Assembly: GCA_963706595.1 (NCBI GenBank)
Contig: OY970166.1
Span: 2,112,001-2,176,000 of the forward strand
Source of the DNA: an uncultured cyanobacterium
GTDB lineage: Bacteria > Cyanobacteriota > Cyanobacteriia > Cyanobacteriales > Nostocaceae
Reading direction: 5' to 3'
DNA: 64,000 nt
Shown here piece by piece: positions 1 through 64,000 of the stretch. A model generated the notes under the pieces. That model did not search any database, was not told where the DNA came from, and worked only from the letters and a program-made list of their open reading frames with translations. Positions within the stretch are counted from its first letter, which is position 1, and every line of letters begins with the position of its first letter. Position numbers and translations under genes: made by a program.

Positions 1-1005
1 GATAAAGCTTTATTTAGATTCGTCCTCATATCAGCTTTCCTGGCTTACTTCTATATACTGATGTCAGTTGATTTCAATCTTGAAAAACTGATAGAAGCTT
101 TATTAGGTCCACGATTTTCTGTACCTTGGGGGCGGGGACAGTTGGGTGACTGGCGAGTATTTTTGTCGGAATTAAAATTGTTCTCCTATGTTATACCTCC
201 CCTGGCAGGTATTATCTGGAATCGTCGTCAATCTTTTCGCGGTTGGCAGGTATTTATAGTGATGTTGATCTTTGCATTCACTTTGTTTGAAGGATTTGCA
301 GGAGGTACACGCAATGTGTTTGCTTCCTACATTGCCACGTTTTTGGGGGGATATTTACTAACATTAAAACGGTTTAATCTTTTCAATGTTTGTCTTCCTC
401 TTGGAGTCTTGGGTTATGTGATGGTGTTTGCTACCCGTCATATGCTGGGGTTTAGAGACATGGGGATAACTCAATATTTAGCAATTGCGGCTTACGCTAC
501 TCCAAAAGTCCAAGCAACGCTATCAGTTGACTACAACCTTTGGAGTATGGGTTTATTGGTAGATGCCTTTCCTAATAAACATGATTTTTTAGGACTGGAA
601 CTTTTGTTTGTATTCTTTACAAAACCCATACCTAGAGTGCTATGGCCAAATAAACCAGAAGGGTTGAGTACATCCATCGAAGAAGTTGTCGGTGCAGAGG
701 GTTGGACTGTGGCGGCAACTTATGTTGGTGAAAGCTATATGATCGGTGGGATATTGGCAGTAATTTTAATATCCCTTTGTTTAGGAATTTTGGCTAACTG
801 GTGGTCTCGCACGGCGGCTTTTCATACTACCGGATATGGTATAGTCGTCAATGCACTTGGCTTTTTTACAGCTGTGATTTCTATGCGTAGTCTGATCGTC
901 TTTACAACATCAATGTTACCTATTTTGGGGTTAATCTTTATTGCTAAAACTTTTCCCGGTTTATTGGGGAGTAAACGTTTACGTCCGCAGTACCTGCGAA
1001 GATAA
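1..1005 (+). CDS. Polytopic membrane protein, Wzy/O-antigen polymerase-like (5' end lies before the window)
   Basis: Frame is open from position 1; many hydrophobic helices; PIPRxLWPxKP motif typical of Wzy-like proteins; next to glycosyltransferase and acetyltransferase genes. Confidence 0.6.
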   Translation, partial: DKALFRFVLISAFLAYFYILMSVDFNLEKLIEALLGPRFSVPWGRGQLGDWRVFLSELKLFSYVIPPLAGIIWNRRQSFRGWQVFIVMLIFAFTLFEGFAGGTRNVFASYIATFLGGYLLTLKRFNLFNVCLPLGVLGYVMVFATRHMLGFRDMGITQYLAIAAYATPKVQATLSVDYNLWSMGLLVDAFPNKHDFLGLELLFVFFTKPIPRVLWPNKPEGLSTSIEEVVGAEGWTVAATYVGESYMIGGILAVILISLCLGILANWWSRTAAFHTTGYGIVVNALGFFTAVISMRSLIVFTTSMLPILGLIFIAKTFPGLLGSKRLRPQYLRR

Positions 1006-1029
1006 ATATTATTTTGAGTATTCTATAAA

Positions 1030-2196
1030 ATGAAAGTTTTACACATAATTCCTTCCATCAGCCCTAAGCTCGGCGGTCCAACTCAGGTAGTGTTGAATTT
1101 GGTAAGGGCTTTAAGAACAGAGGGAATTGATGTAGAAATTGCCACTACTAATGATGATGACGGATTATTGCTAGATGTACCGCTATCAGAACTGATAGAA
1201 TATCAAGGATTACCAGTTTGGTTTTTTCCCCGTGTAGCTAGGATAAAAGCATTTTTACCTTCTTGGGCATTTACACGCTGGCTGTGGCAAAATATCAAAA
1301 ATTACGATATTTTAGATAATCACTATTTATTTTCCTATCTTCCTACCTGTGCTGCTATAGTTGCCCAGTGGCAACAAGTTCCATACACGGTGAGAATTAT
1401 GGGACAATTAACCCCTTGGGCATTGGCACAAAGTCAGTTAAAAAAGCAAGTTTATAGCTATTTAATTGAGCGACGCAATTTAAATAATGCTGCGGCTATT
1501 CACTGTACGTCTTCAGGTGAGCTTGAGGATGCCATCAGATTTGACGTGAAGCCGGCTAAAATCGTTTTACCTCTGGGAGTTAATGCTCCCAAATTGATTC
1601 CTGATGCTAAATCTAAATTGCGACATCACTACAATATTTCTCAGGAAATTCCGGTTGTGCTTTTTCTCTCTCGTCTGCACTATAAAAAACGTCCTGAACT
1701 GTTGATTCAAACATTAGGTGAGTTAGGAAAACAGCAACAACAGTTTCACTTGATTCTAGCTGGTTCTGGAGATGATCTATATGTTCAATCTTTACATAAA
1801 ATGGTGGAAGATGTCAACATAACCAACCAAACTTCCTTTGTGGGGTTTGTGAGTGGATATGAGAAAGATTTGCTATTACAAGGTGCTGACTTGTTTGTGT
1901 TACCAACTTATTCGGAAAATTTCGGCATTGCTTTAGCAGAAGCGATGGTGTCTGGTTTACCAATTATCACAACCCCAGGTGTGCAAATTGCCCCAGAAAT
2001 CGCACAAGCCAAAGCCGGAATCATTGTAGAAGGAGAAATAGAACCATTACAAGCAGCGATTGCTCATCTTCTCAACTCACCCCAGTTACGCTATGAATTG
2101 GGTAACAATGGTCGGCTATTTGCTCTAGAACACTACTCATGGCCAGCGATCGCTAAGAAATTAGCTTCAGTTTACCAAGCCATTCTCAATGTATAG
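1030..2196 (+). CDS. Glycosyltransferase family 4 (GT-B)
   Basis: N-terminal MKVLHIIPS..GGP; C-terminal ENFGIALAEAM (E-x7-E) motif. Confidence 0.9.
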   Translation: MKVLHIIPSISPKLGGPTQVVLNLVRALRTEGIDVEIATTNDDDGLLLDVPLSELIEYQGLPVWFFPRVARIKAFLPSWAFTRWLWQNIKNYDILDNHYLFSYLPTCAAIVAQWQQVPYTVRIMGQLTPWALAQSQLKKQVYSYLIERRNLNNAAAIHCTSSGELEDAIRFDVKPAKIVLPLGVNAPKLIPDAKSKLRHHYNISQEIPVVLFLSRLHYKKRPELLIQTLGELGKQQQQFHLILAGSGDDLYVQSLHKMVEDVNITNQTSFVGFVSGYEKDLLLQGADLFVLPTYSENFGIALAEAMVSGLPIITTPGVQIAPEIAQAKAGIIVEGEIEPLQAAIAHLLNSPQLRYELGNNGRLFALEHYSWPAIAKKLASVYQAILNV

Positions 2197-2233
2197 AATA
2201 CAGTAGAATGAAAAACTAATTTCAGTTGCTGCC

Positions 2234-2821
2234 ATGTTGAAGCTGAACAAAAAATATGGGTTTGTAATTATAGCAGGTTTTATACTAGGATTATTGAGCA
2301 TAATTCCCGTCCGACTAGCGATCGCCTCTTACCAGTCTCCCCATCCCCAAGCTATCCTTACCCTTGGTGGCGGTCCAGATCGAGAAGAATTTACGGCTCA
2401 ATTTGCCCAAAAATATCCCCAGTTAGATATCTGGGTTTCTAGCGGTAGCCCTCCAGAAAAAGCCCTGGACATCTTCCAAAATGCAGATATTGCTAACGAC
2501 CGCTTTCACCTCGATTACCGTGCTGTTGACACTGTTACCAACTTCACAACCCTAGTTGATGATTTTAAGCACGAGAACATTCAGCACATATATTTAATTA
2601 CTTCGAGCTTTCATATGCCCAGAGCCAAAGCCATAGCCACCATAGTTCTGGGTAGTCAAGGCATAACTTTTACCCCCATATCTATCCCCTCCTCAAAACC
2701 TAGAGAATCAATAGTTCGCATTGTCAGGGATAGTGGACGTTCCCTACTGTGGATTGTATCAGGTCGGACTGGAGCCAGCTTTAACCCTCGTTTTCGTGAG
2801 CCATCTTATGCGGCTAGATAA
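2234..2821 (+). CDS. YdcF/DUF218 family protein
   Basis: ILTLGGG, DTVTNF and LITSSFHMPRA motifs. Confidence 0.85.
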   Translation: MLKLNKKYGFVIIAGFILGLLSIIPVRLAIASYQSPHPQAILTLGGGPDREEFTAQFAQKYPQLDIWVSSGSPPEKALDIFQNADIANDRFHLDYRAVDTVTNFTTLVDDFKHENIQHIYLITSSFHMPRAKAIATIVLGSQGITFTPISIPSSKPRESIVRIVRDSGRSLLWIVSGRTGASFNPRFREPSYAAR

Positions 2822-3350
2822 ATATACCCTGGGCAGTTATACCCCTGGCGCACCCTACTGGAAACAGCTTTTGTGGTACTTCCTGGGATCTCCCTTAGTT
2901 GAGAGTCCTTGGCTTCCCATCTCATCTGTGAAGGTGGGGATATTACGGATTTTTGGCGCTAGTATTGGTCAGGGTGTTCGCATTAAGCCAGGAATGCGGG
3001 TGAAGTTTCCTTGGCGGTTAACTTTAGGCGATTATGTTTGGATTGGTGAAGATACTTGGATAGATAACCTCGCTGATGTGACTATAGAAAGTCATGTTTG
3101 CATATCTCAAGGTGTGTATCTCTGCACAGGGAATCATAATTGGAGTCACCCTAATTTTGAGTTGAAAACTGCCCCCATTTATATTCAAGAAAGTAGTTGG
3201 ATTGCCGCTAAGTCAGTCATTGGTCCTGGCGTTACTGTTGGGAAAGGTGCTGTGTTGACTTTAGGTGGAGTTGCTGCTAAATCATTGGCATCGATGACTA
3301 TTTATGCAGGAAATCCGGCAGAACCAATTAAGGAAAGAAAGATGCTCTAG
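2808..3350 (+). CDS. WcaF-like polysaccharide O-acetyltransferase (hexapeptide repeat)
   Basis: FGASIG..VRIKP..RVKFPWRL, LCTGNHNW, YAGNPA; ATG at 2808 overlaps the upstream stop. Confidence 0.85.
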   Translation: MRLDKYTLGSYTPGAPYWKQLLWYFLGSPLVESPWLPISSVKVGILRIFGASIGQGVRIKPGMRVKFPWRLTLGDYVWIGEDTWIDNLADVTIESHVCISQGVYLCTGNHNWSHPNFELKTAPIYIQESSWIAAKSVIGPGVTVGKGAVLTLGGVAAKSLASMTIYAGNPAEPIKERKML

Positions 3351-3428
3351 CATTTCTGAGTCAAGGAAGGATTTGAGGAAGGAGCAATTGATGAATTTAT
3401 CGGAAATTTCAGCCAACAAGAATGGAAA

Positions 3429-3890
3429 TTACTCTCTTGATGTCCAAGACCTGAGTTTGCTAATTACGGGTTTGTCAGGTTTAGATAAATTGAGTCGATA
3501 TTGGGTGATTGGTACATAAGAGCCATTACCATCACGGACGGTAACGAGAAAGGCGGTTTTATTACGTGGATCTTTGCGAATATTATCGATGTAACCAGAT
3601 TGTATTTGTGGGATATTTAAAAGCTTTGCTTGTTTAAATCCTGGTCGGGAAATACAGGTAATGGGAGAACCATCTATATATTGACCTGAATAAAACCAAT
3701 AAGTTTGTCCTTGGGTTTGAAATTCAAATTTGGACATCACCGTAAATCTGTCAAACTCGTCTAATTGCTGATTTTGTTGGCAGGTATTGTCAATATATAT
3801 TTCTTGAGCATGGGCAGGAGTGCTGGTAAATAACCCCAACATGAAACTAATTGCTAATCCAGTTGTTAGTGTGATTTTAGACTTAATCAT
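3429..3890 (-). CDS. Secreted hypothetical protein
   Basis: Signal peptide ending AHA-Q; 153 aa ORF. Confidence 0.65.
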   Translation of the reverse strand: MIKSKITLTTGLAISFMLGLFTSTPAHAQEIYIDNTCQQNQQLDEFDRFTVMSKFEFQTQGQTYWFYSGQYIDGSPITCISRPGFKQAKLLNIPQIQSGYIDNIRKDPRNKTAFLVTVRDGNGSYVPITQYRLNLSKPDKPVISKLRSWTSRE

Positions 3891-4028
3891 CAGTTGATTC
3901 CCAAAATTTGGTGAGCGATGGCTCGCTTGCAGATGATAGGCTATTGGGACTGCTCACAGTTTGATGATTCCGCCCTAAAAAACCTAAAATAATTGAGTGC
4001 GATTGAAAGCTTAAGGAATCATTTTATC

Positions 4029-4514
4029 ATGTCCCATCTACTAACAGTCTTCACACAGCGACTCCGGCGGATGATCACTTTTGTCATCTTCCTCACTCTG
4101 GTCAGTAGTTTAATACTTCCTGCCCCTAGTTGGGCTTCTGGTTTGGGAGTTGAAAATGGTCATCTGAGTTCTTGTCCAGCTTCAGATAACTGTGTTGTCA
4201 GCCAAGACGCTGATGCTAAACACGCCATTGACCCCATTACCTATCATGTAGACCGCGATGCAGCACGAGCAACTTTACTGAAAGTTCTCGGTGTTGTTCC
4301 CCGCACAGAGGTGATAGAACAAACAGATAATTACATTCATGCTCTATCTAAAAGCCGCATCTTTAAATTTGTGGATGATGTAGAGTTTTATTTACCTGCC
4401 AATGAGCCTGTGATTCATACCCGTTCGGCATCTCGCATAGGAGAATCGGATCTGGGAGTCAATCGCAGGCGTGTAGAGCAAATTCGCCTAGCTTTGCGCG
4501 ATTTAAACATTTAA
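4029..4514 (+). CDS. DUF1499 family protein
   Basis: CP.S.NCVVS, FVDDVEF, RSASRIGESDLGVNRRR motifs. Confidence 0.85.
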   Translation: MSHLLTVFTQRLRRMITFVIFLTLVSSLILPAPSWASGLGVENGHLSSCPASDNCVVSQDADAKHAIDPITYHVDRDAARATLLKVLGVVPRTEVIEQTDNYIHALSKSRIFKFVDDVEFYLPANEPVIHTRSASRIGESDLGVNRRRVEQIRLALRDLNI

Positions 4515-4632
4515 TTGCCAAATATCGCCCGTTGTGTTAATTCGCGGTGTGCTACACCTGTGGATATGCGGCGGGATTAATGCTACTGTTTGAGCGATCG
4601 CTTTATTGATATTTTTACGCAAGGATTTTGTT

Positions 4633-5025
4633 ATGCTGCCCTGGACTGGTCTAATCACTGCTCTGACACTTTTATTATATTTGGTCATCACCATTAATGT
4701 TGGTCGAGCCAGAGCCAAATACAAAGTCTTACCTCCCCAAATGACCGGAAACCAAGACTTTGAAAGAGTGGTGCGTGTGCAACAAAATACTCTAGAGCAA
4801 ATGGTTTTCTTCCTTCCCGCTTTATGGTTATTTTCTTTATACCTCAGCCAATTCTGGGGGGCGGGTATTGGTGCAGTTTGGGTTCTGGGTCGCATTGTTT
4901 ACGCTTGGGGATATTATCAAGCCGCCGAAAAACGCATGATTGGCTTCGGTATCAGTTCTCTGAGTAGTATGGTGCTACTTTTAGGTTCCCTGATTGGCAT
5001 CATCCTATCTTTGGTGCAATCATAG
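4633..5025 (+). CDS. MAPEG family membrane protein
   Basis: VGRARAKYKV.PP, FERVVRVQQNTLE, GRIVYAWGY. Confidence 0.9.
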   Translation: MLPWTGLITALTLLLYLVITINVGRARAKYKVLPPQMTGNQDFERVVRVQQNTLEQMVFFLPALWLFSLYLSQFWGAGIGAVWVLGRIVYAWGYYQAAEKRMIGFGISSLSSMVLLLGSLIGIILSLVQS

Positions 5026-5075
5026 AAATAGTTATAGTTAGGATTAAGTTTTTTTCCCCAATAAATATTAATTCT

Positions 5076-5597
5076 ATGTGTCACCTGAAGCGCAAAATTG
5101 GGCAAAATTTGTGGCGTTGCACCCTAATAATTCTGATGGCCTTGACATTTGGTGGATGGGGTATGGAATCAGCACAGGCGTTACTGCGGCAACATCATGA
5201 TTCCCCTGGTGTTTTGCGCTACCATTCCCAAGTATCTCTCAAAGATGAGAAAGGGTACGCTTGGCAAGTGCTGCTGTTCAAACAAAATGACAACAGTCCA
5301 GTCCAAAACTTCAGGTTACGTGTGGTGGGTTTTCCTGGTATCGCTGAAATTGCCCACCCCCAACCATTAGAAATTGAGGCAGCATCAGGAAAATTGCTCA
5401 GTGCATCTGATGCTTATGCTTTAGCTGCACCCGCCCCCAATGTAGGTGAATATGAATTCACTAACATTTTACCCCAATTGCCAACCACCGATGCGCTCAA
5501 ACTTTATGTGCCTACTCAAAACGGCAAGCCATTAGTTCTCAAAATCCCCAACAATGTAGTTACAGAGTGGCAATGGCTAGTCACAGAAATTCATTGA
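5076..5597 (+). CDS. DUF3122 family protein
   Basis: SLKD..G.AWQVLLFK, LRVVGFPG, NVGEY motifs of a cyanobacterial family. Confidence 0.75.
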   Translation: MCHLKRKIGQNLWRCTLIILMALTFGGWGMESAQALLRQHHDSPGVLRYHSQVSLKDEKGYAWQVLLFKQNDNSPVQNFRLRVVGFPGIAEIAHPQPLEIEAASGKLLSASDAYALAAPAPNVGEYEFTNILPQLPTTDALKLYVPTQNGKPLVLKIPNNVVTEWQWLVTEIH

Positions 5598-5676
5598 TTT
5601 TAATAGTTAACTAGCGCTACAAGCGGGGTGCAGTGCAATGATTTTGATCATGGTAATTAATTAACTGCGATTGATT

Positions 5677-6441
5677 TTATTTCTGGTTGATAAACTCAAT
5701 TTGTGATGCTGAAATTTGCTTCACATTCGCTTCGATCATTAGTGTAATACTTTCCTGTTCAACTTCCATATTTATAATCCGAAATGCTATATCTTCCCAC
5801 TTCAAAAAAGGTAGATTTGCTAGTTCTTTTACCTTCTGCATAAATGCTGAAATTAGTTCTACAGAAATTCCTTCTCCTTCAGTACAAGTGACACTTGACA
5901 GCAAGATGGGTTGGGAATTAGTCCGGGGGATAAAAGTCAATGTCACACCTAATAAACGCGTATTTTCCTCTGATTTTAGCAGCCCTGTGGCATTGAACCC
6001 GATTTTGCCATCTCCAGGTAAAAATATATCAGTATGTTGCGGCTCAAAACTGATAATTTCGCCGTCTACATTTAACGGAAAGTTGGCTACCAAACTACGA
6101 ATTAAGTCTGAGGTCAAAGCGAGATTAATATCTGTTTTTGTGAGGACAATACGCGCCACCGCATTTACAGGTTCATTCAGTTCAATTTGACCGAAAATAG
6201 CACTTAAAGGATTTATGGAAATATTATCTGTTTGCAGTTTTATTTCCTGCACCCGGATATTTTCTTGTATTACTAATCCTTGACCTGCAACAGAAACTTT
6301 CTCGGCTTTTCCCTGGACAATTTTTACCACATCAGTGTCTACATTTATATCAATTTGTTCAGATGCATCTAGTTTTTCAGATACTCTTTGTTCTGCTTGA
6401 TGTGATATAAATTGTTCTTCTAAACGTTGGTTTTCTGGCAT
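5677..6441 (-). CDS. DUF2993/LmeA-like protein
   Basis: INPLSAIFGQIEL..P..A.ARIVLT..DIN.AL.S; likely ATG at 6441. Confidence 0.7.
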   Translation of the reverse strand: MPENQRLEEQFISHQAEQRVSEKLDASEQIDINVDTDVVKIVQGKAEKVSVAGQGLVIQENIRVQEIKLQTDNISINPLSAIFGQIELNEPVNAVARIVLTKTDINLALTSDLIRSLVANFPLNVDGEIISFEPQHTDIFLPGDGKIGFNATGLLKSEENTRLLGVTLTFIPRTNSQPILLSSVTCTEGEGISVELISAFMQKVKELANLPFLKWEDIAFRIINMEVEQESITLMIEANVKQISASQIEFINQK

Positions 6442-6739
6442 CAAATTTTGCGCTCCTAAGTTCCATATACTGGTTACTTTAAACTTTAAATACTCAGGAA
6501 GGTATCTACAATAAGATATATGCAAATGTGAGTATATTAGAAAAGTGTAATTTTTCTGTTTAAAGCAGTAATACTACTTAAATTCACTAAAAATAATTCA
6601 GTGTTTGTTGGACAACTATTTAAAGTCCTTATCCTCACCTTGCGAAAATGCAATAAGTTCTGACTACCTCAAAGATGTAAAATTTTTGTTAAATTCATCA
6701 AGCATCTAGAATTTGTCCTCTTTTTATAAGGTTCTCAGC

Positions 6740-8944
6740 ATGACATCAAAAGCATCTTCCGCCCTACCTAATTTTTGTGAAGGGATTCAATATTTTGGTG
6801 AGGCGTTACCAAATTTTGAAAAATATGGTATAATGCCAGCTATAGAGTCTGGCAAGAAGGCGATCGCAGACCCTACAGATGCCGCAGCCGTCTATCAAAC
6901 TTTACTTGCTGCTGATGCCCTGCGCTACCTGACGCTGCAAGTTACAGCTAGTAAAGCATCTGGACACCCAGGCGGTTTTGCCAGTCAAGCAGAAGCTTAT
7001 GCAGCCCTAGTAATGCTGGGTCATAAGAATATTATCACCGAAGTGGGACACCACGCCCCTGGATTCTATAGTGCCATGTTTTTGGATCGTTCCTTGGAAG
7101 ACATGGGCATTTCTACAGTACAGCAATTGCGCGATCGCTTCCGCGAAAAGCACGGACTCTTAGGACACCTTTCCGGTTTCATTCCTGGCATTCTCGCACC
7201 GGCTGGACCACTAGGACAAGGACAACACTTTGCTATGTCCGCCGCCTTGCTGCATCAAGATAAATTATTCCCCTTTACTGTGGGTGATGGTGGATTGGGT
7301 GAGCCTTATATTGTCAGTGCGATCGCCCACTTTAACACAGCATATCCTAGCGTCACCAACTTCTTACCCGTCATGGTGTGGAATGGTTACAGCCAAGAAC
7401 ATCATAGTATGGTTTCCCTGAAAACCAACGCCGAAATGAAAGCCTACTGGCAAGGAAACGGTTTTGCGGAAGTCGTATTAGTGGATGCGAAAGACTTTGA
7501 CGACCAAAACCAACCAGGGGATTATGTAGATAGTACCGTCTTTTCCTTCGAGCAGCGCCTAGCCTTCACCAAAGCCGTACTTTTGGGAATAGATAAAGCC
7601 GCCCATTCTGCGATGAATGGACAGTTAACGGTATTCATCATTAAACAACTCAAAGGCGCAGGAGTTCACGCCCTGGGTTCCCAATCTCACAACCTTTATC
7701 CGAAAGATACCCTAGACGCGCCGCACATTATCAGTGCATTAAAAACCCGTGCTTTATCAGTAGAAGCTTGGGAATTAGTCCGCACAAATGCCGAACGCGC
7801 CGGAGGAGGTCCCGCAGCGAAAACAGTAGTTACAGAATTTGAATTACCCTTAGCAGATTTAGGACAATTACCATTAGAAGAATATACAGTAGGTGGAGAT
7901 CCCAAAGTTGCCACAACCGTAATGGGTAAATTAGTGGGATATGTGGGTAAAAAAGATAGTAACTTCTTAGTCACCAACGCCGACGGAAACGCCGCATCAG
8001 GAATTGGTAACATTAATGAAGCATTAAAAATCATTCACCCCACAACCGATGATTTATATAACCAAGCACCAAACGGACAAGTTTATGAACCATTGAGTGA
8101 AGATGCTTGTGCAGGTTTAGCGGCTGGTTTAGCCTTAATGGGTGCGAGAACATTATGGTGTTCTTATGAATCTTTTGCCATCAACGGTGTACCAATTTGG
8201 CAAACAGTCATCCAAGCAATGGCAGAATTGCGCCGTCAAACACCGTCTAGCATAACATTATTTACAGCCGGAGCATTAGAGCAAGGGCGCAACGGTTGGA
8301 CACACCAACGCCCGGAAATTGAAGCTTACTTTGCGTCACTGATGCGGAATGGAAATGTCTTCCCATTATTTCCCCCTGATGCTAACAGTATCCAAGGCTG
8401 TTATGACTGGGCTTTGCAAACAAAGAATAAGGGAATTGTGATTACAGCCAGTAAGTCACCGTTACCAATTCGCACAACTTTAGAACAAACTCGGCAAGGT
8501 TTAGAAGATGGTGCCATCTTATTACAAGAAGTCCCAGGAGATAAACAAGTTGTGTTTGCAGTCATTGGCGATATGACATTAATTCCTGTGTTTGAAGCGG
8601 CGGCTTTCTTAGAAACTGAAGGTATTGGAGTGAAGATTATTTCTATTATCAACCCTCGCCGTTTGTATCGTCCTAATGATACAGCTTGGGAAACTTGTTC
8701 AGAAGCCGATGGTGGTTTTATGGATGATGCCAAATTTGCCGAATTATTTGATGGAAGTGCCTTAATTGGTGTAACTGGTGGTGCTGCGGCGATGCTGGAA
8801 CCAATTATGTTACGCAGTAATTGCAAGCGTGATACTTTTGCCTGGAAGCGTGGGGAAACTACCGCCAGTGCGGGAGAGTTGATGGCGTTTAATGGCTTGA
8901 CTGCGGAAGCGTTGACTAAGCGTGCTATTGAGTTAGTGCATTAA
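6740..8944 (+). CDS. TPP-dependent phosphoketolase/transketolase-like enzyme
   Basis: SGHPGG, GPLGQG, GDG-x-NG TPP-binding motif, LSEDAC, QGRNGWTHQRP. Confidence 0.85.
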   Translation: MTSKASSALPNFCEGIQYFGEALPNFEKYGIMPAIESGKKAIADPTDAAAVYQTLLAADALRYLTLQVTASKASGHPGGFASQAEAYAALVMLGHKNIITEVGHHAPGFYSAMFLDRSLEDMGISTVQQLRDRFREKHGLLGHLSGFIPGILAPAGPLGQGQHFAMSAALLHQDKLFPFTVGDGGLGEPYIVSAIAHFNTAYPSVTNFLPVMVWNGYSQEHHSMVSLKTNAEMKAYWQGNGFAEVVLVDAKDFDDQNQPGDYVDSTVFSFEQRLAFTKAVLLGIDKAAHSAMNGQLTVFIIKQLKGAGVHALGSQSHNLYPKDTLDAPHIISALKTRALSVEAWELVRTNAERAGGGPAAKTVVTEFELPLADLGQLPLEEYTVGGDPKVATTVMGKLVGYVGKKDSNFLVTNADGNAASGIGNINEALKIIHPTTDDLYNQAPNGQVYEPLSEDACAGLAAGLALMGARTLWCSYESFAINGVPIWQTVIQAMAELRRQTPSSITLFTAGALEQGRNGWTHQRPEIEAYFASLMRNGNVFPLFPPDANSIQGCYDWALQTKNKGIVITASKSPLPIRTTLEQTRQGLEDGAILLQEVPGDKQVVFAVIGDMTLIPVFEAAAFLETEGIGVKIISIINPRRLYRPNDTAWETCSEADGGFMDDAKFAELFDGSALIGVTGGAAAMLEPIMLRSNCKRDTFAWKRGETTASAGELMAFNGLTAEALTKRAIELVH

Positions 8945-8968
8945 GGATTTTTAAATCAGTAACTTTCA

Positions 8969-9017
8969 CGTAAATACACGCATAAAAGACTAAAAGCTTT
9001 AATTGCGTGTATTTACG
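8969..9017. terminator. Stem-loop after the phosphoketolase-like gene (left border of the island)
   Basis: Perfect 14-bp inverted repeat CGTAAATACACGCA (8969-8982) / TGCGTGTATTTACG (9004-9017). Confidence 0.55.
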
Positions 9018-9092
9018 CTTCCTAATGTTAAATGTAGTTGGTATTAGTTAAAATACGGGTACTTAAAAAGTAAGATACTATTACAAAAAGCA

Positions 9093-9806
9093 ATGAAGAA
9101 GATAATATTTGTTACTGGTGTTACAAGAATGAGAGAAGGATTTGTATGTGTGAGTGGGATAGACGAGCAAGGGAACTTTGTAAGACCACAGATTCACTAT
9201 CCTGAAAGACCAGGTATCAAGCAGGAATTTCTTTACGTTGAAGGACAAGCAGTAATAAAACCTCTCGCTAAAGTAGAACTAGAGTTCTTAAACCCTGTTG
9301 CTAAGTCAGCATTTCATACGGAAGATTGGGAAATTGATGGTGAAGTTCAACCCAGATTAGTAGGTATACCGAATGATAGTGAAAAATTAGTTATCCTTAA
9401 TCAAAAAACTGATTTTTCATTAGAACAGGCATTAGCTGAACAATCACGTTCAATTGTTATTGTCAAAAGCCGTGAAGTTCCTGAGATTGAAGTTAGAACA
9501 TGGGACGATCAGTTAAAATGTCACTTGTCATTTTATGATGAGTTTGGTGATTATCACCCACACTTACCAGTAACAGATGCAAACTGGTTAGCCGTTTGTA
9601 AGTTTCTTTGGCAAACAGATAGAACAAATTTACAACCAAGATTGACTAAAGCATTGCAAGGTAAAGATATATTTATTAGAATTGGTATAACAAGAGAGTG
9701 GAAAGGTCAAAAATGGCGGCAAATTTCAGGTGTTTTCTCAGTACCAGACTGGTTACAAGGAAAATGTTTTGCTGATTTAGATTATGATTTTAGCGACTAT
9801 GTATGA
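9093..9806 (+). CDS. Dual OB-fold domain (DuOB)-like protein
   Basis: N-terminal CVSG.D..G.FVRP and H.ED motifs, LPVTD and IRIGITR motifs; directly upstream of two DUF488 genes. Confidence 0.7.
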   Translation: MKKIIFVTGVTRMREGFVCVSGIDEQGNFVRPQIHYPERPGIKQEFLYVEGQAVIKPLAKVELEFLNPVAKSAFHTEDWEIDGEVQPRLVGIPNDSEKLVILNQKTDFSLEQALAEQSRSIVIVKSREVPEIEVRTWDDQLKCHLSFYDEFGDYHPHLPVTDANWLAVCKFLWQTDRTNLQPRLTKALQGKDIFIRIGITREWKGQKWRQISGVFSVPDWLQGKCFADLDYDFSDYV

Positions 9807-9818
9807 GAGAAATAAACC

Positions 9819-10367
9819 ATGAATAATGATAAAGACTTAATTAAAAATAACAATCAATTAACCTTATTTACTATTGGTCATTCCAACCACTGCATTAATA
9901 AATTTATAGAGCTTTTGAAAGCTAACAATGTTTTGTGTATTGTTGATGTGAGAAGTATTCCCTATAGTAAATACAACCAAAGTTTTACTAAAGAAAAACT
10001 ATCTTCAGAATTGCTCCAACATGGAATTGACTATATTTGGATGGGAAATACTTTGGGAGGACGTAGAGATGAATTAGAAAATTCTAGAGGATTTAGGCAA
10101 GATGATAAGTATGATTCAGACCAGGAATATAATACTGGAATTTTAGAACTTATGAGTGTAGCATTTTCCAAAAGAACTGCAATAATGTGTAGTGAAGAAG
10201 ATCCTCGTGACTGTCATCGGCACAAAATTATAGCTAATACTTTATTGCGAAACTTACCAAAAGATTATAAAATTAATAATGCAAAAATTACTCACATTCG
10301 AGCTAGTGGTAAACTAGAAGATGCTTCATTAGTTCAGATTTACTTTCAATTATCATTATTTGGCTAG
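9819..10367 (+). CDS. DUF488 family protein
   Basis: LFTIGHSN, IVDVRSIPYS, LGGR, MCSEEDPRDCHR motifs; C-terminal QLSLF. Confidence 0.9.
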   Translation: MNNDKDLIKNNNQLTLFTIGHSNHCINKFIELLKANNVLCIVDVRSIPYSKYNQSFTKEKLSSELLQHGIDYIWMGNTLGGRRDELENSRGFRQDDKYDSDQEYNTGILELMSVAFSKRTAIMCSEEDPRDCHRHKIIANTLLRNLPKDYKINNAKITHIRASGKLEDASLVQIYFQLSLFG

Positions 10368-10376
10368 TTACACAAT

Positions 10377-10814
10377 ATGGGAATTATATACACTATCGGA
10401 TTTACCAAAAAATCGGCAAAAGATTTTTTTGAATTATTAAAAAAAGAAAAAATTGATTTAGTTGCTGATGTCCGTCTTAATAATACTGGTCAGTTAGCAG
10501 GGTTTACGAAAAAAAAAGATTTAGAGTATTTTCTTGACCTTGTAGAAATAAAATACGAGCATTGGAATAATTTTGCTCCGACTAAAGAGATGCGTGATAA
10601 ATATCATGCTACTTGGAACTGGGAAGAGTATGAATCTTCATATCGAAGTCTTCTCAAAGGTCGAAATGCTTTAGAAAAGTTAAATAAACCAATCTTAACT
10701 AATCAAAAAGTATGCTTATTGTGTTCTGAACATACACCTGAAAAATGTCATCGAAGAATAGCATCAGAGATGTTATCTAATATAGTAGGTGGTACAAAGA
10801 TAGTTCATCTTTAG
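10377..10814 (+). CDS. DUF488 family protein (second subtype)
   Basis: IYTIGFTKKSA, DVRLNN..QLAGF, LLCSE..PEKCHRR motifs. Confidence 0.9.
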   Translation: MGIIYTIGFTKKSAKDFFELLKKEKIDLVADVRLNNTGQLAGFTKKKDLEYFLDLVEIKYEHWNNFAPTKEMRDKYHATWNWEEYESSYRSLLKGRNALEKLNKPILTNQKVCLLCSEHTPEKCHRRIASEMLSNIVGGTKIVHL

Positions 10815-10833
10815 TTTTAGATTAGGTTAGCTA

Positions 10834-11020
10834 GTAGGGTGGGTTAGCGACAGCGTAACCCACCAAACCAATAACCTAAACTAAAATGGTGGGTTAGGTT
10901 GCAAACAAAAATCTTCACGTTGAACATATTATTCTCTGCGCCTAACCCACCCTACATCCTTTGTGTCTTTAGGTTGCAAAGGTCAATCATCATGTTTACC
11001 AGATTATCCGGTGCGCCTCA
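10834..11020. repeat. GTAG-REP/REPIN-like repeat, copy 1 (full doublet 10834-10955 plus tail)
   Basis: Starts GTAGGGTGGGTTAG, ends CTAACCCACCCTAC (14-bp terminal inverted repeat); internal GGTGGGTTA/TAACCCACC hairpins. Confidence 0.85.
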
Positions 11021-11065
11021 GTTATAATAAAATAATACCGAAAATTTTACTCAATATAGGAGTTA

Positions 11066-11356
11066 ATGATGGTAACAAAAATTGAAGAAATATATAGAAA
11101 TATTGATACTTTACCAGAAGAAGCTCAAAGCTTACTACTTGATTTTATTCAGTTACTCAAAAAGCATTACCCAAAACCAGAAAATCAACACATAGAAAAT
11201 GAGAAAACTTTCTCATCTACCCAAAAACAAAAACCACATCCACTAGACACATTTATAGAAAAACATGGTGCTTGGGAAGATGAACGCACAGCAGAAGAAA
11301 TAGTCAAAGAAATTTATGATAGTCGGACTATTTCTAACTATGATATTAGCTTATGA
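11066..11356 (+). CDS. VapB-like antitoxin with DUF2281-like N-terminus
   Basis: LPEEAQ.LLLDFIQLL motif; AGGAG RBS; 4-nt overlap with the PIN gene. Confidence 0.75.
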   Translation: MMVTKIEEIYRNIDTLPEEAQSLLLDFIQLLKKHYPKPENQHIENEKTFSSTQKQKPHPLDTFIEKHGAWEDERTAEEIVKEIYDSRTISNYDISL

Positions 11357-11754
11357 CTTATTTATTAGATACTGACACTTGCATTTACTGGATTAAAAAC
11401 ATTAATTCAGTTAGAGATAAAATTAAACAAATAGGATGGGAGCAAATTTGTATTTGCAACATTACCGTTGCGGAATTATATTTTGGTGCTTATAATTCTC
11501 AACGAGTCACAGAAAATTTAACTCGTGCAGAAAAATTCATTCAAGATATTGAAGTTATAAATTTAGATAATAATGCTGTAAAAAAGTTTGGAGAATTAAA
11601 AGCTGAACTTCGCAAAATAGGACAACCAGTTGCAGATTTTGATTTACTAATTGCTAGTGTTGCACTGACGAAAAGCTATATTTTAGTAACTAATAACACT
11701 CGTCATTATAGCCGAATTTCTAAGTTGAAATTAGAAAACTGGATTTCAGCTTAA
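11353..11754 (+). CDS. vapC: VapC/PIN-domain toxin
   Basis: YLLDTDTCI, ELYFGA, DLLIASVAL, LVTNNTRHY. Confidence 0.9.
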   Translation: MTYLLDTDTCIYWIKNINSVRDKIKQIGWEQICICNITVAELYFGAYNSQRVTENLTRAEKFIQDIEVINLDNNAVKKFGELKAELRKIGQPVADFDLLIASVALTKSYILVTNNTRHYSRISKLKLENWISA

Positions 11755-11842
11755 AATATTTTTGTAGAAGTAGGTTAGAGCAAATAGCAAAAAATGACAA
11801 AATTTGCCATAGTATAAAAAAGTATATTCAGGAAATCACCTT

Positions 11843-12106
11843 ATGAAAAGTATGAATATTTCCTTACCTGATACTATGCGAACTTATATAGAAGAACAGG
11901 TAGCTCAAGGTGCTTACAGCAGCGTCAGTGAATATTTTCGGGAATTAGTGCGACAAGATCAAAAACAGAAAGCAAATGAACGTCTACAAACCATGCTCTT
12001 AGAAGGATTAAACTCTGGAAATGCAACAGAAATGACTGCTCAAGATTGGGAAGATATCCGTCAAACAGTCAGTGAAAGAATTAACAAACGTCAAAGCGCA
12101 AATTAG
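11843..12106 (+). CDS. ParD-like RHH antitoxin with no cognate ParE downstream
   Basis: MNISLP, YSSVSEYFRELVR, LLEGLNSG, DWEDIR; near-palindromic ATGACAAAATTTGCCAT upstream. Confidence 0.8.
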   Translation: MKSMNISLPDTMRTYIEEQVAQGAYSSVSEYFRELVRQDQKQKANERLQTMLLEGLNSGNATEMTAQDWEDIRQTVSERINKRQSAN

Positions 12107-12149
12107 CAGTGATGTATTAAATTTAAAAAAGACCTCCAAAAAAAACGCT

Positions 12150-12368
12150 ATGAAATTTCAAGTAATTTTCACTTATGATTCAGAATATCTAGGTTACGTT
12201 GCTGAAGTACCAGAACTTCCTGGTTGTGTCAGTCAAGGTAAAACCTTAGATGAAGCAATTGAAAATATCAAAGATGCAATAAAAGGCTATCTTCACGTAT
12301 TAGAAAAACATGGTAAACCGTATGTACCTAAAGAGTCTCAATCTTTTGTAGGAGAAGTATTAGTATAA
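12150..12368 (+). CDS. hicB: HicB family antitoxin
   Basis: YVAEVPELPGCVSQGKTLDEAIENIKDAI; ATG at 12150. Confidence 0.9.
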   Translation: MKFQVIFTYDSEYLGYVAEVPELPGCVSQGKTLDEAIENIKDAIKGYLHVLEKHGKPYVPKESQSFVGEVLV

Positions 12369-12587
12369 ATGGGACGTTTATCCAATATTTCCGGTAAACA
12401 AACAATCAAAATTTTTGAAAAATTTGGCTATGCTGTAGATCATCAAACCGGAAGTCATATCATACTTTGGCACGAATCAAAACCCATTTTATCAGTTCCC
12501 AATCATAAAGAACTAGCACCAGGGTTACTCAGAAGTTTAATTAGACAAGCAGAAATTACAGTAGATGAATTTTTAGGAAATAAGTAA
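12369..12587 (+). CDS. hicA: HicA family toxin
   Basis: QTGSH, SVPNHKEL.PGLLRSLIRQA. Confidence 0.9.
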   Translation: MGRLSNISGKQTIKIFEKFGYAVDHQTGSHIILWHESKPILSVPNHKELAPGLLRSLIRQAEITVDEFLGNK

Positions 12588-12595
12588 TACCTTTA

Positions 12596-12780
12596 GTGGG
12601 TAATCGCGTAACCCACCAAACCAATAACCTAAACTAAAATGGTGGGTTAGGTTGCAAACAAAAATCTTCACGTTGAACATACTATCTCTGCGCCTAACCC
12701 ACCCTAAATCCTTTGTTTCTTTAGGTTGCAAAGGTGAATGATCATGTTTACCAGATTATCCGGTGCGCCTCACCCACTTA
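12596..12780. repeat. GTAG-REP/REPIN-like repeat, copy 2
   Basis: 12606-12772 is near-identical to 10853-11020 (one indel, few substitutions). Confidence 0.9.
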
Positions 12781-12860
12781 GTTATGTTAATTACCTAGAG
12801 GATAAATAGGGTGTAATATAAGTTAAAACTTCAACAGCTTACCACACCCCAAATGTAATC

Positions 12861-13412
12861 ATGACCACAGATGCAGAATATCAAGGAAGAATTACCAGCT
12901 ATGACTGGGATGATTTAATGAGATTATGGTCAGAAATTAAAGCAAAAAATACTTCCAATTTTTGGGATGCAGATAAAGCATTAGAATATTTAGTTTTACG
13001 CGCATTTCAACTCGATGGTGCTGAAGTAGCTTGGCCTGATAGTGTAAAAATTAAAGGAAAAATAGTAGAACAAATTGACGGCGTGGTATACACAGACAGC
13101 CTAGCTTGCCTGATAGAATGTAAAGATACCACAGAAGAGGTTAATATTGAACCAATAGCAAAGCTACGAAATCAACTACTACGAAGACCAGCCACAGCTA
13201 TTGGTAGCGTGTTTAGTCGCACTGGATTTACAGAAGCCACCGTAACATTAACTGGGTTTGTTGCTCCTCAAACTATTCTATTGTGGGGAGGAGAAGAAAT
13301 TGAATATTCACTACAACATAAATTTATATGTAAATCCCTAGTCAAGAAATATCGTGTTTGTGTTCATAAAGGTATCCCTAACTACGACATTATAACGGAG
13401 AGTTTTTCATGA
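12861..13412 (+). CDS. Mrr-like PD-(D/E)XK restriction endonuclease
   Basis: LEYLVLRAF, EQIDGVV....LIECKD catalytic motif, FSRTGFT. Confidence 0.75.
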   Translation: MTTDAEYQGRITSYDWDDLMRLWSEIKAKNTSNFWDADKALEYLVLRAFQLDGAEVAWPDSVKIKGKIVEQIDGVVYTDSLACLIECKDTTEEVNIEPIAKLRNQLLRRPATAIGSVFSRTGFTEATVTLTGFVAPQTILLWGGEEIEYSLQHKFICKSLVKKYRVCVHKGIPNYDIITESFS

Positions 13413-13963
13413 CACTAGCATATATGATTGCAGAAAGTGAAACAAATATAGAGATTTTACAGAAATTACTGCCAAAAAATCTGATTCAAGATATCCAATT
13501 TATAGCAGGTGAAAGTTCTTACAGAGCGCGTTCTTTAGCTACTTCACTTCTAGCGACTCGAAAAATACCAGTTGCTCTTGTCATCGATGCAGATACAGAT
13601 CACGAATCTCAAGTATTTGAAAAGCAAGATTTAATTAATTATGTATTAAATCAAGCATCTTCTGGTACTCCATTTCAATTATTTTTGGCTGTTCCTCAAT
13701 TAGAAATTTTATTGTTAGAAGATAAATCATTAATTGAGAAAATGGCACAAAGGAAATTTAATGATTTAGAATGGCAATTTGCCCAAAGTAAACCTAAAAA
13801 ATTTTTAGAGACAGTCTTAGGAAAAGAACAGTCAATAAACGAGAGAATATTTAGTAATATCAATGAGCAAGAAATTAAGATATTACGACAACACCCATTA
13901 ATACAACAAATGATAGTTTTCTTATCATCTCTGACCTCAGACGTGATGATAACACAGCGATGA
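13409..13963 (+). CDS. Hypothetical protein with TOPRIM-like motifs
   Basis: YMIAESE (first-strand Glu), VALVIDAD (DxD), AVPQLEILL; ATGA overlap with the nuclease gene. Confidence 0.5.
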   Translation: MTLAYMIAESETNIEILQKLLPKNLIQDIQFIAGESSYRARSLATSLLATRKIPVALVIDADTDHESQVFEKQDLINYVLNQASSGTPFQLFLAVPQLEILLLEDKSLIEKMAQRKFNDLEWQFAQSKPKKFLETVLGKEQSINERIFSNINEQEIKILRQHPLIQQMIVFLSSLTSDVMITQR

Positions 13964-13964
13964 C

Positions 13965-14027
13965 GGGTTAGCGATCGCGTAACCCACCAAAGCAATAACC
14001 CAAGTGTAAATACTGGCTGAGGTTGCA
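13965..14027. repeat. GTAG-REP-like repeat, copy 3 (partial, HIP1 in loop)
   Basis: GGGTTAGCGATCGCGTAACCCACC...AGTGTAAATACTGGCTGAGGTTGCA. Confidence 0.85.
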
Positions 14028-14071
14028 CGTCGCCAAATTGGTAGCGAAGCCGCACGTAAATTGATAAAAAC

Positions 14072-14332
14072 CTATTTTTTATACACCTCTCGCCGATGCT
14101 TACATTGAATGAGTAAAATAATTAATTCTTGATCTTGAATTTCATAACGTAAGCGATAGTCTCCAATTCTAATTCGATATTCATTTTCATAACCTTTCAG
14201 TTTTACTACTCCATTAGGACGAGGTTCGTCTGCAAGCTGGCAAATCTTTTCATATACACGCTCTTTGAGATTATTAGGAAGATTATCTAATTGTTTTTGA
14301 ATAGATTTAGTTATAATAATTTGGTACGTCAT
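14072..14332 (-). CDS. relE: RelE/ParE family toxin
   Basis: PRPNGVVKLKG, YRIRIGDYRLRYEI, HRREVY. Confidence 0.9.
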   Translation of the reverse strand: MTYQIIITKSIQKQLDNLPNNLKERVYEKICQLADEPRPNGVVKLKGYENEYRIRIGDYRLRYEIQDQELIILLIQCKHRREVYKK

Positions 14333-14337
14333 AGTAT

Positions 14338-14580
14338 CTATTTACGCTGATTGCTTAGATACTGCTCAAAAGTAGTATATTCACCATTGGCGTATTCATC
14401 ACGTACTAACTGAATCTCTCTTGCAGTTGCTTCATCTTCTTCCCAACTTTCTTCTTCAGCTTCAGCAATAGCTTGATCAAGAATCTCCCAAAGTAGCTTT
14501 TTTTCTGATAGATTTAGCCCACTTAAGGAGTTGATGAGTAACTCCATAGGAATGAATAAATTTAGTCCTGCTTGTGACAT
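14338..14580 (-). CDS. Antitoxin partner of RelE
   Basis: Small acidic ORF 5 nt upstream of relE; GEYTTFEQY C-terminus. Confidence 0.7.
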   Translation of the reverse strand: MSQAGLNLFIPMELLINSLSGLNLSEKKLLWEILDQAIAEAEEESWEEDEATAREIQLVRDEYANGEYTTFEQYLSNQRK

Positions 14581-14676
14581 TGCTTTGATTATCCTAATGT
14601 CTATCTTTATATTTTATCAGATAACTATTAGTTGATAGCACAAAATCGTGTTTTTGAATAGATTAAGTTATAGTAT

Positions 14677-14788
14677 GTAGGCTGAGTTAGCGATCGCATA
14701 ACCCACCAAACCAGTAACCCAAGTGTAAATACTGGCTGAGGTTGCAAAGGTGAATCATCATATTTACCAGATTATCCGGTGCGCCTCA
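14677..14788. repeat. GTAG-REP-like repeat, copy 4
   Basis: GTAGGCTGAGTTAGCGATCGCATAACCCACC...AGGTTGCAAAGG...CCGGTGCGCCTCA; combines the parts seen in copies 1 and 3. Confidence 0.85.
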
Positions 14789-14833
14789 GTTATAATAAAA
14801 TAATACCGAAAATTTTACTCAACGTAGGAGTTA

Positions 14834-15103
14834 ATGATGGTAATAAAAATTGAAGAAATATATAGAGATATTGATACTTTACCAGAAGAAGCTCAAACCT
14901 TACTACTTGATTTTATTCAGTTACTCAAAAAGCGTTACCCACAAACAGAATTAGAAAATAATACTTCTATTTCTCCTCTCCAAAGCCTAGAATCTTTATC
15001 TGAACTTGACCCCTGGACACAAAGCCTAATAGGTGTAATTCCCTTAGAATCACAAAATCCAGAAGAAATTTATGTTAATTACCTAGAGGAGAAATATAGT
15101 TGA
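14834..15103 (+). CDS. VapB-like antitoxin with DUF2281-like N-terminus
   Basis: N-terminal ~36 aa nearly identical to 11066..11356; different C-terminus (WTQSLIGVI..Y.NYLEEKY). Confidence 0.75.
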   Translation: MMVIKIEEIYRDIDTLPEEAQTLLLDFIQLLKKRYPQTELENNTSISPLQSLESLSELDPWTQSLIGVIPLESQNPEEIYVNYLEEKYS

Positions 15104-15516
15104 AACGGGTATTATTTGACAGCGATGTTTTGCTGGATATTTTAGCAGAGCGTCAACCGTTTGTTGTCGCCTCAGCACAAGCATTAAATACAGTCATCAA
15201 AAAACAGGTACAAGGCTTTGTTTCAGGACACGCTGTTACTAATATTTTCTATATTTTACGTCGCCAAATCGGTAGCGAAGCAGCACGTAAATTAATAGAA
15301 ACCTTATTGCAACACATTCAAATTGCCAGCGTTACAGATGAAGTAATTCACCAAGCTTTGCAAAGTCCAATTAAAGATTTTGAAGATGCGGTGACAAGTG
15401 CAGCAGCAATGGCTGCAAGTTTAGAAATAATTGTGACACGAAATACATCCGATTTTGTAGCTTCTTCAGTCCCAGCAGTGTTACCAGAAGAGTTCTTAAA
15501 AATTGTTTCTGATTAA
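15100..15516 (+). CDS. PIN-domain toxin
   Basis: VLFDSDVLLD, DFEDAV, IVTRNTSDF, PEEFL. Confidence 0.85.
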   Translation: MKRVLFDSDVLLDILAERQPFVVASAQALNTVIKKQVQGFVSGHAVTNIFYILRRQIGSEAARKLIETLLQHIQIASVTDEVIHQALQSPIKDFEDAVTSAAAMAASLEIIVTRNTSDFVASSVPAVLPEEFLKIVSD

Positions 15517-15581
15517 GTTAGTATAAATAAAGATAGGACTACACAAGTAAACCCCTTTCACATGGCAAAACCATACAAATT

Positions 15582-15768
15582 ATGATTCTCGAACCAAGCG
15601 AATCTACTCAAAAAATAGATTCTGAAGAATCCAAAATACAGCAATTTTTAGCACGAGTTAATAACTACTCCTTCCCACTCCCCCCAGACTACAAATTCAA
15701 TCGAGAAAAAATCTATGACAGATAAAATATTTCTCGATACCAATCTCTGGATTTATCTCTATGCTAAA
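15582..15768 (+). pseudogene. Remnant vapBC cassette: antitoxin C-terminal part (15582-15725) plus first 18 codons of a PIN toxin (from 15715)
   Basis: Translates as ...LPPDYKFNREKIYDR* overlapping MTDKIFLDTNLWIYLYAK, then runs into the opposite-strand gene. Confidence 0.75.
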
Positions 15769-15983
15769 AAATTTTTATTGCTAGACAAATCATTTGCTGC
15801 TTCCACACAACCAATGTATTCTTGAGCCATAGTTAAAGCCGAAATACCTGATTTTTGGGGTTGATTTGATAACCCTTGTTTGTGGATTTTCGCTAGTAAA
15901 AATTCTACAAAATCCAGCGCCTCTTGTTGCCTATCAGGAGGTAATATCCTTACCTTGTCTATAATAATTTCTTCAATACTCAT
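15759..15983 (-). CDS. Orphan DUF2281-like antitoxin (possibly 3' truncated)
   Basis: LPPDRQQEALDFVEFL, DLSSNK; no toxin downstream. Confidence 0.7.
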   Translation of the reverse strand: MSIEEIIIDKVRILPPDRQQEALDFVEFLLAKIHKQGLSNQPQKSGISALTMAQEYIGCVEAANDLSSNKNFLA

Positions 15984-16050
15984 TTTATTTGTCCTCTGGG
16001 AGAAATAAATATAGTTTAAATTTTATCACATAACACTATAATTAGCTAAT

Positions 16051-16098
16051 AGTGTAAATAGTGGCTGAGGTTGCAAAGGACAATCATCATGTTTACCA
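16051..16098. repeat. Repeat copy 5 (internal segment)
   Basis: AGTGTAAATAGTGGCTGAGGTTGCAAAGGACAATCATCATGTTTACCA matches 14722-14769. Confidence 0.8.
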
Positions 16099-16148
16099 AA
16101 AAATATCAAAATAATATATACTACTGATAGTATGACTGTGGGTAGGAT

Positions 16149-16370
16149 ATGGCTAAAATCTCAATTTCATTGCCAGATGAACTACTAAATTACATTGACC
16201 AAAAAGTTGAAAACCGTAGTGCATTGATTGAAAATCTCTTGAAACAATGGCAAGAAAAACAACAAGATGAAGCACTAGCGGCCGCTTGCGCCTTGGTTGA
16301 TGAATTAGAATTAGGTTGGGAAAGTGAATGGCAAAATATAGCGATTACCGAATGGGAAGCATCTGGATAG
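16149..16370 (+). CDS. CopG/RHH antitoxin (MazE-type partner)
   Basis: KISISLPDELL.YID, NRSALIE; overlaps the toxin gene. Confidence 0.8.
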   Translation: MAKISISLPDELLNYIDQKVENRSALIENLLKQWQEKQQDEALAAACALVDELELGWESEWQNIAITEWEASG

Positions 16371-16705
16371 TAACATTTGATTTCTCTGTAGGTACAGAAA
16401 TTCAAAAAACTCGTCCAGCACTCATAGTTTCTGGGACTTTGTTTAACAACCAACGCAGCAAAGTCACAGTTTTACCTTTTACTTCCGCCAAACCTAATAA
16501 TCCTCGTATTTCACCTGCGGTAGTTGCAGTACCTTCATCATCACAAAATGGACTTTCTGTAGACAGTCTTTTGATATGCGTTGAACCGATGACATTTGAC
16601 AAAATTCGTTTAACTCAACAACTAGGTGAATTAGAAACAGAATTACTAGAAAAAACCCAAAATATTCTGCGTAGATACCTGAGTTTAAGCAACTATCAAT
16701 CGTAA
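16328..16705 (+). CDS. mazF: PemK/MazF family toxin
   Basis: SVGTEIQKTRPALIVS, VTVLPFTS, NGLSVDS, DKIRL. Confidence 0.9.
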   Translation: MAKYSDYRMGSIWIVTFDFSVGTEIQKTRPALIVSGTLFNNQRSKVTVLPFTSAKPNNPRISPAVVAVPSSSQNGLSVDSLLICVEPMTFDKIRLTQQLGELETELLEKTQNILRRYLSLSNYQS

Positions 16706-16708
16706 TTT

Positions 16709-16739
16709 GTAGGTTGGGTTACACAATTTGCAACCCAAC
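16709..16739. repeat. GTAG-REP-like hairpin at the right border of the island
   Basis: GTAG-GTTGGGTT-N11-AACCCAAC. Confidence 0.7.
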
Positions 16740-16776
16740 TCTCAACGAAAGTTCCTCAGCCACATTATATAAATGC

Positions 16777-16926
16777 TTATGGCATAGGGTGAAAGAGAAG
16801 GTCAGGGAAAATGTAATTAAAGATTGCCCAAGTAGAGAACGCAACTATAACTGAAGCGACTGCAAGAACAGGTGCAGTGGAAAGATACTGAAGAAAATAT
16901 TCTTTTTCCTGATTTTGTTTTTTCAT
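16777..16926 (-). CDS. psaJ: Photosystem I subunit IX (stand-alone copy, absent from the ORF track)
   Basis: Manual translation MKKQNQEKEYFLQYLSTAPVLAVASVIVAFSTWAIFNYIFPDLLFHPMP (49 aa); YLSTAPV and FPDLLFHP motifs. Confidence 0.92.
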   Translation of the reverse strand: MKKQNQEKEYFLQYLSTAPVLAVASVIVAFSTWAIFNYIFPDLLFHPMP

Positions 16927-17145
16927 AGAATTATTTCCTATCCTCGTTAACTCAATTATATCCTAAAAAAATATATTAACTATAAATCTAGCTGAAGTAA
17001 CATTCATAAAATTCACATTTAGTCCTATTTATATAGTCCATTGGATAGCAGAAGCACCTCAAATAATAGTGACAAACAATAACTTATTTTGAGTTAAATT
17101 AGAATATGAAAGATTAAATTTAGTTTTTTTATAAATATTATCAAA

Positions 17146-18021
17146 ATGAAGTTTATAGACTGGGCTACTAGAGTATTACTGATTTCCCTGATGTTGACCA
17201 CACTAATGATAGTTTTGTCCCTGGGAAGAATACAAAGCAATAAAATAACTTCTCATTCCGAAATTGCCGATATAACTACAGACTGGAGTCAATATCCACA
17301 AGCAGAATTACAATCATCAAACAGCCCAGAGGATGAGCCACCAGAAGATTTACCCGCGCCTTCAGTCACCACTAATCAAAGTGCTGGGAGATACAAAACT
17401 ACAGAAGCTTTTGCCAAGTACACACCCCGATATGAAATCGCCTCAGTACACCCCAGCAACTATGGAGAACGCTATTCTCAAGACGTTAATGGCTTACCTC
17501 TGAACAATCAACCAATTATTGTGCTTCATGAAACAGCAGAATCTGCTGATAGTGCTGTGAATTTTTTTAACACACTCAACGAAGATGATAGTGTGCAAGC
17601 AAGTTATCATGCTTTAATTAAACTAGATGGCACAATTGTTTATTTAGTCCCCCCAGATAAACGAGCTTATGGGGCAGCTAATTCGGTTTTTGCTAGTCCC
17701 AATGGTGTTGAAACTGTGACTACTAATCCTAATTTAGCATCCTCTGTGAATAATTTTGCTTATCACGTTTCTTTAGAAACACCACCAGACGGACGGGGAA
17801 ATAATTTTCTTAAGTCTCATAGTGGTTATACAGAGGTACAATACAATTCTCTAGCTTGGTTAATTGCTCAAAGTCAAGTTCCAGACTATCGCATTACTAC
17901 CCATCAAGCTGTAGATCGTTCTGGTCAAAAAATTGACCCCATTAGTTTTGATGGTAATAAATTTTTACGCTTACTTCATACCTATCGTCAGATTAATCCC
18001 AGCTATGAGGCTCAAAATTAA
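17146..18021 (+). CDS. N-acetylmuramoyl-L-alanine amidase (Amidase_2)
   Basis: N-terminal TM; IVLHET, SYHALI, RAYGA, ITTH..VD Zn-binding motifs. Confidence 0.85.
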   Translation: MKFIDWATRVLLISLMLTTLMIVLSLGRIQSNKITSHSEIADITTDWSQYPQAELQSSNSPEDEPPEDLPAPSVTTNQSAGRYKTTEAFAKYTPRYEIASVHPSNYGERYSQDVNGLPLNNQPIIVLHETAESADSAVNFFNTLNEDDSVQASYHALIKLDGTIVYLVPPDKRAYGAANSVFASPNGVETVTTNPNLASSVNNFAYHVSLETPPDGRGNNFLKSHSGYTEVQYNSLAWLIAQSQVPDYRITTHQAVDRSGQKIDPISFDGNKFLRLLHTYRQINPSYEAQN

Positions 18022-18042
18022 AAGCGCTTTTGTGCAATCGTT

Positions 18043-18070
18043 GTAGAGAGGTTCCATGGAACGTCTCTAC
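18043..18070. repeat. Small dispersed GTAG palindrome (family also at 51124-51150, 61267-61291, 63537-63564)
   Basis: GTAGAGACGTTCCATGGAACGTCTCTAC-type palindrome; perfect at 63537-63564. Confidence 0.85.
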
Positions 18071-18109
18071 ATTCTTTGACTTTTGAATTTTGACTTCCGC
18101 ACAGCGCCG

Positions 18110-19882
18110 CTAGCCCCTGGTAAAGCTATAAATTTGCTGAGTTTCTAAGCGATCGCATATCGTCGAAGGTACAATATCCAAAGAAAAATTCTGTCTGTCT
18201 AGTTGAACCTGCAAGTTACTCAAGGGGTCACTACCAGGAGAAATCAGAAATTCTAACTTCTCAACATCAGGTAAAGTTACCAGATGATCGAGAATTTGGA
18301 AAATTGCTTGCAGGTAAGGATGACCATTCTGTTTATACCAATCACTATCAGCAACATTTGCTTGATCAAAACCCAAGTGTACTGTTAATGATGGTTGAGC
18401 AAACAAAGCCAACCCCAAGGGACGCGCTTCTTCTTGTAGCAATAAATGATTATTTTTAGCTAAATTCCGTAATTTCTCTAAACGTTCATAGCGTTGGGTG
18501 ACTAATTCCGGCTCCTCTTGCCAATTAATTGCTACAGTAACCAAGTAAGTCTGTAACAGCATGTGACCTAGCTTTTGGGCTTTGGTTGCTAAATAATAAG
18601 AATTGTAATCGTTAGCTTCAATTAATAACGGTAAGCGGTCAACTACTTCTAAACCATAACCCTTGAGTCCGGCTATTTTACGAGGATTATTCGTAATTAG
18701 GCGAATTTTTTTTACACCCAAATCCATGAGCATTTGCGCCCCCATACCATAATCGCGCAAGTCTGCCGGAAATCCTAAGCGCTCGTTAGCCTCTACCGTA
18801 TCTAGTCCCATATCCTGCAAAGAATAGGCTTTGAGTTTATTAATTAAGCCGATTCCCCGCCCTTCTTGACGCAGATACACTACGACACCTTGACCCGCAG
18901 CTTCAATCATTTTTAATGCTGATGTTAGCTGCATCCGACAGTCGCAACGCAAAGAACCCAAAGCGTCACCAGTTAAACATTCGGAGTGCATCCGCACCAT
19001 CACCGGCTCATCTTTAAAATTAGCCGGATCACCCTTGACAATGGCAACGTGTTCTGTATTATCCAGAGTATGGCGATAGCCGTAAATATTAAACTGACCA
19101 AACTGGCTAGGTAGCTTGGTGACTATCTCACGATAGATCAAGCGGTCATGTTGCAGACGATAACTAATTAAATCGGCAATACTAATAATTTTAAGATTGT
19201 GATGTTGAGCATACAAGATTAATTCGGGCAACCGCGCCATTGAACCATTGGGGTTTTGAATTTCACAAATTACCCCGGCTGGATATAGCCCTGCTAATCG
19301 CGATAAATCAACAGCCGCTTCTGTATGTCCCGCCCGTTTGAGTACGCCTCCCAACCTGGCACGAATCGGGAAAATATGACCAGGACGACGTAAATCTGTA
19401 GGTTTTGTCGCTGGGTTGAGGGTAACTTGAATAGTGCGGGCGCGGTCTTCGGCAGAAATTCCCGTAGAAACACCCAACTCAGGTCCAGCATCAATACTAA
19501 CTGTAAATGCAGTTTGGTTAGTATCGGTGATGTTAGTCACCATTAATGGTAAATCTAATTCATCCAAGCGATCGCCTGTCATCGCCAGACAAATTAGCCC
19601 TCTAGCTTGCACCGCCATGAAATTAATCATATCCGGTGTGGCAAACTGGGCAGCACAGATTAAATCGCCTTCATTTTCTCGATTTTCATCATCTACCACC
19701 ACAATGACACGACCCGCTTTTAAGTCTGCCAAAGCAGCATCAATAGAATCAAATTTAAAGGCTGGGGTTGAGGAGGCAGCGCTATCAGTTTTTTCCCCTA
19801 CGGTCGGAGTTACACCCGTGCGGGTGTCTTCCCCATTCCAGGGAGTAGATTCAGACTGTCGTGTAGGCTTAGGCTTTGACAC
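18110..19882 (-). CDS. ribBA: Bifunctional DHBP synthase / GTP cyclohydrolase II
   Basis: DDENRENEGDL, RAGHTEA, RMHSECLTGD, RCDC, QEGRGIG. Confidence 0.95.
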   Translation of the reverse strand: MSKPKPTRQSESTPWNGEDTRTGVTPTVGEKTDSAASSTPAFKFDSIDAALADLKAGRVIVVVDDENRENEGDLICAAQFATPDMINFMAVQARGLICLAMTGDRLDELDLPLMVTNITDTNQTAFTVSIDAGPELGVSTGISAEDRARTIQVTLNPATKPTDLRRPGHIFPIRARLGGVLKRAGHTEAAVDLSRLAGLYPAGVICEIQNPNGSMARLPELILYAQHHNLKIISIADLISYRLQHDRLIYREIVTKLPSQFGQFNIYGYRHTLDNTEHVAIVKGDPANFKDEPVMVRMHSECLTGDALGSLRCDCRMQLTSALKMIEAAGQGVVVYLRQEGRGIGLINKLKAYSLQDMGLDTVEANERLGFPADLRDYGMGAQMLMDLGVKKIRLITNNPRKIAGLKGYGLEVVDRLPLLIEANDYNSYYLATKAQKLGHMLLQTYLVTVAINWQEEPELVTQRYERLEKLRNLAKNNHLLLQEEARPLGLALFAQPSLTVHLGFDQANVADSDWYKQNGHPYLQAIFQILDHLVTLPDVEKLEFLISPGSDPLSNLQVQLDRQNFSLDIVPSTICDRLETQQIYSFTRG

Positions 19883-20224
19883 AGAAAATTTCCAGCTACC
19901 AAAAGTTAATTTTTTTTACAATTTCTTATTTTAAATTGTAGCTCGTTTATGTAAGACAGAAGTAGACTAACATTGATTTGATCAGTTAACTGCAACACCG
20001 AAAGGCTCAAATCCCCGAATTATCCCCAAAGTTAGGGATTTATGGGGGAAAATTTCCCCAGGAATGCGGATTTAATAAAATACACTAACCTGTATGATTA
20101 GCAACCACCAGGGGATATTTAGACGCAATTTAATGGTGGGGTGAGGTTAAAAACCAAAATTTGTATGTTATTTAAATCATATTCCCAACTCAATTAACCA
20201 AAAACGGATAAGGATTTCATAACT

Positions 20225-21283
20225 ATGGGTGATTTTAGACGCGTACCAGTTGGAATTGTTGGCGCGTCAGGCTATGGCGGAGTGCAACTAGTTAGATTAC
20301 TGATGGAACATCCAGAAGTTGAACTAGTTTATTTAGGCGGTGAGAGTAGTGCAGGTAAATCCTTTGGAGACCTCTACCCTCATCTGGCTCATCTCGTTAA
20401 TTTGCCAATCGAAGCAGTAGATGCAGAAGTAATTGCTCACCGTTGTGAAGTAGTATTTCTCTCGCTACCAAATGGGCTGGCTTGCCAAATTGCCCCGATA
20501 TTGTGTGAAAAAGGCTGTAAAGTCCTCGATTTGAGTGCCGACTATCGATTTAGCGATTTGACGACTTACACTAATTGGTATGGTACTCAAAGAAGCGATC
20601 GCACAACCGCCGCTACAGCAGTATATGGTTTACCGGAATTGTACCGCGATCGCATTGCCGAAGCCCAGTTAGTGGGCTGTCCTGGTTGTTACCCCACCGC
20701 CAGCCTTTTAGCCCTTTCGCCCCTACTTAAGCAAGGCTTAATCGTCCCCGAAACCGCCATTATCGATGCCAAATCAGGCACATCAGGCGGCGGAAGACAA
20801 GGCAAAGTTAACTTATTACTAGCAGAGGCTGATAACTCATTAGGAGCTTATGGTGTTAGTCGTCACCGACACACCCCGGAAATTGAGCAGATTTGTAGTG
20901 ATTTAGCCGGACACGAAGTCACAGTTCAATTTACCCCCCATCTGATTCCAATGGTGCGGGGGATTTTAGCCACAGTATATGCCACACTCCGCGATCCCGG
21001 ATTAGTGCGAGATGACTTAATTACAATTTATTCAGCCTTCTATCGCCACGCCCCTTGGGTGAGAATCTGCAACAGTGGCATTTATCCTCAAACCAAGTGG
21101 GCGTGTGGTAGTAATCTTTGTTACATCGGTGTAGAAGTTGACCCGCGCACAGGTCGAGTCATAGTCATGTCAGCCATTGACAACCTGATTAAAGGACAGG
21201 CGGGACAAGCAATACAATGTTTGAACCTGATGATGGGCTGGGATGAAACCTTGGGTTTACCCAAAGTCGGATTTTATCCATAA
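20225..21283 (+). CDS. argC: N-acetyl-gamma-glutamyl-phosphate reductase
   Basis: [24 protein letters not shown]. Confidence 0.97.
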
Positions 21284-21292
21284 TCGGAGAAT

Positions 21293-21352
21293 GGGGACTG
21301 GGTACTGGAAAAATACTTCCCCCCTGCTCCCTGCTCCCTGCCCCCCTGCCTC
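21293..21352. repeat. STRR-like short tandem repeats between convergent genes
   Basis: GGGGACT/GGGTACT and CCCTGCT units. Confidence 0.6.
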
Positions 21353-21354
21353 TT

Positions 21355-22695
<1,341 letters not shown>

Positions 22696-22882
22696 TTAGT
22701 CATAACCCAATCGTTAGTTTATGTGTTTCCGGCGCTAAATCGCCTGAGATTAAAGAAGATTTCCAATAGATGACGGTGGAAGTTGCTTGACTGGGTAAGA
22801 AGTAAAACACAGATGACTATGGGCTACATCTGCTATAAAAGCTATTTACGTTATAATTTCCTTAAAATCCGAGAGATTATTT

Positions 22883-23113
22883 ATGAACAAAGAAAGTATT
22901 ACAGCCATAATTCATACGGGTGATGATTTTGGTTATGTGGCTGAATGTATAGAAATTTCTGTTGTTACTCAAGGGGATAGTTTGGATGAAGTTGTGAAAA
23001 ATTGTACTGATGCAGTTTTTCTGCATTTGGAAGGGGAAAATCCCGAAGATTTTGGATTAATTGAGCATCCCGCTATTCGCTTTGTTTTTGAACTCCAGCC
23101 GACTTATGCCTAA
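22883..23113 (+). CDS. hicB: HicB family antitoxin
   Basis: YVAEC.E..VVTQGDSLDE. Confidence 0.8.
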   Translation: MNKESITAIIHTGDDFGYVAECIEISVVTQGDSLDEVVKNCTDAVFLHLEGENPEDFGLIEHPAIRFVFELQPTYA

Positions 23114-23345
23114 GTTAAGAAGATTATCAGCACAGGAAGTAATTGATATTTTAAATCAATTTGGTTTTGAGATTATTAGCCAAAAAGGCAGTCATATTAA
23201 ATTGCGGAGATTAAGCGAAACAGGAAAAGAAACATTAACAATACCTAATCATAAACAATTAGATTTAGGGACTTGTCGGGCCATTTTTCGCCAAGCTAGT
23301 AAATATATTCCTGAATCAGATTTATATGCTCATTTTTATGAATAA
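23106..23345 (+). CDS. hicA: HicA family toxin
   Basis: MPKLRRLS, SQKGSHIKL, TIPNH; ATG at 23106. Confidence 0.88.
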   Translation: MPKLRRLSAQEVIDILNQFGFEIISQKGSHIKLRRLSETGKETLTIPNHKQLDLGTCRAIFRQASKYIPESDLYAHFYE

Positions 23346-23391
23346 GAGATATATTTATGTTATGATTTCCTGGAAATTCTAGGGATTATTT

Positions 23392-23475
23392 ATGAATACA
23401 TTAGAAATTCGGCAACAAATTCAAGAATATGTTGATCAACTGTCACCAGAAAAATTATTAGTTGCTGTTGATTAA
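23392..23475 (+). pseudogene. Truncated antitoxin-like ORF (27 aa)
   Basis: MNTLEIRQQIQEYVDQLSPEKLLVAVD*; its leader is a diverged copy of the hicB leader. Confidence 0.55.
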
Positions 23476-23527
23476 ATCCCAGAAATTATTGCTTAATACA
23501 GTAGAAATTTGTCTTGTCTGGCGCAGC

Positions 23528-24868
23528 TTATCTAATTCTCAAATACTCTCTAAACACAGGAGATAAATTAAACAAAACTTTGTCTTTTACAGTTGTTGTC
23601 AGTAAATAACGTTGTTTTAAAGATTGCAAACCATTAATTAATTCCATTGATGATATGTCTAAGTTTTGTTTCATCTCTTCTCTTGACACAGGTTGATTAA
23701 ATTTACTTAATTCTAAAACAATTTGTTGTTCTATGGATGATAATCTGTTAAATAATTGACTAAAATAAAGTTGCATATTTTTGGTAACAACTAGGTTATT
23801 TTCAGCTAAGAAGTCATTAACATAACCATCAAAGATATCTTTTATTAAAAAAGCAATATCTTTTAAATAAATAGGATTACTTTCATATAAATCACTCAAA
23901 TTTAACCAGCTATCCTCATTTCTCAAACCCAGAGTTTTTAAAATTTCAACATTCTGTAAACCGGATAATTCTAAATATTTAATCGGAGATAATTCTTCAT
24001 CAGCAAATTCCATGTCTGCACATTTTTCTTGACTGATTAAAATCAAACTACTTTGATGTTCTATTTCTGTTATCATGGTAAAAAGGTTTTGATAATTTTT
24101 ATATTCAGTTTGATAACTTCCGGCAAATTTACCACTAGCAAAAATATTTTCCAGATCATCAATAATAATTAAACATTTTTTTTCAGTCAGAAAATCTAAT
24201 AATTGTCTTAATTTATCATCTGTGCTTTCTTTGCTTTCTTGTTCAGCAATCTTTAATAAATCATCAATGAATAAATCTAGCGACTTAGGTAATTTTAAAC
24301 TTCTCCAGATAATTACCTCAAATTGTTTTAAGTTTAAATCAATAAATTTTTTAACTAAAGTAGTTTTACCAATTCCATTTAATCCTAATACTGAGACTAT
24401 ACGCGTATTTTTATTTAATATCCAATTATCTAAAATTTCTAATTCTTTTTCTCTTTCGTAAAAACGAATAATTTGAGGAGATGATTTTAGATCATGTTTA
24501 AAGGATTCTTGATTATTATTTGGTTTCTCATTTTTATTCACTTGCGGATATGATGGACAAAAATTCAAATTAATATTCTTATTTTGTTGAATAACAATAG
24601 GTGAAGATGTTAGCTTTAATCGTGACAAAGTAGAGCGAAAATTATTTTTATGAATATCTTGATCTAAATGGTTAGAAAAAATGCGCCAAAGTTTATAACC
24701 TATATTCCTAATATGACTTTCACTACAATGAGAGTTATCAGCAATTTTATCATAGGTTTTACCCTCCCATACTCCCTTAATTACTGTTTCCTGAATATCA
24801 TCTAAATGCTTTCCCGTGTCCGCAAATACCAAATTATCAGCAATCTCTAAAACTTCTGTTATATCCAT
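23528..24868 (-). CDS. HTH + NB-ARC/STAND ATPase without C-terminal repeats
   Basis: N-terminal HTH (GKTYDKIA..CSESHIR), Walker A GLNGIGKT, Walker B LIIIDD, F.LSPVFREY. Confidence 0.8.
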   Translation of the reverse strand: MDITEVLEIADNLVFADTGKHLDDIQETVIKGVWEGKTYDKIADNSHCSESHIRNIGYKLWRIFSNHLDQDIHKNNFRSTLSRLKLTSSPIVIQQNKNINLNFCPSYPQVNKNEKPNNNQESFKHDLKSSPQIIRFYEREKELEILDNWILNKNTRIVSVLGLNGIGKTTLVKKFIDLNLKQFEVIIWRSLKLPKSLDLFIDDLLKIAEQESKESTDDKLRQLLDFLTEKKCLIIIDDLENIFASGKFAGSYQTEYKNYQNLFTMITEIEHQSSLILISQEKCADMEFADEELSPIKYLELSGLQNVEILKTLGLRNEDSWLNLSDLYESNPIYLKDIAFLIKDIFDGYVNDFLAENNLVVTKNMQLYFSQLFNRLSSIEQQIVLELSKFNQPVSREEMKQNLDISSMELINGLQSLKQRYLLTTTVKDKVLFNLSPVFREYLRIR

Positions 24869-25163
24869 AAAAATATATATGATGAGAATTAAGTTATCAA
24901 TTGTATCAAATTTCTTAAATAAAATCCTACATTTTATGACAATTTATTTTAAATTGCATTAAAAAAATTAAAGATAAAATAAGATATTTTTAGATCACTT
25001 AGTATTTAAGATTTCGTTATAATTTAGACACCGTAGTAAAATATGTCAAATTTTGAGTGAACAAATAAACATATTTTCTAAATAATGCAAATTTAACTTC
25101 TGGAGATGTCTGATAATTTTACTATCTGACATCTCCTAATATTTCGTGAGTTAATCTCTATTT

Positions 25164-25667
25164 ATGAACAAGGAAAATTTATCTGTTTGGAATCCATTTA
25201 TACCCACTGAAAGAGATATAACTCGTAATAGTGAATTAGCTCAAAAAAATGAAATTATAGCAGGAGTTTTAAGTTTTATATTCTTTCCTGCTGGATTAAT
25301 TTATTTAAACAGAGCAATTAATCCACTTAAAATTTTCGGTTATACCATTATTTTGGGTGTTTTAGTTAATGTGGGTTCATCTTCAAATACTGAAGAAAAT
25401 TCTACTAATTTTATTTCCCTTTTAGGTATAAGTGCGATTACAGCAGAACAAGTAATTGCTGTCAAGTCTGCACGTCAAAGACTAGGAGGAAAAACAACAT
25501 CATTACCAAATTCTAATTTTGATAATTCAGTTCCATCTGCTTTGAGTTATAAAACAGATGACAAAGCAGTTAAATTGCTTAAAGAACTGAAGGAAAAATA
25601 TGAAGCAAATGAAATTTCTGAAGAAGAATTTAAACTTCAGAAACAAAAAATTCTTGATTCTCTCTAG
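25164..25667 (+). CDS. Membrane protein with C-terminal SHOCT domain
   Basis: TM segments; LKELKEKYEANEISEEEFKLQKQKIL. Confidence 0.7.
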   Translation: MNKENLSVWNPFIPTERDITRNSELAQKNEIIAGVLSFIFFPAGLIYLNRAINPLKIFGYTIILGVLVNVGSSSNTEENSTNFISLLGISAITAEQVIAVKSARQRLGGKTTSLPNSNFDNSVPSALSYKTDDKAVKLLKELKEKYEANEISEEEFKLQKQKILDSL

Positions 25668-25705
25668 TACATAGCAAAAAAATTAATTATCAGGAGACTC
25701 TAATC

Positions 25706-26248
25706 ATGGCTAACTTTTTTAAAAATCTTACTCAAACTCTTGGTGAAGGACTAGCTGAAGCTTCAACTAAAAGCTCTGTTGATTCTCAGAGACAAAGCGA
25801 AATTAATAACTTAGAAACTCAAATCAAAGCAATTGAAATTAAGTTGGAAAAACAATATACTTTACTAGGTCAATTAGTAGCAGATAATTTGCGTAAAGCT
25901 GAATCCATTAGTAATGAAGCTGTAGCAAAATTATTCAATCCGATTAAAAAACTAGATGGAGAGAAATTGGAAACTTTAGAAAAAATTAAGGAATTAAAAG
26001 CTAAACAAGCTGAACAAGATAAAGCAGAGGATTTATTGCGGATAAAGAAAGAAGTTGAAGCGGGATTGAAGAAGTTAGAGGAACTTAAATCTTTAGAAGT
26101 TATTGATGAGGAAGAGTTTGAAATTGCTCAAGTTAAATTAAATAAAAAAGTCAATAATTTTGAGAAATTGTATAATTTGAAAATTGCCCGTGAGCGGGGT
26201 TTAATTAATGAACCAGAGTATACTCAAAGAAAAGCTTCACTTGAGTAG
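25706..26248 (+). CDS. Coiled-coil protein with two SHOCT-like motifs
   Basis: LEELKSLEVIDEEEF and ARERGLINEPEYTQRKASL. Confidence 0.65.
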   Translation: MANFFKNLTQTLGEGLAEASTKSSVDSQRQSEINNLETQIKAIEIKLEKQYTLLGQLVADNLRKAESISNEAVAKLFNPIKKLDGEKLETLEKIKELKAKQAEQDKAEDLLRIKKEVEAGLKKLEELKSLEVIDEEEFEIAQVKLNKKVNNFEKLYNLKIARERGLINEPEYTQRKASLE

Positions 26249-26480
26249 ATTAGCCGTGTAAGCTACATTAAAGTTTTAAGTTTTAAGTAGGGGGTTAGCA
26301 TTTTTAAACCCCTATTTTGACATTTATTACCCAAAATGCAGGATAAAATTGGCAAATTGTATAAATTAATAGTTTATGATAGGCTTGTTAGTTAGAGCAA
26401 TTACTGGCTTTATGCAGAGCGATCGCTGAAAGCAAAAATTTTTAATGGCATCAATTATTTATTTTCAATAAAAAAGTATC

Positions 26481-26816
26481 TCAAGCTACAGAAAAATCTG
26501 TAAATTGCCGATATTCAGGACGAAGAAATCCTAAAATAATATCATCCTTTTCTACTCCTAATTCCAATAACTCCTCAGTTATCCCTCTTTCTGTACCATC
26601 CCATTCAATGCAGATTTTACCATCAATAATTCGCAGATGAAATACAACTGCATGAACCCTATCCGTTGTATCCCAACCTGTATCCATTAATAAATAATTA
26701 TCAGATTCTTGATCACAAATACATAAACCCTCAATCTTACCATGACTAGGTTTATATTGAGCGTGTTTTTTTACAATGCTAACTAGAATTTGTCTGTATT
26801 GTTCTAATTTATCCAT
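26481..26816 (-). CDS. xisI: XisI family protein
   Basis: MDKLEQYRQI, GW, DGKI.IE.DGTE.GI.EELLELGV.K.DIILGF. Confidence 0.9.
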   Translation of the reverse strand: MDKLEQYRQILVSIVKKHAQYKPSHGKIEGLCICDQESDNYLLMDTGWDTTDRVHAVVFHLRIIDGKICIEWDGTERGITEELLELGVEKDDIILGFLRPEYRQFTDFSVA

Positions 26817-26930
26817 TGTAGAATTACCTCCTCAATTGGATCGAAAATCATGTAATTAATCTGTTGTTGGTAACTCAAAATATGTTCTAACTTTTACAAA
26901 CAGAATTCGCAATAGTTAAGCAGATAGAAG
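26804..26930 (-). pseudogene. xisH: Degraded 3' remnant of xisH
   Basis: Minus strand reads QQINYMIFDPIEEVILQWIN* overlapping the xisI start; upstream part has stops/indels and no start. Confidence 0.65.
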
Positions 26931-27001
26931 CACACCTAGACGCTGTTGATGTGTAAATCGCTGATGGGAGATAAAATAGAATAATTAAAGAGAAGGTGAA
27001 T

Positions 27002-27436
27002 ATGCGATTACTACATACCATGCTACGGGTCGGCAACTTGGACGAGTCTTTAAAATTTTACTGTGATGTCCTGGGGATGAAATTATTGCGGAGAAAAGAC
27101 TATCCAGGTGGAGAATTTACCTTGGCGTTTATCGGCTATGGTGACGAAAGTGATCACAGCGTGATCGAACTAACTTATAACTGGGGAGTTGAAAAATACG
27201 ACTTGGGTAACGCTTACGGTCATATTGCCCTTGGTGTTGATGATATTTATACCACCTGTGCAGAAATTACAAAGCTGGGTGGTAAAGTGACGCGGGAACC
27301 AGGTCCAATGAAACACGGTTCGACAGTCATTGCTTTTGTGGAAGATCCAGATGGGTATAAAGTGGAACTGATTCAACTGAAAAATCAAAGTTCAGCAGCA
27401 AAACCAGAATCAGCAGAACAACTGGTCAACAAATAA
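27002..27436 (+). CDS. gloA: Lactoylglutathione lyase
   Basis: [33 protein letters not shown]. Confidence 0.95.
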
Positions 27437-27789
27437 GATATCTGACAAGATTACCAGACTTGATGATTTCCTTGTGGAACAGGCATCTTGCCTGTTCTGG
27501 GAAGTCCAGAAGGAAGAACTACATCCAATCTGGCAAAGTTCCCGCATAACGATATTTTAGTTCTAAATTAGATATATGAACAATCCCACATTGCCACCGC
27601 AGATACAAGCTGATACATATTGTTAATCTTTGGATAATGTTTTGGAGGGTGGATACTGGCAAAATACCAAAATGAGCTAAAACTATTCTCATCTGCACCT
27701 AGTGACAGGATCGCGTCTGATATTTCTACGTGATTCCCATCCTCATCCTGGCAACTTTTCTAAAAATCCTAAATCTAAAATCCTTAAAA

Positions 27790-30444
27790 ATGCAGCCTAC
27801 AGATCCCAATAAATTTACTGATACAGCCTGGGAAGCAATTGTTAAATCTCAGGATATAGTCCGCGCCTATCAACAGCAGCAACTAGATGTGGAACATCTA
27901 ATTATTGCCCTTTTACAAGAACCTACAAGTTTAGCTGTCCGGATTTTCGCTCGCGCTGAAGTTGATCCCGTACGCTTACAACAGCAATTAGAAGCTTTTA
28001 CCCAGCGTCAGCCGAAAGTCGGTAAAAGTGATCAGCTTTATCTGGGGCGTAACTTAGATGTGTTACTGGATAAGGCTGAAGAAGTTAAGGTGAGGATGCA
28101 GGATGCCTACATCTCAGTAGAACATATAATTTTGGCTTTCGCTGAAGATGAACGGATTGGACGGCGGGTAATGAAGGCTTTTAAGGCGGATAGCGCCAAG
28201 TTAGAAGCGAATATCAAAAGTGTGCGCGGTAGCCAAAAAGTGACAGACCAAAACCCAGAATCTCGTTATGAAGCTTTGCAAAAATTTGGCAGAGATTTAA
28301 CAGAACAAGCTAAAGCCGGGAAGTTAGACCCAGTAATTGGGCGGGATGACGAAATTCGCCGGGTAATTCAAGTCTTATCTCGCCGGAGTAAGAATAACCC
28401 TGTGCTGATTGGTGAACCTGGGGTGGGTAAAACTGCGATCGCGGAAGCTCTAGCACAGCGTATGGTAAATGGAGATGTCCCAGAATCTCTGAAAAATCGC
28501 CAGTTGATTTCCTTAGATATCGGGAGTTTAATTGCTGGGGCGAAATTGCGGGGGGAATTTGAAGAACGCCTGAAAGCAGTTCTCAGGGAAGTCACAGAAT
28601 CCAACGGTCAAATTGTCCTATTTATTGATGAACTCCACACCGTTGTGGGGACTGGTTCCAGTCAACAAGGGGCGATGGATGCGGGAAATTTACTTAAACC
28701 CATGCTAGCGCGGGGCGAATTGCGGTGTATTGGCGCGACAACACTGGATGAATACCGCAAACACATTGAAAAAGATGCGGCTTTAGAACGCCGTTTTCAG
28801 CAAGTATTTGTCGATCAGCCTAGTGTAGAAAATACCATTTCTATTCTACGGGGATTAAAGGAACGCTACGAAGTTCACCACAATGTGAAAATTTCTGATT
28901 CGGCTTTAGTCGCCGCCGCTACATTGTCCGCCCGTTATATTGCTGACCGCTTTTTACCAGATAAAGCCATTGACTTGGTAGATGAAGCCGCCGCCCAGTT
29001 GAAAATGGAGATTACCTCTAAACCCGCAGAATTGGAAACCATTGACCGCCGCTTGATGCAGCTAGAAATGGAAAAGCTATCCTTGGCTGGGGAAGAAAAG
29101 GAAACTGCACCAGCTAGGGAGCGTTTTGAGCGCATTGAGGCAGAAATTGCCACTTTGACGGTAAAACAGCAGGAATTTAATGAACAATGGCAAGGTGAGA
29201 AACAGCTTTTAGAGGCGATTAGTACTTTAAAGAAAGAAGAAGATGGCTTGCGGGTGCAAATTGAGCAGGCAGAACGGGCTTATGATTTGAATAAAGCTGC
29301 CCAATTGAAGTATGGTAAGTTGGAAGGTGTGCAGCGCGATCGCGAAGCCAAAGAAGCCCAACTATTAGAAATTCAAAACCAAGGTTCTACTCTGCTGCGA
29401 GAACAAGTCACAGAGTCCGATATTGCCGAAATTGTCGCCAAATGGACTGGTATACCCGTAAATCGGCTTTTGGCATCAGAACGCCACAAATTACTGCAAC
29501 TAGAAACTCATTTACATCAACGAGTCATCGGACAACATGAAGCCGTAGCCGCAGTATCCGCCGCCATTCGTCGCGCCCGTGCGGGGATGAAAGACCCCAG
29601 TCGTCCCATTGGTTCATTTTTGTTTATGGGACCCACAGGCGTAGGTAAAACCGAATTAGCCCGTGCTTTGGCGCAGTTTCTCTTTGATTCTGATGATGCT
29701 TTGATCCGTTTGGATATGTCTGAGTATATGGAAAAACACTCGGTTTCCCGTTTAGTGGGTGCGCCTCCGGGATATGTGGGTTATGAAGAAGGTGGTCAAC
29801 TTTCCCAAGCTGTGCGCCGTCATCCTTATTCGGTGGTGCTATTCGATGAGGTAGAAAAGGCACACCCAGATGTGTTTAATATTTTATTGCAGGTGTTAGA
29901 TGATGGCAGAATTACTGACTCACAGGGTAGGGCAGTAGACTTCCGTAACACAGTTATAGTCATGACTAGCAACATCGGTAGCGAATATATATTAGATGTT
30001 TCTGGTGATGATACTAAGTATGATATGATGCAAACAAGGGTGACAGATTCCCTGCGATCGCACTTCCGCCCCGAATTTCTCAACCGGGTAGATGATATCA
30101 TTATCTTCCATGCCCTCAGCCGTACCGAGATGCGCCACATCATCCGCATCCAACTCAAGCGGGTAGAAAAACTGCTGCGAGACCAAAAAATCTCCTTTGA
30201 AATCTCCGCCGCCGCCTGTGATTACTTAGTAGAAGCAGGCTATGATCCAGTTTACGGCGCACGTCCCCTGAAGCGGGCAATTCAGCGAGAAGTAGAAAAC
30301 CCCCTCGCCACCAAATTATTAGAGAATACCTTTATCCCTGGAGACACAATTTTCATCGAAAAAGAAGACCAGGGTTTAACCTTCAGTAAAACCATGCCGG
30401 TTAAAGTCACCGTTTCACCATCTTCTGTAAAAGTGTTGGAATAA
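27790..30444 (+). CDS. clpB: ATP-dependent chaperone ClpB
   Basis: Two AAA modules ([16 protein letters not shown]) and a coiled-coil M domain. Confidence 0.97.
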
Positions 30445-30551
30445 AAACGCTCGTAGTGAGGGCTTTAGCCCTCTCTATTTCAACTTGCGTTTTCATCATT
30501 ACTATTGTCGGCTGGTATTACTTCCGCTAGCCATTGAACTATGGTCAGCCA

Positions 30552-31571
30552 TTAATCTGACCAGCGATGTCCCTCACCTTCTCTTTCCAAAAATTCTTTG
30601 AGTTTGTTCCTGTGTAGTTGTTGATATTCATCCAAACTCAACTGATTAACAATAATGCCAGAATCAATAGCAGGATCTAAATTTTTACCCTCAAGAAATG
30701 TTGCGATCTCGTCATGTACCCTTGGGTAATAGTGACTACCATCATAGGTGTTATCAGTACGCGTAGTTATTTCTGAAGGAAGAGAAAAGTCATAAGTTAT
30801 ATCAAAGCTTTTTGCAGCTTCATAAATGCCCTGTAGTTGACAGTTTAAAACGCCACGGGCGTAGATATCATTAAATGTTGTCCAGACAGAAACTGGGGAT
30901 ATATAACCAACTATCTCAGCATCGGGGAATATGCCACGTATTTGTTTGTAATAAACAGTGCGGGAAAAATTACATTTTTCGTTAGTTTTTTTATTGGAAA
31001 ATTTAGGCTTATATTTAGGGATGTGTGCAAAAACTTTTCCTTGAAAATTTTGATCATAAAATCTAGAATCTGGTAATTCACCCCTAATTATTCTTAGGGA
31101 AAATCTCAAAGTGTCTAACGATAAAAAGTAGGGCTGATACAAAGGAACTGGTTTTTTAATTTCAACATTACGCTTAAATGGTGTCGCCTTAATGTTTGAG
31201 GGAATAAAGTTAAATCCATCAATACCCACATATACTTTTTTAGGGTAAATTCCAATTGATTTGACATATTCTCCATATACAATGAATTCTTCAGCAGTTC
31301 CTGCACTAAAAGAGTAATTAAAACAGGTATTTTTTTTTAAGGATTTATTGTCTAATAAAGTTAATCGTGAGCTACCTAAAATTAGGCAATCATATTCTTT
31401 ATCACTGTTTAACAGTAAGTTGGTTTTAGTCAACCGTTCATTGAAAATAGAATTAACTTTTGTTAATTTGTTGCCTTTTCCGTACCAAAGTGGATCAATA
31501 GCAAGGTTAATTGAGCCAACAATTGATAAGAGCAAACCGACAAAACCAAAATATATTTTTAAATACCCCAT
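30552..31571 (-). CDS. Hypothetical SGNH-like protein associated with MBOAT
   Basis: N-terminal TM with DP, LILGSSR, DGSH (DxxH) motifs; directly after the MBOAT gene. Confidence 0.6.
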   Translation of the reverse strand: MGYLKIYFGFVGLLLSIVGSINLAIDPLWYGKGNKLTKVNSIFNERLTKTNLLLNSDKEYDCLILGSSRLTLLDNKSLKKNTCFNYSFSAGTAEEFIVYGEYVKSIGIYPKKVYVGIDGFNFIPSNIKATPFKRNVEIKKPVPLYQPYFLSLDTLRFSLRIIRGELPDSRFYDQNFQGKVFAHIPKYKPKFSNKKTNEKCNFSRTVYYKQIRGIFPDAEIVGYISPVSVWTTFNDIYARGVLNCQLQGIYEAAKSFDITYDFSLPSEITTRTDNTYDGSHYYPRVHDEIATFLEGKNLDPAIDSGIIVNQLSLDEYQQLHRNKLKEFLEREGEGHRWSD

Positions 31572-31582
31572 AATACTTGTCC

Positions 31583-33085
31583 TTAAAACTGAAAATATAA
31601 GAACTCGCCAACTTTGGTTAGGTGTAAAAGTGAAATTGCGGTTAAAATGGCTGTCACCACAGCGTAAAAGCCGTTAGGATACCACTGCAACTTAGACCAA
31701 AACAGATGATTGGATGATAATTTCTGGAGCTTCTCATAGTGCAGAACAGGAGCATATCTGCTCATCCACTCTTGAGTATTGGGCGTAAACCAAGTAATTG
31801 CAAGCAAGATAAAAGACTCAATAATGGCTGTTTTGATACTTGATTTAATAATTGTCGGACTTGATAATAAACCGTTAAAACCGAGCATACCCTTAACAAT
31901 AACAAAGGCTGTACCCATGTTTTCCGCCCTGAAAAATACCCACCCAAACACAACCGCTATAAACGTTATCAGCCAAGCAATTTTTAGACTTAGCCAATTA
32001 TCTACTGTCCATCCATACCTTTTTTGTAAAGCGTTCCATTGGTTGTTAATTACTAAGTAAGCTCCATGCAGTCCCCCCCAAAACACGAATTGCCACCCTG
32101 CACCATGCCAAAGCCCACCTAGCAGCATGGTAATCATTAAATTGAAGTTTCGCCTCGCTTCTCCTTTGCGATTCCCGCCTAGTGGTATATAGAGGTAATC
32201 TCGTAAGAAGTTAGAGAGGGTAATGTGCCACCTGCGCCAAAAATCACTAATACTTACACCTTTGTAGGGTGAAAAAAAGTTACTTGGCAATGTAATTCCA
32301 AACATTCTAGCTATGCCAATTGCCATGTCAGAATAGCCAGAAAAATCAAAGTATAACTGCAAAGTGTAGGCAATTGCACCAAGCCAGGATTCAAGAAATG
32401 CCGGAGAAGTGCCTTGAGCCGCAGCATTAAATACTGGGCTGACATAAACGGCGATGTTATCAGCCAACACCACCTTTTTGAATAGCCCCAAACTAAACAT
32501 AGTAATGCCTACAGAAAAATTTTCCGAATTAAAACGGTGTATGCTTTGATTAGCAAATTGCGGCATTACCTCTGAATGGTGAATAATTGGACCTGCTATT
32601 AATTGCGGAAAAAAGGTAATAAATAGACAATATTCTACAAAACTATAATTCTTTTGTTCTTTGTAAGCATCTACCAAGTAAGCTATTTGCTGAAAAGTGA
32701 AAAATGATATTCCTAAAGGTAGAATTATTTTCTGTAAATTCAAGTTTGCACCCAGCAAATCAGATGCAGAGGAAACGAAAAAGTTAAAGTATTTATAATA
32801 TCCAATCAATAACAGGTTGAAAATTACCCCTATTATTAGAAAAAGTTTTTTGTTTTTTGGTAAATCAAAAGATTTACTTATGCCGGAACTAATCAGAAAA
32901 TTAATAGTAATGGAAATAAGTATCAGCGCTAGATATTTAGGATTCCACCAGCCATAAAAAAATAAAGAAGCAAGTACCAGCGATATAATTGCTAAACGTT
33001 GATAACCGTATTTATTAAGACTAAAAAATATGAGCAGGGTGACTGGGAGGAAAAGAAATATGAATTCTACAGAATTAAACAGCAT
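31583..33085 (-). CDS. MBOAT family O-acyltransferase (AlgI/DltB-like)
   Basis: LPLGISFFTFQ, FPQLIAGPI, DFSGYSDMA, FWRRWHITLS, GLWHGA. Confidence 0.93.
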   Translation of the reverse strand: MLFNSVEFIFLFLPVTLLIFFSLNKYGYQRLAIISLVLASLFFYGWWNPKYLALILISITINFLISSGISKSFDLPKNKKLFLIIGVIFNLLLIGYYKYFNFFVSSASDLLGANLNLQKIILPLGISFFTFQQIAYLVDAYKEQKNYSFVEYCLFITFFPQLIAGPIIHHSEVMPQFANQSIHRFNSENFSVGITMFSLGLFKKVVLADNIAVYVSPVFNAAAQGTSPAFLESWLGAIAYTLQLYFDFSGYSDMAIGIARMFGITLPSNFFSPYKGVSISDFWRRWHITLSNFLRDYLYIPLGGNRKGEARRNFNLMITMLLGGLWHGAGWQFVFWGGLHGAYLVINNQWNALQKRYGWTVDNWLSLKIAWLITFIAVVFGWVFFRAENMGTAFVIVKGMLGFNGLLSSPTIIKSSIKTAIIESFILLAITWFTPNTQEWMSRYAPVLHYEKLQKLSSNHLFWSKLQWYPNGFYAVVTAILTAISLLHLTKVGEFLYFQF

Positions 33086-33310
33086 ACTTTGTTAAAAAAG
33101 AATGTGAAATATTTATCATTGTTCAACCTTGCAAAATACCACTAGCTTGGAGATAATAAGCTGAAAAAATCTTATTTTGCAGAACATATTCAAATACAAC
33201 TTTTGTGGAATGGGCATCTTGCTCGTCCAAATTGTGCAAGTTGAATGCTCAACAGCTTCTAACCTGATTAGTGAATTCAGCAGACGTGCTATTAAGTCAC
33301 GTCTTTATGT

Positions 33311-34027
33311 TTAAATTTTCTTAAAAATACCAACCCAGCCATCTTTTCTACCCAAGTAGCCAAATGACATTCGGCAAAGCAATGCACTGATGAACTCTAA
33401 CATCTGATATAGTTTTGTATCCCAGCCTCTGATATATTTTCCTCTAACTAAAGTGAATAGATAGTGCCTCTTACGAAATTGCACGTCTTTGAAGGCGAGT
33501 TTATTTTTAGAATAGTACTGCACCTGAGTAGCCTTTTTCCCAAACACCATGATAATAGACATGGGTGAATATGGTTTTATATGGTCAAAATCATCATAAA
33601 AATATTCATTTAATAAGGGAGTAGCAATAATTAAGTAGCCACTAGGTTTTAGTCTGTCTAGGTAATCATCGAGCCAGTCTTTTAAATCAGATGGATAAAA
33701 GTGTTCAATAATATGAGACATTAAAATACAATCAAACTTGTCTTCGTTATCGGCAAATTCTTCTACAGTTACACACTTCAAACCTTGCTTTTGATTGGCT
33801 TTAATAATTTCAGGATTGACATCTACACCTAATACATTATAGCCTGCTGCCATGAGTCCTAGCATCTTTTTACCATAGCCACAACCAACATCTAAAACCC
33901 GATAATTGGATTGATTATTTGGGGCATACTTGCCTAAAAATTTTATGATAATGGCTTGGTCATAGTCATACTTGGTTAATGAATAGAAAAATTTTTTGAC
34001 TTGTTCGTATAGATTACTCATGCCCAT
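33311..34027 (-). CDS. Class I SAM-dependent methyltransferase
   Basis: VLDVGCGYG, SHIIEH, LKPSG. Confidence 0.85.
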   Translation of the reverse strand: MGMSNLYEQVKKFFYSLTKYDYDQAIIIKFLGKYAPNNQSNYRVLDVGCGYGKKMLGLMAAGYNVLGVDVNPEIIKANQKQGLKCVTVEEFADNEDKFDCILMSHIIEHFYPSDLKDWLDDYLDRLKPSGYLIIATPLLNEYFYDDFDHIKPYSPMSIIMVFGKKATQVQYYSKNKLAFKDVQFRKRHYLFTLVRGKYIRGWDTKLYQMLEFISALLCRMSFGYLGRKDGWVGIFKKI

Positions 34028-34304
34028 AGTAATATTTTTTAGTAAAGGACAAAATCAAAGTTTTAAATGTTTGTTAGCTGATATGCTAGTACAGCACGGC
34101 GTAAATGAGTCCCCCTCGAAAATAGTTTAACTACCCAGAATCAACGCCTTTTGACAGAGATCATTTATAGTTAGACAACACATCGATCTGTGATAAGTAG
34201 GGAAATCCGAATACATTATATACAGATATCTCTGAATATTCAGGCATGATCACTTGAGCAACTGCCGATAAAATCCTCATTGAGAGATCATTTAATCATA
34301 GATT

Positions 34305-36269
34305 ATGTTAGAACAAGGCACTATCAGTATTCATACTGAGAATATTTTCCCAATCATCAAGAAGTCTCTGTACTCAGACCATCAAATCTTCCTGCGGGAG
34401 TTGGTATCCAACGCTGTAGATGCCATCCAAAAGCTGAATATGGTATCCCGCGCCGGGGAATTTGCCGGAGACATCGGTGAACCAGAAATCCAACTGGCTA
34501 TCGACAAAGAGAAAAAAACCCTTTCGATTACCGATAACGGCATTGGGATGACAGCAGAGGAAGTTAAGAAATATATCAATCAGGTAGCTTTCTCTAGTGC
34601 CGAAGAATTTATTCACAAGTATGAAGGCAAATCAGATCAACCAATTATCGGTCACTTTGGTCTGGGTTTCTACTCCTCCTTCATGGTGGCGCAAAACGTA
34701 GAAATTGATACTCTTTCATACAAAGAAGGGGCGCAAGCTGTCCACTGGACTTGTGATGGTTCACCAGCTTTCACCTTAGATGAATCACCCCGCACAACTC
34801 GCGGTACTACTATTACTCTGACTCTCCAAGGAGAAGAAGAGGAATTTTTAGAAGATGCACGAATTAAGAATCTTGTCAAGACTTATTGCGACTTCATGCC
34901 AGTACCAATTAAATTGGACGGTGAAGTATTAAATCGGCAAAAAGCACCTTGGCGGGAGTCTGCTAATAACCTAAGTGAAGAAGATTACTTAGAGTTTTAC
35001 CGCTACCTGTACCCATTTCAGGAAGAACCTTTGTTATGGGTGCATTTAAATACTGATTACCCCTTTATCATCAACGGGATTTTGTATTTCCCCAAAATGC
35101 GTCCCGATGTCGATGTTACCAAAGGGCAAATTAAGCTATTTTGCAATCAAGTTTTCGTCAGCGACAACTGTGAAGAGATTGTCCCGCAATTCCTGATGCC
35201 GATGCGGGGTGTGATTGATAGCACTGATATTCCCTTGAATGTGTCTCGGAGTGCTTTGCAAGGCGATCGCACAGTGAAGAAAATAGGCGATTATATAGCT
35301 AAGAAAGTAGGCGATCGCCTTAAAGAACTATACCGCGACAACCGCGAACAATACATCAGTGCCTGGAAAGACCTCAGCACATTTGTCAAATTTGGGGTTC
35401 TCAACGACGAGAAATTCAAAAAACAAATTGAAGATATCATCGTCTTCCGCACCACAGCCAAACTAGGTGAAAAAACCGAAACCCCAGCAGTAGAAGTACA
35501 GACTTCCGAAAGCGATGTGTGGCAAGATATCGCCGCCAACTCATCGACTCTTCCATACACAACCCTGAAAGAATACTTAGAACGTAACAAAGAACGTCAC
35601 GAAAATCGAGTATTTTACAGCACCGATGAAACCACCCAATCCACCTACATAGAACTGCACAAAAACCAAGGCTTAGAAGTCCTATTCATGGACTCCTTCA
35701 TCGACACCCACTTTATCAACTTCCTCGAACGGGAATACTCAGATGTCAAATTTACGCGAGTAGATTCCGACCTAGATAACACCCTGCTAGAGCAAGACAA
35801 AACCGGGGAAATAGTTGACCCCACAACCAACAAAACCAAGAGTGAGGTAATCAAAGAATTATTTGAGAAATCCCTCAACAAACCCAAACTCAACATCCGT
35901 ACCGAAGCCTTGAAATCAGACGACCCCCAAGGCACACCACCAGCCATGGTACTATTACCAGAAATTATGCGTCGCCTGCGGGAAATGAACGCCATGATGC
36001 AGCAGCAGAATGCAGATTTTCCTGAAGATCACATTTTATTGGTAAATACCGCTCATCCCCTGATTCAAAACCTAGCCAACCTCAACCAAGGTAGTATCAT
36101 TCAGGATGATGGTCAGACATCAACAAATCCCTTAGTGAATATGATTTGTCAACACGTTTATGATTTGGCGCTGATGTCTCAAAAAGGATTTGACGCAGAA
36201 GGAATGAAATCCTTCGTCGAGCGTTCCAACGAAGTCCTGACCAAACTCACAGAACAAGCCAGCAAATAA
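34305..36269 (+). CDS. htpG: Chaperone HtpG (Hsp90)
   Basis: FLRELVSNA.DA, DNGIGM, IGHFGLGFYS. Confidence 0.97.
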   Translation: MLEQGTISIHTENIFPIIKKSLYSDHQIFLRELVSNAVDAIQKLNMVSRAGEFAGDIGEPEIQLAIDKEKKTLSITDNGIGMTAEEVKKYINQVAFSSAEEFIHKYEGKSDQPIIGHFGLGFYSSFMVAQNVEIDTLSYKEGAQAVHWTCDGSPAFTLDESPRTTRGTTITLTLQGEEEEFLEDARIKNLVKTYCDFMPVPIKLDGEVLNRQKAPWRESANNLSEEDYLEFYRYLYPFQEEPLLWVHLNTDYPFIINGILYFPKMRPDVDVTKGQIKLFCNQVFVSDNCEEIVPQFLMPMRGVIDSTDIPLNVSRSALQGDRTVKKIGDYIAKKVGDRLKELYRDNREQYISAWKDLSTFVKFGVLNDEKFKKQIEDIIVFRTTAKLGEKTETPAVEVQTSESDVWQDIAANSSTLPYTTLKEYLERNKERHENRVFYSTDETTQSTYIELHKNQGLEVLFMDSFIDTHFINFLEREYSDVKFTRVDSDLDNTLLEQDKTGEIVDPTTNKTKSEVIKELFEKSLNKPKLNIRTEALKSDDPQGTPPAMVLLPEIMRRLREMNAMMQQQNADFPEDHILLVNTAHPLIQNLANLNQGSIIQDDGQTSTNPLVNMICQHVYDLALMSQKGFDAEGMKSFVERSNEVLTKLTEQASK

Positions 36270-36328
36270 AAACTGCCAAATCTGCTTTTTGACCTCACCC
36301 CGCCTTTGACTTACCCCCTCTCCTTACC

Positions 36329-36766
36329 CTACGGTGTACACACAAGTGATCTCATCACTACCAGTCCTCGAATTACCCCACCCTAACCCTCCCCTTGGAA
36401 AGGGGAGGGAACTAGATTTTCCGGTTTCCCCCCTTTCCAAGGCAGGGCTGTTTCATTCCCTCAAAGGCTTATTATGTCAAGGGATATTTAAAGCGATCGC
36501 TCTAAATATCCTGAGAAAAATTTGAATTTTTTGGATTGAAATGTAGGTTTTCCATGACTTCTGTCCCAAAAATTATCCCTAATGATATTGACAAATCCTC
36601 CCTCCTTATCGAATGAAACAGCCCTGCTTTCCAAGGGGGGATTAAGGGGGGTATTTCGACTTGTGTGTACACCGTAGCGCAAGGGAGGAGGGGAACTGGA
36701 TTTCCGGTTACATCTTGTTTTTAAGACTGGAAACTCTCTTTGATTCAGGATGTGTGTACAGCGTAG
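36329..36766. mobile_element. MITE-like element(s) with CTACGGTGTACACACAAGT terminal inverted repeats
   Basis: Left TIR 36329-36347; perfect right TIR 36659-36677; second degenerate right end 36751-36766; flanks CCTTACC / GCTTACC. Confidence 0.7.
36443..36626. mobile_element. 184-bp MITE nested inside the element above
   Basis: Perfect 16-bp TIR CAGGGCTGTTTCATTC / GAATGAAACAGCCCTG; 10-bp target duplication CTTTCCAAGG (36433-36442, 36627-36636). Confidence 0.85.
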
Positions 36767-36925
36767 GCTTACCAAGGACATTCCCCCCTCTCCTTGGTAA
36801 GGAGAGGGGTTGGGGGTGAGGTTCTGTATTTGATTATTGAAAATTAAATATCCGTTACTTGGAACCCCTGTATGCAGACTAAAATAGAAAGGTTGTATTA
36901 AAATAGAAAATTGGAGATAATTGTT

Positions 36926-37162
36926 ATGTCTCGTCGCTGCGAACTAACTGGTAGAAAAGCAAATAACGCCTTTGCAGTTTCTCACTCACACCGCCGTACC
37001 AAACGCCTGCAACACGCCAACCTGCAAAACAAGCGTGTTTGGTGGGCTGCTGGAAATCGCTGGGTGAGAATGAAGCTATCCACTAAAGCCATCAAAACCC
37101 TAGAAGTCAAAGGGTTAGAAGCAATGGCCAAAGAAGCTGGAATCAATCTGAATCATTACTAA
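36926..37162 (+). CDS. rpmB: 50S ribosomal protein L28
   Basis: [25 protein letters not shown]. Confidence 0.97.
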
Positions 37163-37174
37163 GCTTGTGAACCT

Positions 37175-37494
37175 GTAGGGTGTGTTATGCCGTCAGGCTA
37201 ACGCACCATCCAGGACTTTCCGTGCTTTAAGACTAAAATCCATAACGCACCCTACTGGCGTGACAAGGCTAAAATGTTGCAATAGATTTTTGAGAAAATT
37301 GAGATAAATCAATGTTTTCTGCTTTCTTCTAATGCACTACTTTAAGCTTGTCAGTCCACTACTGGCGTGGCAAGCTTAAAATGATGCATTATATTTCTCT
37401 TGTGGAACAGGCATCTTGCCTGTTCTGGGCGGGCTAGAAGCCCACCCCACAATATTTATGTTTATGCACTACTTTAAGCTTGCCACGCCACTAC
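37175..37494. repeat. GTAG...CTAC REP doublet followed by two tandem MITE-like elements separated by CTAC
   Basis: REP doublet 37175-37255; element 37363-37490 has TGGCGTGGCAAGCTTAAA / TTTAAGCTTGCCACGCCA ends flanked by CTAC; degenerate sister at 37256-37358. Confidence 0.7.
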
Positions 37495-37523
37495 TGGCTG
37501 GACATAAAAGAATAGTTCCTACC

Positions 37524-37550
37524 AAAACCCCCCAAAATGGGGGGTTTTTT
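37524..37550 (+). terminator. Rho-independent terminator
   Basis: AAAACCCCCCA-AAA-TGGGGGGTTTTTT. Confidence 0.7.
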
Positions 37551-37939
37551 AATTGCTTCACATTACTTTATCTTTACTTGATATATTTTTTGAACCAAGT
37601 GGGTAGTATAAGATTACTCCGCTAACTATTCCTGTATACTTGACTGTTGCGAAAATACAGTTTAGCAAAATATAAGTGTAATTACGGTGTGATTGAGTTA
37701 ATAGTTCATAAATTAAATCTCTGGCAAAAATCAGTATTTTCCTTAAAATCTCAAAACTTTATCAATGCTATAACTTTAAGAAAAAATTTTTCATGTATTG
37801 ATATCGTATTTTTTTTCTGAGTTAGTTCAATAGGAAAACTTGTTATAAACAAAACTCGCCTGTAAATGTTCAGCAGGCATAATCTGTAATTGCGAAAGCA
37901 CGATAAACCCTTAAACAACCACTTGACAGGAAAGCAGCC

Positions 37940-40900
37940 ATGTCTCGAAAACGCCAGCTAGTCAAGATAATTAATAAAATTACCAAACAGGTTAGTAAGC
38001 ATTTTTTATCTCCAATTAAAAAGAAAATTGTTTGGTTACTGCGAACATTATTTGTCACCAAGAGACGACGAAGTTCTGCAAACGCTGGTTTTGTCTTGCC
38101 AACAGTGGCAATGGTATCAGTAGTAGTCGTATTGCTATCTACAGCAATTGTATTTCGCTCTTTTGAGCGCGCCAAAAATTCCGGCAATGTCCGCGTAAAT
38201 GAGGCGGTGATGAACGCTGCTATGCCAGGAATTGATCGGGCTAGAGCTAAATTAGAACAATTATTGTCTGACCCTGCATTACCACGTTCAACTCCAACAG
38301 ATTTAGCTCTATATGGTGTAATTAAAAATAGTAAATATGATTTTGGTGATGAAACTCGCTTGAGGCTGGCTCAAGATTTTAACGGAACTGCTGGTATTCA
38401 ACCCAGCACGACACTCGAAGATGATGAAACTTTAAATACTGCTTGGAAATTCCCTGTTGATACTGATAATAACGGTAAATTTGATAGCTTCACTCTTTAT
38501 GCTATTTACTTTCGTAGTCCAACCCGCGACACAAGTAATCAATTTGATAGAGCCAGAACGCCTTTAGATGCCAGAACTCCACCTATGGATCAGAGTCAAA
38601 TAGGTGGTGCTTGTGCAGGTGCTATTGGTACAAGTGCCAGCTTGATTGGTGACTCTAGCTGGTACAAAGCAGGTAGTAATTTGGCCAAAAGCTTTTTTGT
38701 TTATACAGTTAATGTACCTATTGATGCTCTTGGTACTCTTCTTGATGATACCAAATATGAAACAAAGGCAAGTAGAGGATTTTCCGCTTTAGAATACCAG
38801 CAAGACCGAGAAAGAATTCCCGTCAATAACAAAGCAGTTTGGTTTGAGAATGACCTAGAAATTGCTCCGGGTGGCGAGTTGTTGTTGAACGGTTCCATCC
38901 ATACAAACGGTAATTTACTAGCTGGTACTGTTGTTAATGGTCAAATTATTTACCGTCAAGTTAGTAGTAAAAACTCCTGCTATTATGAGCAGGAGAATGC
39001 GAAGATTACAGTTGGTGGCAATCTTGGCACCGCAGGTGTTAATGGTGATGCTGACACCGGAGCATTAAGGATGGATTTATTTCGCGGCTATAAAGTAGAT
39101 CCGTGGACGACAGATCAAACTGCTCCAAACGCATCCAAGATTATTATTGGTGGCGACACTGGCCATAAATCAACCACAGCAGGTGGTGGTCAGACAGTAT
39201 CTCACAATGATGCTGCTTATAACGAGCGTATCAGCAAGATGAAGCAAGAAGCGCTGGATTTGTGTACTACTTGTGCAGCTGCAACTACAGTAACTGCTTT
39301 AAATACTGCTGTTGCTGCCGTTGGCAGATATCCTGAAGAAATTAAAGATAACTTTGATAGTCGGGTTACGTTAAGTACTACTGATATAGATTTAGAAACG
39401 GCTCAGGATATTTTAGGCGAAGAAATTGAAAATTATCTGAGAGACCGCACCCGACGAGTTCCTTTTGCAGAAGTGGCGCAAGCTATACCTACAGCAGCAG
39501 AAGCTTTAGGGACTTACGAGACTGCTGCTGCTTTTACAGGGACAGGTGAAATTGAAGTACCCGCAGAGTGGCGAGAAATAACTACCACAAACACAGGATT
39601 GACTTTAAATCTCGATAAATTAGAGGCCACAGAACCAGAAAAACAAAGCAATGACGGTACAGAAAATTATGCAGGCGATCGCGTTTTAATTGGTAATAAC
39701 CTGCCAGCCTTTTGGAAAAATAGTGACAACGCTTACGGCACAGGACAAAAATTCCGTCAGCCTGTTGACAGCACAACTTACTGGAATAGTTCCGACACAC
39801 CTAATGAAGTCCGTACCCGTGCTTCTCAAATACAACCACAACTCAGTTTAGGACAAACAGGCCGCAACCAATTTTGGGAAGAAAAGGCTGTTGAAGATGA
39901 TTCTGCCAACCCATTATCTAATGTGGGTGGTTTGCGGGTAATTACAGGGGCTGGTATTTATGTAGATGATGATGGTCTTAGTGGTACTGGCTCCTTTCCC
40001 CGTAGTGCAGACTCCTTACCCCCAACGCTGGATACAAGTTTTGTAGGTAGTAGTGCAGGTCAAATGCCTGCTCCTCTAACCTTTGATGCACCATTAACTG
40101 CGGTTAGTAATATATTCGTGTGGCCTGATACCATGCCCATGTCATCACCTACTAGCGCTCTCACAGGTGATTTGCTCATGAGGGCTACGGCAGTTTATCA
40201 CTTCAAAGACAACGCAGGTACTGCCCAGACTCCCATCGCTTGTGTCAGTAGCTACTATGATCCGACAAATAATATCACCGCCCAAAATGAACCTGCTTTA
40301 ACCACATCATGGATAAATCCTTCAGCGGCCGATCCTACTGATCCTACAACCATCGGCAAATCAAATAACGGCATTGTCTACCCTCCTGCTGATAGAACAA
40401 GTATTACTACTAATCTGGCAACTCTCACACGGCAGGCGAGGTTAGTATTTCCCAACGGGCGTATTGCCAATGAGCCATTGAGAAAGGCGATAAAGAAATA
40501 CACCGATAATGGAAGTAACTTTGATAATTTCACAATGGAGAATTATTCTGCCGTTGATACAGCCCTCTGCGCCCTTTCAATTATCAACGGTGCGACACCT
40601 GCTGCAACCCCAGTAGTTCCTCATGGAGCAATTCGAGAAGCAAGTTTCCTTGATGCTAGGGAAGTAAAAGCACTACAACCCCTAGAAGATCGTTTAGTAG
40701 GTGTTGTTCTAGAAAAAGGTTATCGAAACGACGACAATGATAGTGAACGTGAATACAATCTCGACTTAGAACAGCGTCAACCCTTAGAGATTCGCGTCAC
40801 CGAACTTGACTTGGGTCAGCTTGCGGCTACGAGTATCGCTAGCACTGAGTATTTACTCCCCAAAAGCGGCATTATTTATGCTACTCGTGATGATGCTCTC

Positions 40901-42806
40901 CCAGATTTGAGCTACGCAACTATTGAGCCAGGCGATCTTAATGATCCACAATATCAGGATAAAATAAAATTATTTAGCCAAACTGACTTCAAGCTCGATC
41001 CTACCCGTCGCCCGAATGGTATCCGGCTCATCAATGGTGTAAACTTGGCGCGAACTGGAACCAATACTGCTACTTACGACCCATCGGAGAAGGGGTTGAT
41101 TTTAGCCAGTAACCTACCAGTTTATATTAAGGGCGAGTTTAACCTGCATAAAATTCCTGGAGGTACTACTCAGATAGAAGAGTTTACAGCCCTTGAAACT
41201 ACTGCCAACTTCTACACAAGGTCAGGCTTCAATAACAACTTTGCCTGCCGTCCAGGACGAGGCGCGTGTCCTACTGGTGCTACTACTGGTGATTTGTGGC
41301 GACCATCGACTGTTTTAGCTGATGCTCTCACCCTCTTATCTGGTGGCTTCCAAGATGGCTTCCGTAGTGATGGGGACTATGACCTGAATGATAATGCCGC
41401 AAGTATTCCTAAGTCAAATTCACCTGCGGATGTCGTGAACTATTTTGCTACTAATATTAGTAGTAGCTGGGGAGGTACTGCTGGAAGTCCCAATACCAAA
41501 ACTTCTTACAATGCTAATGGTGTCACACCTATCCAGCGCCGGGCTGAATTTAACGAGTATTTGATGGAAGTTTGCCCAAAAGTACCTGCTTCCACTTGTG
41601 ATCAGGATGACCCCAATGACTGGAAGGTTTTTATCCGATCAGATACAACACCTCGGACGGCAACAGAAGTCTTAAATGATTTCACCACCATTAACATAGA
41701 CGGTTTTGTTAACGACAATCTTGCTTCCGGTACAACGGCTCTACCTCCATTTTTTGATCCAGATGATCCACCAGACGTTGATTATAGTCTTTATCCTCGT
41801 CGGGTTGCCTTCTATAGAGATGGAGCCGGTAATCTTTTGGATAAAGATGATGCTGTAATTGATGCAGTAGCAGCTGCGGCTGGTAAGCTACCAGTGCCTA
41901 TTGGTATTGAGGATATTACATTTAAAGTTCAAAAATTCCCGTACGGTGTTGGAACTCCTAAACCCCGTTTGTTAGCAACAGCACTGTGGTTTCAAACCAG
42001 CAACAGTAATACTAACCCTAACACCCCCGCCTCAAAGCGATACGCAGCAAATCTACCCCTGTTTCTTCAGTCACTCCCATCTGGTACACAGCAACCTAAA
42101 CTAGTACCAATTTTACAAATTTACAGTCCACAAGGAACCCCTGGTACTAGGTACTAATTTAAACACTGGAAGTACCACCAACAGAATTCAAAGAAACTGG
42201 GTGCAACAAGCATCAGGCACTACTGTTTACAATACAGGACTGGCAGCTGGTAACAGCCCCAGCCGACCGGAGGAACAATCGGCAGGTTTACAAGCTTTTG
42301 TGAGGTACTTAGAAAATTGGGATTCAAGTACCGTTAAGATCAGAGGTAACTTTATTCAATTCAAACGAAGTGCTTATGGTACAGCACCATTAGCACCTAT
42401 TTTGTCCGATAAAGCTGAACAAACTCCCACTAATGACGAAAATCTGAGTATTTTTGATTTGCGATACAACAAATACTGGACTCTTAACGGAGCGCCAGCA
42501 GGTACTTTGCCATACTACTGGCCACCCGGACGGAACTGGGGTTTTGATGTAGGGCTGTTATCTCAGTTACCAGACTTATTTGCCCAAAGGTTTACCGTTC
42601 CACCATCAGCACCACCCGCAGAATATTTCCGGGAAGTTGGTAGAGATGATAACTGGGTCAAAACTTTGCTGTGTGCTAAACAAGCCGCAAGCGCAACCGA
42701 AACCAATTATTCAGTAAATGCGGTTCCTGCTAGTTATCGTCCTTCAGACTGTCCCAGTGCTTCGACATATCCTACCGCTCCTCCCTCAGACGATGGTGAC
42801 TCATAA
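37940..42806 (+). pseudogene. hpsA: Hormogonium polysaccharide protein HpsA, frameshifted
   Basis: AGFVLPTV pilin-like N-terminus; WGFDVGLLSQLPDLF and EYFREVGRDD.W C-terminus in the second ORF; 7-bp tandem duplication at 42143-42156 shifts the frame. Confidence 0.85.
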
Positions 42807-43567
42807 TGAGTATATACAAGCGATTTAGCCAAAAAATAAAAGTAGCAAATCCCAGAAGATGGAAAAAATTTACTTCATCTAGTGAAGCAGGTTTCACCAT
42901 CGTTGAATCCTTGATGGCAATAGTTGTAGTTGCCATCCTCATGGCTGGAATTTCACCAGTGTTGATATTGTCAGTTGCTACTCGTGTTCAGGCTAGGCGA
43001 ATTGAGCTAGGAAGCCAAGCCGCCAGAACCTATATTGATGGCATCAGGGCTGGCTCAATTCCAATTCCCAAGAACGTAGTTCAGTTGGACGAAGTTGACG
43101 CAACGGATAATTTTGATGATTCCCAGAGGGTGAATTTCGCCGGGGTTGCAGCACCTAGTTCAACCTTACCAACTTGCTCAACTCCTACGAACGGTTACTG
43201 CCAGAACAGTACAACTCCAAGCACAAGCACCACAAGCTTGTATTGCATAGACCGAGATGGCAGTGGTTGTTCCAATAGCAGTTCTCAAGACTTAGTTATT
43301 CAAGCTTATCGAAGTACCAGTGCTACCACAGTTAACGCTGCCAACGATGATCCTGACAAAGGCTACCTTTTAGCCGTGCGGGTTTACAGAGCAGACGCTT
43401 TTAGCGGTAGTGGCACCCTTGAAACAATGGAGGCTAATAGCTCTAAAGCTGCAACTTTTACTGGCGGATTGGGTAATAAAACCGCACCTTTAGTCGAAAT
43501 AGTCACAGAAGTTGCACCCAGAACCGCCAATTTTCAGGATTACTGTACTCGTTTTGGTGGTTGTTAG
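42806..43567 (+). CDS. hpsB: Pseudopilin HpsB
   Basis: GFTIVESL prepilin motif, VATRVQARRIE, VRVYRADAF; position after hpsA. Confidence 0.8.
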   Translation: MSIYKRFSQKIKVANPRRWKKFTSSSEAGFTIVESLMAIVVVAILMAGISPVLILSVATRVQARRIELGSQAARTYIDGIRAGSIPIPKNVVQLDEVDATDNFDDSQRVNFAGVAAPSSTLPTCSTPTNGYCQNSTTPSTSTTSLYCIDRDGSGCSNSSSQDLVIQAYRSTSATTVNAANDDPDKGYLLAVRVYRADAFSGSGTLETMEANSSKAATFTGGLGNKTAPLVEIVTEVAPRTANFQDYCTRFGGC

Positions 43568-43638
43568 TAAATCAAATCATCAACTATTTGATAAACATTA
43601 CCAGAATTAAAGCTCAAGCATGAAGGGGAAACTGCTGG

Positions 43639-44694
43639 ATGAAAAACATACTCACATTTATTCTCAGAAGTCAACTTCAAAACAATAAGCAGGTTAAATC
43701 ACAAAATGGCTTTACCCTGATAGAGCTACTTGTAGCTATGGTTATAGCCTTTCTGGTAATTACACCTTTAATGGGGTTTATGATTGACATCCTGAACACA
43801 GACAGGCGGGAACAAGCAAAAACCACGTCAGAACAAGAAATACAGTCCGCACTAGACTATATTGCACGAGACATGGAACAAGCAATATATATCTACGATG
43901 CGGATGGAATTAATGGAAATACAACTCTAACTCCAGCCATCACTGGAATTAAAGCTCAAATCCCACCAATACCAACTGCAACAGATAGAGTCCCTGTACT
44001 CGTATTTTGGAAACGGTCTTTTTTAGGTAAAGACCAAGAAGTAACAGTTTCTGGTTCTGATACCAGAGTAGGTTGCTTAGTGACGCTTCCTGGTGGTAGT
44101 ACGTGTAATGAGCAAGATTATCTTGTTTACTCTTTGGTGGCTTATTACCTAGTCAAGGATAGTAGCGCTACTTGGAACAGCACCACTGCTAGAATTGCTC
44201 GGTGGGAAATTCGGGATGGTATCCGCGATATTACTGGAACCGAAACCCGCACAGAAGGTTCCACCACTGTTAAATATCTTTTGTTACCCAACCCTGGTTT
44301 TATGGCATTTGACACCTCTTTAGAAGGGGATTTAGGTACAAAGTTGGGTAACTGGACAAAACACTCAGAAGCCTACAATTTTACTGTCAATCGTTTAAAT
44401 ACCTTAGTTGATTTCATCGACCAAACTACAAATGCAGATGGATCTCCCGCACCAGTTTGTAATTCAGATGAGCAACAAGTGCCAAACTATGGCGCAACTG
44501 GTTTTCCTGCGGCTTTGAAAACAGGCAGTTTCTATGTTTGTGTAAATTCTGAAAAATATGTAGCACGAATTCATATTAGAGGTAATGCATTAGCTCGAAC
44601 TACAAACGGTGCTGAATATAGTCCTCAGCAGGCTATATATTTTCCAACTGCAAGTATCCAGATTAAAGCTCGTGGGTTCCTTGGTCTTGAATAA
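43639..44694 (+). CDS. hpsC: Pseudopilin HpsC
   Basis: GFTLIELLVA, DRREQAK..SEQEIQ.ALDYI.RD, IRGNALAR. Confidence 0.8.
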   Translation: MKNILTFILRSQLQNNKQVKSQNGFTLIELLVAMVIAFLVITPLMGFMIDILNTDRREQAKTTSEQEIQSALDYIARDMEQAIYIYDADGINGNTTLTPAITGIKAQIPPIPTATDRVPVLVFWKRSFLGKDQEVTVSGSDTRVGCLVTLPGGSTCNEQDYLVYSLVAYYLVKDSSATWNSTTARIARWEIRDGIRDITGTETRTEGSTTVKYLLLPNPGFMAFDTSLEGDLGTKLGNWTKHSEAYNFTVNRLNTLVDFIDQTTNADGSPAPVCNSDEQQVPNYGATGFPAALKTGSFYVCVNSEKYVARIHIRGNALARTTNGAEYSPQQAIYFPTASIQIKARGFLGLE

Positions 44695-44707
44695 ACTGGA
44701 GCAGAAT

Positions 44708-45349
44708 ATGCATAATTCAATTGTATTAGAAGTTTTAAAAAAATACTTGAAAATTAGACTCCCTAACAGTTCAAAGTCACATTTACTAACAAGTAGCTCT
44801 CAATCTGTGGGTCTTTCTCAATCAAGTGCTGGGTTTACCATGATAGAACTCATAGGAGTGGTAGTCATGATTGGAATTTTAGGAGCTATAGCGGCTCCCG
44901 GATGGCTGGGTTTCGTTAATAGACAACGGGTGAATAAAGCTAATGACGTTGTTTTAGTTGCCTTACGGGAAGCACAGCGAGAAGCTAAAAGAACAAAACG
45001 TGATTACAGCGTCAGTTTTAGAACTGACGCTGATATTCCCCAAATTGCAATTCATCAAGGTACAACACCAAGCAATTGGCGAAACTTAGGCGAGGATGTG
45101 GGAATTAAAGCGGGAGAAGTATTGCTTAGTAATATAGAATCTGATGATGACCCACAAACAATCACGTTTGATTATATGGGAACTTTGCCAAATGCTGACT
45201 TCGGCACACCACCAGACGGCTCAACAGAAGCACCAGGATTAAAAATTGTGGTAGCCGTACCCGATTCTAATATACAGCGATGTGTAATAGTGAAAACTCT
45301 CTTAGGCTCAATGCTCACAGAAAAAGATGATCAATGTGATCATGAGTAA
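44708..45349 (+). CDS. Pseudopilin (HpsD by synteny)
   Basis: GFTMIELI..IAAPGW, RCVIVKTLLG. Confidence 0.75.
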   Translation: MHNSIVLEVLKKYLKIRLPNSSKSHLLTSSSQSVGLSQSSAGFTMIELIGVVVMIGILGAIAAPGWLGFVNRQRVNKANDVVLVALREAQREAKRTKRDYSVSFRTDADIPQIAIHQGTTPSNWRNLGEDVGIKAGEVLLSNIESDDDPQTITFDYMGTLPNADFGTPPDGSTEAPGLKIVVAVPDSNIQRCVIVKTLLGSMLTEKDDQCDHE

Positions 45350-45568
45350 GTCAAATTTATTTGGTTGAAAAAGTATACCAAAAACCGTATAAACACGGTA
45401 TATAAAACACGTCCTAAATAGGATAATCAGAACATCAGGGGCAGTTTATTTAGTTTTATATATTAATTTTGTAGCTGCTAGAAAAATCGCCCTAATTTGT
45501 GCCTAACCAGATTTTAAATCTTACTAAATTAGGGTAATAAAACTTATTTAAGTTAAATCAGGGGAGCT

Positions 45569-46552
45569 ATGCCTACTAAACTTAATTTTACCGTGGCTAT
45601 ACCAACCTACAACGGTGCAAGTCGTTTACCTGAACTACTAGAACGACTGCGAAATCAAATCTACACCGAAAATTTAGCTTGGGAAATCATTGTTGTAGAC
45701 AATAACAGCACAGATAACACGGCTGAACTTATCAAAAGTTATCAAGAAAATTGGCCATGTTCTTATCCCTTAAAATATTGCTTTGAAGCCCAACAGGGAG
45801 CAGCTTATGCCAGAAAAAAGGCTGTGGAAGTAGCTTCAGGCGAACTTATAGGTTTTCTGGATGATGACAACTACCCAGCACCTACATGGGTCGCAGCCGC
45901 TTATACTTTTGGGGCGCAGCATCCACTGGTTGGAGCTTATGGAGGCCAAGTTCATGGTGCTTTTGAAGTTGAACCACCAAAAAATTTTGATAAAATAGCT
46001 TCTTTTTTAGCAATTACCGAGCGAGGTACAGAACCCCATCGTTACGAACCTCAAATGAAAATCCTACCACCAGGAGCCGGTTTAGTCGTTCGTAAACAAG
46101 CATGGGAAAAAACAGTTCCTCAAAATTTGGTTCTAAATCACAAAGGTAGAGAAGCTGGGTTAGCCAGTGAAGATTTAGAAGTTGTATTACATATTCAGTT
46201 GGGTGGTTGGGAAGTTTGGTATAACCCAGAAATGCACGTTTACCATCAAATCCCGGCATGGCGATTACAAAAAGAACACTTAGTTAGTATATTTCGCTGC
46301 GTTGGCTTAAGTCGGCATCACTTACGGATGCTGAGAACTCAACCTTGGCAAAGACCTTTAGCCAGTCTGCTATATTTAGTTAATGATTTACGCAAAATCA
46401 TAGTTCACTCATTTAAACATCGTAGAGCAGTACAAAAAGATTTAATTGCCGCTTGCGAAATTGAACTATTAGTTAGTAGTTTACTCAGTCCATTTTTCTT
46501 GTTAAAACTTAGATACTTTAATTATTTGTTTTTTCAACAAAAAATATCATAA
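45569..46552 (+). CDS. hpsE: GT2 glycosyltransferase HpsE
   Basis: AIPTYNG, VDNNSTD, FLDDDN, PPGAGL. Confidence 0.8.
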   Translation: MPTKLNFTVAIPTYNGASRLPELLERLRNQIYTENLAWEIIVVDNNSTDNTAELIKSYQENWPCSYPLKYCFEAQQGAAYARKKAVEVASGELIGFLDDDNYPAPTWVAAAYTFGAQHPLVGAYGGQVHGAFEVEPPKNFDKIASFLAITERGTEPHRYEPQMKILPPGAGLVVRKQAWEKTVPQNLVLNHKGREAGLASEDLEVVLHIQLGGWEVWYNPEMHVYHQIPAWRLQKEHLVSIFRCVGLSRHHLRMLRTQPWQRPLASLLYLVNDLRKIIVHSFKHRRAVQKDLIAACEIELLVSSLLSPFFLLKLRYFNYLFFQQKIS

Positions 46553-46578
46553 TAAAATTCATAGATTATGTAATTGAA

Positions 46579-47583
46579 ATGGAAAACCCAATTCAAAGTC
46601 AATATTTAGACTTTACTGTAGCTGTCCCCACATATAATGGTGCAGAGCGTTTACCTAAAGTTTTAGATCGCCTTTTGAGTCAAACAGGACTACAAAATAT
46701 CAACTGGGAAATAATTATTATTGATAATAATAGCTCTGATCAGACGGCAGAGTTAGTTTCTAGTTACCAAAATAGCGGTAAATTTAAAGTTAATTTAAAA
46801 TATTTCTTGGAAAAAAAGCAAGGCATACCATTTGCACGTCAAAGGGCGGTAAGCGAAGCTAAGGGCGAATTCATCGCATTTATAGATGATGACAATTTAC
46901 CTGATCCTGTTTGGGTAGCAGCAGCCTATAATTTTGGTCAAAAGCATCCTCAAGCTGGTGCTTGGAGTGGTCAAATTCATGGTGAATATGAAGTTAAACC
47001 ACCTCAAAATTTCAAAAAAATTCAATCTTTTTTAGCTATCCGAGAATACTCTTCTCAAACACATTTATTTGAGCCAGATAATTTAAGATTACCCCCTGGC
47101 GCTGGACTTGTTGTTCGTAAGCAAGCATGGTGTGAAGCAGTTCCAGCTACACCTGCGTTGCATGGAAAACTACCAGGCATATTTGTGCAGGGTGATGACT
47201 ATGAATCATTACTTTATTTACACAAAGCAGGTTGGAAAATTTTGTATAACCCGGCAATGCACATTTATCATCAAATACCACATTGGCGATTAGAAAAAGA
47301 TTATTTACTAACTTTAGCCCGTGGTTGTGGATTGTGTGTTTTTCAATTACGTTTGGTTAATGCTAAAACCTGGGAAAAACCCATAATTTTTATCAAAACT
47401 ATTTTGGGCAACTTTCGCAGAATATTCAAATATTTGCTCAAACATAAAAATCAAATAAAGCATGATATTACTTTACTTTTTGAACTTGAATTTTACCGAG
47501 CTAGTATGATGAGTCCTTTTTATACACTTAGATGCTATTTTAAAAAAGCTTTTAGCACAAAACAAGCTGTTAATAATGAATAA
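46579..47583 (+). CDS. GT2 glycosyltransferase, HpsE paralog (HpsF by synteny)
   Basis: Same motifs as the upstream GT2. Confidence 0.8.
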   Translation: MENPIQSQYLDFTVAVPTYNGAERLPKVLDRLLSQTGLQNINWEIIIIDNNSSDQTAELVSSYQNSGKFKVNLKYFLEKKQGIPFARQRAVSEAKGEFIAFIDDDNLPDPVWVAAAYNFGQKHPQAGAWSGQIHGEYEVKPPQNFKKIQSFLAIREYSSQTHLFEPDNLRLPPGAGLVVRKQAWCEAVPATPALHGKLPGIFVQGDDYESLLYLHKAGWKILYNPAMHIYHQIPHWRLEKDYLLTLARGCGLCVFQLRLVNAKTWEKPIIFIKTILGNFRRIFKYLLKHKNQIKHDITLLFELEFYRASMMSPFYTLRCYFKKAFSTKQAVNNE

Positions 47584-48553
47584 CTTACGTCAAATATTCC
47601 CACAAATATCTGTAGTTATCCCAGCTTATAATTGTGAGAAAACTATTCAAGCAACAGTTGAATCTGTTCTCAATCAAACTTTTACTAATTTTGAATTAAT
47701 TATTATTAATGATGGTTCGCAAGATTCGACATTAGATAGAGTTTCGCAAATTAAAGACACCAGAATTAAAGTATTTTCTTATCCAAATGCTGGCGGAAAC
47801 GTGACTCGCAATCGTGGACTACACCATGCAATTGGCGAATTTGTCAGCTTTCTTGATGCAGATGATATTTGGACACCTGATAAACTGCAACTCCAGTTAC
47901 AGGCTTTGCAAAATAATCCAGATGCTCAAGTTGCTTATAGTTGGACTGATTATATTAACGAAAATGGCGAAATATTTCTTTCAGGTACACACATTACTGC
48001 AAATGGAGATGTTTATGAGAAGTTGATAATCACTAACTTTTTAGAAAGTGGTTCTAATCCTTTAATTCGTAGGGAAGCTGTACTAGAATTAGGTGGATTT
48101 GATGAATCTTTACCAGCTGCTCAAGATTGGGATATGTGGTTAAGATTAGCAGCGCGATATTCTTTTGTCGCTGTTCCTTCAGTACAAATATTATACCGAG
48201 TTAGTGCTAATTCCGTTTCTTCTAATCTTGCCAAGCAGGAAAAATATTGTTTGCAGGTAATTACAAATGCTTATCATGCCAAAGGTTTAAATAATCAAAA
48301 TATTCTCAATTTGAGTATGACTAACCTGTATAAATATCTAACCTGCAAAGCTTTAAATAAACCACACAACAGACAAAAGGGTATAGCTGCTGCTGGCTTT
48401 TTGTGGAAATATTTTATTTATGATAATTCCAGATTTAAACGAACAAAATTTACATTAAAATTATTATTAAAAATTAGCATAATCATTTTTTTACCTGATA
48501 ATTTATCTACCCAATTTTTTGAGAATCGAAAAACAGTTAATTTAAAAACCTAA
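47576..48553 (+). CDS. GT2 glycosyltransferase (HpsG by synteny)
   Basis: ISVVIPAYN, DGSQD, FLDADD, QDWDMWLRL. Confidence 0.85.
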   Translation: MNNLRQIFPQISVVIPAYNCEKTIQATVESVLNQTFTNFELIIINDGSQDSTLDRVSQIKDTRIKVFSYPNAGGNVTRNRGLHHAIGEFVSFLDADDIWTPDKLQLQLQALQNNPDAQVAYSWTDYINENGEIFLSGTHITANGDVYEKLIITNFLESGSNPLIRREAVLELGGFDESLPAAQDWDMWLRLAARYSFVAVPSVQILYRVSANSVSSNLAKQEKYCLQVITNAYHAKGLNNQNILNLSMTNLYKYLTCKALNKPHNRQKGIAAAGFLWKYFIYDNSRFKRTKFTLKLLLKISIIIFLPDNLSTQFFENRKTVNLKT

Positions 48554-48681
48554 GTGATTCGGTGTAAATATTTAAAGGGTTGTATTCGCGAATGAAGGGC
48601 TGAAGCCCTCACTACAAACGGCCGCCAACTGACTTAAAGTTTCTTGTTTCTTGTATCTTTATCTAATTTCAGTTAATTTCT

Positions 48682-49236
48682 GTGCATCTACCACCTTTAT
48701 TTAAACCTAAAAATTTATTGAGAGATGGCCACCCTCGTGGCTTCACATTGTTAGAGATATTGGTAGCTTTGGTAATGATTGGTATATTGTCAGCTATAGC
48801 TGCTCCTAGCTGGTTAGCTTTTGTAGAAACTCAGCGCCTCAAGACTGGCCAAAGTCAAGTATATAGTGCTATGCGCCAAGCCCAAAGCCAAGCCAGCAAA
48901 GACAAATTAACTTGGCAAGCTAGTTTTCGTGAACAAAATAGCATTGTCCAATGGGCGGTTCATCCTGCTACTGTTAACCCTTCTGATGCTATCTGGAATA
49001 ACCTGGATTCAAATATACGCCTTGATTCTGAGACAACTTTGCAAGAATCAAATGGTGTCAGAAGAATTCAATTTGACTATACAGGTAGTGTCAGGCAACC
49101 ACCACTAGGACGAATTACCCTATCTAGCCAGTCTGGTGGTACAGCCAAGCGTTGTGTGATTGTTTCTACTATTTTAGGGGCAATGCGAACAGCAAAAGAG
49201 CAGACTAATCCCAATGATGGCAAATATTGCTATTAA
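48682..49236 (+). CDS. Pseudopilin (HpsH by synteny)
   Basis: GFTLLEIL..IAAPSW, KRCVIVSTILG. Confidence 0.75.
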   Translation: MHLPPLFKPKNLLRDGHPRGFTLLEILVALVMIGILSAIAAPSWLAFVETQRLKTGQSQVYSAMRQAQSQASKDKLTWQASFREQNSIVQWAVHPATVNPSDAIWNNLDSNIRLDSETTLQESNGVRRIQFDYTGSVRQPPLGRITLSSQSGGTAKRCVIVSTILGAMRTAKEQTNPNDGKYCY

Positions 49237-49267
49237 GATATTTTAAGTGAATTACTTAAGGTATCCC

Positions 49268-49912
49268 GTGCCGAAATTATCAGACATTGCTAAACAGCAC
49301 TTAATTATTTTTACTCGCTACCCAGAACCAGGGAAGACCAAAACCCGACTCATTCCCGCTTTGGGTGCTGTGGGCGCTGCCAACTTACAACGGCAGATGA
49401 CAGAACATACAATACTTCAGGTTCAACAACTGCAAAAAACCACTGCTATATCTTGGGAAGTGCGGTTTGCCGGTGGTAACTCCCAACTCATGGAACACTG
49501 GCTGGGGTCTAATTTAGTATACCATCCTCAAGGTGAAGGTGATTTAGGTGCGCGGATGGCGCGATCGCATACCCAAGCCTTTGAATCTGGTGCAGAACGA
49601 GTCATAATCATTGGCATCGATTGTCCTGGAATCAATTGTGACATCCTTGCCCAAGCCTTTGAGCAGCTACACACTCATGATCTCACACTAGGCCCAGCCC
49701 TTGATGGTGGTTATTACTTAATTGGGTTGTGTAACCCGATTCCCGAAATATTCGTTAATATCGATTGGGGAACCAGTCAAGTATTACAGCAAACTGTGAA
49801 TATTGCCGAAAAGCTGAAAATATCCCTGGCATACTTGCCTCCTTTAGCTGATATTGACCTTCCGGAGGATTTACAAATTTGGGAACAAACCCTGAACAAA
49901 ACAACTAAATAA
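49268..49912 (+). CDS. DUF2064/TIGR04282-type nucleotidyl/glycosyltransferase-like protein
   Basis: FTRYPEPGKTKTRL, QGEGDLGARM, GPALDGGYYLIG, DID.PEDL. Confidence 0.8.
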   Translation: MPKLSDIAKQHLIIFTRYPEPGKTKTRLIPALGAVGAANLQRQMTEHTILQVQQLQKTTAISWEVRFAGGNSQLMEHWLGSNLVYHPQGEGDLGARMARSHTQAFESGAERVIIIGIDCPGINCDILAQAFEQLHTHDLTLGPALDGGYYLIGLCNPIPEIFVNIDWGTSQVLQQTVNIAEKLKISLAYLPPLADIDLPEDLQIWEQTLNKTTK

Positions 49913-50248
49913 TGCTGAGGTATGGAGGTGAGAAATTGCGGGGAAATTCCCATAAAAATCACTTAATGTATCTCTTTATATCTTCTTCATATTCAGCCAG
50001 ACTTTTATCCCTACTTAGCTTCGTATCTTGAACTACCTAGTGTTTCCTGAAGACAGTTCCGAAAACAAATGTTACCTTAGTGTAGTTAAAAATCTAATTG
50101 CATAAAATCTATACAAGTGTATAACTAGCTGATACTTTTGTATAACAGTTAAGTTAATGAAATAAGTTTCATACAAGAGTTAGAGAAACTAAATTCAAGT
50201 AACTTTCAATAGGATAATCACTCTGATACACCAAACAATTGCCAAATT

Positions 50249-51088
50249 ATGACTAATCGGATTGCTTCTGGAAACGCCCCCCTCACACTCAAAGTAGTGG
50301 GGATAATTTTAGTTTTGTCCTTTTTACTAGACTTTTTAATTCTGTTGTTGCCCTTCCAACCAACTGATAGGGGATGGCAAATCAATCTAGCCACAGCGTT
50401 AGTTGACAGAGGTATTGTGCCTTTGGTTGGTATAGGAATGCTATTCGTCGGCTATTGGATTGATAGTTTTGGTGAAGGCGATCGCCCAAAACCTCTAGAT
50501 GTCAGATTTCCTGTTTTGGTACTCTCCAGTGTCTTAGGACTATTTTTCTTGCTGATTTTTCCCTTGCACTTGAACAATGTCCGACAAGCTAGCGCTCAAA
50601 ACGTCGTTCAAATCCGCCAAGATGCCGAACAAGCAGAAAACCAACTGCAAAATCAATTATCTCAATTCCAAGCCCAAATCAGCAACGAGCAAGGAAAAGC
50701 TCAACTAGAACAGCTGCGAAACCAAGCCAGAAATCAGTTTAGCGAGTTGCTCAAAAACGAGCAAACATACCAACAAGCCTTAAATAACCCCCAACTTCCC
50801 GCAGCCCAAAAAGATTTACTCAGGAAGTTTAAAGAAAATCCCCAAGAACTAGAGGACTTCATCAAGCAGCAAACAGATCCCCAAACACAAGCTACTCAAA
50901 GAGTTACCCAAATTCGCCAACGTCGAGAAGCAGCAGAAAAACAAGCCAAAGACAACGCTTGGAAATCTGGACTGCGAATTGGGATTAGTAGTTTGCTCTT
51001 ATCCATTGGTTACATGATCATTGGCTGGACAGGTTTACGGAGTATGGGTGTTTTACAAGGTGGTAAACGCAAAGTAGCCGCACGCTAG
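50249..51088 (+). CDS. hpsJ: HpsJ family membrane protein
   Basis: LVDRGIVPLVG, FPLHLNNV, Gln-rich coiled coil, C-terminal TM. Confidence 0.75.
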   Translation: MTNRIASGNAPLTLKVVGIILVLSFLLDFLILLLPFQPTDRGWQINLATALVDRGIVPLVGIGMLFVGYWIDSFGEGDRPKPLDVRFPVLVLSSVLGLFFLLIFPLHLNNVRQASAQNVVQIRQDAEQAENQLQNQLSQFQAQISNEQGKAQLEQLRNQARNQFSELLKNEQTYQQALNNPQLPAAQKDLLRKFKENPQELEDFIKQQTDPQTQATQRVTQIRQRREAAEKQAKDNAWKSGLRIGISSLLLSIGYMIIGWTGLRSMGVLQGGKRKVAAR

Positions 51089-51195
51089 TTAACTATCAAT
51101 AGACATCTAGTGACAATAAAATCTAGAGACGTTCGGTGGAACGTCTCTACAAGAGTTAACCACAGCAATTAACAAAATTATTAAAAAATTGAACA

Positions 51196-52107
51196 ATGTT
51201 ATCAATTTATATCCTGACATATAACGAAGAGTTAGATATTGCGGCTTGTATTGAGTCCGCCATGCTATCAGATGACATTATTGTTGTAGACTCATGCAGT
51301 AGCGATCGCACAGTAGAAATTGCCAGTCGTTACCCTGTTCGCACCGTCCAACACGCCTTTGAAAGCCACGGACTACAACGCACCTGGATGCTCGAATCTA
51401 TTCCCCCCAAATATGAGTGGGTATACATCCTCGAAGCCGATGAACGCATGACACCAGAACTATTTGCCGAATGCGTACAAGCCACCAAAAACCCCGACTA
51501 TATCGGCTACTACGTCGCCGAACGGGTAATGTTCATGAATCATTGGATTCGCTACAGCACCCAATATCCCCGCTATCAAATGCGTCTGTTCCGCCACGGT
51601 AAAGTCTGGTTTACAGATTATGGTCATACTGAGCGCGAAGTATGTAACGGTGCTACCAGTTTCATCAAAGAAACATATCCTCACTACACTTGTGGCAAAG
51701 GTTTAACCCGTTGGATTGAAAAACATAACCGTTATTCTACAGACGAAGCCAAAGAAACCTTGCATCAAATTGAACAAGGTGAAGTCAACTGGCAAGATTT
51801 ATTCCTGGGTAAAACAGAAGTTGAACGACGACGAGCCTTAAAAGATTTATCATTACGTTTACCCGCCAGACCATTTCTGCGCTTTCTGTATATGTATTTT
51901 ATTTTGAGGGGTTGTCTCGATGGCCGCGCTGGCATAGCTTGGTGTACATTACAGGCATTTTACGAATACCTGATTTTGCTTAAAGTTTGGGAAATGAAAA
52001 ATATGCCTACACCCAGCTTAGAAATAGGTGTATCTAACAGTGAACAGAACACAGCACAAACCATTGAGACTGTGCCAAAAGCAGCAAAGAAATTTGATGC
52101 AGTTTGA
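51196..52107 (+). CDS. GT2 glycosyltransferase (HpsK by synteny)
   Basis: ILTYNEE, EADER, KHNRYS, LDGRAG. Confidence 0.85.
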   Translation: MLSIYILTYNEELDIAACIESAMLSDDIIVVDSCSSDRTVEIASRYPVRTVQHAFESHGLQRTWMLESIPPKYEWVYILEADERMTPELFAECVQATKNPDYIGYYVAERVMFMNHWIRYSTQYPRYQMRLFRHGKVWFTDYGHTEREVCNGATSFIKETYPHYTCGKGLTRWIEKHNRYSTDEAKETLHQIEQGEVNWQDLFLGKTEVERRRALKDLSLRLPARPFLRFLYMYFILRGCLDGRAGIAWCTLQAFYEYLILLKVWEMKNMPTPSLEIGVSNSEQNTAQTIETVPKAAKKFDAV

Positions 52108-52580
52108 GTTTACCTAAGTTGTGAGCTTAATATCAGGATTTTTACCAACATCTGCCTTTCCCACATCCCCAGACTTTCTGATATCCGAAGATATTTTGGG
52201 AAGTTATATTGAATTAATATTCTAAATTTTCAGAAAAATCAATTACAACTTCACCACCTGATTCGCATCCTCCTCTCGCTGTACTGTCATACTTACAGAA
52301 TTATCAGCAGTTTTGAAGAGAGCGCGGTAAGATGAGTAATATGTCAGCAACTTGCAACAAACGTTTACAAGTCTGACACAGAAAAGTAACACTTTCAAAG
52401 TTAAATCAGCCATCATCTTGGTTGGTAAGTGTCCATACGCACTCTTCTAGGAAAATACTAATTTTCTAGGAATAAGTGTATATTTTTATAGCATGATTTC
52501 AGATGCTGACAATCTTGGGCAGTTGCTTCAAGTAGTAACTACTACAAGCAATGTCCTCGTAGCTTGACAAATATACTGGT

Positions 52581-53354
52581 ATGAATACTAATAACAAAAG
52601 TTCCAGTAACCTAAAACAGGAGAATAGGGACTTGGGAATTAATCACCTAAAACAGGATTTAAAGAATGACCTGATTGCTGGTTTACTGGTAGTAATTCCT
52701 TTAGCCACAACTATTTGGCTAACCATTACCATCGCTAATTGGGTAATCAACTTTCTCACGAAAATTCCCAAACAACTGAATCCCTTTGACGGTCTCCAAC
52801 CTATACTAGTAAATATATTAAATCTAGTCGTCGGACTGGCCGTACCTCTATTAAGCATTCTCTTAATCGGGTTGATGGCTCGCAATATTGCAGGGCGTTG
52901 GTTATTAGATTTTGGTGAGCGAATATTACAAGCAATTCCTTTAGCTGGGCAGGTATACAAAACCCTGAAGCAGCTGTTAGCCACCCTACTCAAAGATTCA
53001 AACGAAAAATTTCGCAGTGTCATTTTAGTAGAATATCCCAGAAAAGGAATATGGGCGATCGGTTTCGTCACCGGGAGCATGAGTAGCGAAATTCAAGCTC
53101 GTCTGCCTCGTACCATGCTCAGTGTTTTCATTCCCAGTACCCCAAACCCCACCACAGGATGGTATGCCATCGTTCCAGAGGATGAGGTCGTAAACCTATC
53201 CATGCCCATAGAAGACGCATTCAAAGTATTAGTTTCTGGTGGCATCATCGCTCAGAATACACCTCTACCTCCCTTGGTTTTATCCAATGAGCGAAACCTA
53301 GAAGCACAACCCCTAGAAACCAAGCTGCCAATAATCCCCTGGGACGAAACTTAA
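52581..53354 (+). CDS. DUF502 family membrane protein
   Basis: LIAGLLVVIPL, VEYPRKG, PSTPNPTTGW. Confidence 0.9.
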   Translation: MNTNNKSSSNLKQENRDLGINHLKQDLKNDLIAGLLVVIPLATTIWLTITIANWVINFLTKIPKQLNPFDGLQPILVNILNLVVGLAVPLLSILLIGLMARNIAGRWLLDFGERILQAIPLAGQVYKTLKQLLATLLKDSNEKFRSVILVEYPRKGIWAIGFVTGSMSSEIQARLPRTMLSVFIPSTPNPTTGWYAIVPEDEVVNLSMPIEDAFKVLVSGGIIAQNTPLPPLVLSNERNLEAQPLETKLPIIPWDET

Positions 53355-53459
53355 AATCAATCCGGCAAAGTCGCCAGTAAATAGATAGTATGATTATCTG
53401 ACTTTGCCACAAGGCTCAACTATTAACCTCTAATCATTAGTGTTTAGGCACTCACCTCC

Positions 53460-54089
53460 ATGCAAGAACGAAAACCCCAGCAAATTGCTCGTGAATTGGC
53501 ACTTTTAAGTCTTAGCCAGTTGCCAATTAACCCGAAAAGATTGACAGAAGAGCATCTACCAAAGTTAGTGCTAGCCACAGTCCGCACTCTGAGATCAGAA
53601 GTGCAAGATACTCTAGATAACGCCACTGGCGAACTGCAACGCAGTAATGAGCGCCTCTTAACTAGTGAAACTCGGGCTTCAGACCTCAACACTGCCAGAA
53701 ACCTCGTCAAAGAGGCTATAAACTACACCCAAACTGCCATCAATCAACTTGGAGCCGCAGTTGAGTTCCCAGAATTGATTCAACTAGCAAATCAAGATAA
53801 AGAAGTGGGCAGATATGCCATCGAACTGGTGAAATTAGTCAACGAACATCGAGTCAGCATCGATGAAGAAATTTCTTTGGCTTTAGTAGATTGGCAAGTC
53901 TCTCGTTTAGCCCAAATAGACCGAGATATTTTGCGAATCGCGGTGGGAGAAATGAGGTTTTTCAACCTGCCAGACAGAGTAGCTATCAATGAAGCCGTAG
54001 AGCTAGCCAAACGCTACAGTGGAGATGAAGGACATCGGTTTATTAATGGTGTGCTGCGCCGAGTTACAGAACAAAAAGCAGCCGTGTAG
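53460..54089 (+). CDS. nusB: Transcription antitermination factor NusB
   Basis: [33 protein letters not shown]. Confidence 0.95.
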
Positions 54090-54288
54090 TCTTTCAACCT
54101 GATTTGTTAATTGTTGTGAGCAGAAGCCAGTTGTTTCGGGTGCTTCCCCCCTGTTGAGCAAACTGGCTATGAGAGGTGAGGATATTCGGGAGGCTGAAAG
54201 CCCCACCAGAAAAGGCAACATAATAGTTTCATTAAACTAATAACTAATAACTAATAATTCCAACTCACAACTAATACTTATAGCTGCA

Positions 54289-55968
54289 ATGGTTTTTAAT
54301 TGGTTCCGCCGTAAATATAACGATTCCTCTGATACTCCATCTGAACAAAAACCGGAAGAAACTCCTCCAGCACCAGAACTCCAGTCAGATTCAGCCTTAA
54401 ATCCCACCCCAACAGCAGATACTACACAAGATTCAACGGCAGATTTATTGGCCTTTGCGAAATCTGCCTATAAGAATATCCAGCAAAAACAACAAACTCC
54501 AGAAGTAGAAACTGCTGTTGAGACAACAGAGGTAGAAGCACCATCAGCAACACCCGTAACTGTAGAAACGGCTGTTGATACAGCAGATGTGGAAGCACCA
54601 CCAGAAACACCCGTAACTGTAGAAACGGCTGTTGATACAGCAGATGTGGAAGTACCACCAGAAACACCCGTAACTGTAGAAACGGCAACTGCGGCCATAG
54701 CAACCGAGCCACCTACGGTAAGTGAAGTCACCCAAACAACACCACCAGAGGTAGCAGCCGCAATTCAGGAGTCATCGACTACAGATGAAACTATACCAGA
54801 GCCAACAGCACCGAGTAATTTATCCTTTTTAGAACGGGCGGCGGCAGAACGGCAAGCCAAGCAAGAACGGCTGATAGCCAGCGCCATTGAAGTGCCAGAA
54901 CCGCAAGTGTTACAACCGGTAGCCACTACCACAGAAACAGCCGAAGGTATTGACGGATTAGCTTTTGATGAAGGTTTTGTTTGGTCAGCAGAAGTATTGG
55001 CAGCCCAAGGTAGACGACCAGAAGATGTTTCGCTTGAGGAAATTACTTGGCTGAAAAAGCTCCGCCAAGGCTTAGGTAAAACCCGTCGTAATATCCTTAA
55101 CCAACTGAAGGCAATTGTTGGACAAGGTCCACTGAATCAAGCGGCTGTGGCAGAAATTGAAGCCGCACTTCTACAAGCTGATGTGGGTGTAGAAGCCACC
55201 GATTACATTATTAGCGCGCTCCAGAAAAAACTGTTAGCAGAAGTCACCCCGCCAGAGGAGGCGATCGCCTATCTCAAACAAATATTGCGGGATATGTTAG
55301 ATGCGCCACTGCAAAAAGCCCACAGTTCCAGCTTTACCCCAGAAAAAGAAACCTTAAATATTTGGTTAATTACTGGAGTCAATGGTGCGGGTAAAACTAC
55401 CACTATCGGCAAAATTTCCCACCTCGCCCAAAAATCCGGTTACAAATGCTTAATTGGGGCAGCAGATACCTTCCGGGCTGCGGCCGTGGAACAAGTGAAG
55501 GTTTGGGGTCAGAGAAGCGGCGTAGAAGTGATTGCCAATCCTGGGCAGAATACAGATCCAGCCGCCGTGGTCTTTGATGCGATCGCAGCCGCCCAAGCCA
55601 GAGAAACTGAATTACTCTTAGTAGATACCGCCGGGCGACTGCAAAATAAGAAAAACCTAATGGACGAGCTTGCCAAAATCCGCCGGATTATTGACAAAAA
55701 AGCCCCTAATGCCAAAATAGAATCCCTATTGGTTTTAGATGCCACTCTAGGGCAGAATGGATTGCGTCAAGCTGAAGTTTTTGCCCAAGCCGCCCAACTC
55801 AGTGGTGTCGTCTTAACCAAACTGGATGGTACAGCCAAGGGAGGTGTGGCCTTAGCCGTTGTGCAGCAGCTAGGCTTGCCCATTCGCTTTATTGGAGCTG
55901 GTGAAGGCATGGAAGATTTGCGTCCTTTTTCGAGTTACGAGTTTGTCGAAGCTCTATTGAGTGGCTAA
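54289..55968 (+). CDS. ftsY: SRP receptor FtsY
   Basis: GVNGAGKTT, DTFRAAA, DTAGR, TKLDGTAKGG; acidic N-terminal region. Confidence 0.97.
   Translation: MVFNWFRRKYNDSSDTPSEQKPEETPPAPELQSDSALNPTPTADTTQDSTADLLAFAKSAYKNIQQKQQTPEVETAVETTEVEAPSATPVTVETAVDTADVEAPPETPVTVETAVDTADVEVPPETPVTVETATAAIATEPPTVSEVTQTTPPEVAAAIQESSTTDETIPEPTAPSNLSFLERAAAERQAKQERLIASAIEVPEPQVLQPVATTTETAEGIDGLAFDEGFVWSAEVLAAQGRRPEDVSLEEITWLKKLRQGLGKTRRNILNQLKAIVGQGPLNQAAVAEIEAALLQADVGVEATDYIISALQKKLLAEVTPPEEAIAYLKQILRDMLDAPLQKAHSSSFTPEKETLNIWLITGVNGAGKTTTIGKISHLAQKSGYKCLIGAADTFRAAAVEQVKVWGQRSGVEVIANPGQNTDPAAVVFDAIAAAQARETELLLVDTAGRLQNKKNLMDELAKIRRIIDKKAPNAKIESLLVLDATLGQNGLRQAEVFAQAAQLSGVVLTKLDGTAKGGVALAVVQQLGLPIRFIGAGEGMEDLRPFSSYEFVEALLSG
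54505..54686 (+). repeat. 57-bp in-frame tandem repeat (3 copies plus partial) in ftsY
   Basis: Units start at 54505, 54562, 54619, 54676; encode VETAVDTADVEAPPETPVT-like 19-mers. Confidence 0.9.
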
Positions 55969-56122
55969 CGCCGCAAGGCGAAAGTCAAAAGTCAAAAGTC
56001 AAAAAGTGTAAATAAGTGGTTGTACTGTTTACGCTGACCTGTAAGTTGCATGACGTAGCTATACTCCGCTTCTATAGCAAAGTGCTGTTAGTACTTTGCT
56101 ATACTTTGCACTAATTCTGTTT

Positions 56123-56240
56123 CACCCCTGCACCCTGCTCCCCTGCACCCTGCGCCCTGCTCCCCTGCGCCCTGCTCCCCTGCGCCCTGCTCCCCTGCTC
56201 CCTGCCCCCTGCCCCCCTGCTCCCTGCACCCCTGCCCCCT
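56123..56240. repeat. C-rich STRR-like tandem array
   Basis: Repeated CCCTGCT/CCCCTGC(G/A) units. Confidence 0.85.
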
Positions 56241-56616
56241 TTCCTCTTCTTGCTCTGCTTCACAGTTCCAGGAGAAAATTAGCAACCCTCACAAAATTAT
56301 TTTGTGGACAAGGTACTTTTTTTGGTCTAAAGATGTATGATTTGCTAATTAACTTCTGGAAAAATTAAAGGCTTTATAGCTTATGACAGAATTTGCTGAT
56401 TTTTACCTAGTGATTTTTGAGTAAACATACATCAAGATTTAGGCATAGATGTAAAAAGCAAATATAATACTTATCTTCAACTATGTATTACGTCTTTTTA
56501 CTCTTGCTAAAGTCATAAATCTTGTCCCAATATAATTTAGCAATTCTCCAGTAACTTACTTTATTTATAAGTAATCTAAAACTCTATCTATATCAAGTGC
56601 AATAATACCTTTACCT

Positions 56617-58002
56617 GTGTCTCAACTGCCCTCTCAACCCACTGATAGTAATAGTAGTGCTGCGACGGATGTCACCCCAGTCGTGGCACTCAAGGAACTC
56701 GTGGCCCGGCTACATCGAGAACAGAATAAAATCCAAGATTTACTCAGTTCTTTAGGATTTGCCCTGAGAAGCTTCAATAATTTGAATCAATTTTTGGAGC
56801 TGATCCCACTCATGGCCACAAGAGTGACAGATGCAGAGGGTAGTGCTTTGTTCCTGCATAAACCTAACGGTCAAATTAGGTTAGAGCAACTACACTGGCA
56901 GGATAGCCGTCAGCGTAAAAACATCCGCAAAGCTCTAGAAACCGCTAGCAGTCAAATCACACTGTTGTCTAATACATCTCCTTTAGCCACAGCTACGGGG
57001 ATTTTGGATGACCAAATGCATCGCTACCTGGGACCAGATGTGCAAATCTTTGGCACAGCAATTCTGGTGAAGCATACAGAACGGGGTTGGCTTTACGTCC
57101 TCAGCCGTGACCCGGAATATAGCTGGACGGAAACCAGACAAAAGTTAGTCCGACTGGTAGCAGACCAAACGGCTGTAGCGATTGAAAACGATGAATTAGC
57201 TGTTGAATTGCGGAAAAAAGAACGTTTAGATCAAGAATTAGAAATTGGCGCAGAAATTCAACGGCGACTTTTACCTCGTCAATGTCCGATGATTCCTGGT
57301 GCAACTCTAGCTGCGCGCTGTAAACCGGCTAACCGTGTCGGTGGAGATTACTACGATTTTATCCCTACCAATAGCAATCAGGTGCAGCTAAATAGCAAAA
57401 CTGATCAGGAAAATGGGCGCTGGGGTTTGGTAATTGGCGATGTCATGGGTAAAGGTGTCCCCGCCGGACTAATTATGACAATGATGCGGGGAATGCTGCG
57501 GGGAGAGGTATTGCATGGTAATTCCCCCTGTAAAATTCTGCAAAATTTGAATCGCGTGATGTATGCGGATTTAGAAAATTCCCACCGCTTTGTGACGCTG
57601 TTTTACTCAGAATATAATCCCTATAATCGAGTTTTAGCTTATAGTAATGCGGCACACAATCCGCCGTTATGGTGGCACGCCGCTACCAAAACTATTACCC
57701 GTTTGGATACTTTGGGAATGTTGATTGGTTTAGATCACAATAGTCAATATGAAGATGCCCAGGCACAGTTAGAATCTGGGGATACAGTAATTTATTATAC
57801 AGATGGTTTGACTGATGCGGCTGCTGCTAGTGGCGATCGCTTCGACGAAGAAAACTTTGTAGCTGCCTTTCACGCAGCTTGCAGGTATTACACTCACCCA
57901 CAGGAGATTGTGGATTATCTCTTTGACCAAGTGTTACAATTTATCGGGGCTGAAAAGCAAAACACTGATGATATGACATTAGTTGTCCTGAAAATTCAAT
58001 AG
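56617..58002 (+). CDS. GAF + PP2C/SpoIIE protein phosphatase
   Basis: VGGDYYD, GDVMGKG, YTDGL, DDMT. Confidence 0.92.
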   Translation: MSQLPSQPTDSNSSAATDVTPVVALKELVARLHREQNKIQDLLSSLGFALRSFNNLNQFLELIPLMATRVTDAEGSALFLHKPNGQIRLEQLHWQDSRQRKNIRKALETASSQITLLSNTSPLATATGILDDQMHRYLGPDVQIFGTAILVKHTERGWLYVLSRDPEYSWTETRQKLVRLVADQTAVAIENDELAVELRKKERLDQELEIGAEIQRRLLPRQCPMIPGATLAARCKPANRVGGDYYDFIPTNSNQVQLNSKTDQENGRWGLVIGDVMGKGVPAGLIMTMMRGMLRGEVLHGNSPCKILQNLNRVMYADLENSHRFVTLFYSEYNPYNRVLAYSNAAHNPPLWWHAATKTITRLDTLGMLIGLDHNSQYEDAQAQLESGDTVIYYTDGLTDAAAASGDRFDEENFVAAFHAACRYYTHPQEIVDYLFDQVLQFIGAEKQNTDDMTLVVLKIQ

Positions 58003-58081
58003 ACATTTCGCAATATATGATGAGCGGGCAAGATGCCCGCACCACAATCAATTTTGGGATATGTTTTGATTTTTTAGTCCC

Positions 58082-60283
58082 TTATACTGCGATCATTTCT
58101 GGTTCTGTTTTAGACAAAGTACCAAAAAAGTCATAGCAATCTAGTGCTTCCAAGATTCCCCAAGCATAATTTCCTTCGGCAAAGTAAATTTGTGGATAGC
58201 CACGCAACTTTTCTAGTTCGGCGCTGTAGTTACCCACAACCACACCTAGCGTATTCCCAGACAGCATTGATTCATCATTCCCAGATGCACCTGCTACTAA
58301 AAATCGTTTAATTGGAAGTCCCCATTTCAAAGCACAATAACGAATGGCATCACCTTTAGAAGCCCGGATGGGTAACAAATCAAGATACATATTATGGCTG
58401 TAAATTCCTTTGACGTGGAGTCTCCGCCGTCGCAGATGCCGCATGATTTCCTTAAAACTTAAGGATTTGGCTTCATCAATAAAATAGCTGAGTTTAAACT
58501 TCCCTTGAGATTGCGGGGGTTGCAGCTCGACTCCGGGTAATTCCTCCATTGCTTGACGAACAGCGTCAGCATTCCAATGGTAACTAATATGTCTTTGCCA
58601 GTTGCTATCCGGCACTACCTGCGGCCCATAATAGATTTCACTACCAGCCGAGACAATCAGCAAATCTGGTCTGGGGAAATGCCATTCTTCTAACATCTCC
58701 AAGGAACTATTGAGGTTGCGCCCGGTAGCAATTCCCACTCCAGTTGAGTGACCTTCATTCCGCAGTCGCTCAATGAGTTTGTGTAACGCTTCCTGGTCGC
58801 CTAATAAGGTGTTATCGATTTCGCAAACCAAAAAACGATCTGCGGTTGGTAAGCGGTTTTGATCGGGAATATTCCAATCAGGTAGGTCAGTGGCTAAGGC
58901 TTTTGCTAAGGGACTTAATACAGATTGGACTCGTCGTTGGGGTAACTGCTGCACCTGTTCTAGATAACGTTCTACGTGACTAGACCAAGAAAAATTGTCT
59001 CGAACTCGATCTAAGCCATTTTTCGACCAAGTTTCCCATTGTTCCCGATTTGTGAGTGCTGTTCGCAGACCATCTTGAATCTGTTTAATATCTAGAGGGT
59101 CAATCAACATCCCATTTTCGCAAGCTTCGAGAATATCTCGCGGACCACCATCTGAGGTGGCGATAATTGGCACACCGCAGGCTGTAGCTTCAATTAACGT
59201 GAGGCCAAATGGCTCAGTTAATGCCGGATTGATAAAAACGCCCCGGTTTTTCCCCAACAATCGATACAGGTCAGCTACCTCATCGGAACGGTGGTGTTTG
59301 GGATAGGCGACGTATCCGTAAAGGTCGTAGCGGTCGATTAACTGGAAAATTTCTGTCAGGACTTGGCGCGGACCTGATTCCATGGTGGTGATGTCATCTC
59401 GATTGCCTAAAATCAAGACTAAATTCGCTAAATGACGCAATTCTGGATCTTCACCATAAGCTTTGACCAGAGAGGCGACATTTTTGCGAATGGCTGGCCG
59501 AGAAAGCGCCATAATCATGGGTTTTTCCGGATTATTCAGAAATCGTTTTAAATCTTGATAAATGGGTGGTTCCTGCCAATTTTCTGGAACTGGGTAAAAT
59601 TCTTTCAGTGCTACCCCAGGAGGAATGACAACCATTCTATTTGGTTGATAGTGGTCGTAAATTCCGTACTGCTGCGTCACCTCTTGATGGGTACTGGCGA
59701 TGACTAATGCTGCACTGGCCAGTGTTGCTTCCTCGGCTTCAATTCTTGTACTAATGTGATAAGTGCTTTCAATGGTTTCCTTTTTGGTGCCATGCTCTAA
59801 CAGTCGTTGCTGTTTCACTCTTCCCAGAGAGTGTCCAGTATGCACAAGTGGTACACCTAACCAACCAGCAACCCGACAACCCACATATCCCGCATCGGCG
59901 TAATGGCTATGAATGACATGGGGTAATTTTCCGACTTGGCGCAGGTGCTTGAGTAGTTCATCGGCAAAATTATCTAAATGCGGCCAGAGAACTTCTTTGC
60001 GGAGATAACGACGTGGCCCGCAGTTAACACGAATAATTTGGGCTTTGTCACTCAGAACTTCTATCGGTTGAGCATAATCGGAACTAACTTTTGGATCGTT
60101 GACTAAACGCGTTACCAGGTCTACGCGTTCTACTTGTGGGTTAGCTGCTAAGGCTTGAGCGAGTTCTAAAGCATATTTAATTTGTCCACCAGTGTCAGCA
60201 TCTCGTCCTAATTCTAAATTTTTACCACGAATTAAGCCGTGAACGCTGACTAGTAGAATATATAACCCTGGGCTATTTGACAT
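58082..60283 (-). CDS. sps: Sucrose-phosphate synthase (GT4 plus HAD/SPP-like domain)
   Basis: HGLIRG.NLELGRDADTGGQ.KY, HSHYADAG, EPFGLTLIEA; C-terminal HAD-like domain. Confidence 0.92.
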   Translation of the reverse strand: MSNSPGLYILLVSVHGLIRGKNLELGRDADTGGQIKYALELAQALAANPQVERVDLVTRLVNDPKVSSDYAQPIEVLSDKAQIIRVNCGPRRYLRKEVLWPHLDNFADELLKHLRQVGKLPHVIHSHYADAGYVGCRVAGWLGVPLVHTGHSLGRVKQQRLLEHGTKKETIESTYHISTRIEAEEATLASAALVIASTHQEVTQQYGIYDHYQPNRMVVIPPGVALKEFYPVPENWQEPPIYQDLKRFLNNPEKPMIMALSRPAIRKNVASLVKAYGEDPELRHLANLVLILGNRDDITTMESGPRQVLTEIFQLIDRYDLYGYVAYPKHHRSDEVADLYRLLGKNRGVFINPALTEPFGLTLIEATACGVPIIATSDGGPRDILEACENGMLIDPLDIKQIQDGLRTALTNREQWETWSKNGLDRVRDNFSWSSHVERYLEQVQQLPQRRVQSVLSPLAKALATDLPDWNIPDQNRLPTADRFLVCEIDNTLLGDQEALHKLIERLRNEGHSTGVGIATGRNLNSSLEMLEEWHFPRPDLLIVSAGSEIYYGPQVVPDSNWQRHISYHWNADAVRQAMEELPGVELQPPQSQGKFKLSYFIDEAKSLSFKEIMRHLRRRRLHVKGIYSHNMYLDLLPIRASKGDAIRYCALKWGLPIKRFLVAGASGNDESMLSGNTLGVVVGNYSAELEKLRGYPQIYFAEGNYAWGILEALDCYDFFGTLSKTEPEMIAV

Positions 60284-61658
60284 TTTGCATTCCTCAATTT
60301 TACTGTATTACAGCCCGGGAACAGCTCCTCATTCATATAGCTGTTGTCCGCTACAGATTAGTAAAAAAAATTCTGCTGATGTCTACAAATTATAAAACAA
60401 ATGCGTCAATTGATCACAATTTTGTCACACAATCGACTGTAAGGTATTAGACAGGCCAACAGTAATGTCAAAATTTGCAGTGTCTCCAGCGTTACAGAAT
60501 TTTGGTTTTATTTGTGCGGTAAGTGATGATTAATTACTGAGTAATTACCAAAAGTTTATTGAGAGTTAAGTAATAATTTATTCTCTTCCTCTGGTCGCTA
60601 ATTTTAATCTAGCTATTTTTCTATATCCAATAAAAATTAAAATACACTTGCTCATCTCATGAATATTACTTAATAGGTTAAAGAGGAAATTTGATCTATC
60701 TTTCAGTATTGTTAGTGAAAAAAAATAAATTAGGTATAAAAAAACCATGCTATGTCAGGAAATTATGACAAATCAGCCCAAATATGACCTGAAGAAGTAA
60801 TTTTAAGGGCGAATGCAGTGACGCGATCGCCAGCATATTTTTGTGACATAGTTGGCTTTATTTGTGCTAATGTTTTAGACATTTCTGAGTCTATGCTAGC
60901 TGAGGCAAAAGAAACTGTGAACTGAATCAAATTAGATGATGAATTCTCAGGCATAGTCGGCAAAAAGTTTAATTTTATGCCCTCATTTATTGTATTTCAA
61001 CACATTGCACTTCCAACAGGCGGAAAAAGTTAAAGCGTGGGTAAATCGATATATTTCCTTTGGGCATAATTTCATCAATTTAATTAAGGGTAATACCAAT
61101 TATTTGTGAAGCTGCATATTATTTCGACCCCACCCCTAACCCCTCCCCGCAAGCGAGGAGGGGAACTGGATTTCTGGTTAAATTATATTGATGCATCTTT
61201 ATATTAAATTGGTATAACGCGTTTAATTATCCCTGAATGCAGATAAATCTGTATCCAATGAAGAATGTAGAGACGCATCTTATGTCTCTACAAGGGTTTG
61301 GAGAAATATCTAATTAAATCGTTTATTTTTGATATTATAAAAATGCAAAATTCACCATAGATTCATTGAGATGTCAAATCACGGTGACTACATGGGCTTG
61401 ATCTGAGATTTTTAAATGATTTCATGGTGCTGCTGACGCAGTATACTATAATGTTATCCTTTACTATGACAGTTAGATGACTGGTATTTTCAGTAATTTT
61501 TAGATACATTGTCCAAAAAGTCACCCACAAACCTAAATTATCGGTTTTTTGTCGGCACTGATTCTGATATTAATAAACTAAACAACTGGCAATACTTTCC
61601 AGGTTTCCCGAAGTGGCGGGGCATTGAAGAAAGTAGGCAGCATTTTAAATATAAACTT

Positions 61659-63498
61659 ATGGCGCTGATAGTTCAAAAATACGGTGGTACATCTGTTGGT
61701 TCGGTAGAACGTATTCAAGCTGTTGCACAGCGTGTTTACAAGACTGTGAAGGCGGGAAATTCTGTAGTCGTAGTGGTTTCGGCGATGGGTAAAACCACTG
61801 ATGGACTGGTGAAAATAGCTAACGAAATTTCTGCAAATCCTAACCGCCGGGAAATGGATATGCTGCTTTCCACTGGTGAGCAAGTAACGATTGCTTTAGT
61901 CAGTATGGCATTGCAAGAAATTGGACAACCAGCTATTTCGATGACTGGCGCTCAAGTAGGGATTGTTACTGAGGCTGAACACACCCGCGCCCGGATTTTG
62001 CATATTGAAACCGAACGATTGAGTGATCATATTGCTCAAGGTAAAGTGGTTGTAGTGGCTGGATTTCAGGGAATATCTAGCCTGAGAAATATGGAAATTA
62101 CGACTTTGGGGCGTGGGGGTTCCGATACTTCTGCTGTGGCGATCGCAGCTGCAATTAGGGGCGAATTTTTGTGAAATTTATACAGATGTCCCAGGGATAT
62201 TAACTACAGACCCCCGCTTGGTGGCTGAAGCTCAATTAATGGACGAAATTACCTGCAATGAAATGCTGGAATTAGCCAGCCTGGGGGCAAAGGTGTTACA
62301 TCCCCGTGCTGTGGAAATTGCCCGGAATTATGGTGTTCCTTTGGTGGTGAAATCTAGTTGGTGTGATGATCCTGGGACTTGGGTAATCTCACCGAAACCC
62401 CAAGGGCGATCGCTTGTCAATTTAGAAATTGCCCGTCCTGTCGATAATGTGGAATTTGACACCGACCAAGCAAAAGTCGCATTGTTGCGCGTACCGGATA
62501 AGCCAGGGGTCGCTGCGCGGTTATTTGGAGAAATATCTCGGCAAAATGTCGATGTAGATTTAATTATTCAGTCAATACATGAAGGTAATAGTAATGACAT
62601 TGCCTTTACTGTCACAGCACCGATATTAAAACGGGCTGAAGCCGTAGCAGCAGCCATCGCCCCAGCTTTGAGAAATCAATCTCACCCCAACTCGGACGAA
62701 GCGGAAGTGATGGTAGAACAAAATATTGCCAAAGTCAGCATCGCCGGCGCAGGAATGATTGGCCGTCCTGGGGTAGCGGCGAAAATGTTCGCCACCTTAG
62801 CGGAAGCGCAAGTGAATATTCAGATGATTTCTACCAGTGAAGTCAAAGTGAGTTGTGTCGTAGATGCGACCGAATGCGATCGCGCCGTAGCTGCACTTCG
62901 TCAAGCTTTTGAGATTGAAGCAGACAACGAACAAAAGGAACAAGAAAAAATTTCCCGCCCACTCCCCACTCCCCACTCCCTACTCCCTATTCCCCCAGTC
63001 CGTGGTGTCGCCCTAGATATGAACCAAGCCCGGCTAGCAATTCGTCAAGTCCCAGATCGGCCGGGAATGGCGGCGAAATTGTTTGGACTATTAGCACAGC
63101 ACAATGTCAGCGTTGACATGATTATTCAATCACAGCGCTGTCGCATTGTGGACGGTATTCCGAAACGAGATATTGCTTTTACCGTTTCGCGGATAGATGG
63201 GGAAAGTACACAGCAAATGCTAACTCAAGTCGCCTCCGAATTAGGATGGGGTGAAGTTGTGTTGGATAATGCGATCGCGAAGGTGAGTATTGTGGGGGCT
63301 GGGATGGTTGGACAACCAGGTATTGCGGCTAAAATGTTTGAGGCTTTAGCCCAACATCAAATCAATATTCAAATGATTGCTACCTCAGAAATCAAAATTA
63401 GCTGTGTCGTAGCACAAGAAGAAGGTGTGAAAGCTTTGCAAGTAATTCACACCGCCTTTGGGTTAGCTGGTAGCGAAAAATTTGTCATCCCAGTTTAA
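61659..63498 (+). CDS. lysC: Aspartate kinase with four ACT domains, split by a +1 frameshift near 62153-62161
   Basis: [22 protein letters not shown] in ORF1; [12 protein letters not shown] and ACT domains in ORF2. Confidence 0.9.
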
Positions 63499-63723
63499 TT
63501 GGTCATTGGTCATGCAATACCTTTCGATTAAGGGATGTAGAGACGTTCCATGGAACGTCTCTACAAGGGTTTTCGGCTCACGAATTTGCTTAACCGAACA
63601 GTATTGATTGGTCATGGGTAAGTCACAATTTTTCCCCTGGTTCCCCACCTCTTCAGTGATTCAGATTACAATTCTGTTAACGAATATGGCTCAAGTATTA
63701 TAAATGCAATCACTGAGGAATTT

Positions 63724-64000
63724 ATGAATGGTCAAATTTTGGATGCACGTTATCAAATTCTCAAAGTTCTGAATGTGGAGGAGGTGGTCCAAACATATTT
63801 AGTGGAAGATGCTATGCTTCCGGGTCGCCAATTGATCATCAAGCAGCTACATCCTGGTAGTGATAATCTCCAAGAGTTAAGAACTGTGCGTGGGTTATTT
63901 GCAGATGAGGCAAAAAAGTTACAGCAGCTGGGAGAAGAACACGACCAAATCCAAAATTTAGTTAATTCTTTTGAAGATAATCAAGAATTTTATCTCGTTC
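63724..64000 (+). CDS. Ser/Thr protein kinase-like protein, N-terminal part (runs off the window)
   Basis: Manual translation MNGQILDARYQILKVL...TYLVED...IIKQL...LFADEAKKLQQLG.HDQIQNL..SFEDNQEFYLV. Confidence 0.75.
   Translation, partial: MNGQILDARYQILKVLNVEEVVQTYLVEDAMLPGRQLIIKQLHPGSDNLQELRTVRGLFADEAKKLQQLGEEHDQIQNLVNSFEDNQEFYLV

Follow-up and report, generated by a model that had tools for sequence, protein, structure and literature searches.

The DNA behind the 3′ end of a phosphoketolase-like gene (xfp) in this uncultured member of the Nostocaceae probably belongs to a family-wide gene-transfer hotspot that is anchored on this gene end. It would behave as an integron does, but with host recombination and deletions at short homologies instead of a dedicated recombinase, the enzyme being what we infer here. 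The hotspot is observed as a fixed position, a scrambled module order, a fixed orientation, exchange across species, and lineage-specific direct repeats at the junctions. The window, i.e. the whole stretch of DNA analysed, comprises 64,000 nt of contig OY970166.1 (assembly GCA_963706595.1, positions 2,112,001 to 2,176,000, forward strand).

The features of the array are compiled in Table 1. The modules named in the original prediction were found at their places by PIN, ParD, HicB/HicA, ParE/RelE, PemK/MazF and DUF2281 matches, and the absence of an integrase from the array was borne out, as neither an integrase nor a transposase lies within it. The list had, however, missed the left anchor xfp and the first module of DuOB and two DUF488 genes, an operon present in only two other genomes among 300 of the family, both times right behind xfp and without the repeat. 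The ParE partner of parD is lost after a few codons in the window and is intact in G009 and G024. The restriction-endonuclease (REase) gene shows only a weak Mrr_cat match (E 5e-4, under the cut-off). Its 184-aa neighbour, carried by 58 of the 300 family genomes, had been labelled TOPRIM-like, which was not upheld by Pfam or NCBIfam searches, both without any match. An Atlas lead for this gene points to DUF4276, a label on 18% of one cluster.

Table 1. Modules and repeat copies (hubs) of the xfp array, in window coordinates.
Feature	Position	Strand	Support or remark
Phosphoketolase-like gene (xfp), conserved left anchor	6740..8944	+	NCBIfam phosphoketolase matches, under cut-off
First-slot module, DuOB and two DUF488 genes; PDC-M45-like candidate defence operon	9093..10814	+	PADLOC PDC-M45B/C matches
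Hub 1, long form: GTAG REP, spacer and inverted long-loop REP (REPIN), array-specific core hairpin, leader common to DUF2281-PIN modules	10834..11065	+	
vapBC-1 (DUF2281-type antitoxin and PIN)	11066..11754	+	PIN domain at 11353
parD	11843..12106	+	ParD match
hicB-hicA	12150..12587	+	HicB/HicA matches
Hub 2, long form minus first 5 bases	12596..12772	+	
Mrr-like restriction-endonuclease gene and 184-aa gene of no named family	12861..13963	+	
Hub 3, short form, cut after GGTTGCA; HIP1 in loop	13965..14027	+	
47-bp scrap of vapC-2 gene, moving together with relBE module	14028..14073	+	
relE/parE-type toxin and antitoxin (relBE)	14072..14580	-	ParE/RelE match
Hub 4, complete short form with leader; HIP1 in loop	14677..14833	+	
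vapBC-2	14834..15516	+	PIN domain at 15100
Remnant of third antitoxin-PIN module	15564..15766	+	Intact in G005, G006, G007, G008
DUF2281 antitoxin, PIN partner deleted	15759..15983	-	PIN partner intact in relatives
Hub 5, middle part only, without REP hairpin	16051..16098	+	
mazE-mazF	16149..16705	+	PemK/MazF match
Sister-family REP trailing the mazEF module; right end of the array in the window genome	16709..16739	+	

All five main repeat copies of the prediction were confirmed, and all lie on the same strand. The repeat consists of two layers, a GTAG REP/REPIN family with 140 dispersed copies in the genome (one mismatch per arm allowed) and an array-specific part, whose spacer is found four times and whose AGGTTGCA-N-TGCGCCT core five times in 5.57 Mb, always within the array. 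A GTAG next to a hairpin, inverted doublets and genome-wide dispersal support its derivation from a REP/REPIN. Local duplication, not REPIN dispersal, multiplied the hub copies, along with spacer, loop and leader DNA that is specific to the array. The hairpin behind mazEF, thought to be related, is a REP, but of a sister family (GTAGGTTGGGTT type, 86 copies), and the supposed weak copy near 11770 is similar to nothing but itself and folds with only -2.9 kcal/mol. HIP1 is indeed present in two hairpin loops (13971 and 14690); because the genome holds 4324 copies, two in 5.9 kb are no excess. An Rfam scan gave two chance matches only. As a delimiter of cassettes the repeat accounts for five of the nine module junctions in the window, whereas vapBC-1, parD and hicBA share one interval and vapBC-2, the remnant and DUF2281 another. 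For toxin-antitoxin (TA) genes of the VapC type, an enrichment of the REP was not seen, a REP lying at 1 of 18 VapC loci compared with 5-7% of 923 small ORFs.

Comparison with relatives revealed gain, loss and reordering of modules as predicted, with the switch often inside the repeat. Across 11 genomes of the genus, a common set of modules follows xfp in an order that varies: of 340 module pairs, 128 are swapped, and 5 of the 38 genome pairs having at least three modules in common keep their order. The 79 junctions comprise 52 distinct adjacencies, counted with fragments from order strings curated by the analyst. Orientation, in contrast, is constant in 173/173 and 161/161 module matches at ≥60% identity, and no inverted alignment occurs among the 11 arrays. 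All these comparisons are between species, and a single-step event was not caught. The repeat runs through 43 of the 79 junctions; the other 36, as far as examined, are abrupt or short-homology deletions. Changes of neighbour at the end of the REase module (five different right neighbours in seven arrays) and of the DUF2281/PIN module (five in six) all run via the repeat. Some switches (vapBC-2 to relBE and DUF2281 to relBE) confine the crossover to 20-25 bp, which is short for RecA unless aided by a long anchor or slippage.

The 45 hubs of the genus arrays share no fixed crossover point; their ends are ragged and differ by module, with starts at positions 1, 6-7, 9-12, 22-23 and 46-51 and ends at 46, 55, 70-72, 93, 112, 138, and 146 or later. 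Two crossover windows are required, since those at 1-46 and 51-70 do not overlap, and either type of spacer can follow the REase module, so that a crossover upstream of about position 46 is needed. Homogenisation of hubs within a genome was significant in one of four tests. In other genera, the same modules are shuffled in the absence of this repeat, by way of other local duplications, notably 3′ tails of xfp. Several genomes carry parD scraps or xfp tails in place of hubs in their shuffled arrays, and in G013, G028, G025 and G032 the local duplications contain or abut REP hairpins.

The gene xfp forms the left flank of all arrays compared, with 95-99% amino acid identity in 10/10 genus genomes, and the first-slot genes behind it differ in almost every genome. 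An empty site is seen in G029. The right flank is less constant. The gene psaJ, previously taken as the right anchor, is not ancestral in this place. On the right, the arrays of relatives (6 of 10 in the genus) are bounded by a gene for 71 aa and an SLH/fasciclin gene, both of which sit at C1:1715461 in the window genome. Of 49 family genomes, 22 have the 184-aa gene on the strand of xfp and <20 kb downstream of it; in 4 the two genes are far apart, and in 23 they are on different contigs. Between species, the divergence at fourfold sites is 0-7.0% for the modules versus 22.5-28.9% for the anchor genes (8 genomes), and mazEF is 92.7-96.2% identical across genera versus 83-84% for the xfp 3′ end. 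Near-identical cassettes thus occur in different species, as they do in additive flexible genomic islands. At the 3′ end of xfp itself, the sign of recombination is weak: codons 600-700 have a fourfold divergence of only 8% and 2% in G004, but there is a drop within the other genus genomes as well (6%, 3%), and over the last 34 codons the divergence is higher again.

The last 110-290 nt of xfp are the piece that is duplicated within the arrays of relatives. Such displaced tails occur in 12 of 49 family genomes, compared with 0/49 for an enolase control, and three of eleven tested tails are followed by DNA that follows the intact xfp in other genomes. This pattern raises the alternative that the stack grew by tandem accretion of an integrative element whose site-specific integrase targeted the 3′ end of xfp; the integrase would since have been lost or would act in trans, and host recombination would only have reshuffled the result. 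It agrees with the changing first-slot genes, with an 88-aa tyrosine-recombinase remnant right behind xfp in G031, and with the clustering of tail junctions, three independent ones at -138 to -143 and two at -180 to -183; according to excerpts of PMC4898812, displaced 3′ fragments mark additive islands at tRNA genes. On the other hand, the 18 tail copies start at points between about -113 and -288 and have six classes of left flank, one of which is joined at two places. Full-length integrases were absent from 61 downstream loci when probed with the window genome's own integrases, which could miss distant ones. The absence of integrases and transposases from the site is broken in relatives by an unrelated RAYT (G023), a DDE transposase (G028) and the remnant in G031. 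Moreover, the window itself holds no displaced tail and its genus relatives only remnants in 2 of 10 (19 bp in G002, 18 bp in G005), yet they shuffle equally. We regard accretion by such an element as unlikely.

Somewhat less probable still is the model favoured originally, in which single-stranded DNA is cleaved and rejoined at the REP hub by an HUH nuclease, the RAYT, so that the hub would be a true capture or excision site or at least a nick that starts recombination. The genome-wide search did reveal a RAYT in trans, at G000:C1:4904613-4905164 (179.9 bits versus the NF047646 cut-off of 80), 2.8 Mb from the array and flanked by the same REP family. The first hub begins exactly at GTAG in 10/10 arrays having one, with nine different left flanks, and 144 of 335 alignment ends, which are not independent, lie ≤10 nt from a hub (hubs cover 11% of the length); the REP hairpins in the duplications of other genera fit as well. 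A crossover within the REP that trails a gene would, however, also yield a boundary at GTAG. The REP hairpin end is absent from 9 of the 45 hubs, including those after the DUF2281 module, which nevertheless acquired its five neighbours. With the query used, RAYT was missing in 15 of 49 genomes and, among draft genomes of the genus, in 4 of 10 with equally shuffled arrays. Of the predicted platform, "like an integron but REP-based and driven in trans", the reshuffling and the RAYT in trans stand, whereas REP-specific capture is not supported, given the scattered REPs, the junctions without repeat or with xfp tails and parD scraps instead, and the ragged ends. Preferred cutting sites could nevertheless be reflected in the GTAG hub starts, the clustered tail junctions and the motif GGTTGCA, which is present in 41 of 45 hubs and straight after which three unrelated modules start.

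An integron remnant (CALIN) or a Xer/pdif module array with unusual sites is very improbable: despite TA-rich cassettes between imperfect palindromes on one strand, the IntI search proposed originally gave at best 31 bits versus a TIGR02249 cut-off of 265 in the window genome (two of 49 related genomes have an IntI above it, on other contigs than the array), XerD reached 36.6 versus 329.6 bits, no exact attC box pair occurs in any of the five hubs, the 47-nt stretch fitting the box consensus with one mismatch is confined to the two long hubs and missing from the three short ones (3 such matches in the region versus 1.8 in shuffles), and inversions, which pdif arrays do show (PMC13141974), are lacking.

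In the recombination-based hotspot that we prefer, donor DNA would come from relatives by natural transformation or from sister chromosomes. The genes recA, comEC and dprA are intact in the genome, and competence genes alone do not prove transformation (PMC13603067, in excerpt). The left crossover would be made by RecA at xfp or any common module and the right one at any common direct repeat; as the latter can use another repeat copy, blocks can be added, replaced or tandemly duplicated. Short-homology deletions would prune the stack and leave orphans and scraps. Because all homologies are direct, order can change and orientation cannot. The hubs would be by-products of earlier duplications that turn into self-reinforcing crossover targets. 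In the genus of the window this is a REPIN-derived unit of 50-230 bp; elsewhere in the family, the part would be played by tails of xfp, scraps of parD or further duplications that contain a REP. Resistance to loss, a well-established property of TA modules, would partly explain why they persist, and a candidate role in phage defence may contribute.

CIMEs and ICEs show tandem accretion at the 3′ ends of housekeeping genes and need element-encoded integrases, and rhs/cdiA C-terminal displacement arrays swap the toxin tips of the anchor gene itself; both resemble the xfp array in displaced gene tails followed by older cargo. Recombinase-free hotspots (excerpts of PMC5635113) and the minimal mobile elements of Neisseria (Saunders and Snyder, following PMC8627216) share with it the fixed site by a conserved core gene, the quick turnover, the lack of integrase or transposase and the competence genes. 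In those models, a double crossover at the two flanks replaces the whole interval; the xfp array, in contrast, permutes one deck of about 13 modules internally via direct repeats with orientation kept, and persists even where the right flank was rearranged away. Varying cassette number and order, near-identical cassettes across species and displaced anchor 3′ fragments link it to the additive flexible genomic islands of Alteromonas (PMC4898812) and the core defence hotspots of P. aeruginosa (PMC10250203). Here, however, the anchor is a protein gene instead of a tRNA/tmRNA gene, the tails have several lengths, the probes used found no integrase, and the marker in the window's genus is a REPIN-derived repeat instead of a gene tail. 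Integrons and CALINs (Cury et al. 2016, PMC4889954) are likewise reshuffled, TA-rich arrays of small modules that are separated by direct palindromic repeats, and their most variable genes stand at one end; the xfp array differs by the absence of IntI, of attC box architecture and of a single crossover point, by many junctions without repeat, by modules with their own leaders and by repeats that differ between genera. The link to REP/REPIN-RAYT systems (Bertels et al. 2017, PMC5581495) is that the hub begins as an ordinary GTAG REPIN whose family is dispersed and has a matching RAYT in the genome; the hub's local multiplication sets it apart. Acinetobacter pdif modules (PMC13141974, in excerpt) also shuffle TA modules between genomes, using XerC/D sites on plasmids.

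The locus is a variation on known recombinase-free hotspots and additive islands. Tentatively, it may be a self-assembling, recombinase-free equivalent of an integron, in which one core-gene end anchors a TA/defence deck family-wide, each lineage recruits its own crossover repeat, and host recombination alone, possibly helped by RAYT nicks, gives polar addition, inversion-free shuffling and exchange between genera. According to excerpts of PMC5635113, half of the bacterial gene-transfer hotspots are without recognisable mobile elements and their turnover was inferred, not seen. The xfp locus preserves a junction record, the same modules in many orders with genus-specific repeats, and the question of hotspot turnover thereby becomes directly testable with recA and RAYT mutants. 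It also displays how a dispersed REPIN can become a site that delimits cassettes, a step relevant to the possible origin of integron-like arrays in the absence of an integrase. Finally, the slot right behind xfp, which holds DuOB-DUF488, AAA-DUF4435, ABC-3C, GIY-YIG, an AIG1 GTPase and several genes of no family, is a marker for candidate defence genes in Nostocales.

The window spans C1:2112001-2176000 on a single contig of 5.57 Mb in genome G000. The array lies there behind a phosphoketolase-like gene (xfp; its phosphoketolase matches stay below the cut-off) which ends at window position 8944 and serves as the left anchor. Small toxin-antitoxin (TA) and defence modules follow, in part separated by copies of a direct repeat, here termed the hub and numbered from its GTAG start. 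A further weak copy proposed near 11770 was rejected.

Features of the array behind xfp in the window
Feature	Window position	Location	Remarks
DuOB-DUF488-DUF488 operon	9093-10814	First slot, after xfp	PADLOC candidates PDC-M45B/C matched
vapBC-1, parD, hicBA, Mrr-like gene with 184-aa partner, relBE (minus strand), vapBC-2, remnant, DUF2281 orphan, mazEF		In this order after the DuOB operon, followed by psaJ	
Hub copies (n=5)	10834, 12596, 13965, 14677, 16051	At 5 of 9 module junctions	Direct repeats

As right anchor, psaJ, the right end of the locus in the original prediction, was rejected. The ancestral right anchor consists of a 71-aa gene and an SLH/fasciclin gene; it is present in six of the ten relatives from the same genus, and in G029 the site between the two anchors is empty. 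In G000 it has moved to C1:1715461. A simple inversion linking the array to this position was considered, but the DNA beside the displaced anchor does not match the DNA following psaJ in relatives. Variable-looking sites were also seen at G000:C1:1715460-1716700, beside the displaced anchor, and after psaJ in loci L022-L026. The DuOB operon is rare, being found in 2 of 300 genomes of the family Nostocaceae, in both cases directly behind xfp and without the hub. A scan for structured RNAs found none, and promoter and terminator scans stayed at chance level (28 vs 32 and 4 vs 4, respectively), so that the leaders attributed to some modules are evidence in neither direction. HIP1, tried as a special site, shows no excess in the window; it occurs in most hub REP loops of relatives and does not tell the models apart.

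Comparison of the DNA behind xfp in all ten genus relatives revealed the same modules in different orders. From order strings curated by hand, with fragments counted, the 79 junctions of the 11 genus arrays comprise 52 distinct adjacencies. Of 340 module pairs, 128 have changed places, and the same order is kept in 5 of 38 genome pairs with at least three common modules. Orientation is fixed, as found for all 173 module matches at ≥60% identity in 41 loci (each probe's own source included) and for all 161 such matches in 20 further loci; matches below 60%, some of them opposite (20-42%), were treated as different genes and excluded from this count. No inverted alignment was detected among the 11 genus arrays. 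What occupies the slot adjoining xfp, a gene or an operon, differs in nearly every genome. In three genera (L003, L007, L011, L106, L109) it is occupied, behind xfp or its tail, by a PD-(D/E)XK gene (Pfam PDDEXK_3), presumably ‘GxxExxY’, with its own flanking repeats, and in G023 (L055, about 740-1140, oriented behind xfp) by a RAYT that belongs to a different class and is bordered by palindromes of its own. In G031 (L049:11481-11747), xfp is directly followed by an 88-aa tyrosine-recombinase remnant, after which come further defence and TA genes.

Where the order changes, the hub is present at 43 of the 79 junctions, with 45 copies in all. Across seven arrays the REase module has five different right neighbours, and across six arrays the DUF2281/PIN module likewise has five, in each case via the hub. 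Moreover, 144 of 335 alignment ends, which are not independent of each other, fall within 10 nt of a hub, while hubs make up 11% of the length. The predicted reordering of modules in relatives, with breakpoints in the repeat, is thus borne out. The points of fusion are ragged: hubs start at 1, 6-7, 9-12, 22-23 or 46-51, each module having its own position, and end at 46, 55, 70-72, 93, 112, 138, 146 or later. Hubs spanning only 1-46 exist as well as hubs spanning only 51-70, and either spacer type is found after the REase module; consequently, no single base is the crossover point of all events. The remaining 36 junctions lack a hub, and those examined are deletions, frequently located within genes, that are either abrupt or make use of few common bases (up to 10). 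In addition, a DUF2281-type N-terminal piece with its leader (window 11066-11182 and 14834-14963, and in relatives) is joined to various C-terminal parts of antitoxins and to PIN toxins of three kinds, which points to recombination inside the antitoxin gene as a way of swapping toxin partners. In four public sequencing runs, assembled contigs contained joints that agree with orders known from G002 and, in a sample of mixed seawater, a small number of new joints, although such contigs cannot separate circles from reordered arrays and carry no information on expression.

At its start the hub is an ordinary REPIN, in which GTAG and a hairpin are separated by about 22 nt of spacer from a REP in inverted orientation. 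Its REP family counts 140 copies in G000, many of them in doublets; the spacer, with 4 copies, and the core AGGTTGCA-N-TGCGCCT, with 5, occur in this genome in the array alone. Across 11 of 11 genus genomes, the core region has 30 matches, every one of which lies within an array behind xfp, the array of G009 running on into a second contig. Among 185,579 species genomes scanned, only four contigs contained the 24-nt core, and contigs from metagenomes and viruses gave no match in pattern scans. Tests for concerted evolution of the hub yielded p values of 0.02, 0.79, 0.14 and 0.19. A MITE of about 125 bp abuts REP ends throughout G000, with GTAG directly after 57 of 146 terminal motifs, and is also inserted in hub copies of relatives (L004, about 5790-5900; L009, about 6950-7070; oriented behind xfp).

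The hotspot is older than the hub. The 184-aa gene is carried by 58 of 300 family genomes, and xfp was located in 49 of these; in 22 the gene follows xfp on the same strand at a distance below 20 kb, in 4 it lies far away and in 23 on another contig. These genomes contain the same modules shuffled, and the hub is absent from them except for one copy in G107. Local direct repeats differ from genome to genome and include other REP-containing duplications, parD scraps and antitoxin leaders. Furthermore, the 3′ tail of xfp is present in additional copies in 12 of the 49 genomes (enolase control, 0 of 49). These 18 copies form six left-flank classes, with starts about -113 to -288 from the stop codon. 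For 3 of 11 tails tested, other genomes have the downstream DNA behind an intact xfp, which would be the outcome if the old first block had been displaced by a new one added behind xfp. The starts of three independent tail junctions fall between -138 and -143, next to a short inverted repeat of xfp (window 8799-8822, about -146 to -123).

The modules have also been exchanged between species. In genus relatives they are 92-99.7% identical to those of the window, and neighbouring DNA is 86-91% identical; divergence at fourfold sites amounts to 0-7.0% for modules vs 22.5-28.9% for anchor genes in the eight genomes with both. Across genera, mazEF (present in 3 of 4 loci) reaches 92.7-96.2% identity, compared with 83-84% for the 3′ end of xfp. 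G002, a genome of the window's genus, retains a 19-bp scar of a mazF-tail junction that is found in another genus. Signs of 3′ homogenisation in xfp itself are weak. The genes recA, comEC and dprA are intact in G000; a full competence set is given for 89.6% of Nostocales genomes and transformation as shown for few (PMC13603067).

These arrays probably turn over by crossovers with incoming or sister DNA, located on the left side at xfp or a module common to both and on the right side at whichever direct repeat they share. Use of a non-equivalent repeat copy would add, replace or duplicate blocks, and deletions would prune them. Each repeat or tail placed inside the array would enable further additive events, rendering the system self-reinforcing. 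A purely homologous reading is opposed by GGTTGCA within 41 of 45 hubs, by some switches needing just 20-25 bp, and by the first hub, whose start coincides with GTAG in 10 of 10 arrays. Stepwise accretion through an integrase directed at xfp, since lost or acting in trans, would fit the clustering of tail starts near -140 and -182 and the integrase remnant of G031, but we consider it unlikely. Doubtful, too, is the action of a RAYT at the REP, as originally suggested. A RAYT above the NF047646 cut-off (C1:4904613-4905164), with REPs of the same family on both sides, is encoded 2.8 Mb from the array, in agreement with a RAYT in trans, and RAYT relatives were found in 34 of 49 genomes; however, the query used found none in 4 of 10 genus genomes. 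Two other RAYT-like genes (G000:C1:329111-329707 and 4762438-4762851) have non-GTAG palindromes on their flanks, from a separate family in each case. The predicted enrichment of REPs at TA genes was not found (1 of 18 VapC loci vs 5.3-6.5% of 923 small ORFs; the 18 loci are 22 PIN matches less two in the array and one inside a 371-aa gene, two halves being merged), nor did any of these 18 other PIN loci of G000 carry a comparable repeat array. Overall, the original observation is borne out in part, and its interpretation is supported in part. An integron or pdif array is highly improbable, with neither IntI nor XerD above the cut-off in G000, where eight tyrosine-recombinase domain matches occur elsewhere. 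Full-length integron integrases above the TIGR02249 cut-off are present in two related genomes (G013:C73, G026:C55).

The array works like an integron, yet integron membership tests do not place it among them. CIME accretion and rhs displacement are comparable systems. The best fits are recombinase-free hotspots or minimal mobile elements (PMC5635113, PMC8627216) and additive islands recognisable from displaced gene ends (PMC4898812, PMC10250203). An association of REPs with plastic regions, among them a TA locus in E. coli, is described elsewhere (PMC3184786), and further comparisons are offered by PMC4889954, PMC5581495 and PMC13141974. Searches of full texts, few of them from subscription journals, yielded no account of this locus, although supplements might list such hotspots. 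What is surprising is that one deck of modules is permuted throughout the family, locked in orientation, while the repeat recruited for this differs between lineages.
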